DNA of 64,000 bases from Anaeramoeba ignava BMAN (taxonomy: Eukaryota > Protista > Anaeramoebae). Under the pieces are notes generated by a model. It was not told where the DNA came from. It did no database searches and worked only from the letters and a program-made list of their open reading frames with translations. The stretch is taken from positions 248,001 to 312,000 of the forward strand of contig JAPDFW010000072.1 of assembly GCA_028826165.1 (NCBI GenBank), given 5' to 3'. The translations under genes and the position numbers were made by a program. Below are positions 1-64,000 of the stretch, in pieces (within the stretch, counting starts at the first letter, position 1; every line of letters starts with the position of its first letter).

Positions 1-690
1 ATTTGAATTTGAATTTGAATTTGAATTTGAATTTGAATTTGAATTTGAATTTGAATTTGAATTTGAATTTGAATTTGAATTTGAATTTGAATTTGAATTT
101 GAATTTGAATTTGAATTTGAATTTGAATTTGAATTTTGAATTTTTGAATTTGAAATTTTGAATTTGGATTTGAATTTGAATTTGAATTTGATTTGAATTT
201 GGATTTGAATTTTATTTGAATTTGAAATTTAAATTTGAATTTGAATTTAAATTTGGAAATTTAAATTTGAATTTGAATTTGAATTTGAATTTAAATTTTT
301 TGAATTTGGAATTTGAAAAAATTTGATTTTAAATTTGAATTTGAATTTGAATTTGAATTTGAAATTAAATTTGAATTTGAATTTGAATTTGAATTTTGAA
401 TTTGAATTTGAAATTGAATTTGATTTTGAATTTGAATTTGAATTTGAATTTGAATTTGAATTTGAATTTGAATTTGGATTTGAATTTGAATTTGAATTTG
501 AATTTGAATTTGAATTTGAATTTGAATTTGAATTTGAATTTGAATTTGAATTTGAATTTGAATTGAATTTTTTGATTTTGAATTTGAATTTGATTTTGAA
601 TTTGATTTTGAATTTGAATTTGAATTTGAATTTGAATTTGAATTTGAATTTGGATTTGATTTGAATTTGAATTTAAATTTGAATTTAATT
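1..690. repeat. (TTTGAA)n microsatellite 3' of G-alpha-BTB copy 1
   Basis: Direct hexamer tandem repeat. The same satellite follows the stop codon of all three G-alpha-BTB copies. Confidence 0.95.
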
Positions 691-696
691 TGATAT

Positions 697-3299
697 TTAA
701 TTTGAATTTTTGAGTTCTTTTTTAACTAAATTTAATTTTTGTTTAAATAAAGAATATTCTGAAAATTGAAAAAATTCTTCAGCTTCTTCAAGTTCTTCAT
801 AAATATTCATTTCTAATCCTTTTTCAATTTCATCATAATATAAAAATTTAATTATTGTTTCAAGTGCTTTTGTTGATTTTCCTGTATAATCTTTAACTTC
901 ATTTGTTGAATCTTCAGTAACTGTTAAAAACATTCCTCGAAATAATTCACTTCTTGCTGCTAATATAAATTTATGTGCTTTGATCTTTTTTCCTTCATTT
1001 GATATAATTGAAAAATCTTTACTTTCTTCATTTGAATAAAGTGAAATTAAATCTGAAATAATTCTTTCTTTTGGTGTTGTTTTATTTTTATTTTGATTTT
1101 GATTTTGATTTTGATTTTTCATTTTCATTTTCATTTTCATTTTGATTTTTATTTTGATTTTGATTTTCATTTTGATTTTGATTTTGATTTTGATTTTGAT
1201 TTTGATTTTGATTTTCAATTTCATTTTGATTTTTATCAAATTCTGTTTTAATTCCTGAATAAATATCTTCTAATAATTTCATTCCTTCTTCTTTATTATG
1301 ATTAATTAGATATTCTTCTATTTTTTCATTTGTTCATTTCCAATTCTTTGTTCTATAAATAATGAATGAATTCCAATTTCTTGTGAATCATTTGTTTTAT
1401 ATATTTTATCACATAATTCTTGTTTTTTTAAAAAATTAATTAAATCAAAAATAACTCCATAAATTGAAAATTTATATAAATTTGATGCTTCTTTTCCAAA
1501 TTTTCTTTCTATTCCTGTTATTAAAATTTCTGTATTTTTGTTTTGTTTAAATTTGATAAATTAAATTAAATTAAATTAAATAAATTGATAAATAAAATAA
1601 AATAAATACCATTCCATAATTTATTTGAATCATATTCTTCAAGAAGATTTACATAATGAATTTGAATTTTCCTTTCTTGATTTTGATTTAAAGAAATAAA
1701 TCTTTTTTCAATATATTCTTTAATTTCATTTGGTTCATTTTTTCCTTTTTTTCCTTTTTGATTAAATTTTTTGATTAAATTTTTTTTAAACAAATAAATT
1801 TTGATTAAATTAAATTTTTGATTAAATTTTTGAACAAATTTTGGAATAAATTTTTGATTAAATTTTGGAATAAATTTTTGATTAAATTTTTGAACAAATT
1901 TTGGAATAAATTTTTGATTAAATTTTAGAATAAATTTTTGATTAAATTTTGGAATAAATTTTGGATTAAATTTTTGATTAAATTTTTGATTAAATTTTGG
2001 ATTAAATTTTGGAATAAATTTTGGATTAAATTTTTGATTAAATTTTTGAATTAAATTTTTGATTAAATTTTTGATTAAATTTTGGATTAAATTTTTGGAT
2101 TAAAATTTAAATAAATAAATACCATTATAATCTGGGAAATAATGATGAAAATTATTCTTTTCTAAATTTTTTAAAAATAAATCTAATTTTGTAAAAACTA
2201 AAATAAATGGAGTTTCACTAAACCATTGATAATTTATAATTTCATCAAATAATTCAATTGATTCTTGCATTTTATTAATTGATTCATCTGCATACGAATT
2301 TTGGTAATAACAACTCAAATCAACACAATGAATAATAACATCCATATTCTATTGATATTATTTATTTATATTATTTATTTATATTATTTTATCTATTTTG
2401 GATATTTTGATTTGTTTGCTTACTTCAAAATAGCGCATCCTAATTAACAAAAATTTTGTTTTTGATTATTAATTTAATTTATAAATTTTATTAATTAAAT
2501 TTGATTTACCATTTTCTTCTTTCACCTCTACTCCAAATATCACGGATTACGATTGGGAAATTTTGAATTTTTTTTTCATATACATTAATTCCAACTGTTT
2601 TTTGATAATATCTTAAAACATCTTCTTTTGTTGGTGAATAATTTGGTTGAAAAATTCTTTCAATTTCATTAAGTAAACTATTTTTTGAATTTGAATTTAA
2701 TTTTGAATTTGAATTTTGAAATTGATTTTGATTTTAAATTTGAATTTTGAAACAAAAATACTAAATTGATGATGGATCTAATATATCAGGTTTTTTTTGA
2801 TAAATTGATTGCATTTCTTCACTTTTCCATAATTTTGAAATTTTCTCAGGATTGATTTCTCGAGTTTCAATTAACTTTTTATAAATTTCCTTTTTGAAAA
2901 TAAATAATAAAATAAATTAATTTTTTTCTAATTAAATATTTGTAAATAATTTACTTGATTTTCTTCATTTTTAAATTGAATATTTTCATTTTCAGCAAAA
3001 TCAGTAAGTATACTAAGAGATAAATTTCGAATAATTTCAATATTTTCTTCTTTTTTAGATAAACAATATTCCATATCAAAAGTTTTAAATACTGTTGATT
3101 TTCCTGATCCTCTAATTCCTTTTTTGATTTAGAATTTAAATTTGAATTTGAATTAGAATTTTGTTTTTGTTTTTGTTTTTGTTTTTAGAAAATAACCTGA
3201 AATTAAAAATTTTAATTTTTTCGCATTTTCTTTTTCTTGTTCTTGTTCAATTTCTATTTGTTTTTCAATTTCTTTTGTTTTAGAATTTTTTGAACCCAT
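697..3299 (-). CDS. G-alpha-like GTPase fused to tandem BTB/POZ domains, copy 1 (8 exons; 1-nt frameshift in QN linker)
   Basis: Spliced translation: MGSKNS (myristoylation-type), G1 GIRGSGKST, YSPTKEDVLRYYQKTVG, DIWSRGERRKW, 16-nt exon 2424-2439 (MRYFE), FTKLDLF, then in frame a degenerate BTB (DLINFLKKQELCD..IGIHSLFIEQRI), (QN)n and a BTB (DFSIISNEGKKIKAHKFILAARSELFRGMF). All introns GT-AG. Confidence 0.85.
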
Positions 3300-3379
3300 T
3301 TATCTTTTTTTGGAACTTTTTTTATTGGAAAAAATGAAAAAATGAAAAAAAGAAAAATAAAAAATAAAAAGTGGAAAAG

Positions 3380-3915
3380 TTTTGATTTGAATTTGATTTT
3401 CAATTGATATTGAATTTGATATTGAATTTGAATTTAAATTTGTTTTTGATTTTGGATTTGAATTTGAATTTGGATTTGATTTTCAATTTGAATTTGAATT
3501 TGAATTTGAATTTGAATTTGAATTTGAATTTGAATTTGAATTTGAATTTGAATTTGAATTGGATTTGATTTTGAATTTGAATTTGAATTTGAATTTGAAT
3601 TTGGATTTGAATTTGAATTTGAATTTGAATTTGAATTTGAATTTGATTTTGAATTTGAATTTGAATTTGAATTTGAATTTGAATTTGAATTTGAATTTGA
3701 ATTTGAATTTGAATTTGAATTTGAATTTGAATTTGAATTTGAATTTGATTTTGATTTTGATTTTGAATTTGAATTTGATTTTCAATTTGAATTTGAATTT
3801 GAAATTAAATTTGGATTTGAATTTGAATTTGAATTTGAATTTGAATTTGAATTTGAATTTGAATTTGAATTTGAATTTGAATTTGAATTTGAATTTGAAT
3901 TTGAATTTAATTTGA
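3380..3915. repeat. (TTTGAA)n microsatellite 3' of G-alpha-BTB copy 2
   Basis: Hexamer tandem repeat. Confidence 0.9.
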
Positions 3916-3918
3916 TAT

Positions 3919-6453
3919 TTAATTTGAATTTTTGAGTTCTTTTTTAGCTAAATTTAATTTTTGTTTAAATAAAGAATATTCTGAAAATTGAAAAAATTCT
4001 TCAGCTTCTTCAAGTTCTTCATAAATATTCATTTCTAATCCTTTTTCAATTTCATCATAATATAAAAATTTAATTATCATTTCAAGTGCTTTTGTTGATT
4101 TTCCTGTATAATCTTTAACTTCATTTGTTGAATCTTCAGTAACTGTTAAAAACATTCCTCGAAATAATTCACTTCTTGCTGCTAATATAAATTTATGTGC
4201 TTTAATCTTTTTTCCTTCATTTGATATAATTGAAAAATCTTTACTTTCTTCATTTGAATAAAGTGAAATTAAATCTGAAATAATTCTTTCTTTTGGTGTT
4301 GTTTTATTTTGATTTTGATTTTTGATTTTGATTTTGATTTTTATCAAATTCTGTTTTATTTCCTGAATAAATATCTTCTAATAATTTCATTCCTTCTTCT
4401 TTATTATGATTAATTAGATATTCTTCTATTTTTTTCATTTGTTCATTTCCAATTCTTTGTTCTATAAATAATGAATGAATTCCAATTTCTTGTGAATCAT
4501 TTGTTTTATATATTTTATCACATAATTCTTGTTTTTTTAAAAAATTAATTAAATCAAAAATAACTCCATAAATTGAAAATTTATATAAATTTGATGCTTC
4601 TTTTCCAAATTTTCTTTCTATTCCTGTTATTAAAATTTCTGTATTTTTGTTTTGTTTAAATTTGATAATTAAATTAAATTAAATTAAATAAATAAATTGA
4701 TAAAATAAATAAATACCATTCCATAATTTATTTGAATCATATTCTTCAAGAAGATTTACATAATGAATTTGAATTTTCCTTTTCTTGGTTTTGATTTAAA
4801 GAAATAAATCTTTTTTCAATATATTCTTTAATTTCATTTGGTTCATTTTTTCCTTTTTTTTGAATTAAATTTTGGATTAGATTTTTGAATAAATTTTTGG
4901 ATTAAATTTTAATTAAATTTTTGGAATAAATTTTTGGATTAAATTTTTGAATAAATTTTGGATTAATTTTTGGATTAAATTTTTGAATTAAATTTTGGAA
5001 TTAATTTTGGATTAAATTTTGGATTAAATTTTTGGATTAAATTTTGAATTAAATTTTTGAATTAAATTTTGGATTAAATTTTTGATTAAATTTTGGATTA
5101 AATTTTTGGATTAAATTTTGAATTAAATTTTGGATTAAATTTTTGATTAAATTTTTGATTAAATTTTTGATTAAATTTTGGATTAAATTTTGGATTAAAT
5201 TTTTGGATTAATTTTTGAATTAAATTTTGGATTAAATAAATAAATAAATAAATACCATTATAATCTGGGAAATAATGATGAAAATTATTCTTTTCTAAAT
5301 TTTTTAAAAATAAATCTAATTTTGTAAAAACTAAAATAAATGAAGTTTCACTAAACCATCGAGAATTTACAATTTCATCAAATAATTCAATTGATTCTTT
5401 CATTTTATTAGTTGATTCATCTTCATATAAATTTTGATAATAACAATCCAAATCAACACAATAAATAATAACATTCACATTCTATTTATTTATTATTTAT
5501 ATTATTTATATTATTTATATTATTTATATTTAGAATGTTTACGTCAAAAGAATGTATCCTAATTAACAAAAATTTTGTTTTTGATTTATTAAATTAATTT
5601 ATAAATTTTATTAATTAAATTTGATTTACCATTTTCTCCTTTCACTTCTCATTCCTCCAACATCAAGAAGTGTAATTGGGAAATTTTGAATTTTTTTTTC
5701 ATATTCATTAATTCCTGTTGATTTCCTATAAAATCTTAAAACATCTTCTTTTGTTGGTGAATAATTTGGTTGATAAATTCTTCCAATTTCATTAAAAAAA
5801 CTATTTTTTGAATTTGAATTTAATTTTGATTTTGATTTTTAATTTGAAATTGAATTTAATTTTGAATTTTGATTTTAAATTTTGAATTTTGATTTTGATT
5901 TTGAAATTTAAATTTGATAAAAATACTAAATTGATGATTGATATAATATATCAGGTTTTCTTTGATAAATTGATTGAATTTCTTGAGTTTTCCATAATTT
6001 TTCAATTTCTCCAGGATTGATTTTTTCAGTTTCAATTAACTTTTTATAAATTTCCTTTTTTTTTAATAAATAATAAAATTAATATTTTTCTAATTAAATA
6101 TTTGTAAATAATTTACTTGATCAGCTTGACTTTTAAATTTAATATTTTCATTTCCAATAAAATCAATAAGCATTTTCAAAGGTAAATTTTGAATAATTTC
6201 AATATTTTCTTCTTTTTGAGATAAACAATATTCCATATCAAAAGTTTTAAATATTGTTGATTTTCCTGTTGTTCCAGCACCTTTTTTGATTTAGAATTAA
6301 ATTTAAATTTAATTTATATTTTATTTTTTATTTTTTATTTTTGAAATAACCTAAAATTAAAATTTTTAGTTTTGATTGTTGATTTTCATAATTTATTGGT
6401 ATTGATGGATAAGGATCAATTCTTCTATCTCTTTTTGAACTTTTAACTCCCAT
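3919..6453 (-). CDS. G-alpha-BTB fusion, copy 2 (two 1-nt homopolymer frameshifts near 4780 and 4320)
   Basis: MGVKSS start, G1 GAGTTGKST, DVLRFYRKSTG, DVGGMRSERRKW, 16-nt exon 5543-5558 (IHSFD), TKLD. BTB part nearly identical to copies 1 and 3. Confidence 0.85.
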
Positions 6454-6614
6454 TTTTTGTTATAAAAAAATAAAGAAAAAAATGAAAAAAATGAAAAAAA
6501 GAAAAAAAGAAAAAGCAAAAAATAATTTTTCTTTCTTTTCATATTCATTTTTTATCAACAATTTTCTGATCTAAAACTATTTTTTTTTTTGCTTTTTTTT
6601 TTTAAAAGATTTTA

Positions 6615-7304
6615 ATGAATTTTGTTCTTGCTTGGTTTCTTATTTTATTGATCATTATTTTAGAAGTTGCTATAACAGGATTTCTTGCAGAAAAATTCAA
6701 AGTGAGACAAATAATTACAAGAAAATTAAACCATATTTTCATTGGTCCAACTTATATATTACTTTGGAAATTATATCCACAAGATATCGATATAAAATGG
6801 AAGATATTAATTTCTTCAATTCCATTCATCTTCTCAATTTATTATGCATTAATTGGATTGGGAATTGCGAAAAATGAGAAACTTGTTCAAACAATTTCTC
6901 GAAAAGGAGATCCAAAAGAATTTCTTTATGGTCCTTTTTATTATGGAATTATTCATACTTTACTTGCTATTTTTTTCTTCCAAAAAAGAGCTGCTGTTTT
7001 TGCTGTTTGTGCTTTATGTTTTGGAGATGGATCTGCAGAATTATTTGGAAGACTTTTTGGAAACAAGAAACTATTTTGGAGTCCTAAAAAATCATATGCT
7101 GGTTCATTTGCAATGGTTGTTACAACTTTTCTTACTTCAATTCTAATTCTCTTTTTATATGATTTTTCTGTTACTTTTCTTGATCTCTTTAAAATTGTTT
7201 TGGTATCTATTGCTTGTAGTTTTGTTGAATCTCTTCCTTATGATAATATCGATAATATTTCAATTACTTCAACAGCAATAATTTTTGCAACAATTTTATT
7301 TTGA
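6615..7304 (+). CDS. Phytol/farnesol kinase-like membrane protein (CTP-dependent prenol kinase, VTE5/FOLK-like)
   Basis: RKLNHIFIG, SRKGDPKEFLYGPFYYG, GDGSAELFGRLFG..KSYAGS, DNI motifs; multiple TM segments; intronless. Confidence 0.8.
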   Translation: MNFVLAWFLILLIIILEVAITGFLAEKFKVRQIITRKLNHIFIGPTYILLWKLYPQDIDIKWKILISSIPFIFSIYYALIGLGIAKNEKLVQTISRKGDPKEFLYGPFYYGIIHTLLAIFFFQKRAAVFAVCALCFGDGSAELFGRLFGNKKLFWSPKKSYAGSFAMVVTTFLTSILILFLYDFSVTFLDLFKIVLVSIACSFVESLPYDNIDNISITSTAIIFATILF

Positions 7305-7451
7305 AAAAGAAAAACAAATCGAAAAACAAATTGACGATTCAAAATTAAAAAACAAATTCAAGTCTCAAACAAAATAAAACAAACAAAATCTTTTTAATTT
7401 TTACTTTTTACTTTTTATTTTTTCTTTTTTCTTTTCCCAATTAATTTCATA

Positions 7452-10146
7452 ATGACTTTCTTTAAAAAACTTATTTTTTGCTTTTTCTTCTCCTTTTTGC
7501 TAATTTCCAATTCTTTTTGCCAATATAATGAAATTATTCAAGAACTTTCAGAAAAAATATCAAGTTTACAAGTTAAAAACGATACAAAATTTAATTTCCC
7601 ATTTGAATATCAAAAACCAAAAGGAATTTATGAAACTTGGATTCATTTAAATTTTCATGGGAATCTTTTCTCGCAATTATTAAGAAATAATGTAAATTTC
7701 CCCTTTTTTCTTTTATTCAAAACTTAAAACAAAAACTAAAATTAAAAAAATCTTTAATTAGTTCAAAGTTTTTGATGAAAATGGTTTTGTTACTGCTTGG
7801 GTTTGATTTTCTTTTTCTTTTTCTTTTTCTTTTCTAATTAATTTCCAAATTATTTTTTTCTCAAATTTTATCAAAAATTAGATCAATGAAATTCTTTTAG
7901 AATCAAATAAAGTAAAAAATATAATAAATTCCAAAAAAAAGGAAACAAACAAATATATCATTTCTTTTTATTAATTTATCCAAAAAAATCAAATTGAAAA
8001 GATTGGAACTATTCAACTTGATAAAGATCAATTATTGAATTCAATTAAATTGGAAACAAAATTCGTTGATAAAACTGTAGATGATCCAATTATTGTTTAT
8101 TGGATTCAAGAAATGAAAGATGATCATTATGTAACTCAACATCCCAATCTTGTTGGAACAGTCGAAAAATTAAAACAATGGTCAGGAGAAACTTATCATC
8201 TTTTAAATTCTCTTGGTTTGAAAGGATTAGCTGAAAAAATTGGAAGATTACACAAAAAACTCCAAAAAGAAGAACTTCATCTTCAAATTCCAGCAGTAAT
8301 ATTAAGATAAAATTAATATATCAATCCAAAATATTCTGCAAAAAAATAATTTAATAATATTCAAAACTCTTGTATTCAAATTATTTAAAAAAGGATGCAG
8401 ATGATACTTCAGTTAATCTTGCAATGGGTTGTTTATTATATGAAAACAAAGATAAATTTCCTGATTCTTTTGATACTTGGTGGGATGCTAATAAAAACAT
8501 TTCTGGAATAATGAAATATTTCCTTAAATATGCTTATTATCCCTTAAGTGATGATAAAAATCTGAATTCCATTGATCCAAGATCTTATTATTTTATGCAT
8601 GAATTTTTAGAAAGTGGAATTGTGAAAGAAAAAGATTTTGGAATAGTTACAACTTGGTTTTTGAATAGAAATGAATATAAAGAAAATTATCCATATAGAA
8701 TGATGAGATACAATATAAATAGTGTTGATGCAAGTGTTTGCTCTAATTTTATTTATGGATTATCACAACTTTCTGTGAGTAAATTAATTCCTTTGACTGA
8801 ATGGATGTCAGATGAAATCAAAAAGTTGTATCTTGATACTTCAATTTTTGTTGATTGGACAATTAAATCTGGAAGATTAGTTGAAAGACCTGATCTTGGG
8901 AGCCTTTATTATCCACCAATTTATGCAATGTAAATCATTTCCATTTTTTCTTCCTTATTTTTTCTCTTATATTTGAATTAATTCGAAATGAATAAAAAAT
9001 AGGTATTGGTTTACTTCAAGAACTCTTTCTCTTTTTTCAGGAAATTCCTTTCCAGATCCAGTTTTTGAAACTGTTTATAGTATGTTATTAAAAACAATGC
9101 AAAATGAAGCAACAAAACACATTTTAGAATCAGCTCAAGAAGATGATAATTATGTTTGGTGGGATGATTTTCTTGGTATTTTTTCCTTTTTCCTTTTTGG
9201 AAATTTTTGATTCAAATTAATTAAAATTGGAAATTTGAAAATTTTAGGAGTAAATGATACATATTTTAATGGAAAATATGTTAATAATGCTGAAGATAGA
9301 ATATTCACAACCTCAAGTAATTTCCAAAATTTTTAATATAATTGATTTTGATTTTGAATTTGAATTTTGATTTTGAATTTGAATTTTGATTTTGAATTTA
9401 ATTTTGATTTTGATTTTGATTTTGATTTTTGATTTTGAATTTAATTTTAATTTTGAATTTGAATTTGAATTTGAATTGATTTTGATTTTAATTTTGAATT
9501 TGAATTTAATTTTGATTTTAATTTTGAATTTGAATTTGAATTTGATTTTGAATTTGAATTTTAATTTTGATTTTTATTTTTATTTTAATTTGATTAGTGG
9601 CAATAAATACATTAATTGATACTTGGACAATCAGAAAAAATTATAAATATTCATGGAGAAAAGAAACTCCAGATCATATTAAAAAAATTATTGAAAAAGG
9701 AATAAATTGGTTAGTTAAATATTCACTTTCTTCCAAATTTAAACCAGAAAATTCTTTCTTCTCTATAACTGTGAAATCAGAAGAAAGTTTCCCTTTTTAC
9801 TTTCCAGCAACATTTATTGAATTTGTAAATGGAACAACTGGTAAATAATTAATTTCATAAAAAATATTCAAAAATATTGAAAATAAACTGAAAAATAGTT
9901 TCACCAAATTCTTCACCAAGCATTATAAGTTTTGAATTAACACCAGCAATGGAAGGTATTGTAAGTAAAGAAGAATATAATCATATGGTTTATGATGAAA
10001 TGCATTTCCAATCACGAACTCCAACTCATTTTAGTGGATTTAATCTTAGACCATTTTTTTCTTGGTCAAGTCCAGCATTTACTTATTCGTCAACTTTATT
10101 TGCAATTTCTAAATATTCAAGTCTTATTGAAAAAGAAAACAAATAA
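7452..10146 (+). CDS. Multi-exon secreted protein of unknown function with DxDDT motif
   Basis: Signal-peptide-like N-terminus. GT-AG exons include 7762-7800 (FKVFDENGFVTAW), 7882-7911 and 8002-8295; splicing to 8394 gives IPADADDTSVNLAMG. Further exons run to the stop at 10146. Confidence 0.7.
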
Positions 10147-10324
10147 TTAATCATTTTTCACTTATTTTTTTTTTTGGAAAATAATCCAAAGATCCAAAAA
10201 ATCAGAAAAAACTATAAATCAAAACTTTTTCTTTTCATTCTCTTTTTTTTTTTTTTTTGGAAATCTGAGAAAAAAATAATTCCACAATTTAATCAAATAA
10301 AATGAAATATTTCTTTCATTTTAT

Positions 10325-10630
10325 GAATTGAATTTGAATTTGAATTTGGATTTGAATTTGAAATTAAATTTGATTTTCAATTTGATTTTGAATTTGAATT
10401 TGATTTTGGATTTTGATTTTCGAATTTGATTTTGAATTTGAATTTGATATTTAATTTGAATTTGATTTTGAATTTGAATTTGAATTTGAATTTGAATTTG
10501 AATTTGAATTTGAATTTGAATTTGAATTTGATTTTGAATTTGATTTTGAATTTGAATTTGAATTTGAATTTGAATTTGAATTTAAATTTGAATTTGATTT
10601 TGAATTTAAATTTGAATTTGAATTTGATAT
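10325..10630. repeat. (TTTGAA)n microsatellite 3' of G-alpha-BTB copy 3
   Basis: Hexamer tandem repeat. Confidence 0.9.
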
Positions 10631-13600
10631 TTAATTTGAATTTTTGAGTTCTTTTTTAACTAAATTTAATTTTTGTTTAAATAAAGAATATTCTGAAAAT
10701 TGAAAAAATTCTTCAGCTTCTTCAAGTTCTTCATAAATATTCATTTCTAATCCTTTTTCAATTTCATCATAATATAAAAATTTAATTATTGTTTCAAGTG
10801 CTTTTGTTGATTTTCCTGTATAATCTTTAACTTCATTTGTTGAATCTTCAGTAACTGTTAAAAACATTCCTCGAAATAATTCACTTCTTGCTGCTAATAT
10901 AAATTTATGTGCTTTAATCTTTTTTCCTTCATTTGATATAATTGAAAAATCTTTACTTTCTTCATTTGAATAAAGTGAAATTAAATCTGAAATAATTCTT
11001 TCTTTTGGTGTTGTTTTATTTTCATTTTCATTTTGATTTTCATTTTGATTTTGATTTTGATTTTGATTTTCAATTTGATTTTGATTTATATTTTGATTTT
11101 GGTTTTGATTTTGATTTTCAATTTGATTTTGATTTTGATTTTGATTTTGATTTTGATTTTGATTTTGATTTTGATTTTGATTTTGATTTTGATTTTGATT
11201 TTGATTTTCAATTTGATTTTGATTTTGATTTTGATTTTGATTTTGATTTTGATTTTGATTTATATTTTGATTTTGATTTTGATTTTGATTTTGATTTTGA
11301 TTTTCAATTTGATTTTGATTTTGATTTTGATTTTGATTTTGATTTTGATTTTGATTTATATTTTGATTTTGATTTTGATTTTGATTTTGATTTTGATTTT
11401 GATTTTGATTTTTATTTCGATTTTCATTTTGATTTTCATTTTGATTCTGATTTTCATTTTGATTTTCATTTTGATTCTGATTTTCATTTTTATCAAATTC
11501 TGTTTTAATTCCTGAATAAATATCTTCTAATAATTTCATTCCTTCTTCTTTATTATGATTAATTAGATATTCTTCTAATTTTTTCATTTGTTCATTTCCA
11601 ATTATTTGTTTTATAAATAATGAATGAATTCCAATTTCTTGTGAATCATTTGTTTTATATATTTTATCACATAATTCTTGTTTTTTTAAAAAATTAATTA
11701 AATCAAAAATAACTCCATAAATTGAAAATTTATATAAATTTGATGCTTCTTTTCCAAATTTTCTTTCTATTCCTGTTATTAAAATTTCTGTATTTTGTTT
11801 TATTTAAATTTGATAATTAAATTAAATTAAATTAAATAAATAAATTGATAAAATAAATAAAATAAATAAATAAATACCATTCCATAATTTATTTGAATCA
11901 TATTCTTCAAGAAGATTTACATAATGAATTTGAATTTTCCTTTCTTGGTTTTGATTTAAAGAAATAAATCTTTTTTCAATATATTCTTTAATTTCATTTG
12001 GTTCATTTTTTCCTTTTTTTTGAATTAAATTTTGGATTAAATTTTGAATTAAAATTTGGATTAAATTTTGGATTAAATTTTTGATTAAATTTTGAATTAA
12101 ATTTTGGATTAAATTTTGGATTAAATTTTTGGATTAAATTTTTGATTAAATTTTTGGATTAAATTTTGGATTAAATTTTGGATTAAATTTTGATTAAATT
12201 TTGGAATAAATTTTTGGATTAAATTTTGGAATAAATTTTGATTAAATTTTAAATAATAAATACCATTATAATCTGGGAAATAATGATGAAAATTATTCTT
12301 TTCTAAATTTTTTAAAAATAAATCTAATTTTGTAAAAACTAAAATAAATGAACTTTGTTCAAACCATCGAGAATTTATAATTTCTTCAAATAATTCAATT
12401 GATTCTTGCATTTTATTAATTGATTCATCTTCATATAAATTTTGATAATAACAATCCAAATCAACACAATAAATAATAGCACTCACATTCTATTTATTTA
12501 TTTATATTATTTAATTTATCTATTTTGGATATTTTAATTTATTTGTTTACGTCCAAATAGCGTATCCTAATAAAAAAAATTTGGTTTTTGATTATTAAAT
12601 TAATTTGTAAATTTTATTATTTAAATTTGATTTACCATTTTCTTCTTGGAGTTCCACTTCCGAAATCAAGAAGTGTAATTGGGAAATTTTGAATTTTTTT
12701 TTCATATATATTAATTCCAAATGTTTTTTGATAATATCTTAAAACATCTTCTTTTGTTGGTGAATAATTTGGTTGAAAAATTCTTTCAATTTCATTAAGT
12801 AAACTATTTTTTGAATTTGGATTTGATTTTGAATTTGGATTTTGATTTTGAATTTGAATTTTGAATTTGATTTTGATTTTGATTTTGAATTTGAATTTGA
12901 ATTTTGAATTTTAAATTTTGAATTTGAATTTTGAATTTTGATTTTGAAACAAAAATACTAAATTGATGATGGATCTAATATATCAGGTTTTTTTTGATAA
13001 ATTGATTGAATTTCTTCACTTTTCCATAATTTTGAAATTTTCTCAGGATTGATTTCTCGAGTTTCAATTAACTTTTTATAAATTTCCTTTTTGAAAATAA
13101 ATAATAAAATAAATTAATTTTTTTGTAATTAAATATTTGTAAATAATTTACTTGATTTTCTTCATTTTTAAATTGAATATTTTCATTTTCAGCAAAATCA
13201 ATAAGTATACTAAAAGATAAATTTCGAATAATTTCAATATTTTCTTCTTTTTTAGATAAACAATATTCCATATCAAAAGTTTTAAATATTGTTGATTTTC
13301 CTGATCCTCTAATTCCTTTTTTGATTTAGAATTTAAATTTGATTTTGATTTTGAAATTGAATTTGATTTTGATTTTGAATTTGAATTTGATTTTGAATTT
13401 GAATTTGAATTTGAATTTTGAATTTGATTTTGATTTTGAATTTTGATTTTGAATTTGATTTTGATTTTAAATTTGATTTTGAGTTTAAATTTGATTTTGA
13501 ATTGATTTTGAAATTGAATTTGAATTTTGATTTTGAATTTGAATTTAAATTTGAAATTGAAATTGATTTTAAATTTGAATTTGAATTTGATTTTGATTTT

Positions 13601-13778
13601 GATTTTGAATTTGAATTTGAATTTGATTTTGAATTGAGTTTGAATTTGTTTTTGATTTTGATTTTAGAAAATAACCTAAAATTAAAAATTTTAATTTTTT
13701 CGCATTTTCTTTTTCTTTTTCTTTTTCAATTTCTAATTGTTTTTCAATTTCTTTTGTTTTAGAATTTTTTGAACCCAT
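10631..13778 (-). CDS. G-alpha-BTB fusion, copy 3 (QN linker in frame)
   Basis: MGSKNS, GIRGSGKST, DVLRYYQKTFG, DFGSGTPRRKW, 16-nt exon 12551-12566 (IRYLD), TKLD. The last exon reads through a QN linker of about 160 aa into the BTB (ORF 10631-11587). Confidence 0.88.
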
Positions 13779-13885
13779 TTATTTTTTTTGGAACCTTTTT
13801 TATTGGAAAAAATGAAAAAAATGAAAAAAATGAAAAAATGAAAAAAATGAAAAAAATTAAAATTGGAATTTCTTTAAAATTTGGA

Positions 13886-15881
13886 TCAATGCTTTTTCAA
13901 TTTTGGAATACCATAATCTTTCATTAACATAATTTTTGGAACAGTCATTTCATGCATAGCAGCTCTTATACCTTCACTACCCATACCTGAGTCCTTTATA
14001 CCTCCATAAACTTGAGCATCAACACGAGCAGAAGGAATATCATTAATAACAACACCTCCACATTCAACATTTTCATAAAATGAAAAGGCTCTTTTGAGAT
14101 TGTTTGTGTATAATCCTGCTTGCAATCCATATCTTGATTTATTAATTTTTGTTATCACTCCTTTCATGTTAGAAAATTTTTCAATATAAAAAACTGGACC
14201 AAAAACTTCATTTTGAGCAATTATGGAATTTTGATGAATTTTTTCTAAAATTGTTGGAAGATAAAAATTATTGATTCTTTGTCCTCCAACAAGAACTTTT
14301 GCTTTCTTTTCTTTTGCATTTTCAACCCAAGATTCAACTCTTTTAGCTTCATCAGTACTAATTAAAGGTCCAACATTCCATTCAAGTGGATTTTCATCTG
14401 GAAGCATTGGATCAACTGTTTTTAATAATTTTGTGAAATGAATCAATCTTTCTTTTAATTTATTATAAACTGTATCATGAAGATAAACTCTTTGAACAGA
14501 GATACAACTTTGGCCTGCTTGATAAAATGCACCGAAAATTATTCTTTTAGCGATTGTATCAAGATCGGTTTCAGCACAGTTGCATTTATCAACTACACAT
14601 GCTGCATCACCTCCTAATTCAAGTGTAACTTTTTTTTTTCCTGATAATGATTTGATTTTCCAACCAACAACATCACTTCCTATAAGATTATTTTTTTAAT
14701 TTTGATTTTGAATTTAATTTTAAATTTGATTTTGATTTTGATTTTAATTTTAATTTTGATTTTGATTTTGATTTTGATTTTAATTTTAATTTTGATTTTG
14801 ATTTTGATTTTGATTTTAATTTTAATTTTGAATTTGATTTTTGATTTTGATTTTGATTTTGATTTTGATTTTGATTTTAATTTTGATTTTAATTTTAATT
14901 TTGATTTTTATTTTGATTTTGATTTTAATTTTGATTTTGATTTTGATTTTGATTTTGATTTTGAATTTTAATTTTGATTTTGATTTTGATTTTGATTTTG
15001 ATTTTGATTTTGATTTTGATTTTGATTTTGATTTTAATTTTGATTTTGATTTTGATTTTGATTTTGATTTTGATTTTGATTTTGATTTTGATTTTGATTT
15101 TGAATTTTAATTTTGAATTTTGATTTTGATTTTTGAATTTGATTTTGATTTTGATTTTAATTTTAAAATTACCTGTAAAAGAAACCATTTTCATTCTATC
15201 ATCCTTAAGTAATTCCATTGCCAAATTATTTTCCATTGGAAGAACAGAAAAAGAATTTTTTGGAAGAGCAGTATTAGCCAAAATATCACCCAAAACAATA
15301 GCAGAAATAGGAGTACGTGGAGAAGGTTTGATAATAAAAGGATTACCAGTTGCAATAGCAGGAGCAATTTTATGAACAATTAAATTAATAGGAAAATTAA
15401 AAGGGGAAAACATAGCAATTGGTCCAATAGGGAATCTTCTTGTTGTTCCTTGATATCCTTGAGAGGACTTTGTGTATCCAAAATCTTGATATTCACCGTA
15501 ATTACGACCAGCTTCTTCACTGCAATTTTCAACTGTATCAATTGCTCTATTCATTTCAACTTGTGATATTTTTATTGGTTTTCCACTTTCCATTGTGATT
15601 AATGATGCAAGTTCATCTTTCCTTTCTCGAAATTGTTTTGCAATATCTCGCAATATATCTTTTCTTGCATGAATCGGTAAATCATTCATTGCTTTTCGAC
15701 TTTTGGAAACCGTTGTAATTGCTTCTTGTATTTCTTTTTTTTCTGCTAATGAAACTCTTGCTATTTTTTTCTCAGTGAATTTGTCAAAAACATCAAGGAA
15801 TTTATTAGTCATAACTTGCTTTCCTGCTATATAAAGTGGATATACTTCTTTTTTTATTGTTTGTTTTCTAATCAAATCCAT
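13886..15881 (-). CDS. NAD(P)-dependent aldehyde dehydrogenase, ALDH family 21/RNP123-like; one intron 14680-15172
   Basis: PFNFP, KPS, FTG|S across the splice, TLELGGDAA, GAFYQAGQSCISVQR (catalytic Cys), EVFGP, YGLQAG, YGGIKDSGMGSEG. Confidence 0.92.
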
Positions 15882-16172
15882 TTGAATTAGTTAAAAAATT
15901 TTGTTTTAAAAAAAAAACTTAAATTGAATTGTTTTTTATTTTTTTTGAGAAGTGAATTTTGAAAAGAAAAAAATGAAAAATTTTTCTTATTGATTAAGAT
16001 TTGGATTTTCCAAAAATTTATTTTATTTTAATCTTAATTGAATTTAATTTTTAATTTAAAATTTAAATTTTAATTTTAATTGAAAAATTTAATTTTTTTA
16101 ATTTAATTTGTTTTTTTAAAAAATTTTTTTTTTATTTTAATCTTAATTGAATTTAATTTAATTTAATTTAAT

Positions 16173-19100
16173 TTAATTTAATTTAATTGAATTTAAAATT
16201 TCATTTAATTTTTCATTTAATTTTTCAATCTTCTTTAAAGAAATTGGTATTTTCTCTCCATGATAAATTTGAGGTGAATTTTCATAGCAATTTAAAGCGT
16301 TTTTATAATGAAAAATAGCCTCATCCTTCTTATTCAAAATTTGATATACCTCAGCCACTTTTTGATATGATTTTGCAAGTAAATATAATCCTTTCCGAAA
16401 ATCTTTTCTGTGATGAAGAACATTCATATGGATTGAGTGAGCCAAATCATAATCCTTCTTCTTAAAGTATATTTTGGCGATTTCAAAGAGAATATTACAA
16501 TATCCTTGCAATAAAGGTGCTAAATTGTTCTGAGAATTCCTTACTTTTTTGAGTAGATCATCCAAATCAGATTCAGGATTCGAAATTTCCAATTTAATCA
16601 ATAATTTCAAGTGGAATCTAGAAACAATAATATATGTTAATCCTCTTTTTTTCATTTTTTCTAAGGTTTCAGTGATTAATTCCAACTTTCTTGAAAGAGT
16701 TATCGGTGTTTTGCAGAAAAAAACTTCAAAAATATTAATCAAACTTGAATATTTCTCATCCTTTTCATATTTTGGTCTTAATTCTTGGAATTTTGAGTAA
16801 TTATACTCGAATTCACTAGATGAACTTAATCCGAGTTTTTGGAAAATTACCAAACTAAAAACACAATGCTCCATGATTGAATAATCCTTCTTCAATTCCA
16901 CATACATTTTCAATGATCTTTGATGATAAGAAAGAGATTGTGAAAGATTGCCAAGTAAGTATGATGTATGTGCTAAATAATTAAGTGATTTTGCTACTAA
17001 AAATTTATCAGTTCGGGCAAAATAGTTTCCATGCTGAAGCGAAAAAAGATCATATGCTTTCTCATAATTTCCAAGCAAGCAATTAAGAATACCCTGATTT
17101 TCCAATGTTTGAAATGAAAGTAAACTTTTCTTAATTTGAAACATTTTTTTTTGAATGAATGAAATGACCATTTGAGCTGTTTCCTTCCCAAAAATGTTTG
17201 TGATTTCATCATGAAAATTGTATTGATCTACCAGATAATCTTTTGGGAAATTCTGTGTCAATTCGATTGAATTCTGAGCCATTTCAAGGTACTTTTGGCT
17301 TTTGTCAAATTTCATTTGATTCATGAAATTTATTGCTTGTTTGTTACAAAATTGTATAAAATCTGAAAATCCCAATTCATCCTTATGCATCATTTTCAAA
17401 AATTTCATTGATTCATTGAAAAGAAACTTTTTTGAATAACAAATGGAGATATTTTTCAATAAGAAATTGGTGATTTTTTGCTCCATTTTCAAATTAATAG
17501 CTTGAGAATACAGTTTCTCGCTCAAATTTAACGATTCATCAAATTTCATTTGTTTTATCAATAAACCTGATTTTTCTAGCAGTAAATCAAATTGATCCCT
17601 TTCATTTACGCTATTTGATACAATTTTATCAACATTCTGTAAAAGGATTTGTGATAGATCCATTTTTCCCAAATCAGAATAGAAATTTGCTAATTGAACC
17701 ATTTTTTGTACTTGATGTTTTGGATTCAAATTTCCAAAAAGCAGCATGAATTTTTCATTTGAATAAGAAGAAAATCCAAAAATATTTGATTCAATAATTG
17801 GTTTTGCTTTAAATTCCTTCTCAATTTCAATTGCATTTTTAAAGTTTTGTTCTTCATTGCAATAATCTGTATATTGATAAGGATCAAGAACACGGAAAAT
17901 AAATGAGTATTTTTGGTAATAATCCAAGAATATTTTTTTGCTTTCTTGAATAATCTCTTTGATTTCTGGATCTCTCACAAAAATCATCCAATTTTTAGCA
18001 AAAAATCTTTTGATACGAGTATGAAGAAAATAGAGGTAGTTTTTTTTGATTAAAATGAAAGATTTTTCAAATTGTTCAATTTTTTCCAAATTTTGAGCAA
18101 AATATTTTCTGAAAAATGGAGCACAAAATTTCTCAGAGAAGAAATATAATAAAATTACCCATTTTTGTTGTTCTTTGGCGAACATTTTGTTGAAAATACC
18201 AATAGCAATTTTGCGATTTATAATACTTCCATCACTTTTTCTTATTTCTATCATACTTTTTCTTAAAGAATCCATTTCTTCATTTTGATTTTGATTTTTA
18301 TTCTCTTTTTCATTTCCAATTTGATTTTGATTTTGATTTTCATTTTGATTTTCTTTTTCATTTCCAATTTGATTTTGATTTTGATTTTCATTTTTAATTT
18401 GATTTTTAATTTGATTTTGATTTTGATTTTGATTTTCATTTTCTTTTTCATTTTCATTTTGATTTTCAATTTGATTTTCTTTTTCATTTTCAATTTGATT
18501 TTGTTTTTGATTTTCAATTTGATTTTCATTTTGATTTTGATTTTCATTTCCAATTTGATTTTGTTTTTCAATTTGATTTTCAATTTCATTTTGTTTTTGA
18601 TTTTGATTTTCCATTTTGATTTTGATTTTGATTTTGATTTTTGTTTTTGATTTTGATTTTCATTTCCAATTTGAATCAATCTTGGTGATTTCTTTAAAAC
18701 AATCGATTTTGAAAGATCCTCAACAATAACAGAACGAGCAACTTGAAGCCAAAATGGATGTCTTTCATAAAATTCTGTAATTTGTTCAGTCGCTGTAATT
18801 AAATCAATTTCATAAATATTTTCAAATATAGAATCTTGAATAAAAGATGTTCCAATAACTATAATATTCTGAGGAAAATTCAAATCACGATATAATTTAT
18901 TCCAATTCGAAAATTCACCTTCTTCAGGAAAATCATCAAAAAATAATAAATGAGGGAAATTTGGAGAAAAAAGTGATTCAAATTTTTCTTGGATTTCTTC
19001 CGATGAGTATTTCTCACCTAAATAATCATATTCATGAGTCAAATGAGCAACAAACACACGCTGAATATCATTTATATTAGAAAAATCACCACAATTAAAA

Positions 19101-20656
19101 TAATGGAAAATGAATTGGGGATATTTTTCCCGAATTTTATTTGCAACAAGCTGACCAACAATTGTTTTTCCTGAATTTTTTGGACCGTAAATATATATAA
19201 AGTTGTTTCTTTGGAAGTCTATCTCTTCAATCATCATTTTGATCGATTCTGGAAGTTTTAGATCAGGCTTTTTAATAAAGGCAAAATTGGGGAAACTTTG
19301 TGGGAAATATTTTGCCATAATTTCAAAGTAATTTCGGTTTCTGTCATTAAGATGATATTCTTGTAGATATATTTCTGGATATCCAAAGAAATGGAAAAGC
19401 AAGTCAGGTTTGAATTGGAATTGGAATAGATATCGGTCTCCAATTTTCTGGTAGAAAGGCTTGATATTGGCCAAAGGAATTGTTGGCCAAAAGATGAATC
19501 TTTTTTTGATAAAATTATCTGTTTCCTTTTCGTTTTCAATTATTAGCATTTGTTTGTTTTTTGAAACCAAAACTGATTTTGATTTTGCGTTTTGTTTCAA
19601 AACTTGGATAATTTGCGTAAATTCGTTATTTGATAATGGCTTGTAATTTCTGTATATTTTCTTGTTCTGACAAACTTTTACAGTGCAACGTCCATTAAAA
19701 AATAATTTCTTCAAATAACCCAAAAAATCATCCTTTTCTTGGCTTGATATTGGGAGTCCGTATACTGGTTGTTGGATATCAGGCTCTTCATCATCCCAAA
19801 TAAAGGCCAACAACTGGATGTTATTTTCCCAAAAAGATTCTGCGATTGATTGAGGATTTGCAAGTTTAGTTTGCACTTTCTTTCTTAAATGGAATTGGAT
19901 TTTAGGATTTTTGATAAAAGGATCGAGATGGATAGAAAGATCACTCACATCAACAAATATCTCTTCGAGATCATTAGGCTTCTCTGCAAAATAGACGTTT
20001 TTTGGTTTTCTGCTAATATTCTTAGTTTCTTCAACTCCAATATAAATACTTCCTGGTATTTTTGTATTATTATTAAGTGCCGAGTAATTCAAGAACGAAA
20101 CTGCATATTCCACAATTTTGGAGATGACATCAGTGATAATAACAGGGTTTTTTGTGAATCCCTTGAATTCCACAAAGGAATTTTCGTGTAAATTTGGAAC
20201 CTCTTTCGAGATTTGTTCCGATTGAATAATTTGCATTTTTGGATCGTTTTGATCAATTTTTTTGCTTTCAGAAAGTTGGTTTGTAAAATGAACATAACTC
20301 TTATGGAATTGAGGCCAAAAATAATAGGGATAAATTTTATGGATGTTGTTTTCATATTGTCTTATTTTAAAAGTTTGATGGAAATCGAAAAAAATAGGTT
20401 TTGGAATGGTTGTTGGAATAAAAAAATTAACGGATTCTGCTCCAGTTTCATATCCAATTGTGAAAGTGTCTCCAAGTGGTGTTTCTTGGAAAATATACTT
20501 ATTTTCACTTAGTGAAACTTGATGGAAAGTTTTTCCAAAATCTAAAGTATTCAATAATTGAGTTAGATTGTTGATTTCTTTCATCTCAAATCCTTTTTGA
20601 TTTGTATTTAAAAATGCGAGGATTTTGCTTTGAACCAAATGTGCTTGTTGTGTCAT
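16173..20656 (-). CDS. Schlafen/AlbA_2 - STAND NTPase - TPR protein (NLR-like); frameshift within QN linker near 18610-18640
   Basis: [25 protein letters not shown] (AlbA_2); Walker A GPKNSGKT; Walker B LLFFDD; GxP-like HPFWL; MHD-like [10 protein letters not shown] in the downstream ORF; TPRs ([43 protein letters not shown]). No introns seen. Confidence 0.75.
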
Positions 20657-20760
20657 GATGACTTAATAAATAAAAATCCAAAATTAATAATAATAAAAAA
20701 GAGGAAAAAAATGAAAATAAATTTTTTTGCTTTTTTATTTTTTCATTTTTATTTTTTTAA
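20657..20760. promoter_or_regulatory. 104-bp bidirectional promoter region with TTTTCATTTT initiator-like motif in both orientations
   Basis: AAATGAAAA near 20709 (minus-strand gene) and TTTCATTTTT near 20741 (plus-strand gene). Confidence 0.5.
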
Positions 20761-21964
20761 ATGATTTCTTTTCAAGATTTAAAAAATAAATTAGATAAAA
20801 AATATAATAATTTTTATTCTAATGATGAATTAACTCATTTTCATGATTCAGAAACAATAATAATTGATAATGGTTCATCAACAATTAAAACAGGATTTGG
20901 GGGAGATGATACACCAAGAGCTGTTTTTCCAACAATAATTGGAAGACCAAACAAAGAAAAAGTTGTAACAGGGTCTCCTTCAAAAGATTATTTTGTTGGA
21001 GATGAAGCAATTTCTAAAAGAGGAATTTTAAAACTTAAATATCCAATAGAAAATGGAATTATTACAAATTGGGATGATATTGAACATATTTGGCATCATA
21101 CTTTTTATAATGAATTAAAAATTTTACCTGAAGAACATCCACTTTTAATGACTGAATCACCTTTAAATCCAAAAGCAAATCGAGAAAAAACAACACAAAT
21201 TATTTTTGAAACATTTAATATTCCTAATTTTTATCTTTCAAATTCTTCATCTTTTAGCTTTATTTGCTTCAGGAAGAACAACAGGAATTGTTATTGAAAT
21301 GGGATATCACGTTTGTAATTCTGTTCCAATTTATGAAGGAAATGCTTTAAATGATTCAGTTTTAAGAATGAATATTGCAGGAAGAAATTTAACAAATTAT
21401 TTAATGAAAATATTAACTGAAAGAGGATATTCATTTATAACATATGCTGAAAGAGAAGTTGCTAGAGATATTAAAGAGAAATTATGTTATGTTCCATTAG
21501 ATTTTTATGAAGAAGTAGAAAAAGACAAAAATTCATATGGAATTGAAAAAAATTATGAATTACCTGATGGACAAATTTTTTCAACTGGAGATGAAAGATA
21601 TAGATGTACTGAACCTTTATTCCAACCTTCTTTTATTGGATTGTCTCAATTAGGAATTCATGAAATTATTTATAATTCAATTATGAAATGTGATGAAGAA
21701 ATAAGAAAAGAAATGTTTGGAAATATTGTTTTATCAGGAGGAACATCAATGTTTGAAGGAATTAAAGAAAGAATTGAAAAAGAAATTAAACAATTATCAC
21801 CAAAAGATATGAAAATCAAAGTTATTTCACCTCCTGAAAGAAAATATTCAGTTTGGATTGGAGGATCTATTTTATCATCTTTTCCATTTTTTAAAAACAT
21901 AACAATTTCAAAAGAAGAATATAAAGAATTTGGAAATTCAATTATTCATAAAAAATTCGTTTAA
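20761..21964 (+). CDS. Divergent actin paralog 1 (1-nt frameshift near 21247)
   Basis: [47 protein letters not shown] across two overlapping ORFs. Confidence 0.9.
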
Positions 21965-22016
21965 AATTAAAAAGAAATTAAATTTTTCATTTTTTTCTTT
22001 TAAAAATAAAATAAAA

Positions 22017-23175
22017 ATGAATTTTAAACAATTTTCAAATATTAATTTTGAAGAAATTGATGAAAATGAAACAATAATAATTGATAATGGTTCCTCAACA
22101 ATTAAAACAGGATTTGGAGGAGATGATACACCAAGAATTATTTTTCCATCAATAGTTGGAAGACTAAGACACCCTGAAATAATGACTGGATTAAATATAA
22201 AAGATTATTATGTTGGAGATGAAGCAATTTCTAAAAGAGGAATTTTAACACTTAAATATCCAATAGAACATGGAATTATTACAAATTGGGATGATATTGA
22301 ATGCATTTGGCATCATACTTTTTATAATGAATTAAAAATTTCACCTGAAGAACATTCACTTTTAATGACTGAACCACCTTTAAATCCAAAATCAAATCGA
22401 GAAAAAACAACACAAATTATTTTTGAAACATTTAATATTCCTAATTTTTATCTTTCAAATTCTTCAGTTTTAGCTTTATTACAATCAAAAAGAACAACAG
22501 GAATTGTTATTGAAATGGGATATCAAGTTTGTAATTCTGTTTCAATTCATGAAGGAAATGTTCTAAATGATTCAATTTTAAGAATGAATATTGGAGGAAG
22601 AGATTTAACAGATTATTTACAGAAAATATTATATGAAAGAGGATATTCATTTATAACATATGCTGAAAGAGAAATTATTAAAGATATTAAAGAGAAATTA
22701 TGTTATGTTTCATTAGATTTTTATGAAGAAATGGACTTATCAAATAACTCAAATTCTATTGAAAAAAATTATGAATTACCTGATGGACAAATTATTACAC
22801 TAGGAAATGAAATATTTAGATGTACTGAACCTTTATTCCAACCTTCTTTGATTGGATTTTCACAAATAGGAATTCATCAAATTATTTATAATTCGATTAT
22901 GAAATGTGATGAAGAAATAAGAAAAGAAATGTTTGGAAATATTGTTTTATCAGGAGGAACATCAATGTTTCAAGGAATTGAAGGAAAGAATTGAAAAAGA
23001 AATTAAACAATTATCACCAAAAGATATGAAAGTTGAAGTTATTTCACCTCCTGAAAGAAAATATTCAGTTTGGATTGGAGGATCTATTTTATCATCTCAT
23101 TATATTTTCAAAAATTTATCAATTTCAAAAGAAGAATATGAAGAATTTGGACCTTCAATCATTCATAAAAAATAA
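22017..23175 (+). CDS. Divergent actin paralog 2 (frameshift near 22981)
   Basis: Actin motifs; ATG 22017 matches the MNFKQFS start of other copies. Confidence 0.9.
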
Positions 23176-23245
23176 AATATTTTTCATTTTTCTTCATTTT
23201 TCATTTTTTCATTTTTCATTTCAAAAGAAATAATAAAATAATAAA

Positions 23246-24424
23246 ATGAATTTCAAAGAAACTTACTATTATTTCAATACTTATTTTAATGAATATGAAG
23301 AAAATGAACCAATAGTAATTGAGAATGGTTCATTTTCTATTAAAGCAGGTTTTGGAGGAGATGATGCACCAAGAGCAGTTTTTCCGACAATAGTTGGAAA
23401 ACCAAGACATTATGGAATAATGGCTGGAATGGATTCTAAAGATTATTATGTTGGAGATGAAGCAATTTCTAAAAGAGGAATTTTAAAACTTAAATATCCA
23501 ATAGAAAATGGAATTATTACAAATTGGGAAGATATTGAACATGTTTGGCATCATACTTTTTATAATGAATTAAGAGTTTCACCTGAAGAACATCCACTTT
23601 TAATGACTGAACCACCTTTAAATCCAAAAGCAAATAGAGAAAAAACAACACAAATTATTTTTGAAACATTTAATATTCCTAATTTTTATCTTTCAAATTC
23701 TTCAGTTTTAGCTTTATTAGCTTCAGGAAGAACAACAGGAATTATTATTGAAATGGGATATCAAGTTTGTAATTCTGTTCCAATTTATGAAGGAAATGCT
23801 TTAAATGATTCAGTTTTAAGAATGAATATTGGAGGAAAAGATTTAACAGATTATTTACAGGAAAATATTAAGAGTGAAAGAGGATATTCATTTACAACAA
23901 CATATGAAAGAGAAATTGTTAAAGATATTAAAGAAAAATTATGTTATGTTCCATTAGATTTTTGATGAAGAAATGGACTTATCAAATAATTCAAATTCTA
24001 TTGAAAAATTTTATGAATTACCTGATGGAAGTACTATTACAATAGGAAATCAAAGATTTAGAACTCCTGAACCTTTATTTCAAACCTTCTTTTATTGGAA
24101 TGTCTCAACAAGGAATTCATGAAATGATTTATAATTCAATTATGAAATGTGATGAAGAAATAAGAAAAGAAATGTTTGGAAATATTGTTTTATCAGGAGG
24201 AACATCAATGTTTCAAGGAATTAAAGAAAGAATTGAAAAAGAAATTAATGAATTATCACCAAAAGATATGAAAATCAAAGTTATTTCACCTCCTGAAAGA
24301 AAATATTCAGTTTGGATTGGAGGATCTATTTTATCATCTCTTTCAATTTTCAAAAATTTATCAATTTCAAAAGAAGAATATGAAGAATTTGGAAATTCAA
24401 TTATTCATCAAAAAATGTTTTTAG
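23246..24424 (+). CDS. Divergent actin paralog 3 (several 1-nt frameshifts)
   Basis: Actin motifs in ORFs 23246-23965 and 24100-24483. The paralog-like end TGT TTT TAG is at 24416-24424. Confidence 0.8.
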
Positions 24425-27400
24425 AAAAAGAAAAAAGAAAAAGAAAAAATTGGATGTTTTATTTGAATTTGTTGGATTTTTGATTTATGATTTGATAAAA
24501 AAAAAGGAGAGAGAAGAAATATTGAAGAAAATGGAATTAAAATATTAGTTTTTTTGCTTTTTCTTTTTTCTTTTTCTTTTTCTTTTTCTTTTTCTTTTTC
24601 TTGATTCTTGTTTAATTCAATATAAAGTTCTTCGATAATTTTTTTATATTTTTGTGAAAGGACAAATCTCTTTAATTTTTGTGTGTCTGTCAATAATCCA
24701 TTTTCAATAGTAAAAGGATCATGTTCAAGATGAATATTTTTGATAAATTCGAATCCTTTCAACTAAACAAATTTAAAAATTAAAAAATTAAAAAATTAAA
24801 AATTTGGATTTAAAATTAAAAATTAAAAATTTGGATTGAATACTTTGTTTTCTTTTGCAACTTGTTCAATTTCCTCAAGAACCTTATTCTTAACTTGTTG
24901 TAAATTGCAAATCTCTTGGTGATCTGTTTTAGTTATTGAATTTTCATCAAGATATTTTTGGATCACATCAAAATTTGGCACAACAACAGCAACAAGATAG
25001 TTTTCAAAGCTTGAACCATAAACAAAAATCTGACTAATTGATTTTGTTTTCATGTAAACAATTTCCAAGAAATCAGCAGAGAGATATTCTCCTTGAGCAA
25101 GTTTGAAAATATTTTTTTTCCTGTCGATAATACTTAATGTTCCATCAGAGTTCCATTTTCCAATATCTCCAGTTTTGAACCATCTGTCACTAGTGATAGC
25201 TTCATTTGTTTTTTCTGGATCCTTATAATATCCTTGGAAAACATTATCACCGCGTATTAAAATCTCTCCGACTTGATTTGTTTGATTTGAAATATATCCC
25301 ATTTCGGGAACATCAATAAGCTTGATTTCATTGCATGGTGAAATCACTCCACAATTACCAACAGAAAAGAAATCAACTGATCCTAATGATCCACTTGCTC
25401 CTGTTTCGCTCATTCCCCATCCTTGTATTACCGCATCCGAAATGCAAACGCGAAGGAATTCGTGATGTTTTGGTGATAATGGTGCTGATCCTGTAACCAT
25501 TACTCTGATTCTTCCTCCCAATCTTTTTTTGATTTTATCAAATACTAATTTGTTCCAAATTGGTGTATCATGTCCTTCTTTGATTGCCTTGAGTTTGTAT
25601 TTGTATGCTTGATCAAACATGAATTTTTGGAAAATTCCTCCTGATTCGATTGTGTTCATGATATGATCGTAAATTCGTGAAAATACTCTTGGTACACCTG
25701 GTAATAATGTTGGTTTTAATTCTTCAATGTCTTGACTTAGTTTTCTAATATCACCTCCAAAAAATCCTACTTGTCCTCCGTAGTAAACCATAAAATTTTG
25801 TAAGCTTCTCTCAAGTATGTGTGCTAGTGGTAAGTATGACATGTATATTTCTTCTTCTGCTTCTAATTTGTATTCCTTTTTTTATTTTTTTAAATATTTA
25901 TTTTGAATATTTATTTTATTTATTTTAAATATTTATTTTTGGATTGAATATTTATTATTTTAAATATTTATTTTTGGATTGAATATTTATTTTTGGATTG
26001 AATATTTATTTATTTTAAATATTTATTATTTTGAATATTTATTTTTGGATTGAATATTTATTTTTGGATTGAATATTTATTTATTTTAAATATTTATTTT
26101 ATTTATTTTAAATATTTATTTTAAATATTTATTTTATTTATTTTAAATATTTATTTTTGGATTGAATATTTATTTTAAATATTTATTTTAAATATTTATT
26201 ATTTATTTTTGAGTTTAAATTACTGAAGACCATGCTCCTCCAACCATTCCAGCAACTAAATTTTTATGAGTCATAATAACACCTTTTGGTAAATCAGTTG
26301 TTCCTGATGTATAAATAAGAGAAGCTAAATCATCTGTTGAAGGTGGTTCATGAGGAAGTTCATTTTGTTTTCCAAATTCAATCATTTCAGAAAATAGTTT
26401 AATAGTTAATCCTAAATCTTCTGCTGTTTTTTTAACATCTAAAGGAACTTCATCAATTGAAACAATAATTTTTAAGCTTGGACATTGTGAAGAAAATTGA
26501 GTTATTTTAGATATTTTATCAGAACTACAAACAACTAATTGCATATCAGAATGAGAAATAATAAATTTAGATGATTCTGCTCCTAATGTATCATAAAGAG
26601 CTACAGAAACCAAAGAATATGCATAACATGCATCTTCTGTTACTTTCCATTCAGTACAATTTTTGGAATAGATTCCTACAGTATTTCCCTTTTAATACAT
26701 TATTTATTTAAATATTTATTTCAAATTTAAATATTTATTTCTAATTTAAATATTTATTTCCAAATTTAATATTTATTTCAAATTAAATATTTATTTCAAA
26801 TTTAAATGTTATTTCCAATTAAATATTTATTTCAAAATTTAAATATTAATTAAATATTTATTTCTAAATTTTTAAATATTTATTAAATATTTATTTCAAA
26901 ATTTAAATATTTATTAAATATTTATTTTCAAATTTAAATATTTATTTCAAATTTAAATATTTATTTTGTTTTTAAATATTTATTTCAAATTTAAATAGTT
27001 TTAATTTTAAATTTAAATATTTTTTTAAATTTAAATATTTATTTAAAAATTGAAAAATAATTTTATTTATGTGAAGAAAATTTTATTTTAAATATTTCAG
27101 ATTTACAAAATTAAAATATTTATTTCAGAATTTAAATATAAATTTAAATATTTATTTCTAAAATTTAAATATTTAAAATTTAAATATTTATTTTCTAATT
27201 TAAATATTTATTTCCAATTTTTTAAATATTAATTAAATGTTTATTTCTAAATTTAAATATTTATTTAAATATTTATTTCAAATTTAAATATTTATTTCTA
27301 AATTAAATATTTATTTCTAAATTTAAATATTTATTTATTTAATTTAAATATTTATTTCTAAATTAAATATTATCAAATTTAAATATTTATTTCTAAATTA

Positions 27401-28433
27401 AATATTTATTTCAAAAATTTAAATATTTATTTCTAATTTAAATATTTATTTCAAAAATTAAATATTTATTTCTAAATTTAAATATTATTTCCAAATTAAA
27501 TATTAATTAAATATTATTTCTAATTTAAATATTTATTTCAAAATTTAAATATTTATTTCTAAATTAAATATTTATTTCCAATTTAAAATTTAAATATTTA
27601 TTTCCAAATTTAAATATTTATTTCAAATTTTAAGTATTTATTTAAATATTTATTTCCAAATTTAAATATTTATTTCAAATTTAAATATTTATTTCAAATT
27701 TAAATATTATTTCCAAATTAAATATTAATTAAATATTATTTCTAATTTTAAATATTTATTTCAAAATTTAAATATTTATTTCTAATTTAAAATGTTATTT
27801 CATAATTTAAATATTATTTCCAAATTAAAATGTTATTTCTAATTTAAATATTTATTTCAAAAATTAAATATTTATTTCTAAATTTAAATATTTATTTCAT
27901 AATTTAAATATTTATTTCAAATAAATATTTATTTCCAAATTAAATATTTATTTCTAAATTAAATATTTATTTCAAATTTAAATGTTATTTCTAATTTAAA
28001 TATTATTTTCAAAAAACTTTCCAAAAATCCAAAATAAATTTCATTTGAAATTAATTATCCAAAAAAGTGAATAATTTAAAAATAAGTTAATAAAATAGAA
28101 AAAAAGAATTTGAAATACCTTTTTCAACCCAAAACCACGAAAAGCAGAACCCAACCAAGTCCTTAATTCACCAAATTCTTTGTAAGTAATCCATTCATAA
28201 CTGCCTAAATTTTCTTTTTCTTTTTCTTTTCTTCTTGTTCCATATAATTTTTTATTAGAATATTTGCTTAAACTATTCTCAAGTATTGCATAAATTGTTT
28301 TTAAATGTGGCTCTGGATAAGTTGCTAATCCTTTCTCTTTACAAGTTAAATTTCGATAAACTTTTTCTTTCTCATCATAAAGAAAAGAGAAAACATTTTC
28401 TTTTAAATGATATTTTTTTATTGCTTGTTTCAT
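24421..28433 (-). CDS. Long-chain fatty acyl-CoA synthetase (ACSL/LACS-like), 4 exons; exact 3' end uncertain
   Basis: [64 protein letters not shown]. Introns at 26689-28118, about 25876-26223 and about 24763-24843. Confidence 0.92.
26700..28010. repeat. Degenerate ~19-20 bp AT satellite (AAATATTTATTTCAAATTT) in ACSL intron 1
   Basis: Visible tandem degenerate units. Confidence 0.85.
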
Positions 28434-28697
28434 TTCAAAATAAAATGATCTTTTATTTTTTAAAAAAAAGAAAATTTTTTTAATTTTTTTTTTATTTTTT
28501 TTTTTTTCCTTATTTATTTTGAGCTTTCAATTTTTTATTTTGAAATTTCAATTTAATTTTTAATTTAATTTTTATTTAATTAAATTTTTAATTGACAAGT
28601 TTTTATTTATTTATTTTTATTTTTATTGATTAATTTATAGCAAAAGTGATTAATTATTATTTTCTTTTATTTTAATTTTAATTTTAATTTAAATAAA

Positions 28698-29848
28698 ATG
28701 AATTTTAAAGAATATGATTATTTTGAAGAAAATGAAAAAATAATAATTGATAATGGTTCATCAACAATTAAAGCAGGATTTGGAGGAGATGATGCACCAA
28801 GAGCTGTTTTTCCATCAGTTGTTGGAAGACCAAAACATTATGGAGTTAATTTTATAACAATTCAAAAAGATAGATATGTTGGAGATGAAGCAATTTCTAA
28901 AAGAGGAATTTTAACACTTAAATATCCAATAGAAAATGGAATTATTACAAATTGGGATGATATTGAATGTATTTGGTATCATACTTTTTATAATGAATTA
29001 AAAATTTTACCTGAAGAACATTCACTTTTAATGACTGAACCACCTTTAAATCCAAAATCAAATCAGAGAAAAAACAACAGAAATTATTTTTGAAACATTT
29101 AATATTCCTAATTTTTATCTTTCAAATTTTCCATCTTTAGCTTTATTTGCTTCAGGAAGAACAACAGGAATTATTATTGAAATGGGATATCAAGTTTGTA
29201 ATTCTGTTTCAATTTATGAAGGAAATACTTTAAATGATTCAGTTTTAAAAATGAGTATTGGAGGAAAAGATTTAACAGATTATTTAAAGAAAATAATGAG
29301 TGAAAGAGGATATTATTTTTCAGCATATGCTGAAAGAGAAATTGTTATAGATATTAAAGAAAAATTATGTTATGTTTCATTAGATTTTGATGAAGACATG
29401 GAATTATTAAATAATTCAAATTCTATTGAAAGAAATTATGAATTACCTGATGGAAGTATTATTACAATAGGAAATGAAAGATATAGATGTACTGAACCTT
29501 TATTCAAACCTTCTTTGATTGGAATTTCTCAATCAGGAATTCATGAAATGATTTATAATTCAATTATGAAATGTGATGAAGAATTAAGAAAAGAAATGTT
29601 TGAAAATATTGTTTTATCAGGAGGAACATCAATGTTTCCAGGAATTAAAGAAAGAATTGAAAAGGAAATTATAAAATTATCACCAAAAAGATATGAAAAT
29701 CAAAGTTATTTCACCTCCTGAAAGAAAATATTCAGTTTGGATTGGAGGATCTATTTTATCATCTCTTTCATTTTTCAACAGAATAACAATTTCAAAAGAA
29801 GAATATGAAGAATTTGGAAATTCAATTATTCATCAAAAATGTTTTTAA
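28698..29848 (+). CDS. Divergent actin paralog 4 (frameshifts near 29065 and 29688)
   Basis: Actin motifs in consecutive ORFs; ends HQKCF-stop at 29848. Confidence 0.85.
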
Positions 29849-29930
29849 AAATATTGAACAAAAATTATTTTTTTCATTTTTTTCATTTTTTTCATTTTTC
29901 AATTCAAAATAAAAATATAAAATAAATAAA

Positions 29931-31089
29931 ATGAATTTTAAAGAATATTATTATAATGAAGAAATTCGATGAAAATCAAACAATGATAATTGATAATGGT
30001 TCATCAACAATTAAAACAGGATTTGGAGGAGATGATGCACCAAGAGCTGTTTTTCCAACAGTTGTCGGAAGACCAAAATATTATGGTGGGAATATTTTAA
30101 TATCTCACAAAGATAGATATGTTGGAGATGAATCAAGTTGTAAAAGAGGAATTTTAATTAAAAAATATCCAATAGAAAATGGAATTATTACAAATTGGGA
30201 AGATATTGAATGTATTTGGCATCATACTTTTTATAATGAATTAAGAGTTTTACCTGAAGAACATTCACTTTTAATGACTGAACCACCTTTAAATCCAAAA
30301 TCAAATCGAGAAAAAACAACAGAAATTATTTTTGAAACATTTAATATTCCTAATTTTTATCTTTCAAATTCTCCATCTTTATCTTTATTTGCTTCAGAAA
30401 GAACAACAGGAATTATTATTGAAATGGGATATCAAGTTTGTAATTCTGTTTCAATTTATGGAGGAAATGCTTTAAATGATTCAATTTTAAGAATGAATAT
30501 TGGAGGAAAAGATTTAACAGATTATTTACAGGAAATATTAAATGAAAGAGGATATTATTTTACAACAACAGCTGAAAGAGAAATTGTTAGAGATATTAAA
30601 GAAAAATTATGTTATGTTTCATTAAATTTTGATAAAGAAATGGAATTATTAAATAATTCAAATTCTATTGAAAAAAATTATGAATTACCTGATGGAAGTA
30701 TTATTACAATAGGAAATGAAAGATATAGATGTACTGAACCTTTATTCCAACCTTCTTTGATTGGATTATCACAAATAGGAATTCATGAAATAATTTATAA
30801 TTCAATTATGAAATGTGATGAAGAATTAAGAAAAGAAATGTTTGAAAATATTGTTTTATCAGGAGGAACATCAATGTTTCAAGGAATTAAAGAAAGAATT
30901 GAAAAAGAAATTAAACAATTATCACCAAAAAATATGAAAATCAAAGTTATTTCACCTCCTGAAAGAAAATATTCAGTTTGGATTGGAGGATCTATTTTAT
31001 CATCTCTTTCATTTTTTAAAAACATAACAATTTCAAAAGAAGAATATAAAGAATTTGGAAATTCAATTATTCATAAAAAATGTTTTTAA
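29931..31089 (+). CDS. Divergent actin paralog 5 (probable start 29931 with 1-nt frameshift near 29966)
   Basis: Full actin fold in ORF 29956-31089; upstream MNFKEY start as in paralogs. Confidence 0.9.
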
Positions 31090-31175
31090 AAATATTAAAC
31101 AAAAATTATTTTTCATTTTTTTCATTTTTCAATTCAATTCAATTCAAAAGAAAAAATATAAAATAAAATATAAAA

Positions 31176-32339
31176 ATGAATTTTAAACAATTTTCAAATA
31201 TTAATTTTGAAGAAATTGATGAAAATGAACCAATAGTAATTGAGAATGGTTCATTTTTTATTAAAGCAGGATTTGGAGGAGATGATGCACCAAGAGCTGT
31301 TTTTCCAACAATAGTTGGAAAACCAAAACGACAAGTCCAAATGGTTGGAATGGGTTCTAAAGATTATTATATTGGAGATGATGGTTATCATCCAAGAAGA
31401 GCATTAACACTTAAATATCCAATAGAAAATGGAATTATTACAAATTGGGAAGATATTGAACATATTTGGCATCATAGTTTTTATAATGAATTAAGAGTTG
31501 CACCTGAAGAACATCCACTTTTAATGACTGAACCACCTTTAAATCCAAAATCAAATCGAGAAAAAACAACAGAAATTATTTTTGAAACATTTAATATTCC
31601 TGATTTTTATCTTTCAAATTCTCCATCTTTAGCTTTATTTGCTTCAGGAAGAACAACAGGAATTATTATTGAAATGGGATATCAACTTTGTAATTCTGTT
31701 TCAATTTATGAAGGAAGTGCTTTAAATGATTCAGTTTTAAGAATGAGTATTGGAGGAAAAAATTTAACAGATTATTTAATGAAAATATTAAATGAAAGAG
31801 GATATTCATTTACAACAACAGCTGAAAGAGAAATTATTAGAGATATTAAAGAAAAATTATGTTATGTTTCATTAAATTTTGATAAAGACATGGAAATGTC
31901 TTACATTACAGATCCTCTTGAAAAAAATTATGAATTACCTGATGGAAATATTATTACAATAGGAAATGAAAGATATAGATGTACTGAACCTTTATTCAAA
32001 CCTTCTTTGATTGGAATTTCTCAAATAGGAATTCATGAAATTATTTATAATTCAATTATGAAATGTGATGAAGAATTAAGAAAAGATATGTTTGAAAATA
32101 TTGTTTTATCAGGAGGAACATCAATGTTTCAAGGAATTAAAGAAAGAATTGAAAAGGAAATTATACAATTATCACCAAAAAATATGAAAATCAAAGTTAT
32201 TTCACCTCCTGAAAGAAAATATTCAGTTTGGATTGGAGGATCTATTTTATCATCTCTTTCATTTTTTAACAGAATAACAATTTCAAAAGAAGAATATGAA
32301 GAATTTGGAAATTCAATTATTCATAAAAAATGTTTTTAA
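31176..32339 (+). CDS. Divergent actin paralog 6
   Basis: Intact 387-aa actin-like ORF. Confidence 0.95.
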
Positions 32340-32421
32340 AAATATTAAACAAAAATTATTTTTCATTTTTCATTTTTCAATTCAATTCATTTCAAAATAA
32401 AAATATAAAATAAAATATAAA

Positions 32422-33585
32422 ATGAATTTTAAACAATTTTCAAATATTAATTTTGAAGAAATTGATGAAAATGAACCAATAGTAATTGATAATGGTTCAT
32501 TTTTTATTAAAGCAGGATTTGGAGGAGATGATGAACCAAGAGCTGTTTTTCCAACAGTTGTTGGAAGACCAAGACATTATGGAATAATGGTTGGAATGAA
32601 TTCTAAAGATGGATATGTTGGAGATGAAGCAAGTTGTAAAAAAGGAATTTTAATTAAAAAATATCCAATAGAAAATGGAATTATTACAAATTGGAATGAT
32701 ATTGAATGTATTTGGCATCATACTTTTTATAATGAATTAAGAGTTGCACCTGAAGAACATCCACTTTTAATGACTGAACCACCTTTAAATCCAAAATCAA
32801 ATCGAGAAAAAACAACACAAATTATTTTTGAAACATTTAATATTCCTAATTTTTATCTTTCAAATTCTTCAGTTTTAGCTTTATTAACTTCAGGAAGAAC
32901 AACAGGAATTATTATTGAAATGGGATATCAAATTTGTAATTCTGTTTCAATTTATGAAGGAAATGCTTTAAATGATTCAGTTTTAAGAATTAATATTGGA
33001 GGAAGAAATTTAACAGATTATTTAATGAAAATAATGAATGAAAGAGGATATTCATTTACAACAACAGCTGAAAGAGAAATTGTTAGAGATATTAAAGAAA
33101 AATTATGTTATGTTTCATTAGATTTTGATGAAGAAATGGACTTATCAAATAATTCAAATTCTATTGAAAAAAATTATGAATTACCTTATGGAAGTACTAT
33201 TACAATAGGAAATGAAAGATATAGATGTACTGAACCTTTATTCCAACCTTCTTTGATTGGAATTTCTCAAATAGGAATTCATGAAATTATTTATAATTCA
33301 ATTATGAAATGTGATGAAGAATTAAGAAAAGAAATGTTTGGAAATATTGTTTTATCAGGAGGAACATCAATGTTTCAAGGAATTAAAGAAAGAATTGAAA
33401 AAGAAATTAAACAATTATCACCAAAAAATATGAAAATCAAAGTTATTGCACCTCCTGAAAGAAAATATTCAGTTTGGATTGGAGGATCTATTTTATCATC
33501 TCTTTCATTTTTTAACAGAATAACAATTTCAAAAGAAGAATATGAAGAATTTGGAAATTCAATTATTCATCAAAAATGTTTTTAA
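32422..33585 (+). CDS. Divergent actin paralog 7
   Basis: Intact 387-aa actin-like ORF. Confidence 0.95.
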
Positions 33586-33647
33586 AAATATTAAACAAAA
33601 AATTATTTTTCATTTTTTTCATTTTTCAATTCAATTCAAAATATAAA

Positions 33648-34814
33648 ATGAATTTTAAACAATTTTCAAATATTAATTTTGAAGAAATTGATGAAAATGA
33701 ACCAATAGTAATTGATAATGGTTCATTTTTTATTAAAGCAGGATTTGGAGGAGATGATGCACCAAGAGCTGTTTTTCCAACAGTTGTTGGAAGACAAAGA
33801 TATCAACTTCTAATGGTTGGAATGGGTTCTAAAGATGGATATGTTGGAGATGAAGCAGTTTACAAAAAAGGAATTTTAATTAAAAAATATCCAATAGAAA
33901 ATGGAATTATTACAAATTGGGAAGATATTGAACATGTTTGGCATCATACTTTTTATAATGAATTAAGAGTTTTACCTGAAGAACATTCACTTTTAATGAC
34001 TGAACCACTTTTAAATCCAAAAGTCAATAGAGAAAAAACAACACAAATTATTTTTGAAACATTTAATATTCCTAATTTTTATCTTTCAAATTCTCCATCT
34101 TTAGCTTTATTAACTTCAGGAAGAACAACAGGAATTGTTATTGAAATGGGATATCAATTTTGTAATTCTGTTTCAATTTATGAAGGAAATGCTTTAAATG
34201 ATTCAGTTTTAAAAATGAATATTGGAGGAAAAGATTTAACAGATTATTTAATGAAAATATTAAATGAAAGAGGATATTCATTTACAACAACATATGTTGA
34301 AAGAGAAATTATTAGAGATGTTAAAGAAAAATTATGTTATGTTTCATTAAATTTTGATAAAGAAATGGAATTATTAAATAATTCAAATTCTATTGAAAAA
34401 AATTATGAATTACCTTATGGAAATATTATTACAATAGGAAATGAAAGATATAGATGTACTGAACCTTTATTCAAACCTTCTTTGATTGGATTTTCACAAA
34501 TAGGAATTCATGAAATTATTTATAATTCAATTATGAAATGTGATGAAGAATTAAGAAAAGAAATGTTTGGAAATATTGTTTTATCAGGAGGAACATCAAT
34601 GTTTCAAGGAATTAAAGAAAGAATTGAAAAAGAAATTAAACAATTATCACCAAAAAATATGAAAATCAAAGTTATTGCACCTCCTGAAAGAAAATATTCA
34701 GTTTGGATTGGAGGATCTATTTTATCATCTCTTTCATTTTTTAACAGAATAACAATTTCAAAAGAAGAATATAAAGAATTTGGAAATTCAATTATTCATA
34801 AAAAATGTTTTTAA
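33648..34814 (+). CDS. Divergent actin paralog 8
   Basis: Intact ORF from MNFKQFS at 33648. Confidence 0.95.
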
Positions 34815-34873
34815 AAATATTAAACAAAAATTATTTTTCATTTTTCATTTTTCAATTCAATTCAAAATAAAAA

Positions 34874-36037
34874 ATGAATTTTAAACAATTTTCAAATATT
34901 AATTTTGAAGAAATTGATGAAAATGAAACAATAATAATTGATAATGGTTCATCAACAATTAAAACAGGATTTGGAGGAGATGATGAACCAAGAATTATTT
35001 TTCCATCAATAGTTGGAAGACAAAAACACCCTGGAATAATGGTTGGAATGAATATAAAAGATTATTATGTTGGAGATGAAGCAAAATCTAAAAGAGGAAT
35101 TTTAACACTTAAATATCCAATAGAACATGGAATTATTACAAATTGGAATGATATTGAACATGTTTGGCATCATACTTTTTATAATGAATTAAAAATTTTA
35201 CCTGAAGAACATCCACTTTTAATGACTGAACCACCTTTAAATCCAAAAGCCAATCGAGAAAAAACAACAGAAATTATTTTTGAAACATTTAATATTCCTA
35301 ATTTTTATCTTTCAAATTCTTCAGTTTTAGCTTTATTACAATCAAAAAGAACAACAGGAGTTGTTATTGAAATTGGAGATGGAGTTACTCATTCTGTTCC
35401 AATTTATGAAAGTTATGTTTTAAATCATTCAGTTTTAAGAATGGATATTGCAGGAAGAGATTTAACAGATTATTTAATGAAAATAATGACTGAAAGAGGA
35501 TATGCATTTACAACAGCATATGAAAGAGAAATTATTAAAGATGTTAAAGAAAAATTATGTTATGTTTCATTAGATTTTTATGAAGAAATGGAATTATCAT
35601 ATATTTCAAATACTCCTGAAAAAAATTATGAATTACCTGATGGAAGTATTATTACAATAGGAAATGAAAGATATAGATGTACTGAACCTTTATTCAAACC
35701 TTCTTTTATTGGATTGTCTCAACAAGGAATTCATGAAATGATTTATAATTCAATTATGAAAGATGATGTTGATATAAGAAAAGAATTATATGGAAATATT
35801 GTTTTAACAGGAGGAACATCAATGTTTCCAGGAATTAAAGAAAGAATTGAAAAAGAAATTAAACAATTATCACCAAAAAATATGAAAGTTGAAGTTATTT
35901 CACCTCCTGAAAGAAAATATTCAGTTTGGATTGGAGGATCTATTTTATCATCTCATTATATTTTCAAAAATTTATCAATTTCAAAAAAAGAATATAAAGA
36001 ATTTGGAAATTCAATTATTCATAAAAAATGTTTTTAA
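34874..36037 (+). CDS. Divergent actin paralog 9 (retains GDGVTH loop)
   Basis: Intact 387-aa ORF. Confidence 0.95.
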
Positions 36038-36104
36038 AAATATTAAACAAAAAATTATTTTTCATTTTTTTCATTTTTCATTTCAATTCAATTCAAAATA
36101 AAAA

Positions 36105-37268
36105 ATGAATTTTAAACAATTTTCAAATATTAATTTTGAAGAAATTGATGAAAATGAAACAATAATAATTGATAATGGTTCCTCAACAATTAAAACAGGA
36201 TTTGGAGGAGATGATGAACCAAGAATTATTTTTCCATCAATAATTGGAAGACCAAGACATTATGGAATAATTGTTGGAATGAATATAAAAGATTATTATA
36301 TTGGAGATGAAGCAAAATCCAAAAGAGGAATTTTAACACTTAAATATCCAATAGAACATGGAATTATTACAAATTGGAATGATATTGAACATGTTTGGCA
36401 TCATAGTTTTTATAATGAATTAAGAGTTGCACCTGAAGAACATTCACTTTTAATGACTGAACCACCTTTAAATCCAAAAGCCAATCGAGAAAAAACAACA
36501 GAAATTATTTTTGAAACATTTAATATTCCTAATTTTTATCTTTCAAATTCTTCAGTTTTAGCTTTATTACAATCAAAAAGAACAACAGGAGTTGTTATTG
36601 AAATTGGAGATGGAGTTACTCATTCTGTTCCAATTTATGAAGGAAATATTCTAAATGATTCAGTTTTAAGAATGGATATTGCAGGAAGAGATTTAACAGA
36701 TTATTTACAGAAAATAGTGTGTGAAAGAGGATATGCATTTACAACAACAGCTGAAAGAGAAATTATTAGAGATATTAAAGAAAAATTATGTTATGTTTCA
36801 TTAGATTTTTATGAAGAAATGGAATTATCAAGTTATTCAATTTCTTTTGAAAAAAATTATGAATTACCTGATGGACAAATTATTACAATAGGAAATGAAA
36901 GATTTAGAACTCCTGAAGTTTTATTTCAACCTTCTTTTATTGGAATGTCTCAATCAGGAATTCATGAAATAATTTATAATTCAATTATGAAATGTAATGT
37001 TGATATAAGAAAAGAATTATATGGAAATATTGTTTTAACAGGAGGAACATCAATGTTTCCAGGAATTAAAGAAAGAATTGAAAAAGAAATTAAACAATTA
37101 TCACCAAAAGATATGAAAATTGAAGTTATTTCACCTCCTGAAAGAAAATATTCAGTTTGGATTGGAGGATCTATTTTATCATCTCATTATATTTTCAAAA
37201 ATTTATCAATTTCAAAAAAAGAATATAAAGAATTTGGAAATTCAATTATTCATCAAAAATTCGTTTAG
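36105..37268 (+). CDS. Divergent actin paralog 10 (retains GDGVTH loop)
   Basis: Intact 387-aa ORF. Confidence 0.95.
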
Positions 37269-37480
37269 AAAAAGAATAACAATAAGAATAAGAAATTCTT
37301 CAATTCATTTTTCGTTTTTTATTTTTTTTTGATTTCAAAAACAAAAGAACAAAGAAAAGAACAAGAATATTGTTTTTTTGATTTTTGATTTTTGATTTTT
37401 GATTTTTGATTTTTGATTTTTGTTCGCAATATTAACAAAATTTGAAAAGATAACAATAATTCATCTGAAAAAATATTCAT

Positions 37481-40393
37481 TTAATTATCATCTGAAAAAA
37501 TATTTTCTGTATCAGTTAAATCAGCATGTGTATCTAAATCATGATTTTGAATTACGCTTCCACTATCTGCTAAATATCCACTTTCATTATAATTGACAAC
37601 TCGTCTTGTACTAATTTCAAAGCTTGAAGATGTTTGAATATCATTAGAGTCTTTATCTTCATTTTGAAGTGATGAAAAACGGGAATCATTTTGAGATTCT
37701 TTAATATTATCACTTTTTTCAATATTATCACTTTTTTCAATATTTTCACTTTTTTCAATATTATCACTTTTTTCAATATTTTCATTATTTTGATTATTAT
37801 TGTTATTTTGATTATCATTCTTATTTTGATTATCATTAATATCAGAATCATAAGTTAAATTTTTATTTGAGTTTATATTTTGATCTTGATTTGAATTTTC
37901 TTTTTTTCTGATGCTTTGATTTTTATTTAGTTTTGGATTGTTAAATGAATAACTTCTTGGAATAAATTCATTTAAACTCTGATCTGAAAGTTCATAAATA
38001 TTTTCAGGATTATCATCAAGATCTATTCCAACAAAGTTTTCCATCTCAATTTGGTTTTCAATTTGGTTGTCAATTTGGTTGTCAATTTGATTTTCAATTT
38101 GATTTTCAATTTGAATATCACTTATTTCTTGATTTGGCTTCCCATTTATTCTTATTAATTCCATTTTTTTTTCCCATTTCATTTGTTTGACTTTTTTCTT
38201 GAGTTCGGGAAGTGCTTTAAATTGAAATAAAGAAGCGCAAACAATCAAAGAAATGAAATTAGAAAAAACTTCAACTCCATAAATTCCGAAAATTCCTTGT
38301 TTTCTTGATTCTTCAAAAACTAGCATTGGAACATAAAAAATTGTTGAATTTATAATAGAAAGAAAAGCAAGCCATTTGAAATATTCAAAAGTAATAAGAA
38401 AAGTGTTAAAAATATTCAAGTATAAAATCAATGGGATGTTGAAGTAAATTAAGATCCAAACATTTGAGCAAATATTTTCGACTTCTTCCCTTTGATGCGA
38501 GTCATTAAATGTGAATCCATTCAGGAAAGTTTGTTGAATTTTCGCGAATGAAAGAAGTAAATAGGAAATAAAGGCAATGCCAAGTCCAAAAGCCAACATT
38601 CTATTTTTAAATTTTCGGAATTTTGTATAATCCATTTTTTCAAAATAAAAACTTCCAAGAATGCAAATTAATAATATTGGGAAAGCTCCTAAACTTGTTA
38701 TTATAACTGATTGGGTTAATTCCAATAGTTGATTTGCAATTAAATTTTCGGTTCCAAAAGGAACAATTATTCTTAATCTCATAAATTCTCTTATAACGCT
38801 CAGAAAATTATTGACTAATAAAGGAATTGTTGAGTTGATAAAATATGCGACTGCTTTTTTTGGGAAATGAAACTTAAAAATGCCTAAATTTCTTCTCAGT
38901 TGTTTTTGAAATAGCATTATTAAATATCCTATTAATTCAAATAAGTATATTATTTTTCGAGATAGAACTACTGCTACAATTGTATTAGCCATTGTATATG
39001 ATAAATAGAATATCTAATTTTAGATTTTATTTTAAATTTAATTTTTTTAATTATTTTAATTTTAATTTTTATTTTTAAAATTACAGCTCCAATAAAACCT
39101 AAAGAAATTAGAACATTAACAATTAATAAACCTTTCAAATTTTCGTAACCCATAAAAATTCCAATTAAAAATGAAATGAAATATTCCAAAGCATAAAAAG
39201 GAGTATAAATATAAAAATAAGTAAGATTTTTTGAAGTATATTCAGGGAATCCATAAATTGTTAAAATTCTTTTGATTGAACTCATGCTAAACATTGAAAC
39301 TAAAATACCAAAAGAAAGTGAAACAACAGCTCCAAGATGTACGATTTGTCCGATTTTTTTGTCTTTTTGTTTCAATTTCAATTTTATAGTTTGTCGAATT
39401 GAAATGATTATAAAAACTCCTCCAAAAAAGCTTGTTAAAGGTATTGTAACTGAATTTGTAATATTTTGAAATATTCGAAACATGAAAAAATCTTCACTAT
39501 CAAAACGAACTAAAAAATTTAATTTATTATTTTATTTATTATTTTATTTATAATTTAGTTTATATTTTAGTTTATTATTTAATTTATAATTTAGTTTATT
39601 ATTTTATTTATAATTTTATTTATAATTTTATTTATAATTTTATTTATAATTTTATTTATAATTTTATTTATAATTTTATTTATAATTTTATTTATAATTT
39701 TATTTATAATTTTATTTATAATTTTATTTATAATTTAATTTATAATTTTATTTTATAATTTAATTTATAATTTAATTTATAATTTAATTTATAATTTAAT
39801 TTATTTTAATTTATAATTTAATTTATAATTTAATTTATAATTTAATTTATAATTTAATTTATAATTTTATTTATAATTTTATTTATAATTTTATTTATAA
39901 TTTTATTTATAATTTAATTTATAATTTAATTTATAATTTTATTTATAATTTTATTTATAATTTTATTTATAATTTTAATTTATTATTTTATTTATAATTT
40001 TATTTATAATTTTATTTTATTACGAAGAAAATAATTCGTAAGTATTTCAGTAACTAATTGTCTTGTTGATAAAATGGTAAGAAGAAAAAACAAGAAAATA
40101 AATTTGTGACGTTGAAGAGGTTTTGATTGGTCTTGTATATTAATTTGTTGAGGTATCTCTTCATTTTCTTTTGAATTTTCTTTTGAATTTTCATTTGAAT
40201 TTTCATTTGAATTTTCATTTAAATTTTCATTTGAATTTTCATTTAAATTTTCATTTGAATTTTCATTTGAATTTTCATTTGAATTTTCATTTAAATTTTC
40301 ATTTGAATTTTCTTCTTGTTTTTTTTCTTCTTGTTTTTCTTCTTGTTTTTCTTGAATTTGTTGAATTTCTTCAACAATAAATGAATGACTCAT
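37481..40393 (-). CDS. Multi-pass membrane protein, probable divergent MATE/MOP-family transporter; 3 exons
   Basis: In-frame splicing (introns about 39510-40023 and 39014-39084); roughly 11-12 hydrophobic segments in two halves; FGTENLIANQLL resembles the MATE lGt..lAAhqi motif; low-complexity tails. Confidence 0.55.
39520..40015. repeat. 12-bp satellite (AATTTTATTTAT)n in MATE-like intron 1
   Basis: Tandem units. Confidence 0.9.
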
Positions 40394-40538
40394 GAATTTT
40401 ATATTGAAATTTTTTTTTTATAAATAAATTTAAGATGATTTGTCAATTCAAAAAATGAAAAAAAAAAAGTGAAAAAAAAAAAATTTTCATTTTTCTTTTT
40501 TTTTCGGTTTATTTTTTTTTATTTAGCTTTTAATAAAA

Positions 40539-41570
40539 ATGTCTGATACAAATTTTGAAGATTTGGAAAAGAAAAACTGAAAGTGAATACGAAAAAATAT
40601 ATATTTAAAATTTATAAATTAATTTATAATTAAAATTTTTATATTTTTTTCTTTTTGGAATTTTAATAGAAAAATGGTTACAATGACTGTTTCTTTTTAT
40701 TTTATTATTTCAATGACTGTTGTTTTCCTGAATAAATATTTACTTTCAAATTCTAAATTCGAATTTTTATTTTATTTATGACTTTATCAACTTTTGTTTT
40801 TATTTTTGCATTTTATAATTTTTTCTATAAATCAATTTTCATTTATAATTTTAATTTATAATTTTATTTAAAATTTTAAAAATAAAATTAAATTTAAAAT
40901 TTTATTTATAATTTAATTTTAAATTTAAATTTAAATTTTATTTAAATCAAATTTAAAATCCAAATTCAAATCCAAAATTCAATTTTAAATTAATTTATAA
41001 TTAAAATTTAAAATTCAAAAATCAATTTAAAATTTAATTCCAAATTTAATTTTAAATTAAAATTTAAAATTTTCAAATTTAAAATTAAAATTAAAAATTT
41101 TATTTAAATCCAAATTTAAAATTAAATTTATAATAAAATTTAAAATTAAAATTTAAAATTTAAAATTTAAAATTAAAATTTATAATAAAATTTAAAATTA
41201 AAATTTAAAATTTTAAATTACGAAGAAAAAATTAAAAATTAAAATTAAAAAGTAAAATTGTCTTGTTGATAAAATGGTAAGAAGAAACAAGAAAATAAAT
41301 TTGTGACGTTGAAGAGGTTTTGATTGATCTTGTATATTAATTTGTTGAGGTATCTCTTCATTTTTGAATTTTCATCAAAAATTTTGAAAAAATTTAAATT
41401 TAAAATTTAAAATTTTCATTTAAATTAAAATTTGAATTTTCATTTAAATTTTCATTTGAATTTTCATTTGAATTTTCATTTGAATTTTCTTCTTGTTTTT
41501 TTTCTTCTTGTTTTTCTTCTTGTTTTTCTTGAATTTGTTGAATTTCTTCAACAATAAATGAATGACTCAT
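40539..41570. other. Degraded tandem duplicate (offset about 1.18 kb) of the MATE/SLC35 divergent promoter and first exons; likely assembly artefact
   Basis: 40539-40830 is a corrupted copy of 41720-42055; 41220-41570 is a corrupted copy of 40020-40393. Confidence 0.7.
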
Positions 41571-41719
41571 GAATTTTATATTGAAATTTTTTTTTTATAA
41601 ATAAATTTAAGATGATTTGTCAATTCAAAAAATGAAAAAAAAAAAGTGAAAAAAAAAAAATTTTCATTTTTCTTTTTTTTTCGGTTTATTTTTTTTTATT
41701 TAGCTTTTAGAAAGTAAAA

Positions 41720-43458
41720 ATGTCTGATACAAAAAGAACAGAAGATTTGGAAAAGAAAAAAACTGAAAGTGAATACGAAAAAAATATGTATTTAAAATTT
41801 ATAAATTAATTTATAATTAAAATTTTTATATTTTTTTCTTTTTGGAATTTTAATAGAAAAATGGTTACAATGACTGTTTCTTTTTATTTTATTATTTCAA
41901 TGACTGTTGTTTTTCTGAATAAATATTTACTTTCAAATTCTAAATTCGAATTTAATGGTGCTTTATTTATGACTTGGTATCAACTTATTGTTTCATTATT
42001 TTGCATTTTAATCATTTCAGTTCTTCGTCCTCAGTAATAAATCAATTTTCATTTAAATTTCTAAAAATCCAAAATCCAAAATCCAAATTTAAATTAAAAT
42101 CAAAATTAAAATTAAAATTAAAATCCAAAATCAAATCCAAATTAAAATTTAAATTAAAATTAAAATTAAAATTAAAATCAAAATCAAAATCAAAATCAAA
42201 ATCAAAATCAAAATCAAATCCAAAATTTAAATTAAAATTTAAAATTAAAATTAAAATTAAAATTAAAATTAAAATTAAAATTAAAATTAAATCCAAAATC
42301 CAAAATCCAAAATTAAAATTAAAATTAAAATAATCCAAAATCCAAAATTAAAATTAATATTAAAATTAAAATTAAAATTAAAATTAAAATCAAAATATAA
42401 AATTCATTTATAAAATTAAAACTAAAATTAAAATTAAAATCCAAAATTAAAATTAAAATTAAAATTAAAATTAAAATTAAAATTAAAATTAAAATTAAAA
42501 TTAAAATTAAAATTAAAATTAAAATTAAAATTAAAATTAAAATCCAAAATTAAAATTAAAATTAAAATCCAAAATAAAAATTAAAATTAAAATTAAAATT
42601 AAAATTAAAATTAATTAAAATTAAAATTAAAATTAAAATTAAAATTAAAATTAAAATTAAAATCAAAATTAAAATTAAAATTCAAATTAAAATTAAAATT
42701 AAAATCAAAAATTAAAATTAAAATTCATTTATAAAATTTAAAATTAAAATTAAAACTAAAATCAAAAAGTTAAAACTTAAAAATTAAAAAAATTAAAATT
42801 AAAAAATTAAAATTAAAAATTAAAATCAAAACTTAAAATTAAAATTAAAATTAAAATTAAAATCAAAAATCAAATCAAAAATCAAATCCAAAATTAAAAT
42901 TAAAATTAAAATTAAAATTAAAATTAATATTAAAATTTAAAATCAAAATTAAAAATTAGTTATCCAATTTTTGATTTCATGCCCAAACTAGAATTTGAAA
43001 TAGAAAAAGCAAAAAAAGTTAGTATTGTTACAGTATTTTTTATTGGGATGGTTGGACTAAATAATTTATGTTTAAAATATGTATCAGTATCATTTTATCA
43101 AGTAGCAAGATCCTTAACTGTAGTTTTCAACATAGTATTTTCCAAAATGATTTTAGGAATCACAACTTCAAATAAAATATTGCAAGCATGTGGAGTTGTT
43201 ATTTTTGGGTTTTTCATTGGAAGCGGAGGAGAAATTGATTTTTCATTAATTGGAACTATTTTTGGAGTTGCTTCAAGTGCTTCTTTATCACTTTATTCAA
43301 TTTATGTGAAGAAATACATCAAAATATTAAATGACGATCATTTTCTTCTTTTGATATACAACACAATTCTTGCAATAATTTTCTTGTTTCCCATTGTTCT
43401 TCTTACTGGAGAATTCACTTTATTTTTTAATACAAAACTTTCAAATCCATTTTATTAA
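41720..43458 (+). CDS. GDP-fucose transporter-like nucleotide-sugar transporter (SLC35C1 family); 3' part garbled after about 43440
   Basis: VSFYFIISMTVVFLNKYLL, ALFMTWYQ, NNLCLKYVSVSFYQVARSLTVVFNIVFS. Introns 41788-41856 and 42035-42959 (AAAATT satellite). Confidence 0.8.
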
Positions 43459-44376
43459 AATTTGTTAAATAAAAACTTAAAATGGAATTAAAAATGGAAA
43501 AAAATTGCGATATTTCTCCAAATTTAAAAAATTTAAATTAAAAAAAAAATTAAAATAAACAGCAAAGCTTGTTAAAAATTAAACTTTTATTTCTGTTCTT
43601 TTTAAAGTGATCCAAAAAAAATTTGAAAGCTTTTGAACTTTATTAACTATTTTTGAATTAAAATTGGTATTCTTGGAAATAAGAAGATAAAAATGAAACA
43701 AAAATGAGGCTGAAAAAGAAAAAGATACAGAAATAAAATTTGAAAAATCTTTAAAAATTAAAAAGAATAAAAATTTAAATAAAAATGAAAATCAAAAGCA
43801 AATGGTTTAAAGAGATTGAATGAAATTTAAAAATTTATTTTTATTTTTAATTTTATTTTAAATTTTCGAAATTAAAAATTTAAAATTAAAAATTAAAAAT
43901 TAAAAATTAAAATTAAAAATTAAAAAATTTAAATAAAAATTTAAATAAAAATTTAAATAAAAATGAATAAAAATTAAAATAAAAATTTGAATAAAAATTA
44001 AAAATAAAAATGGAAATAAAAATTGAATAAAAATTGGAATAAAAATTGAATAAAAATTTGAATAAAAATTTAAATAAAAAATTGAATAAAAATTGAATAA
44101 AAATGGAATAAATAAAAATTAAAATAAAAAATGGAATAAAAAATTAAATAAAAATTTGAATAAAAATTAAATAAAAAATTGGAATAAAAATTCAAATTCA
44201 AATTTAAATAAAAATTTAAATAAAAATGTAAATAAAAATTAAATTTAAAATTGGAATAAAAATTTAAATAAAAATTTAAATTAATAATCTTTCAAAAAAA
44301 TTAATCATTAATAATTTTATTTTTTTATTTTTTTATTTTTATTTTTTCATTTTTCTTTTGTTATTAAATTATTAAA

Positions 44377-44649
44377 ATGGATACAGTAGGAAAAAAAATA
44401 ACAGCAGGAGTAGTTATAACAGCACTTTTAGCAGCAGCAACATATCCTTTAGTTAAATCCAAAAAAGAAACAAGAACAATGAGCACAGTTCAAACTCCAA
44501 AAACACAAAAATTCAATCACGATGAATTCGATCAATGTGATTGCAAACCTTTATGGGAATGCATGCAAAGTGGTGGAGATTGTACTCAACTTGAAAAAGA
44601 TTTGCGTAATTGCGTTAATAGAGTTAAATCCCAATTAGCAAGAAAATAA
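44377..44649 (+). CDS. Small protein with N-terminal hydrophobic anchor and CHCH-like cysteine hairpin
   Basis: 90-aa ORF of coding-like composition; TAGVVITALLAAATYPLV; CDCKPLWEC-x6-C-x9-C; TTTTCATTTT motif upstream. Confidence 0.75.
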   Translation: MDTVGKKITAGVVITALLAAATYPLVKSKKETRTMSTVQTPKTQKFNHDEFDQCDCKPLWECMQSGGDCTQLEKDLRNCVNRVKSQLARK

Positions 44650-45216
44650 TTTGTTTTTCATTTTAATTCTTTTAAAAGAAATTTATTCATTCATTCATTC
44701 ATTCATTCCTTTTCTGATTTCTTTTCTGATTTCTTTCTTTCATTCTTTTTCGGAAACAATAGTTTTCTCAAATCATTTTTTTCTTTTGATTTTTTTTTTC
44801 TTCATTTCGGATAAAACATTTTTTTTCAAAAATTAATAAAAAATAAGAATAACATTAAATAATAAATTAATTTAATTTTTGATTTATTTTAAATTAAAAT
44901 AATAATTTTATTTATTAATTTAATATTTTTAAATTTTAATTAAAGATAAAAAAAGTGGAATTTAAAATATTTAAATTGAAAATAATTTAATAAAAATATA
45001 TAATTAATTTTAATAACATTAAATAATAAATTAATTTAATTTTTGATTTATTTTAAATTAAAATAATAATTTTATTTATTAAAATAATATTTTTAAATTT
45101 TAAATTAAAGATAAAAAAAGTGGAATTTGAAATATTTATTGAGAAGAAAAGAAGAAGAAAAGAAAAGAAAAAGGATAAATGGGAATGAGAAAATTTTAAT
45201 TATTTTTTTTTTCAAT

Positions 45217-48200
45217 CTAATTTTGATCATCATCTCCATCTCCATCATCATTATCTTCGCCATTATCTTCGCCATCATCATCTCCATCATCTCCATCATC
45301 ATCTTCGCCATCATCTTCACTTTCACTTTCAGCATTTTTCAACCAATCCACAACTGGTTGAACTTTTGTAATTATTTCTTTGAATACTGTTTCTGAAGTA
45401 AATTTAGATGAAGTTTGTTCTGCCCATTCTAAAATATTTTCTTCTTCAATTAAATCTTCATCATATAAAGCTTTTAAAATATGTGGTGCAAATTCAATAA
45501 AATTTCGATGTTCTTCTCCACAAAATCTTTCAAGATAACCAAGTAAAACAATTTGTGATCTTTTATGTTTCATTAACTAAAAGAGATAAATTAATATTAA
45601 AATTAATATTTAAATCATTATTAAAATTATTATTTAAATTAATATTTAAATTATTATTAAAATTATTATTTAAATTATTATTAAAATTAATATATAAATA
45701 CTCTTGAAAAAATCTCTTTTGTTTTTGGAATTTGTTCAAGCATATTTGAAGAAAAAAACAATTCACAAGCAAACAAAGTACGAGTAGTTCTATTCCAAGA
45801 GCAAGCTTTTGCAACTTGTTTAATTTTAAAAGAAATAAGTTGAGGAGAAGGTTGAGATTCAAGAAAATCACGAAATTTAAAAAGAAGAAGTTTCATATTT
45901 GTTTTTTTTGGATCACGAAGTAATCCAAGTTGTGTATGAAGACGCATCTCCTCAGCAGCTTTTGAAGTATCAAGAGCCCAATCATTCTCATCAACTTCCA
46001 CATCCTGAAATTCCATTTTTGTCTCATCAATTTTTGCCTGCTCTTTTTTTGCCTGCAAATTTTTGCTTTTTTTTCTTTCTTCTTGTTTTTTAAGTTCTAA
46101 ACTTTTTATAATAAAACCTGTCAATCTGTTTGAACTATCCGCATAAAAACTTTTCCCACAAGCACGACAACTGAATTCTAGTCGGTTGTGTCTGTCGATT
46201 TTGGCGTCTAATTCGGGAAGAAAACATCCTTGACAAAGTATGAATTTATCAATGAATTTGTAAAGAAGATCTTGTAAATCATCGGTGTCAAATCGTCCGT
46301 TTACTACTGAACGAAGTGTTTTCTTTTCCCATTTACTTTGTGCTCCCAATTCAAATCCAAAGAATTTGGTAATGACTTTTTTGTTCATTTCAAATTTAAA
46401 TTTTTTAATTATAAATAAAATAAAATTTTAATTTCAAATTCAATTTAAAATTCAATTTCAAATTTAATTTCAATTTCAATTTCAAATTTAATTTCAATTT
46501 CAATTTTAATTTCAATTTCAATTTTAATTTCAATTTTAATTTCAATTTCAATTTTAATTTTAATTTCAATTTCAATTTTAATTTCAATTTTAATTTCAAT
46601 TTCAATTTTAATTTCAATTTCAATTTCAAATTCAAATTTAAAATTTAATTTCAATTTCAATTTCAATTTTAATTTCAATTTCAATTTTAATTTCAATTTC
46701 AATTTCAATTTTAATTTCAATTTCAATTTCAATTTCAATTTTAATTTCAATTTCAAATTTAATTTCAATTTCAATTTCAATTATAATTTCAAATTTAATT
46801 TCAATTTCAAATTCAATTTCAAATTCAATTTCAAATTTAATTTCAAATATAATTTTAATTTCAATTTCAATTTAAATTTCAAATTCAATTTCAAATATAA
46901 TTTTAATTTCAATTTCAATTTAAATTTCAAATTCAATTTCAATTTCAATTTCAAATTTAATTTCAAATTCAATTTCAAATTCAATTTCAAATTCAATTTC
47001 AAATTTTCAATTTCAATTTCAATTTCAAATTTTTTTAATAAAAATTTCAATTTGTTTGAACTTTCGCATAAAAATTTAATTTCAAATTCAAATTCAATTA
47101 TAATTTCAAATTCAATTATAATTTCAATTTCAAATTCAAATTTAATTTCAATTTCAATTTCAATTTCAATTTCAATTTCAATTTCAATTTCAATTTCAAT
47201 TTCAATTTCAAATTCAATTTCAAATTCAAATTCAAATTCAATTTCAATTTCAATTTCAAATTCAATTTCAAATTTAATTTCAATTTCAATTTCAATTTCA
47301 AATTCAAATTTAATTTCAATTTCAAATTCAATTTCAAATTCAATTTCAAATTCAATCTCAAATTCAATTATAATTTCAATTTCAAATTTAATTTCAAATT
47401 TCAATTTCAATTTCAATTTCAATTTCAATTTCAAATTCAATTTCAATTTCAATTTTAATTTCAATTTCAAATTCAATTATAATTTCAAATTCAATTTCAA
47501 ATTCAATCTCAAATTCAATTATAATTTCAATTTCAAATTTAATTTCAAATTTCAATTTCAATTTCAATTTCAATTTCAATTTCAATTTCAATTTCAATTT
47601 CAAATTCAATTTCAAATTCAATTTCAATTTCAAATTCAATTTCAATTTCAATTTAAAATTTAATCTCAATTTCAATTTCAATTTTAATTTTAAATTCAAA
47701 TTCAATTTCAAATTTAATTTTCAAATTCAATTTCAATTTTAAATTTTAAATTCAATTTCAATTTTAATTTCAAATTCAAATTCAATTTCAATTTCAAATT
47801 CAAATTCAAATTCAAATTCAATTTCAATTTCAAATTCAAATTCAAATTCAATTTCAATTTCAATTTCAATTTCAATTTCAAATTTAATTATAATTTCAAT
47901 TTCAATTTCAATTTCAATTTCAAATTCAAATTCAATTATAATTTCAATTTCAAATTTAATTTCAAATTCAAATTCAATTTCAATTTCAATTTCAATTTCA
48001 ATTTCAATTTCAATTTCAATTTCAATTTCAATTTCAATTTCAATTTCAATTTCAATTTTAATTTCAAATTTAATTCCAATTCCAATTTCAATTTCAATTT
48101 CAATTTTAATTCCAATTTCAAAATCAAAATTTCAATTTCAATTTTAATTTCAATTTTAATTTTAATTTCAATTTCAAATTTAATTTCAATTTCAAATTTA

Positions 48201-48784
48201 ATTTCAATTTCAATTTCAATTTCAATTTCAATTTCAATTTCAATTTCAATTATAATTTTAATTTCAAATTCAATTTCAATTTCAATTTCAATTTCAATTT
48301 CAATTATAATTTTAATTTCAATTTCAATTTCAATTTCAATTTCAAATTCAATTTCAATTTCAATTTCAAATTCAATTTCAAATTCAATTTCAAATTCAAA
48401 TTCAATTTCAAATTCAATTTCAAATTCAAATTCAATTTCAAATTCAATTTCAATTTCAAATTCAATTTCAATTTCAAATTCAATTTCAAATTCAATTTCA
48501 ATTTCAAATTCAATTTCAAATTCAATTATAATTTCAAAATCAATTTAAAATTCAATTTCAATTTTAATTTTAATTTCAAAATCAAATTCAATTTCAAATT
48601 CAATTTCAATTTATAAATAAAATAAAAATTTACTGTCTGGTTCAGTTTCTAAAGCTTCAGCAATTTTATTCATGTTTGTAATTACTGTTTTAACTCCATT
48701 TCCTCTTCCTTCAATACGTGATTCTAATGCGGGCATTTTATATCTATAAGATTCATCAATAATATCTTTTCTAATATTAATCAT
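45217..48784 (-). CDS. EIF5: Eukaryotic translation initiation factor 5; exons 48634-48784, 45702-46375, 45217-45576
   Basis: YRYKMP..EGRGNGVKTVI, TKFFGFELGAQ, CQGC/CRAC zinc site, W2 domain (LYDEDLIEEENILEW, VDWLKNAESE). Confidence 0.95.
46400..48610. repeat. (TTTCAA/TTCAAA)n satellite filling the 2.26-kb eIF5 intron 1
   Basis: Hexamer tandem repeat; source of the many LKLKLK/EIEIE spurious ORFs. Confidence 0.95.
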
Positions 48785-48899
48785 TTTAAATTTATAAATT
48801 TAAAAATTTATGAAAAATGAAAAAAATGAAAAAAAATTTTTTTAAAATTTGTTTTTTAATTAAAAAAAAAAGAAAATTAAAATAAAAATTGTTTTTGAT

Positions 48900-51800
48900 T
48901 CAATTAACATCAAGTTTAATCGATTCAGGATTTTGATTTTTCCATTTTGTTTGAAGTTTCAAAAGAGAATTAAGAACCTTTTTGATAACAAGTCTTTTTT
49001 CAGGATCACCATCCCAACAACTTTGAATAATATCAGCAAAAGGATTATCAGGCGAAAGAAAAGGACGAATACCTGATATAATCATAGATGGTATTTGCAT
49101 TGGTGTCTCGTTTTGGAAAGGAATTTGCAAAGTTGAAATTTCATATAAAATCATGCCAAAGGAAAAAATATCAACAGGAAATGAAAAGTCTTGTGATTGG
49201 AGAAATTCGGGAGCCATCCAATAAAAATCACGTGTATTTGAAAAATCTTGTGTAGAAATACTTTGTGTTGTAAACATCCCAAAATTCCCTAACTTGACTT
49301 TCTTTTTTCTGTCTAGAAAAATATTTTGATCACGAATTGATTGATGAATAATCTTTTTTGTATGAAGATACATTATTCCTTGTGCAATTTCTAATGCGAT
49401 TCTAACTTGTTCCACACGCGAAGGTTTTTGATTCAAAACAAAGAGATAATTATATATACTTTTTCTTGGATAAAATTCATTAACAACCCAGAACTCTGGA
49501 TAATTCAAACTCACTCCGAAAAAATTAATTATATTTTCATGATTGATTCCTTGTAAAATTTTGATTTGATCAATGAATTTATTAAGTTCATCCATTTTCA
49601 TTTTTCGGATATTATGAACACCTATTGCTACTTCTTGTGATTTCCATTTCCCATAATTTACAAGTCCATAAACCTTTTTTCCAAGGCATGATTTAACAGA
49701 TATTTCTTCTTTTGGAATCCATTTTTTTTGAATTTTTTCTTCAATTAATTTGATTTTTTTCATTGCTTTATTATTCTCTTTTTGATCTTGGTTAGTATCA
49801 TTAAAAAGGGAATCTTTGCCAAAGATACTTGAAATTTCTTTTTCTAATCTTTCTTTTCTAATCTTTCTTTTTCCAATCTTTCTTTTTCTAATCTTTCTTG
49901 TTCCAATCTTAAATTTTCCAATCTTTCTTGTTCTAATCTTAAAATTTCCAATCTTTCTTTTTCCAATCTTTCTTGTTCTAATCTTTCTTTTTCTAATCTT
50001 TCTTTTTCTAATCTTTCTTTTTCTAATCTTTCTTTTTCTAATCTTTCTTTTTCTAATATTTCTTTTCTAATCTTTCTTTTTCTAATCTTTCTTTTTCTAA
50101 TCTTTCTTTTTCTAATCTTTCTTTTTCTAATCTTTCTTTTTCTAATCTTAAATTTTCTAATCTTTCTTGTTCTAATCTTTCTTGTTCTAATCTTAAATTT
50201 TCTAATCTTTCTTTTTCTAATTTTTGATCTGTGAAATTACTAATTAAGTTTGCTATTTCTCTATACTCTTTTTTATTAGCAATTTCTAATGCTGTTAGAT
50301 TCTATTTTTAAATAAAAAAAATATTTATTCTTTATATCCTATTTTTGTTTTTTTGAAAATTTATTATTTACTTTCTAAAAAAAAAAAAGAAGAATAAATT
50401 CATTTCATTTTTATTCAATTTTATTTTGAAAAGAAATTTACAGACTAAAAATAAAATAATGAATAATTATGAATCTCAATAAATCAAGAAAATTAATAAA
50501 TACACTCTAAAAAATCAAAAAAAAAATGATACTTAATTATTTTATTCCAATTAAAAAAAAAATTATTTTACAAACTAGAAAGAAAGAAATGAATATAAAA
50601 ATATTTTAATTTTAAATTAAAAAATTTCAAATAAATTCATACTTCACAAGTTATATTTTTATTTGCTCCTCCATTTAATAATTGAGATACACACTCTAAT
50701 CTTCCATTAATAGAAGCAATATGGAGAGGTGTATAACCCTTTATTTAGAAAACAAAATAATTCCTTTAAATTTTATAATCTAAAAAATTTACTTAATTTT
50801 AATCAATAAAACAAACATCCTTAAATAAATGAAAAAAAATTAAAACATTTTTGATAGAAAAGAAATTAATTAATCACATCTTAAAAAATATTTTTTTTTT
50901 ATTGAGAAAAAAAAAGATAATTTAAATTACATGATTTTTTAAATCAGCCGATGCTCCTTTTGATATTAAATATTCTATTAAATTTGAGTGACCATGTTGA
51001 CTAACAATATGAAGAGAAGAATTTCCCTATTAAATAATAAAAAAAGGGATAATATTCTTAAAAAAATAATCGAAAAATTCAAAATTGTTTTTTTTGAATT
51101 TTACTTTCTAAAAATAAAAATAAATTTAAATTTAAATTTGAATTTAAATATTTCCTTTCTAATTAAATTTACATTATCTAAACAATTAACATCTGCTCCT
51201 TTTTCAACAAGTAATTGAGCTACTTTAATACTTCCTTTATCACATGCTAAAATTAAAGGATATGATCCCTATGAAAATAAAAATATCAATATCAAAATAT
51301 ATATATCAATATCAAAATATATATTTACAGAATTATGAGTGTCAACATCTGCATTTTTATTTAATAATAAAGAAATTATTTCTAAATCATCAATTAAAAT
51401 GGCAACTTCTAATGGTGTGTGTTTCTTATTTTAATTAATTTTTTTTTAAAAAAAAAAAGAAGTAAATAAATTTCAAAAATCAATTTTGATTTTTGTTCAT
51501 TTTACAGACTTAATTTGAAATGAATTAGTGAAAAAAAAATTATCAAAATTAAAACAATTCCTTCTTCCCTTTTTTTTGATTTGATTTGATTTGATTTGAT
51601 TTGAAATTATACTTTGTTTAAATGGTTTAAATCTGCTTTATGAATAAGTAATGTTCTAACAGTATCTAAATTTTTATTTTGACAAGCAAGATGTAAAGGA
51701 GTATCACTCTAAATTTAATTAAAATAGAAAAAAGAAATCATCCATTTATTTTTTCTCTATTTTTTAATTTCATCTTCTCATTTCTAATAAAATAATTACG

Positions 51801-53485
51801 TTCTTAAAATATTTATTATTAATAATTTTTTTTTTAATTTCTAATTTAAATCAATAAAATACATTATCAACAACATTAATATTAGCACCATTTAAAATAA
51901 TTTTCTCAACAAGATCCACAAATCCTTTTTTTGCTGCTAAATGCAAAGGATAAAGATTCTTGAGAATTTAAGAGAAAAGATTTCATTGTTCAAAAAAATT
52001 ATTCAGTTAAAAAAAAAAAGCAATTCAAAACTAAAAATTTTACTTGCTGGAAAAAAAATGAATGAGTTTTTTTTTTATTTTATAAATATCAAATCAATAC
52101 ATTATTAGGTTGATTTAGAGAACCTCCTTTCGATATTACTAAATTTACACATTCAGGACTTGAAGAATATAAAGCAAGATGAATAGCAGAATTTCCCTGA
52201 AATTAAATTAAATTAAATTATTAAAAATACTTTCAACTTCAAAAAAAAACAAAATTACTTCCTATTTCAAAAAAAATTGATAAATATTTATCATTTATTT
52301 GTTTGTTTTTGATTTAATTGATAATTTACTTTGTTTTTATTATCAATATTTTTGGTTTTTTGAATAAGAATTTCCGCCATTTGTAAATTTCCTCTCCAAC
52401 AAGCAATTTGTAAAGCAGTATTTCCCTATAAAAAAAACATTGTGTAATTTAAGAAAAAAAATGAATAACAATCAAAAACTTTGATTTTCTAAATTAAAAA
52501 TTTACTAACTATTTTTTAGAAAATGAATTTAGTTTTTTTTTTTTTTGGATCATTTTCAAAAAGAAAAGAATATAAATTACATTATTTCTTTTATCAATAT
52601 TATTAATATATTTCATTAATAATTCAACAATTTCAATGTGTTGACTCCATGTTGCATAATGAAGAGGAGTCATTCCCTAAATAAAAGAACCAATTTCCAA
52701 AATAAATTAATTAATTAAAAAACAAAAAAAAAGCAAACAATATTTTTAAATTGATTTACAAACTAAAAAATCAATTAATTTTATTAAAGAATTTTTTCAT
52801 TTATTAAATTGATTTATTTTTTTACTTTATTTTGAGTATTTGAAATTGCTTTAGATTTTAATAATAATTCCACAATTTTAATATTTCCGTTAATACAAGC
52901 TAAATGAAGAGGAGTATCATTCTAATATAATTATAATTGATTAATCAAAAAATTTTTTTAATTATAAATTCATAAATTATTTTACAGTCTATTTTATTAT
53001 TATTTTTTTTTAAAAATTTTTCAAAATGAATAAAAAAAGGAATTTTGTTTATTTTGTTTTTGCTTTTTCTTTCAAACTTTATCTTTTGCATTTATTGGAG
53101 CTTTTTCTTGAATAAATTTTTCAACAACATTAAAATCTCCATTTTGACAAGCAATATGAAATATTGTAGTTCCCTTTTTTTAATTTTAATTTTATTTATA
53201 ATTTTAATTTATAATTTTAATTTTAATTTATAATTTTAATTTTAATTTTATTTTTAATTTTATTTTAATTTTAATTTTAATTTATTTATAATTTTATTTT
53301 TAATTTTATTTTACAAACTAAAAAGTAAAAATTTTAATTATAAAAAAATTTTGTTTTTTTAAAATTATTTGCTTTCTTTTTACTTGATTTGTTGTTTTGA
53401 AATTAATTTCCTTATTCCAATATAAATCATAAACTGCTGGATTTCTTTTTTTACAAGTATCTAAAATTGTTAAATTATTTCCCAT
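48900..53485 (-). CDS. Ankyrin-repeat / coiled-coil / TKL-like pseudokinase with 14 single-codon micro-exons
   Basis: Exon 1 53384-53485 (MGNNLT..). Eleven 96-nt phase-0 ANK exons: 53078-53173, 52826-52921, 52581-52676, 52330-52425, 52101-52196, 51863-51958, 51613-51708, 51329-51424, 51173-51268, 50931-51026, 50643-50738. Last exon 48900-50301 carries (ERLEK)n with two 1-nt homopolymer deletions and the kinase fold ([20 protein letters not shown]). Confidence 0.88.
50372..53317 (-). other. Set of 14 three-nucleotide micro-exons (AG|NNN|GT)
   Basis: 53315-53317 TTT; 52986-52988 ACT; 52760-52762 TTT; 52506-52508 TTA; 52259-52261 GAA; 52044-52046 CAA; 51800-51802 AAC; 51506-51508 TCT; 51105-51107 AAA; 50817-50819 GAT; 50572-50574 TTT; 50504-50506 AGT; 50442-50444 TCT; 50372-50374 AAA. 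Flanking introns are 54-141 nt. Confidence 0.85.
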
Positions 53486-53589
53486 TTTTAATAAAAATAA
53501 AAAATAAATGAAAAAAATGAAAAAAAAAAGCAAAAATGATTTTTCATTTTTTTATTTTTTTCTCTTTTTTCTTTTTCTTTATTAATTAA
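53486..53589. promoter_or_regulatory. Bidirectional promoter region (ANK-pseudokinase / Rictor) with initiator-like motif in both orientations
   Basis: ATGAAAAAAATGAAAA at 53508-53524 and TTTTTCATTTTT near 53540. Confidence 0.5.
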
Positions 53590-56500
53590 ATGATTCATCA
53601 AGATTTTTTAAATAAAACAAAAGGAAAAGAACAAGAAAAAGGAAATACAGGTAAAAATTTAAATTTAAATTTAAATTTAAATTTAAAATAAAAATTTAAA
53701 ATAAAAATTTAAATAAATAATAATTTTTCAAAATTGAAAACAAAAAGAAACATTAAAGTATTTAAGATTATTTCTTCCGTTGAGAGACTCAAGCATTTCT
53801 GATGAGAAAAAATTAGAAATTCTGAATGAAATTGTGAAAATAAGTGAAGAAATAACAAGTTTCTTAGCACAAAATGAAGAAATATTATCATCAGTTTTAA
53901 AAACATTACGATTATGTATTACACAAAAGCACACAATAATCCGAGCAGCAGCATTGAGAACACTTCGGTTTTGCATCACAACAGAGAAAGCACTCTTTTT
54001 AATAATCCAGCATCACATTGACATTTTTGTGATTCGATCATTGGAATTTTATCCCGATTTAGAAATGGAAAGAATTCAAGCACTGAAATTAATATGGCAT
54101 TGCTTACAAATTTCTCCGCAGAATCTTCCTCGATCATTTGTTCAATCTCTTGTTTCGATAAGTGAATTTCCTGAAGATACACTGCGAAAATCATGCATCG
54201 GAGTTTTGTGTGAAATTGGAATGAAAAATCCTCAACTTCTTGCTTTATCTCGTGGTGTTTTAACTCTTGCTAGGAGTTCTATTGATCCAAGTCTTAAAGA
54301 TTATCAGAAAATTATTGTTGAAACTCTTACGTTTTTATTGAATGATTTTTCAACTAGACAATTTGTTAGTCAAAAAGAATTGAATATTATTTTATCCCCT
54401 TTTACTTCTGTTTATTCAAAAAATGTCCCAAAGGATAAACTGGAAATTTGTAAAGCTAGTCGAAAGGCTATTGATTTGTTTATGAAGGATTGGTCTGGTT
54501 TCTTTTTTATTGCTTCTAATTCTCATGGTTTGGGTGGTTTTCTTCAAGCTTTAAAATTACCTGCAAGAAAAATTAAGGTTTTTTTTCCTCAAAATCCATT
54601 TTAACAATTTTAAATGAATTTAAAACCAAAATCAATTTAAATTCAATTTAAAATCAAAATCAATTTAAAATTAATTTAAAATCAAAATCAAAATAAATTT
54701 AAAATCAAAATCAATTTAAAATCAAAATCAATTTAAAATCAAAATCAATTTAAAATCAATTTAAAATCAATTTAAAATCAATTTAAAATTAAAATCAATT
54801 TAAAATTAAAATCAATTTAAAATCAAAATCAATTCAAAATCAATTTAAAATAAATTTAAAATCAAAATCAATTTAAAATTAAAATCAATTTAAAATCAAT
54901 TTAAAATTAATTTAAAATCAATTTAAAATCAAAATCAATTTAAAATAAATTTAAAATCAAATTAAAATCAATTTAAAATCAAAATCAATTTAAAATTAAA
55001 TCAATTTAAAATCAAATCAATTTAAAATCAAAATCAATTTAAAATCAAAATCAATTTAAAATCAAAATCAATTTAAAATCAATTTAAAATCAATTTAAAA
55101 TAAATTTAAAATCAAAATCAATTTAAAATTAATTTAAAATCAAAATCAATTTAAAATCAATTTAAAATCAATTTAAAATCAAAATCAATTTAAAATCAAA
55201 ATCAATTTAAAACCAAATCAATTTAAAATTAAAATCAATTTAAAATTAAAATCAATTTAAAATCAATTTAAAATCAAATCAATTTAAAATTAAAATCAAT
55301 TTAAAATTAAAATCAATTTAAAATCAATTTAAAATTAATTTAAAATCAAAATCAATTTAAAATCAATTTAAAATCAAAATCAATTTAAAATAAATTTTTA
55401 GACAATTGCTTTGAAAACTTTATACGATATTTTTAGATATACAATTCCAAAAAAGAAAACTGATAAAGATAAAGAAAAACAAAAACCTAAAAATGAATCA
55501 GAAACAGCAACACCTTCTGAAGTTTGGGATAACATTGATAGATATTTACCACCAACACCAAATTTACGACATAATTTATTGAATAATTATTTTGCAATTT
55601 TATTTGTAGCTTTTAAAGAAGTTGGATTAATTGAAGTAGATTTATATTTAATTCAAAAATATATTTAATTCAATATAAATATTTAATTCAAAAAATATAT
55701 TTAATTCAATATAAATATTTAATTCAAATAAATATATTTAATTCAAAATAAATATTTAATCCAAAATAAATATTTAATTTAAAATAAATATTTAATTCAA
55801 AAAAATAAATATTTAATTCATAATAAATATTTAATTCAAATAAATATTTAATTCAAAATAAATAATATTTAATTCAAAATATATAATTTAAAATAAATAT
55901 TTAATTCAAAATAAATATATTTAATTCAAAATAAATATTTAATTTAAAATAAATATTTAATTTAAAATAAATATTTAATTTAAAATAAATATTTAATTCA
56001 AAATAAATATTTAATTCAAAATAAATATTTAATTCAAAATAAATATTTAATTCAAAATAAATATTTAATTCAAAATATATTTAATTCAAATAAATATATT
56101 TAATTCAAAATAAATATTTAATTCAAAATAAATATTTAATTCAAAATAAATATTTAATTCAAAATAAATATTTAATTCAAAATAATATATTTAATTCAAA
56201 ATAAATATTTGTTTATTTGTTTATTTATTTTAGACTTTAATTGAAGTCGGAAAGGAATCAAACCATTATTCATCAGTTTTAGCTACAAAACTTCTTGGTG
56301 AATTACTTCATAAATCAAATGAACTTCTTGCAACACATCATTGTGCACTTTTACATTCACTTCCAGATTTATTCAAAAGTGCATCAAACTTTTCACATTC
56401 TCCTTCTGTAAGGGTAAGAGCAAATTTCATGTTGAACTCATTGGATCGATATGCAAGAACAAAAAAAACAAAAAGAAAAGAAGAATTTCACATTTCTTTA

Positions 56501-58825
56501 CTTAAATCATATGTAAATCGCTGGGAAACAGAAAATCAACTATTGAAAATCCAGCGACAAATTGAAAAGTCAACAGCAGATCAAGATTTTGAAATTCTAT
56601 TGAAAGAATCAAAAGTGATTTTATATAACGATGCCAAAAAATGGGATTTCCAAGTTATATCAGGATTTTTGGAAGGGATTATTAACAATCCAAAAAGAAT
56701 TGAAGCTTGTATTAAAAATAAGTTTTTCAAAAGATTATTGAAATTTTATCAACCCACAAAAAAGCAATTCTCAGAAATGCCACATAATTCATCGAATATT
56801 TTTTATGTTCGTGTTGGATGCCGACTTCTTGAGGTGCTTCTTTCAACCAAGGAAGGATATGACTTCCTCAAAGCAAACAATACTATTACTGAGATTGCAA
56901 GTGGATTAAGAATGGAAATTCAAGGAAAAACAGGAGAAACAACAGAACAAACATTTCGTTTTTTCCATCCTGCAAATATTAGCAAAACTTTGAGTGGAGA
57001 ATATTTGACTTTTCTTGGAGTTTTATCAACACATCCAAAAGGAATGGAACTTTTACTCAATTTGGATATTTTATTATATGTTCAAGCGTTTACAGAAATG
57101 CTTGGAAGGGAAGAAATTGCAAGAATAGTTATATCATCACTTGATTATACCAAACCAAATTCAAAAGCTCGAGAAATTCTTGAAAGAGCTTTGATTCAAG
57201 GGTCAAAATTATCCCGAATTTATTCAACAAAACATTTGCAGGTTCTTTTTAGAGTTGGAGTAGAAGATTTTCATTCTTGGGCAATTAAATTACTAGTTGG
57301 GCAATTAAAAGATTCGGATGAAAATGTCAGAATGGTTGCTATTGATGTTTTGGATGAGTGTTGTGCTGATAATATTAAGTGTTTGGATTCTTTAATTGAT
57401 TGTCATCCTTCTGAATTGGATGAAATGGGTGAACAAGGAAAAACATTATTAATTCGTTTTTTGTCAAGACAAAATGGTATTCAATTTTTGAAAGAAATTG
57501 GTTTTATTGGAAGAGAACTTAAGCAATGGATTGAAGTGAAAAGTCTTCAATATACAAAGAATATTGAAAACGCAATATTTGAAGTGTTTCATGTTTCTCC
57601 CACGATAAATATATCTGAGTACAAAATTACTTTTAAAAATTATATTTCATTTAAAAATATTTAAAAATTCATTTCATTTAAATTTAAAATTTGTTTTGTT
57701 AGATTCAAAAAAAAAGTTCAAACAAAAATTCCAGGTCTTTCTCCAACAGAAATACCATTACCAAGGCATTTATTTGGAGAACTTGTGCAAACCGAAGATG
57801 GAATCAACACTTTATTCAGCACAAAAATAGTAGAAACAATCATCAACCGATTGAAAACAAAATCGGAAAATCATTTACAAATCCGGTCTGATTTATGGGC
57901 AATTGGAAATATTGGTTCAAGTGAACTTTCATTTTTAAAACTAAAGGAATACAAGATTTCAGAGTTGATTTTAAACGTTATGAAAGAATCAAGAAGAGTT
58001 TCAATTCGAGCAACTTGTTTTTTTGTTTTTGGATTGTTTTCCTTACATTCATTAGGAAGAAAAGAACTTACTGAAATTGGATGGGAATTTCCATCAGATA
58101 TTTCATCAATGATTTCAACTCCAAATTCTCAACAATTAGAAAATTTCATTGCAATTCCTATTGAAAAATACGCGGGAATTTGGCCATCACAAATGCCAAT
58201 TGAACCGATGAATGAATATCTTAAAGACTCAAAAAGAACGCGAAAAATCATCAAAAATATCATCCATTTAAGCAATAGAATTATGGAAGAAAAAGCTATT
58301 GAGTTTTTTGGAAAGCACAAAAGAAAAACTGACTATTTTTCTTCTCCTCGTGCTTTTTATCACGCTTATATTTTGTTGGAAAATTATCACTACAGATTAG
58401 TCACAAGAAGAGTTATTCATCAAATATTTAGTCAATCCAAATTTTCAGAAGAAATTCTCGATAATTTACATAAACTCCCGGCAGAAAAAGAAGATGAAGA
58501 AAAAGAAAATAAGAAAAAGAACAAAAAGAATCAAGAACTTGAAATTGATGATATTTTACGATCTCTTTTTCAACCAAAAAAGAAAGAAGAACAAAAAATC
58601 AAAGAAGAACAAAAAGTTCAAGTTGTTCAAGAAAAAAAAGAAGTTCTTTATTCTCTTGAAACTCTTCGTACAAAACCTCTTCCTGATGGTGTTGATCCAA
58701 AATTTACTGAGAATTTCTTGAAACATGAAGATTTTGAAAGAGCTTTTGGTATGTCAAGACCAGCTTTTTTTAAACTACCAAAATGGAAACAACTTCATAA
58801 AAAAAAGGAAGCTAAATTAGTTTAA
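53590..58825 (+). CDS. RICTOR: Rictor/Pianissimo/Avo3 (TORC2 subunit) with C-terminal villin headpiece; exons 53590-53650, 53748-54577, 55402-55635, 56234-57618, 57703-58825
   Basis: RAAALRTLRF, ERIQALKLI, SRIYSTKHL, PRHLFGELVQTEDG, LWAIGNIGSS, SIRATCFFVFGLFS. C-terminus LPDGVDPKFTENFLKHEDFERAFGMSRPAFFKLPKWKQLHKKKEAKLV. Confidence 0.88.
54610..55395. repeat. (AAAATCAATTT/AAAATC)n satellite in Rictor intron 2
   Basis: Tandem units. Confidence 0.9.
55645..56210. repeat. 18-bp satellite (AAAATAAATATTTAATTC)n in Rictor intron 3
   Basis: Tandem units. Confidence 0.9.
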
Positions 58826-58829
58826 ATCA

Positions 58830-59335
58830 AAATGAAAATCAAAATTAAAATTAAAATTTATTATTAAAATTATTATTAAAATTTAAATTAAAATTTATTA
58901 TTAAAATTAAAATCAAAATTTAAATTAAAATTAAAATTAAAATTAAAAAAATTAAAATTAAAATTAAAATTAAAATTAAAATTAAAATTAAAATTAAAAT
59001 TAAAATTAAAATTAAAATTAAAATCAAAATTAAAATTAAAATTAAAATTAAAATTAAAATTAAAATTAAAATTAAAATTAAAATTAAAATTAAAATTAAA
59101 ATTTAAATTAAAATTTATTATTAAAATTAAAATCAAAATTAAAATTAAAATTAAAATTAAAATTAAATTTAAAATTAAAATTACAATTAAAAATTAAAAA
59201 TTTATTATTAAAATTAAATTTAAAATTAAAATTAAAATTAAAATCAAAATTAAAATTAAAATTAAAATTAAAATCAAAATTAAATTTAAAAATAAAATTA
59301 AAATTAAAATTAAAATTAAAATTAAAACTAAAATT
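58830..59335. repeat. (AAAATT)n microsatellite between convergent Rictor and riboflavin kinase
   Basis: Hexamer tandem repeat. Confidence 0.9.
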
Positions 59336-59582
59336 AAGGAAGAAAATGTTTTTTGTTCCACTTTTTTATTCCACTTTTTTTTTTTCTTTCAATTTAATTA
59401 AACAAAATTAAAAAAGAATTTAAATTGAAAAAAAAAAAGAATATTTTTGATTTTTATTTTTGAATTTTATCTATTTATTTTAAAATCAAAATGTTTAAGA
59501 AATTTAAAAGGAAAAAAAGAACATTTTTATTTCTAAATTTTTAATTTGAATTTTGATTGAAATTTTAATTGGAATTTTGATT

Positions 59583-61687
59583 TTAATTGGAATTTTGATT
59601 TTGATTGGAATTTTGATTATCTAAATTTTCACATTTTCTCAATTCATTATATTTTGAATCTTCAAGTTCTTTTTCAGCAAAATCTCTATCTTTTTGAATA
59701 GCTTGAAGTAATTCATCTAAAAAAAAATGGAACAAAAGAATTAAAGAAAAAAAATTAAATTAAAATTTTTTGATTATTTATTTACCAATTGAAGAAAATT
59801 TAATCAAAGGACGAATATAACCACAAATTATTAGAGATAAATGTTCATTATAAAAATCTTGATTAAATTCATGTAAAAGATGTGCTTCAACAGTTTTGAT
59901 TTTATTTTCAAAAGAAGGATTACATCCAATTGTCATAACCATTTTAAAAATTCCAAATTTATTCAATTTTGCAAATCCAAAAAAAACTCCTGTTGAAAGT
60001 TTTTGAAAATCTTCTGAATATTCAAGATTTGCTGATTAAAAAAAACAATAAATATAATTATAAATTTAATTATTAATTTAATTATAAATATAATTATAAA
60101 TATAATTATAAATTTAATTATAAATTTAATTATAAATTTAATTATAAATTTAATTATAAATATAATTATAAATTTAATTATAAATTTAATTATAAATATA
60201 ATTATAAATTTAATTATAAATTTAATTATAAATATAATTATAAATTTAATTATAAATTTAATTATAAATATAATTATTAATTCAATTATAAATATAATAA
60301 ATTTAATTTTAATTATAAATTTAATTATAAATATAATTATAAATATAATTATTAATTCAATTATAAATATAATTATAAATTTAATTATAAATATAATTAT
60401 AAATTTAATTATAAATATAATTATAAATTTAATTATAAATTTAATTATAAATTTAATTATAAATTTAATTATAAATATAATTATAAATTTAATTATAAAT
60501 TTAATTATAAATATAATTATAAATTTAATTATAAATTTAATTATTAATTTAATTATAAATTTAATTATAAATTTAATTATAAATTTAATTATTAATTTAA
60601 TTATTAATATAATTATAAATTTAATTATAAATTTAATTATAAATTTAATTATAAATTTAATTATAAATTTAATTATAAATTTAATTATAAATATAATTAT
60701 AAATTTAATTATAAATTTAATTATAAATTTAATTATAAATTTAATTATAAATTTAATTATAAATTTAATTATAAATTTAATTATAAATTTAATTATAAAT
60801 TTAATTATAAATTTAATTATAAATTTAATTATAAATTTAATTATAAATTTAATTATAAATTTAATTATAAATTTAATTATAAATTTAATTATAAATTTAA
60901 TTATTAATTTAATTATTAATATAATTATAAATTTAATATAAAAATATAAATATAAATAATTATAAATATAATTATAAATATAATTATAAATTATAAATTC
61001 AATTATAAATATAATTATAAATTTAATTATAAATTTAATTATAAATTTAATTATAAATTTAATTATAAAATATAATTATAAATTTAATTATAAATTTAAT
61101 TATAAATATAATTATAAATTTAATTATAAATTTAATTATAAATTTTATTATAAATTTAATTATAAATATAATTATAAATTTAATTATAAATATAATTATA
61201 AATTTAATTATAAAAAATTTAATTATTAATTTAATTATAAATTTAATTATAAATATAATTATAAATTTAATTATAAATTTAATTATAAATTTAATTATAA
61301 ATTTAATTATAAATTTAATTATAAATTTAATTATAAATTTAATTATAAATTTAATTATAAATTTAATTATAAATTTAATTATAAATTTAATTATAAATTT
61401 AATTATAAATTTAATTATAAATTTAATTATAAATTTAATTATAAATTTAATTATAAATTTAATTATAAATTTAATTATAAATATAATTATAAATTTAATT
61501 ATAAATATAATTATTAATATAATTATTAATTTAATTATTAATATATTTATTAATTTAATAAATAAATACCAGTTGGAAACCCTATTTTTTTTCCTCTTCC
61601 AAATCCATGAATAACTTTTCCTTGTAAAATAAAAGGTTTTTCAATTAAATTTAATTTATTATTATCAATTTCATCATTTTTATTCAT
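59583..61687 (-). CDS. RFK: Riboflavin kinase; exons 61570-61687, 59786-60031, 59583-59716
   Basis: GKVIHGFGRGKKIGFPT|AN across the splice, TGVFFGFA, MVMTIGCNPSF, TVEAHLLHEFNQDFY, GYIRP, DELLQAIQKD. Confidence 0.93.
60050..61560. repeat. 12-bp satellite (AATTATAAATTT)n filling RFK intron 1
   Basis: About 1.5 kb of near-perfect 12-mers. Confidence 0.95.
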
Positions 61688-61829
61688 TTTTATTTTATTT
61701 TTAAAAAAGAAATAAAAGAAAAAAATGAAAAATGAAAAAATTCAAAAAATAACCAAAAAATCAACAAATTTAATTTTCAAAAGAATTTTATTTAAAATTT
61801 TAATCAAAATAAATAATTCTAATTAAAAT

Positions 61830-62220
61830 AATTCCTTTTTTAATCAAAAATTAAAACAAATATGGAAAAAGAAAAATTCAATTCATCAAGGAAAATAATT
61901 AATAATTGATTAAAAGATAAAATAATTCCTTTTTTAATCAATTATTAAAACAGAAAATCTAATTATTGAAAAAATTCAATTCATCAAGGAAAATAATTAA
62001 TACTTGATTAAAAGATAAAATATCTCCTTTTTTAATCAATTATTAAAACAGAAAATCTAATTATTGAAAAAATTCAATTCATCAAGGAAAGTAATTAATA
62101 ATTGATTAAAAGATAAAATATCTCCTTTTTTAATCAATTATTAAGTTAAAAATAAAGGAATAGAAAAGCAGAGAAATTTTCAATTCATCAAGGAAAATAA
62201 TTAATAAATAAAAGATAAAA
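61830..62220. repeat. ~98-bp tandem repeat (3-4 units) with internal hairpin
   Basis: TTCATCAAGG recurs at 61882, 61980, 62078 and 62184; 17-bp inverted arms at 61899-61915 and 61932-61948. Confidence 0.8.
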
Positions 62221-62418
62221 TAAGGTTTTTGTTAAAAAAATTTGAACTCTTTAGCAGGTAATTAAAAACCAATTATTGAATCTTTTTAAAAAGAAAAAGG
62301 AAATTTAAATTAATGTAAAGAAATAAAGAAAAAAAAATGAAAAAAAAAAGTTGTAAAAAAAAATATTTTTTCATTTTTTTAATTGTTTTACATTTTATTT
62401 TTTTCTTTAACTTTTTAA

Positions 62419-63001
62419 ATGGAAAATAAATCTAATCAAAATCAAAATCAAAATCAAGATACAATTTCAAAAGAAATAGAAAAATGGAAATCAATATTTC
62501 AAAAAAAACCAAAATTATCATCAATAAAAAAACCACAAAAAGCAGGATTTTTAACTAAAAAAGGTGTAGGAATGTTTAGTAATTGGAAAAGAAGATATTT
62601 TGTAGCAAAAGGACCTTTTATGTATTATTTTTTATCAGAAAAAGTACAAAAATAATAAAATATATTTAAAAAATATTTTTAAAAATATTTGAAAAATTTG
62701 AAAAAGCAAAATCTATAAAGAAAAATAATTAACATATTTTGATTGTGGTTAAATTTAATAGGACGATGAAAAAGCATTGGGAGTTATTTATCTCCGTAAT
62801 TGTACTTTATTAAAAAATCCAAATCCTTCAAAACAATTTGAATTTTCAATTGATACAATTGTTTCAAGAAAACCTGGAAAAAAAGCTGATTCAACAAGAA
62901 TTTATCAACTTTGTTCAACTAGTAGTTTAGAAAAAGATTCTTGGTGTGAAATTATTAGTCATTTTGCTCGACCAAAAGAAGATAATCTTTTGGATATTTA
63001 A
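62419..63001 (+). CDS. Stand-alone PH-domain protein; intron 62644-62761
   Basis: KAGFLTKKGVGMFSNWKRRYFV, ALGVIYL, RIYQLCSTSSLEKDSWCEII; in-frame phase-0 splice. Confidence 0.9.
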
Positions 63002-63235
63002 TCAAAAAAAATTAATCAAAAAAAATTAAATCAAAAAAAAGTGGAATAAAGAAAAAAAATTTTTTTTTTTGAAATTTCTTTCAAAGATTTAGTTAAGAAA
63101 TTAATTAAAATTGTATTAACTTTAATTTTTAATTTTTAATTTTTAATTTTTAATTTTTAATTTTTAATTTTTAATTTTTAATTTTTAATTTTAATTTTTA
63201 ATTTTTAATTTTAATTTTTAATTTTTAATTTTTAA

Positions 63236-64000
63236 TTTGAATTAATCTAAATATTTTAATTTGAATTAATATAAATATTTTAATTTGAATAAATATAAAT
63301 ATTTTAATTTGAATAAATATAAATATTTTAATTTGAATTAATATAAATATTTTAATTTGAATTAATAAAAATATTTTAAATTGAATTAATATAAATATTT
63401 TAATTTGAATTAATATAAATATTTTAATTTGAATTAATATAAATATTTTAATTTTGAATTAATATAATAATTTTAATTAATTTAAAATATAAATATTTTA
63501 ATTTGAATTAATATAAATATTTTAATTTGAATTAATATAAATATTTTTAATTTGAATTAATATAAATATTTGAATCAAATCTAAATAAAAAATTTGAATT
63601 AATATAAATATTTTAATTTGAATTAATCTAAATATTTTAATTTGAATTAATATAAATATTTTAATTTGAATTAATATAAATATTTTAATTTGAATTAATA
63701 TAAATATTTTAATTTGAATAAAATCTAAATATTTTAATTTGAATTAATATAAATATTTTTAATTTGAATTAATATAAATATTTTAATTTGAATTAATATA
63801 AATATTTTAAAATTGAATTAATATAAATATTTTAAAATTGAATAAATATAAATATTTTAAATTGAATAAATATAAATATTTAAAATTGAATTAATATAAA
63901 TATTTTAATTTTGAATTAATATAAATATTTTAATTTGAATAAATATAAATATTTAAAATTGAATTAATATAAATATTTTAATTTGAATAAATATAAATAT
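63236..64000. repeat. 24-bp satellite (TTTGAATTAATATAAATATTTTAA)n
   Basis: Tandem units to the window end. Confidence 0.9.

What the first reader, a model, noticed from the sequence alone, without database searches (positions are those of the whole stretch)
697..13778. Heterotrimeric G-alpha domain fused to tandem BTB domains (three paralogs)
Seen: after the G-alpha core, the region of the receptor-binding alpha5 helix splices in frame (WN|EILITG) into a degenerate BTB, a QN linker and a canonical BTB. Copy 3 has an unbroken last exon. Known: BTB domains are Cullin-3 adaptors, and RhoBTB has the analogous GTPase+2xBTB layout with a Rho domain. G-alpha normally needs a free C-terminus for GPCR coupling. 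Inference: a G-alpha-based counterpart of RhoBTB, a myristoylated Cul3 adaptor that could ubiquitylate G-alpha interactors. I do not recognise this architecture from characterised proteins.
Basis: partly seen in the sequence, partly recalled or inferred. Interest (0 to 1): 0.8.

Follow-up and report, generated by a model that had tools for sequence, protein, structure and literature searches.

The report
G-alpha fused to double BTB cassette
In the anaerobic amoeba Anaeramoeba ignava, a small gene family joins a catalytically crippled heterotrimeric G-protein alpha subunit to a tandem BTB module of the kind that docks proteins onto cullin-3 ubiquitin ligases, a domain combination found in no other organism searched, although only one of the three copies in this window is intact.

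Summary
The window is Anaeramoeba ignava contig C73. It carries three minus-strand paralogs, each with eight GT-AG exons. Seven exons encode a G-alpha-like domain. The last exon continues helix alpha5 in frame (WN|EILITG) into a divergent BTB1, a QN-rich linker and a canonical BTB2.

- **Integrity:** only copy 3 has an intact ORF (698 aa). Copies 1 and 2 each carry two single-base A-run frameshifts, which could be real or errors of the Nanopore-based assembly.
- **Recent history:** the 3' 1.2 kb, intron and flank included, is 97-100% identical between copies, so it was recently homogenised. The G-alpha exons differ with dN/dS about 1.2-1.5.
- **Catalysis:** the Arg finger and the Gln are lost, NKxD reads TKLD, and the P-loop is kept.
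- **Older paralogs:** two deeply diverged genes elsewhere in the genome (P0009, P0132) share the architecture and the intron position, so the fusion is old.
- **Rarity:** among the 150 best hits of an exhaustive HMMER search of 1.84 billion proteins, only those two A. ignava proteins combine G-alpha with BTB. No paper describing the combination was found.

The same BTB-BTB cassette has more than 2,000 candidate loci in this genome. A cullin-3 ortholog exists and BTB2 keeps a phi-x-E motif, but Cul3 binding, GTP binding and transcription remain untested. Earlier scan notes (s1-695402, s1-695312) reached similar readings.

The parts
10631..13778 (-). Copy 3: the only intact G-alpha-BTB1-QN-BTB2 gene in the window. 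Eight exons: 13778-13676, 13315-13152, 13086-12959, 12803-12636, 12566-12551, 12489-12264, 12012-11878, 11787-10631. 698 aa.
   Evidence: Boundaries transferred from public model P0001 and all GT-AG. The joined CDS is 2097 nt with one terminal stop.
11878..13778 (-). Copy 3 G-alpha-like part (exons 1-7). It has an MGSKNSK N-terminus and the P-loop GIRGSGKST. Switch I reads LRYYQKTFGI (Arg finger replaced by Tyr), switch II reads DFGS-GTPRRKW (no Gln), G4 reads TKLD and G5 reads VNLL.
   Evidence: Pfam PF00503 on the exons. Motif alignment. The near-identical copy 1 protein P0001 folds as a G-alpha (pLDDT 88.8) and matches Gi/Gt/Gq structures at target-normalised TM 0.74-0.80.
12551..12566 (-). 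16-nt micro-exon (exon 5) encoding the IRYLD/MRYFE/IHSFD stretch of switch II/alpha2. It is conserved in all three copies (copy 1 at 2424-2439, copy 2 at 5543-5558).
11788..11877 (-). Intron 7 (90 nt, GT..AG), which splits helix alpha5 at WN|EILITG. This is the junction between the G-alpha part and the BTB exon.
   Evidence: The same position is an intron in P0009, P0132 and canonical G-alpha genes of this genome.
11504..11722 (-). BTB1 of copy 3. It is a divergent, truncated BTB with B1, B2 and two to three helices. It lacks the A2-B3 loop that carries the phi-x-E position, and it lacks the last helices.
   Evidence: hhalign of BTB1 against BTB2, probability 97.3%. Alignment A1 has invariant E43, D46, H60, Y96 and G98. 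In the AF2 model the 10-residue block means for residues 31-100 are 90-98 pLDDT.
11018..11491 (-). QN-rich low-complexity linker, about 158 aa in copy 3, about 45 aa in copy 1 and about 10 aa in copy 2.
   Evidence: pLDDT in the model is low to medium.
10694..10975 (-). BTB2 of copy 3. It is a canonical BTB/POZ domain with V-T-E at the phi-x-E position (MFLTVTEDS). The protein ends after helix A5 and has no BACK/3-box.
   Evidence: Pfam 5e-13. Foldseek top hits are KLHL26, KBTBD2 and SPOP BTB domains. The profile against PDB gives KBTBD4, KBTBD2 and SPOP.
1318..3299 (-). Copy 1 as annotated publicly (P0001, 386 aa). Exons: 3299-3197, 3118-2955, 2889-2762, 2677-2510, 2439-2424, 2348-2123, 1753-1610, 1529-1318. 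It ends at TAG inside BTB1.
   Evidence: Exact spliced mapping of P0001.
700..1333 (-). Copy 1 remainder of the last exon: the rest of BTB1, a QN stretch and an intact BTB2 open frame (1269-700). It is out of reach of the annotated ORF. The A run at 1321-1326 is one base short, and the A run at 1115-1119 is one base long.
3919..6453 (-). Copy 2. Exons: 6453-6351, 6280-6117, 6054-5927, 5800-5630, 5558-5543, 5481-5256, 4852-4717, 4638-3919. It has the least degenerate G motifs (GAGTTGKST, DVGGMRSERRKW) but is broken by a +1 shift at 4780-4783 (exon 7) and a +1 shift at 4319-4323 (QN repeat).

Best explanation
This is a real, lineage-specific gene family of Anaeramoeba ignava. A G-alpha-like domain is joined, through the ancestral intron in helix alpha5, to the genome's standard double-BTB cassette.

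Shown:
- The G domain keeps the G-alpha fold, the P-loop, a [T/S]KxD G4 motif and an N-terminal myristoylation-type motif.
- It has lost the catalytic Gln (all five family members) and the Arg finger (the window copies).
- Its alpha5 tail is buried in a fusion.

Inferred:
- It cannot couple to receptors in the canonical way or switch itself off by hydrolysis.
- It most likely serves as the recognition or regulatory head of a RhoBTB-like cullin-3 substrate adaptor. BTB2, and possibly BTB1, would dimerise and dock on Cul3, while the membrane-anchored G-alpha-like head brings G-protein partners (G-beta-gamma, RGS proteins, effectors) or itself to the ligase.
- The fusion probably arose once, when the short terminal alpha5 exon was extended or replaced by a BTB-BTB cassette exon. 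It then diverged deeply (P0009/P0132 against the window clade).

Within this window the family is a young tandem array. Its 3' halves were recently homogenised and its G domains are drifting or diversifying. Only copy 3 is intact in the assembly.
For: Architecture and splicing.

G-alpha fold. Motif states.

BTB1 homology. BTB2 fold and nearest solved relatives are Cul3 adaptors, with V-T-E at the phi-x-E position.

A Cul3 ortholog, P0281, is present.

The same cassette follows Ras-like, ankyrin, RCC1 and Kelch heads. It has more than 2187 candidate loci.

Five G-alpha-BTB loci exist: the three window copies, C73:396.5-400.1 kb and C6:9.4-12.3 kb. They fall on one side of a branch among 20 other A. 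ignava G-alphas, with support 71/90. They share the derived motifs TKxD/SKxD and VNL and the loss of Gln, whereas the other paralogs keep DVGGQ, NKxD and TCA.

Canonical paralogs have the same alpha5 intron followed by a 15-18-codon terminal exon, for example DAVQSTILENILKEQGFM-stop.

About 50 RGS-domain loci and about 40 G-alpha loci show an expanded G-protein system that the family could act on.
Against: - No transcript evidence could be obtained. The runs offered held only 21-31-base junk matches.
- The Cul3 complex prediction gave no verdict.
- There is no 3-box/BACK after BTB2, and BTB1 lacks the phi-x-E loop.
- Between the window copies, dN/dS in G-alpha exons 1-6 is 1.2-1.5, and exon divergence is about equal to intron divergence.
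- Switch II is badly degenerate in copies 1 and 3.
- Copies 1 and 2 are frameshifted.
- The near-identity of the BTB halves extends into the intron and the 3' flank, so it says nothing about selection.
- G-gamma was not detected, although that search was uninformative. G-beta was not tested.
- The monophyly support is only moderate and the branches are long.
Confidence: 0.55

Rival explanations
1. The three window copies are a decaying tandem array: recent duplicates of a G-alpha-BTB gene that are losing function. Copy 3 would simply be the copy not yet broken. Only the older paralogs P0009 and P0132 would be working genes.
For: - There are four frameshifts in copies 1 and 2.
- dN/dS is 1.2-1.5 and exon divergence is similar to intron divergence.
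- DxxG and the catalytic residues are lost in copies 1 and 3, whereas P0009 and P0132 keep the Arg finger, the Thr and DVGG.
- BTB1 is truncated and replaced by a QN tract whose length varies from about 10 to about 158 aa.
Against: - Copy 3 keeps a 698-aa ORF across eight exons, with every splice site and a 16-nt micro-exon intact.
- All frameshifts are single-base A-run length changes within or near stretches 97-100% identical between copies. The assembly was Nanopore-based and polished with Racon, Nanopolish and Pilon, so they may be assembly errors.
- dN/dS above 1 is also what diversifying recognition domains show.
Confidence: 0.25
2. The fusion is functional but independent of Cul3. The BTB domains would act only as dimerisation or oligomerisation modules that cluster a permanently 'on' or nucleotide-free G-alpha-like domain at membranes, for example to sequester G-beta-gamma or RGS proteins.
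For: - No BACK/3-box follows BTB2, and the Cul3 docking prediction fell below the mark (not evidence either way).
- Many BTB proteins do not bind Cul3. PMC9976452 notes this for some KCTDs and describes scavenging of G-beta-gamma without degradation.
- The N-terminus carries a myristoylation-type motif.
Against: - The nearest solved relatives of BTB2 are bona fide Cul3 adaptors, and V-T-E sits at the phi-x-E position.
- The cassette is shared with RCC1, ankyrin, Kelch and Ras-like heads that mirror the known Cul3 adaptor classes RCBTB/IBTK, ABTB, LZTR1 and RhoBTB.
Confidence: 0.12
3. The fusion is an annotation artefact. The G-alpha gene and the BTB exon would be separate transcription units that only look joined.
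For: - No RNA evidence was obtainable here.
- Stand-alone BTB-BTB ORFs exist near other G-alpha genes. L033 has a 228-aa ORF with its own ATG 2.8 kb downstream of one. L046 has a cassette on the opposite strand.
Against: - Exon 7 has no stop and ends mid-alpha5 at a GT donor. Read-through into the intron gives junk and then a stop.
- The BTB exon has no in-frame ATG before the BTB1 core.
- The junction sits at the intron that all G-alpha genes of this genome use before their last exon.
- Three independent, deeply diverged loci keep the same in-frame arrangement.
- The public models P0001 and P0009 use the junction.
Confidence: 0.03

Closest known systems
RhoBTB1/2/3 (atypical Rho GTPases; Cul3 adaptors)
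   Same: - An N-terminal GTPase-type domain with atypical or no hydrolysis is followed by two BTB domains.
- The first BTB is divergent and carries or abuts an insertion.
- The adaptor role and autoinhibition by a GTPase-BTB1 contact are described in PMC4931677.
- RhoBTB clusters are the nearest named neighbours of P0009 by language-model features, score 0.78, which is a lead only.
   Different: - The GTPase is a heterotrimeric G-alpha with its helical domain, not a Rho domain.
- There is no proline-rich linker and no C-terminal BACK-like region.
- In RhoBTB it is BTB1 that binds Cul3. Here BTB1 lacks the phi-x-E loop and BTB2 is the canonical domain.
- The fusion is an independent origin inside a genome-wide cassette family.
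KCTD2/KCTD5/KCTD17-Cul3 ligases that ubiquitinate G-beta-gamma
   Same: A BTB-domain Cul3 adaptor acts directly on heterotrimeric G-protein subunits to tune GPCR/cAMP signalling (PMC9976452). This is the known precedent for the proposed logic.
   Different: - KCTDs use a T1-type BTB and a separate C-terminal domain to bind G-beta-gamma.
- They contain no G-alpha domain.
- No homology beyond the BTB fold is implied.
The A. ignava double-BTB cassette families (RCC1-BTB-BTB, ankyrin-BTB-BTB, Kelch-BTB-BTB, Ras-like-BTB-BTB such as P0005)
   Same: They share the same roughly 240-aa BTB1-BTB2 tail, with 30-50% identity and conserved RSELFRGMF and YSG motifs. The tail is often on its own exon of about 215-265 codons.
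   Different: The head domain is a G-alpha. Only five such loci were found, against more than 2,000 candidate cassette loci. The window copies replace the end of BTB1 with a QN tract.
Canonical heterotrimeric G-alpha subunits (Gi/Gt/Gq) and atypical G-alpha-like proteins such as plant XLGs (from my own knowledge)
   Same: Ras-like plus helical-domain fold, the P-loop, an N-terminal helix and the MG start. XLGs likewise lack key catalytic residues (from my own knowledge, not tested here).
   Different: - The Arg finger and Gln are lost, TCAT reads VNLL, and the C-terminus is not free.
- XLGs carry their extension at the N-terminus and have no BTB.

Membership tests
Heterotrimeric G-protein alpha subunit (Pfam PF00503) | Ras-like GTPase domain with an inserted all-helical domain and an N-terminal helix | tested here: met
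   Pfam hits on the exons. The P0001 model (pLDDT 88.8) matches Gi, Gt and Gq chains over 310-346 residues at target-normalised TM 0.74-0.80.
Heterotrimeric G-protein alpha subunit (Pfam PF00503) | Catalytic Arg (switch I) and Gln (switch II, DVGGQ) for GTP hydrolysis | tested here: not met
   The Arg is replaced by Tyr in copies 1-3. DVGGQ reads DFGS-G, DIWS-R and DVGGM. P0009 and P0132 keep the Arg but have DVGGA. Twenty other A. ignava paralogs were examined; the 11 whose fetched stretch covers switch II all keep DVGGQ.
Heterotrimeric G-protein alpha subunit (Pfam PF00503) | Guanine-nucleotide binding motifs G1 (GxxxxGKS/T), G4 (NKxD) and G5 (TCA) | tested here: inconclusive
   G1 is kept. 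G4 reads TKLD, which is within the general [NT]KxD consensus (from my own knowledge). G5 reads VNL. Binding itself was not assayed.
Heterotrimeric G-protein alpha subunit (Pfam PF00503) | Free C-terminal end of alpha5 for insertion into an activated GPCR | tested here: not met
   Alpha5 continues without a stop into a linker helix and BTB1. Canonical paralogs end 15-18 residues after the same intron.
BTB/POZ domain (Pfam PF00651) | BTB core fold B1-B2-A1-A2-B3-A3-A4-A5 | tested here: met
   BTB2 meets it: Pfam 5e-13, all elements present in the AF2 model, and Foldseek matches to KLHL26, SPOP and KBTBD2. BTB1 is homologous but partial.
Cul3 substrate adaptor (BTB-Cul3 class) | phi-x-E motif in the A2-B3 region that contacts Cul3 | tested here: met
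   V-T-E in MFLTVTEDS corresponds to L-K-E of KBTBD4. HMMER aligns the BTB2 family profile to KBTBD4, and copy 3's residues are placed by their positions in that family alignment. P0009 and P0132 have V-x-D.
Cul3 substrate adaptor (BTB-Cul3 class) | 3-box/BACK helices after the BTB that strengthen Cul3 binding | tested here: not met
   The protein ends after helix A5 of BTB2.
Cul3 substrate adaptor (BTB-Cul3 class) | Physical binding to the Cul3 N-terminal domain | tested here: inconclusive
   The Cul3 ortholog P0281 was identified. The complex prediction scored 0.22 against a mark of 0.34, which is no verdict.
RhoBTB subfamily | Rho-family GTPase domain, proline-rich linker, bipartite BTB1, BTB2 and a C-terminal BACK-like region | tested here: not met
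   The GTPase is a G-alpha. There is no proline-rich linker or BACK. Only the GTPase plus two-BTB layout is shared.

The most novel reading that the evidence does not exclude
The G-alpha-like head is a nucleotide-state-locked decoy. It would still bind G-beta-gamma, RGS proteins or receptors at the membrane and deliver them to a cullin-3 ligase. That would be a built-in degradative off-switch for G-protein signalling carried on a G-alpha scaffold, with the rapidly diverging window copies tuning partner specificity.
Probability: 0.2. Interest if true: 0.8.

Novelty: new variant of a known kind. Interest (0 to 1): 0.55.

Why it matters
G-alpha subunits are among the most architecturally conservative signalling proteins, and their free alpha5 tail is central to receptor coupling. 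A family that welds this tail to a ubiquitin-ligase adaptor module would be a natural example of G-protein machinery repurposed for targeted degradation. It would be a G-alpha counterpart of RhoBTB and a fused version of the KCTD5-Cul3-G-beta-gamma logic. It also shows how a mass-produced BTB-BTB exon can capture new recognition heads through a pre-existing intron. The practical value is limited by the obscure, hard-to-manipulate host and by the uncertain integrity of two of the three copies.

Tried and rejected
- **Dictyostelid origin.** I guessed this from the AT-rich QN repeats and searched the literature. It was rejected when the word search gave 97% identity to an A. ignava protein.
- **RNA evidence.** The look-up of sequencing runs offered two runs holding 5% of the words. 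Read laying showed only 21-31-base matches and non-canonical 'joints', so this was not A. ignava RNA and gives no information.
- **Complex prediction.** Cul3 residues 1-230 with BTB2 scored 0.22, below the mark. This is no verdict and is not used as evidence.
- **The look-up of encoding contigs for P0001.** Nothing is on record.
- **Word search with P0009.** It found no further G-alpha-BTB proteins.
- **Copy 3's public protein model.** It could not be looked for. At 698 aa it falls outside the length window of the exon query, and the joined model was not sent to any search, fold or complex tool. Searches were made exon by exon by reference, or with the public model P0001. Exons were joined only inside local scripts for translation, alignment, dN/dS and the tree.
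- **G-gamma (PF00631) search of the genome.** Nothing rang anywhere, so it is uninformative. G-beta was not searched, because no specific model or session sequence was available.
- **Many G-alphas with large C-terminal fusions.** I suspected this from the 'open_frame_aa' column. I dropped it because that column does not match the real ORFs at the window copies.
- **BTB cassettes near two other G-alpha genes.** L033 is a separate ORF with its own ATG and has an opposite-strand ORF between it and the G-alpha gene. L046 lies on the opposite strand. Neither is a fusion.
- **Top multi-stretch hits of the exhaustive search.** These are tandem G-alpha or extended G-alpha proteins without BTB.

Full report
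**Identity of the sequence.** The window is extremely AT-rich (12-27% G+C per 2 kb). I first took it for a dictyostelid. The word search with the last exon of copy 3 instead returned a 97%-identical Anaeramoeba ignava protein, followed by hundreds of A. ignava BTB proteins. The genome tool places the window at C73:248001-312000 of a 42.8-Mb, 147-contig assembly. That assembly was made from Nanopore reads polished with Racon, Nanopolish and Pilon. RNA-seq was mapped to the assembly for binning contigs; the passages I read do not describe how genes were predicted (PMC11550330).

**The observation.** Three paralogs lie on the minus strand.
- Pfam finds G-alpha on the exons and BTB on the last exon.
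- The public protein P0001 (386 aa, 'gtp-binding protein alpha subunit') is copy 1. It maps exactly onto eight exons, all GT-AG, including a 16-nt micro-exon and the junction ...NKLWN|EILITG....
- The same boundaries exist in copies 2 and 3.
- Joined locally, copy 3 gives 2097 nt, 698 aa and one terminal stop. The joined model was used only inside scripts. Every database, fold and complex query used single exons by reference or public models.

**The G-alpha half.**
- An AlphaFold model of P0001 built on a 63-sequence alignment is confident (pLDDT 88.8). It matches Gi, Gt and Gq structures over 310-346 residues at target-normalised TM 0.74-0.80, including the helical domain and the N-terminal helix.
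- The P-loop is kept (GIRGSGKST, GAGTTGKST).
- The switch I arginine finger is Tyr in all three copies.
- DVGGQ has become DFGS-G (copy 3), DIWS-R (copy 1) and DVGGM (copy 2).
- NKxD reads TKLD and TCAT reads VNLL.
- Alpha5 (residues 308-327 of the model) runs straight into a second helix and then BTB1. The tail that canonical G-alphas insert into receptors is therefore not free.
- The N-terminus MGSKNSK fits the MGxxxS myristoylation pattern (from my own knowledge).

**The BTB half.**
- BTB2 is canonical: Pfam 5e-13, a full B1-A5 core in the model, and Foldseek top hits KLHL26, KBTBD2 and SPOP.
- Its profile finds the Cul3 adaptors KBTBD4, KBTBD2, SPOP and KLHL3 in the PDB. In that profile alignment the family position matching L-K-E of KBTBD4 (the phi-x-E position) is V-T-E in copy 3.
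A 13-sequence alignment of the tail shows invariant E43, D46, H60, Y96 and G98. Pfam BTB reaches 22.5 bits on the BTB1 of P0132. The BTB1 profile aligns to the BTB2 profile at 97.3% probability, E 2e-11.
- BTB1 lacks the A2-B3 loop. In the window copies its last helices are replaced by a QN tract of about 158, 45 or 10 residues.
- There is no BACK/3-box.

**Integrity and recent history.**
- From exon 7 to beyond the stop, intron 7 and the 3' flank included, the three copies are 97-100% identical. This is recent gene conversion or duplication, not evidence of constraint.
- Copy 1 has an A run one base short (1321-1326), which creates the TAG that ends P0001, and an A run one base long (1115-1119).
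- Copy 2 has an extra A in exon 7 (4780-4783) and another in the QN repeat (4319-4323).
- All four sit in A homopolymers, within or near the stretch that is 97-100% identical between copies. That is where a polished Nanopore assembly is least reliable, so I cannot tell mutation from error.
- In exons 1-6, dN/dS between copies is 1.2-1.5, and exon divergence is close to intron divergence. There is no purifying selection on the G domain within this array. It is either relaxed or diversifying.

**The wider family.**
- The genome holds roughly 40 G-alpha loci and about 50 RGS-domain loci.
- Two further genes have the same architecture. P0009 is 584 aa at C73:396.5-400.1 kb, and its last exon starts at residue 340 at the same alpha5 position. 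P0132 is at C6, and its public model is N-terminally truncated although the locus encodes the full G domain.
- Both keep the Arg finger and DVGG but have Ala for the catalytic Gln.
- I scanned 3 kb downstream of 39 other G-alpha loci and found no more fusions.
- In a tree of the C-terminal half, the five genes fall on one side of a branch (71/90, long branches). Two subclades are well supported.
- The five share [T/S]KxD, VNL and loss of Gln, whereas 20 other paralogs keep NKxD and TCA-type motifs, and those whose stretch covers switch II keep DVGGQ.
- Those canonical paralogs have an intron at the same place in alpha5, followed by a 15-18-codon terminal exon such as DAVQSTILENILKEQGFM-stop.
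- The simplest history is a single old event in which that terminal exon was extended into, or replaced by, a BTB-BTB cassette exon.

**The cassette.** The tail is not special to these genes. The same BTB1-BTB2 module follows Ras-like (P0005), ankyrin, RCC1 and Kelch heads. It has more than 2,187 first-look candidates in the genome, many in their own open frame of about 215-265 codons. These head types mirror the known Cul3 adaptor classes RhoBTB, ABTB, RCBTB/IBTK and LZTR1 (from my own knowledge). A Cul3 ortholog exists (P0281, 736 aa; best PDB match Cullin-3) alongside Cul1/2-like and Cul4-like genes.

**Rarity.** An exhaustive HMMER search of 1.84 billion cluster representatives with P0009 listed only P0009 and P0132 as G-alpha plus BTB among the best 150. 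The other high or multi-stretch hits are G-alpha only, or BTB cassettes on other heads. A weaker combination scoring under about 114 bits would have been missed. ESM-Atlas features point to RhoBTB clusters and to plain G-alpha, not to a combined family. Full-text searches found no description.

**Mechanism.**
- Shown: the architecture, the fold, the motif states, the age of the fusion, and the presence of Cul3.
- Inferred: the protein cannot couple to receptors through alpha5 and cannot hydrolyse GTP. By analogy with RhoBTB (PMC4931677) and with KCTD5-Cul3 acting on G-beta-gamma (PMC9976452), it most likely acts as a Cul3 adaptor or regulator whose head recognises G-protein partners.
- Untested: transcription, Cul3 binding, nucleotide binding and the partners themselves.

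**Verdict.** This is a genuine and unusual domain fusion, a new variant of the GTPase-BTB-BTB adaptor theme. In this window it is represented by one intact gene and two broken or mis-assembled copies.

Noticed in passing
L017, L016, L012, L015 (downstream of canonical G-alpha genes); L049-L068: Canonical A. ignava G-alpha genes all seem to carry an intron in the middle of helix alpha5, followed by a tiny terminal exon of about 15-18 codons, for example DAVQSTILENILKEQGFM-stop. The G-alpha-BTB genes use the same intron.
   Followed up: partly
L048 (G000:C6:7000-13000), minus strand: The public model P0132 (KAJ5080666.1, 365 aa) is N-terminally truncated. The locus also encodes an MGNSYRD start, the P-loop GTGSSGKST, helical-domain exons and a switch exon with NFRVKTTGI and DVGGARNERK.
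   Followed up: partly
L033 (G000:C13:564500-568500), 514-1200 minus strand: A stand-alone 228-aa BTB1-BTB2 ORF with its own ATG lies 2.8 kb downstream of a canonical G-alpha gene, with an opposite-strand ORF between them. This is the kind of neighbourhood from which a fusion could arise.
   Followed up: partly
whole genome G000: More than 2,187 first-look candidates for the BTB-BTB cassette were found in 42.8 Mb, along with about 40 G-alpha loci, about 50 RGS-domain loci and about nine cullin loci, several of them Cul4-like.
   Followed up: partly
window 12551-12566, 5543-5558, 2424-2439: A 16-nt micro-exon is conserved in all three copies and included in the public model of copy 1. It may indicate that RNA evidence shaped that model, but the gene-prediction method was not checked.
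   Followed up: no
P0133 (2766 aa, source not looked up): This protein has about ten G-alpha matches in tandem. It is the third-best hit of the exhaustive search.
   Followed up: no
window 13886-15881, minus strand: Two ORFs look by eye like halves of an aldehyde dehydrogenase, separated by a K/I/N-rich low-complexity stretch or intron. This was not tested.
   Followed up: no
window 1-664, 3404-3915, 9386-9619, 10426-10647, 14702-15110, 60001-62000: Intergenic spacers are long AAATTC-type microsatellites that read as (NL)n, (KI)n or (FE)n in every frame. G+C falls to 4% at 60-62 kb.
   Followed up: no

Follow-up and report, generated by a model that had tools for sequence, protein, structure and literature searches.

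We describe a minus-strand locus in the genome of Anaeramoeba ignava BMAN, found within a window of 64,000 nt (the whole stretch of DNA analysed), for which we give about an even chance to the following joint reading: a single NLR-like (STAND) gene of ~1,490 codons, encoding an AlbA_2 effector, an NTPase and TPRs, with a role in defence, whose reading frame is interrupted by assembly indels. From the N-terminus onwards, the product would consist of a region of ~150 aa, a divergent AlbA_2-type domain with an Ex4ExK motif, a stretch of ~250 aa and an NB-ARC-like NTPase. These would be followed by an N/Q/E-rich insert of ~120 aa encoded by an (AAAATC)n array, a helical region at the place of a winged helix, and a TPR array.

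The locus, its reading frames and existing gene models

The host is a protist allied to Metamonada, a free-living anaerobe housing bacterial symbionts. The A+T content of its genome is 80.65% and that of its introns 91.86%, and the assembly was obtained from R9 nanopore reads with the use of Racon, Nanopolish and two rounds of Pilon (PMC11550330).

Two long reading frames occupy the locus (Table 1). ORF1 is open over 20656..18263 of the minus strand (797 aa, of which ~666 aa are meaningful) and contains, in this order, an N-terminal region of unassigned fold, the AlbA_2-like segment, a stretch comprising residues 225-470, and the P-loop NTPase. ORF2 is composed of an N/Q/E-rich linker (~111 aa), a helical region (~190 aa) and TPRs that extend up to the C-terminus. 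Given an expected spacing of 11 codons between stops, the P value for frames that stay open over 666 and 813 codons is below 1e-26. The stop codons used by the locus are TAA; the actin copy that was checked ends with TAG.

GenBank contains two gene models at this site, of 650 aa (P0001, named 'DnaA') and 813 aa (P0002). The former includes a 44-nt intron and terminates at the TGA located downstream of it (18662-18660). This intron is probably spurious, since its removal would splice out part of the helix aligned with NB-ARC. Judged from the sequence, both models, including the name 'DnaA', look wrong.

Table 1. Coordinates of the features of the locus within the 64,000-nt window
Feature	Positions	Strand	Basis or detail
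ORF1, meaningful part, residues 1-666	18659..20656	-	
Schlafen/AlbA_2-like segment, residues 158-224 (profile positions 1-49 of 118)	19985..20185	-	Pfam PF04326
Ex4ExK motif: E158, E163, K165 (E158-x4-E163-F-K165)	20162..20185	-	sequence
GSIYIGVEE strand; E209/E210 opposite the GVdD acidic pair of AlbA_2	20027..20053	-	alignment
STAND-type (NB-ARC-like) P-loop NTPase, residues 473-656, from pre-Walker A to the GLPLA-equivalent helix	18689..19240	-	hhalign, Pfam
Walker A, GPKNSGKT, residues 491-498	19163..19186	-	sequence
Walker B, (H)LLFFDD(F), LLFFDD = residues 570-575	18929..18952	-	sequence, hhalign
HPFWLQVA opposite the GLPLA (GxP) helix of NB-ARC; His replaces Gly	18737..18760	-	hhalign
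44-nt 'intron' of the GenBank model, GTTCTG...AAAG, 70.5% A+T	18692..18735	-	
(AAAATC)n hexamer array, read as N/Q/E-rich linker; ~64 units, 79% matches	18282..18665	-	
Frame-break zone, where two +1 slips interrupt the 6-nt period	18605..18643	-	frame sequence: ORF1, third, ORF2
ORF2, 813 aa (P0002)	16173..18614	-	
Pfam-supported TPRs: TPR_10 at ORF2 residues 540-573; TPR_12, TPR_2, TPR_1 at 707-779	16281..16997	-	

The AlbA_2-like segment and the NTPase of ORF1

ORF1 probably retains a divergent domain of the Schlafen/AlbA_2 type, putatively RNA-cutting, whose profile match is borderline and partial. The first-pass annotation had reported an intact Schlafen ExxxxEFK motif, and this motif is indeed present. 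Ex4ExK, as defined in PMC13056530, is the catalytic signature of Schlafen RNases. With a 470-aa piece of ORF1, the Pfam profile PF04326 produced an E-value of 2.3e-5 and 25.3 bits, exactly the gathering cut-off (25.3); a 190-aa piece gave 25.0 bits, and scanning of the whole 797-aa ORF1 frame with Pfam gave no PF04326 match. The part of the profile covered is its first half (positions 1-49/54 of 118). In a six-frame scan of the 42.8-Mb genome, ORF1 was the sole AlbA_2 match (E 7.4e-4; 24.9 bits, or 25.4 with neighbours). An independent profile of 32 bacterial AlbA_2 sequences matched the same place in ORF1 with a score reached by one of 2000 shuffles, and E158, E163 and K165 are in register with the E/E/K columns of the 32 bacterial domains. 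The hhalign P value for AlbA_2 was 8e-5 at a probability of only 61%, with an extension to column 94 at low confidence. At the third acidic position the GVEE of ORF1 (E209/E210) lies opposite GVdD, thus with Glu, not Asp. Moreover, the ten best Pfam-assigned matches in an ESM features search all belonged to AlbA_2 or its clan (score 0.81, a level attained by shuffled proteins one third of the time).

The NTPase was compared by hhalign with 13 bacterial NB-ARC-TPR proteins (88.8%, P 2.5e-6, columns 8-204). The score was reached by none of 2000 shuffles, and the alignment is collinear through Walker A, Walker B, the hhhTS strand and the GLPLA helix. Among the Pfam profiles, ATPase_2 matched with an E-value of 1.3e-5 and NB-ARC with 4.9e-5 (23.1 bits, 0.4 bit under the cut-off of 23.5). 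The region is also matched by nSTAND3 and NPHP3_N, and NACHT (PF05729; E 0.24, 11.7 bits) is far under its cut-off of 26.7. Walker A and Walker B were found as the first-pass annotation had indicated. Its GxP-like motif can be aligned as well, as HPFWL and not at the SPRL site adjoining the linker. AlbA_2 and STAND profiles both match, so the result set in advance as fatal to the initial reading (neither of them matching) did not occur. Scans of the organism's own genome with NB-ARC and ATPase_2 revealed no family of like genes, the other matches being short P-loop stretches.

It is improbable, in our estimation, that the N-terminal match is due to chance or convergence and that the gene encodes a STAND/AAA+-TPR scaffold with some other N-terminal module and no nuclease. 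This possibility draws on the score equal to the cut-off, on the half-matched profile and on the ESM value, which lies within the range of shuffled proteins, as well as on our estimate that an ExxxxExK motif by itself is expected ~0.3 times in a protein of such size and composition. NCBIfam and PHROGs yielded no Schlafen-supporting family for ORF1, and PADLOC returned only PsyrA (8e-4) and mad8 (0.02), both short and unrelated to Schlafen; the PsyrA match (residues 334-376) was set aside as short and without support. No Pfam, NCBIfam or PHROGs family was found for residues 225-470 at E-values up to 10, and the AlphaFold single-sequence model of residues 1-470 has a pLDDT of 33. Many bacterial AlbA_2 proteins are annotated as DNA-binding regulators rather than nucleases, which counts against the nuclease reading. 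On the other hand, four partly independent tests agree on one stretch of 60 residues and keep the catalytic columns aligned, the six-frame search of the genome gave an E-value of 7.4e-4, and the segment is placed N-terminal to a STAND NTPase, which is the usual place of an effector. The AlbA_2-type domain is inferred to be a nuclease. By comparison, an AAA+ replication-initiator-like ATPase, as implied by the GenBank name 'chromosomal replication initiator protein DnaA', is barely credible. A weak P-loop likeness does exist (Bac_DnaA, E 0.1), and the orc1/cdc6 profile TIGR02928 and the DnaA profile NF009087 reach 16.7 and 12.5 bits, respectively. These scores are, however, far under the cut-offs (181 and 657) and concern the Walker A region only, the alignment of the NB-ARC type extends further and is far superior, DnaA domain IV and an ORC winged helix are absent, and the gene encodes TPRs. 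The scores, set against their cut-offs, effectively refute a DnaA/ORC identity.

The C-terminal part and the frame break in the hexamer array

The TPRs predicted earlier for the downstream frame are well supported (TPR_12, E 3e-14), and the overall layout, AlbA_2/Schlafen-like domain, STAND P-loop NTPase and TPRs, is backed by profile matches. The winged-helix MHD-like motif fared differently: its letters are present in ORF2 (18035..18000, minus strand) and collinear in the bridged alignment, but the sub-profile and hhalign comparisons of ORF2 gave P values of 0.26-0.47, with an equal score in 236 of 2000 shuffles, which is no better than chance. The hhalign score was 48.5 before and no more than 50.8 after the bridging of ORF1 and ORF2 by X residues. 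The AlphaFold single-sequence model of ORF2 residues 115-470 has a pLDDT of 45 (under 50 at the winged-helix position), and residues 115-420, as modelled in the ESM Atlas, come closest to clusters of the AAA_16+TPR_12, TIR-TPR and WHD_MalT+TPR types, with TM values of up to 0.53 (the value for WHD_MalT+TPR).

The gene is a single-copy orphan. No homologues were identified in a word-indexed search with ORF1, ORF2 and residues 130-400, phmmer found no relatives among 1.84 billion protein representatives, the PDB gave no match by sequence, and there were neither paralogues in the own genome nor relatives in viral and metagenome contigs. Conservation and covariation could therefore not be used.

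A frame break inside the N/Q linker had been proposed by the first-pass annotation, and it is represented by two +1 slips in the hexamer array, one in an A5 run near 18638 and the other in ggaaaatc near 18611, with 27 nt between them. Apart from these slips the array at the ORF1/ORF2 junction is strictly 6-periodic, and its N-Q phase is identical in the two frames. The 54 array units inside ORF2 contain no slips, and the same hexamer array in a neighbouring intron contains five. In the alignment with the NB-ARC-TPR proteins, ORF1 accounts for template columns 8-204 and ORF2 alone begins at column 210. The ORF1 stop falls just past the first helices of the NTPase helical domain, and ORF2 is without an N-terminal domain of its own. 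Thus, the geometry (columns, N-Q phase, two slips) fits the single gene of ~1,490 aa that was originally postulated; as assembled, the TPRs sit in another frame than the NTPase. The two slips would most likely be indels left uncorrected in the R9 nanopore assembly. Such errors are plausible in view of the sequencing method and the high A+T content of the genome, and also because four of ten neighbouring actin copies carry frameshifts (six in total, some in A-runs). Taken together, the earlier observation is partly confirmed and its interpretation partly supported.

A real break strikes us as unlikely, if still a serious contender. The locus would then be a very recent pseudogene, or else would have split into an effector-NTPase with a Lys-rich tail and a QN-TPR protein starting from ATG 18614. 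The slips persist despite Illumina polishing, which is nevertheless known to be weak for low-complexity DNA of 80% A+T; they are closely spaced, which is odd for random error and fits real mutation equally well. ORF2 has its own ATG, GenBank lists two genes, and a single-copy orphan belongs to a class of genes that are often short-lived. True regional decay is also conceivable, as the four frame-broken actin copies are interrupted partly at non-homopolymer sites. Against a real break, no second lesion, either a stop or a frameshift, is present over 4.4 kb of DNA, despite an expectation of one stop per 11 codons, and the split would leave ORF2 without an N-terminal domain and the NTPase of ORF1 cut within its helical domain.

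Very unlikely, in turn, is a single gene assembled without error, in which an intron or programmed frameshifting connects the two frames, or in which the TGA downstream of the 44-nt intron is read through. There is a local precedent for the first of these, a 490-nt intron built of the same (AAAATC)n repeat in the neighbouring aldehyde dehydrogenase gene, and the 44-nt intron leads into the ORF2 frame with one TGA in between. However, the array itself contains no GT, and all GTs around the junction are followed by T at +3, a position that is nearly always a purine in donors of the U2 type; GTAATT is the only local donor that was verified. Moreover, the 44-nt segment is coding-like in its A+T content when compared with the introns of the species (70.5% vs 91.86%). 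An intron across the break was therefore rejected on the basis of donor sequence and A+T content. The slips are not accompanied by an X XXY YYZ slippery heptamer, and for this reason -1 programmed frameshifting was also rejected. Read-through of TGA was dismissed as ad hoc; the locus itself uses TAA and the checked actin copy TAG, and a sense TGA is not indicated.

Proposed mechanism and comparison with known systems

Returning to the reading of one interrupted STAND gene, its mode of action may be outlined by analogy with SAMD9/9L, Avs9 and bNACHT34 (PMC12680541, PMC13056530, 10.1101/2022.07.19.500537). The TPR end would keep the NTPase off until a ligand is bound; nucleotide-dependent oligomerisation would then switch on the AlbA_2 nuclease, and cleavage of tRNA or rRNA would halt translation, as in a conflict or defence system. 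The intactness of the gene in the living amoeba, its trigger and its role in defence are inferred.

Nuclease-armed STAND receptors are now regarded as immune modules common to bacteria and animals. The study of SAMD9 and Avs9 reports no hits from protozoa, algae, plants or fungi (PMC12680541). We tentatively suggest that an intact, expressed gene in A. ignava might represent a third independent AlbA_2-STAND-TPR assembly, next to metazoan SAMD9/9L and bacterial Avs9, used against giant viruses or for policing Desulfobacter symbionts by tRNA cleavage. If true, this would provide a data point, in a protist, for the repeated, convergent assembly of this architecture, as well as a candidate innate-immunity gene in an anaerobic, symbiont-bearing amoeba. 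The locus would also exemplify how large genes can be concealed in this assembly when coding microsatellites retain indels.

SAMD9/9L are metazoan antiviral STAND proteins composed of SAM, AlbA_2, SIR2, P-loop, TPR and OB modules (PMC12680541). They resemble the Anaeramoeba protein in the order of an AlbA_2-type domain, a STAND-like P-loop NTPase and TPRs from the N-terminus onwards, in the retained acidic catalytic signature, and, provided that the two ORFs form one gene, in being a very large single polypeptide. In contrast to them, Pfam scans of the Anaeramoeba ORFs revealed no SAM, SIR2 or OB-fold domain, ORF2 ends in TPRs, the best NTPase profiles are NB-ARC and ATPase_2, and the NTPase module holds a microsatellite-encoded QN insert; there is no sequence similarity between them (phmmer, PDB). 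Avs9, a bacterial antiviral STAND protein with the order AlbA_2-SIR2-P-loop-TPR-OB (PMC12680541), is likewise of the STAND-TPR type with an N-terminal AlbA_2 effector. The first three members of its catalytic set (E14, D19, D45, E65) have putative equivalents here in E158, E163 and E209/E210. The Anaeramoeba gene differs in being eukaryotic, in the lack of detectable SIR2 and OB domains and in ~150 extra residues preceding AlbA_2, and no Avs model was matched by PADLOC.

Another related type is represented by bNACHT34, a bacterial NACHT protein whose N-terminal domain is a Schlafen RNase (Kibby et al.); here, too, an NLR-related NTPase is equipped with an effector of the Schlafen type. In the Anaeramoeba gene the NACHT profile reaches an E-value of only 0.24, compared with 4.9e-5 for NB-ARC, and the repeats are TPRs. 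Bacterial and fungal NLR-like NB-ARC-TPR proteins share the collinear arrangement of an NTPase followed by repeats of the TPR_10/TPR_12 type; they are set apart by the NB-ARC score here being just under the Pfam cut-off, by the winged helix/MHD at chance level and by the AlbA_2-like effector. Schlafen RNases (SLFN11/12/13/14 and prokaryotic Slfn) have in common with ORF1 the Ex4ExK motif, followed by an AFAN-like helix and a GV(D/E)(D/E) strand; however, only the first half of their Pfam domain is recognisable here, and the C-terminal part is of the STAND-TPR type, not a helicase or Ig-like part. Since SAMD9/9L, Avs9 and bNACHT34 had already established that STAND scaffolds can carry AlbA_2 effectors, the novelty of the arrangement is lower. 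These three systems are the closest analogues of the Anaeramoeba gene, which belongs to none of them.

Two overlapping reading frames

The window corresponds to positions 248001-312000 of contig JAPDFW010000072.1 in the 42.8 Mb assembly of Anaeramoeba ignava BMAN. Two long reading frames lie in it, ORF1 (the Schlafen/AlbA_2-like and P-loop NTPase half) and ORF2 (the linker and TPR half), which share 350 nt, each read in its own frame. At the base composition of this region one codon in 11 should be a stop, and the frames remain open for 666 and 813 codons (P < 1e-26); both halves are therefore real coding sequence. GenBank lists two proteins at the locus, P0001 (650 aa, ORF1 region) and P0002 (813 aa, ORF2 region). 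The name of the former, "chromosomal replication initiator protein DNAa", was rejected, as it rests on P-loop similarity far under any cut-off. A fused reading yields about 1,490 aa, in agreement with the size proposed in the first-pass annotation for a single gene.

Features of the locus and its neighbourhood
Feature	Position	Strand	Description
ORF1	20656..18263	minus	797 aa, long ORF
ORF2	18614..16173	minus	813 aa, long ORF
E158-x4-E163-F-K165 motif	20185..20162	minus	from sequence
Walker A GPKNSGKT	ORF1 residues 491-498	minus	from sequence
Walker B LLFFDD	ORF1 residues 570-575	minus	from sequence
(AAAATC)n hexamer array (linker)	18282-18665	minus	from periodicity
Aldehyde dehydrogenase intron	14682-15171	minus	490 nt, GTAATT...TATAG; almost wholly ~78 units of (AAAATC)
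Frame-broken actin copies	20815-21961, 22017-23172, 23246-24417, 28713-29839	plus	as assembled

Word searches of 5.8 billion clusters with ORF1, ORF2 and the N-terminal piece returned no relatives, and none were found by phmmer against 1.84 billion representatives, or in the PDB, viral contigs, metagenome contigs and the same genome. Profile scans of the A. ignava genome did not find a family of NB-ARC-like genes.

The repeat array at the junction

Measured against perfect periodicity, the hexamer array contains two +1 slips, at an A5 run near 18638 and at ggaaaatc near 18611, which places the frame break in the QN linker, as had been claimed. The AAT-CAA (N-Q) phase is that of ORF1 on entering the array, passes into the third frame between the slips and is that of ORF2 afterwards; the 54 array units within ORF2 contain no slips. 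The intron of the neighbouring aldehyde dehydrogenase gene contains five. A single microsatellite family thus serves both as intron filler and as code for an N/Q linker in adjacent genes.

Because of this neighbouring intron, splicing was also weighed at the ORF1/ORF2 junction, and was rejected: the array contains no GT, and T occupies position +3 in each of the five GTs immediately upstream. P0001 has a 44-nt intron (18735..18692, minus strand, GTT donor), after which the model terminates at TGA 18662-18660, and this too was rejected. Its A+T content is 70.5%, where A. ignava introns have 91.86% (PMC11550330), its excision takes out part of the NB-ARC-aligned helix, and it is probably a gene-prediction artefact. 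Programmed frameshifting and read-through were rejected as bridges of the junction.

We lean towards an assembly artefact as the source of the break: the assembly was made from R9 nanopore data with ABruijn, Racon, Nanopolish and two Pilon rounds, the genome is 80.65% A+T (PMC11550330), adjacent actin copies (four of ten) carry six frameshifts, some of them changes in A-run length, and 4.4 kb is free of a second lesion. That the break is real, to which the spacing of the slips (only 27 nt apart in polished sequence) and the status of the gene as a single-copy orphan would point, seems rather unlikely, and other explanations are less probable still.

In the actin tandem array, the frameshifts of the four broken paralogues (window 20815-29839) include A-run length changes and single G insertions, and the other six copies, at 29968-37265, have intact frames. 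The broken copies may be either pseudogenes or unpolished repeat copies.

Domains on either side of the junction

The Schlafen motif noticed in the first-pass annotation is present in ORF1; in human SLFN11 the catalytic signature reads Ex4ExK, and in prokaryotic Schlafen tRNases it reads Ex4(E/D)xK (PMC13056530). Pfam gave no AlbA_2 match when the entire ORF1 was scanned at once. On ORF1 pieces, SLFN_AlbA_2 (PF04326) matched at E 2.3e-5 and 25.3 bits, exactly the gathering score, aligning residues 158-224 with profile positions 1-49 of 118, and in a six-frame scan of the complete genome this locus was its sole match (E 7.4e-4). An independent profile, which we built from 32 retained AlbA_2 domains of Bacteroidota genomes, matched the same 60 residues, with E158, E163 and K165 in the E/E/K columns and GVEE (E209/E210) on the GVdD strand; its score was equalled by one of 2000 shuffles. 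With hhalign the segment gave P 8e-5 (probability 61%). It is quite likely that this is a genuine, divergent AlbA_2 domain. Family-library scans of residues 1-150, residues 225-470 and the second AlbA_2 half detected no SIR2, SAM or other family.

In an ESM Atlas features search with residues 1-460, the top ten Pfam-assigned matches all belonged to AlbA_2 or its clan, a result that we treat as a lead and not as evidence, since the score was only 0.81. By features, this region (window 19277-20656) lies closest to clusters of Schlafen-like proteins from giant viruses (Nucleocytoviricota), with those of molluscs and chordates next, a weak hint of a possible viral source.

The 210-aa NTPase piece matched ATPase_2 (1.3e-5), AAA_22, AAA, nSTAND3 and NPHP3_N in Pfam, and NB-ARC at 4.9e-5 (23.1 bits, cut-off 23.5). 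With 13 aligned NB-ARC-TPR proteins of bacteria as the template, hhalign placed residues 473-656 on columns 8-204 (88.8%, P 2.5e-6), pairing IIVIGTS with the hhhTSR strand and HPFWL with the GLPLA helix, and none of 2000 shuffles equalled the HMM score. On these grounds the module is STAND/NB-ARC-like, and ORF1 terminates within its helical domain.

ORF2 alone aligns from template column 210, directly past the point where ORF1 stops (hhalign). In it, 111 N/Q/E-rich residues are followed by a helical region and then by the TPRs, which had been recognized before and are detected by Pfam as TPR_12 (3e-14), TPR_10, TPR_2 and TPR_1. As for the proposed winged helix, the MHD-like motif (12 residues) and its preceding stretch are collinear with winged-helix columns in a bridged alignment, but the match is not significant (P 0.26-0.47; score equalled by 236 of 2000 shuffles). 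The nearest neighbours of the ESM Atlas model of ORF2 (pTM 0.53; residues 115-420), namely AAA_16+TPR_12, TIR-TPR and WHD_MalT+TPR clusters (TM <= 0.53), may serve as a lead; single-sequence AlphaFold modelling gave no usable structure there.

The original observation is largely real. The Schlafen-STAND-TPR reading draws on PF04326 at its cut-off, the NB-ARC-like alignment and TPR_12, and its winged helix falls short of significance; built on borderline domain matches and a putative frame repair, it is a reasonable interpretation, in which any function would be assigned purely by analogy.

Comparison with known AlbA_2-STAND proteins

Three systems are already established in which a STAND scaffold carries an AlbA_2 effector. 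The SAMD9/9L proteins comprise SAM, AlbA_2, SIR2, P-loop, TPR and OB domains, bacterial Avs9 has the same set minus SAM, and both cause killing or translation shut-off via the AlbA_2 acidic site (PMC12680541); bNACHT34 has a Schlafen RNase domain (10.1101/2022.07.19.500537). The A. ignava protein differs from SAMD9/9L in its NB-ARC-like NTPase and in having no detected SIR2, OB or SAM, from Avs9 in having no detected SIR2 or OB and no PADLOC match, and from bNACHT34 in having no NACHT match. On paper, it would resemble all three in action while being a member of none. A survey for SAMD9/Avs9-type proteins returned zero matches in protozoa (PMC12680541), and a protist example of AlbA_2 on a STAND scaffold would therefore be new.
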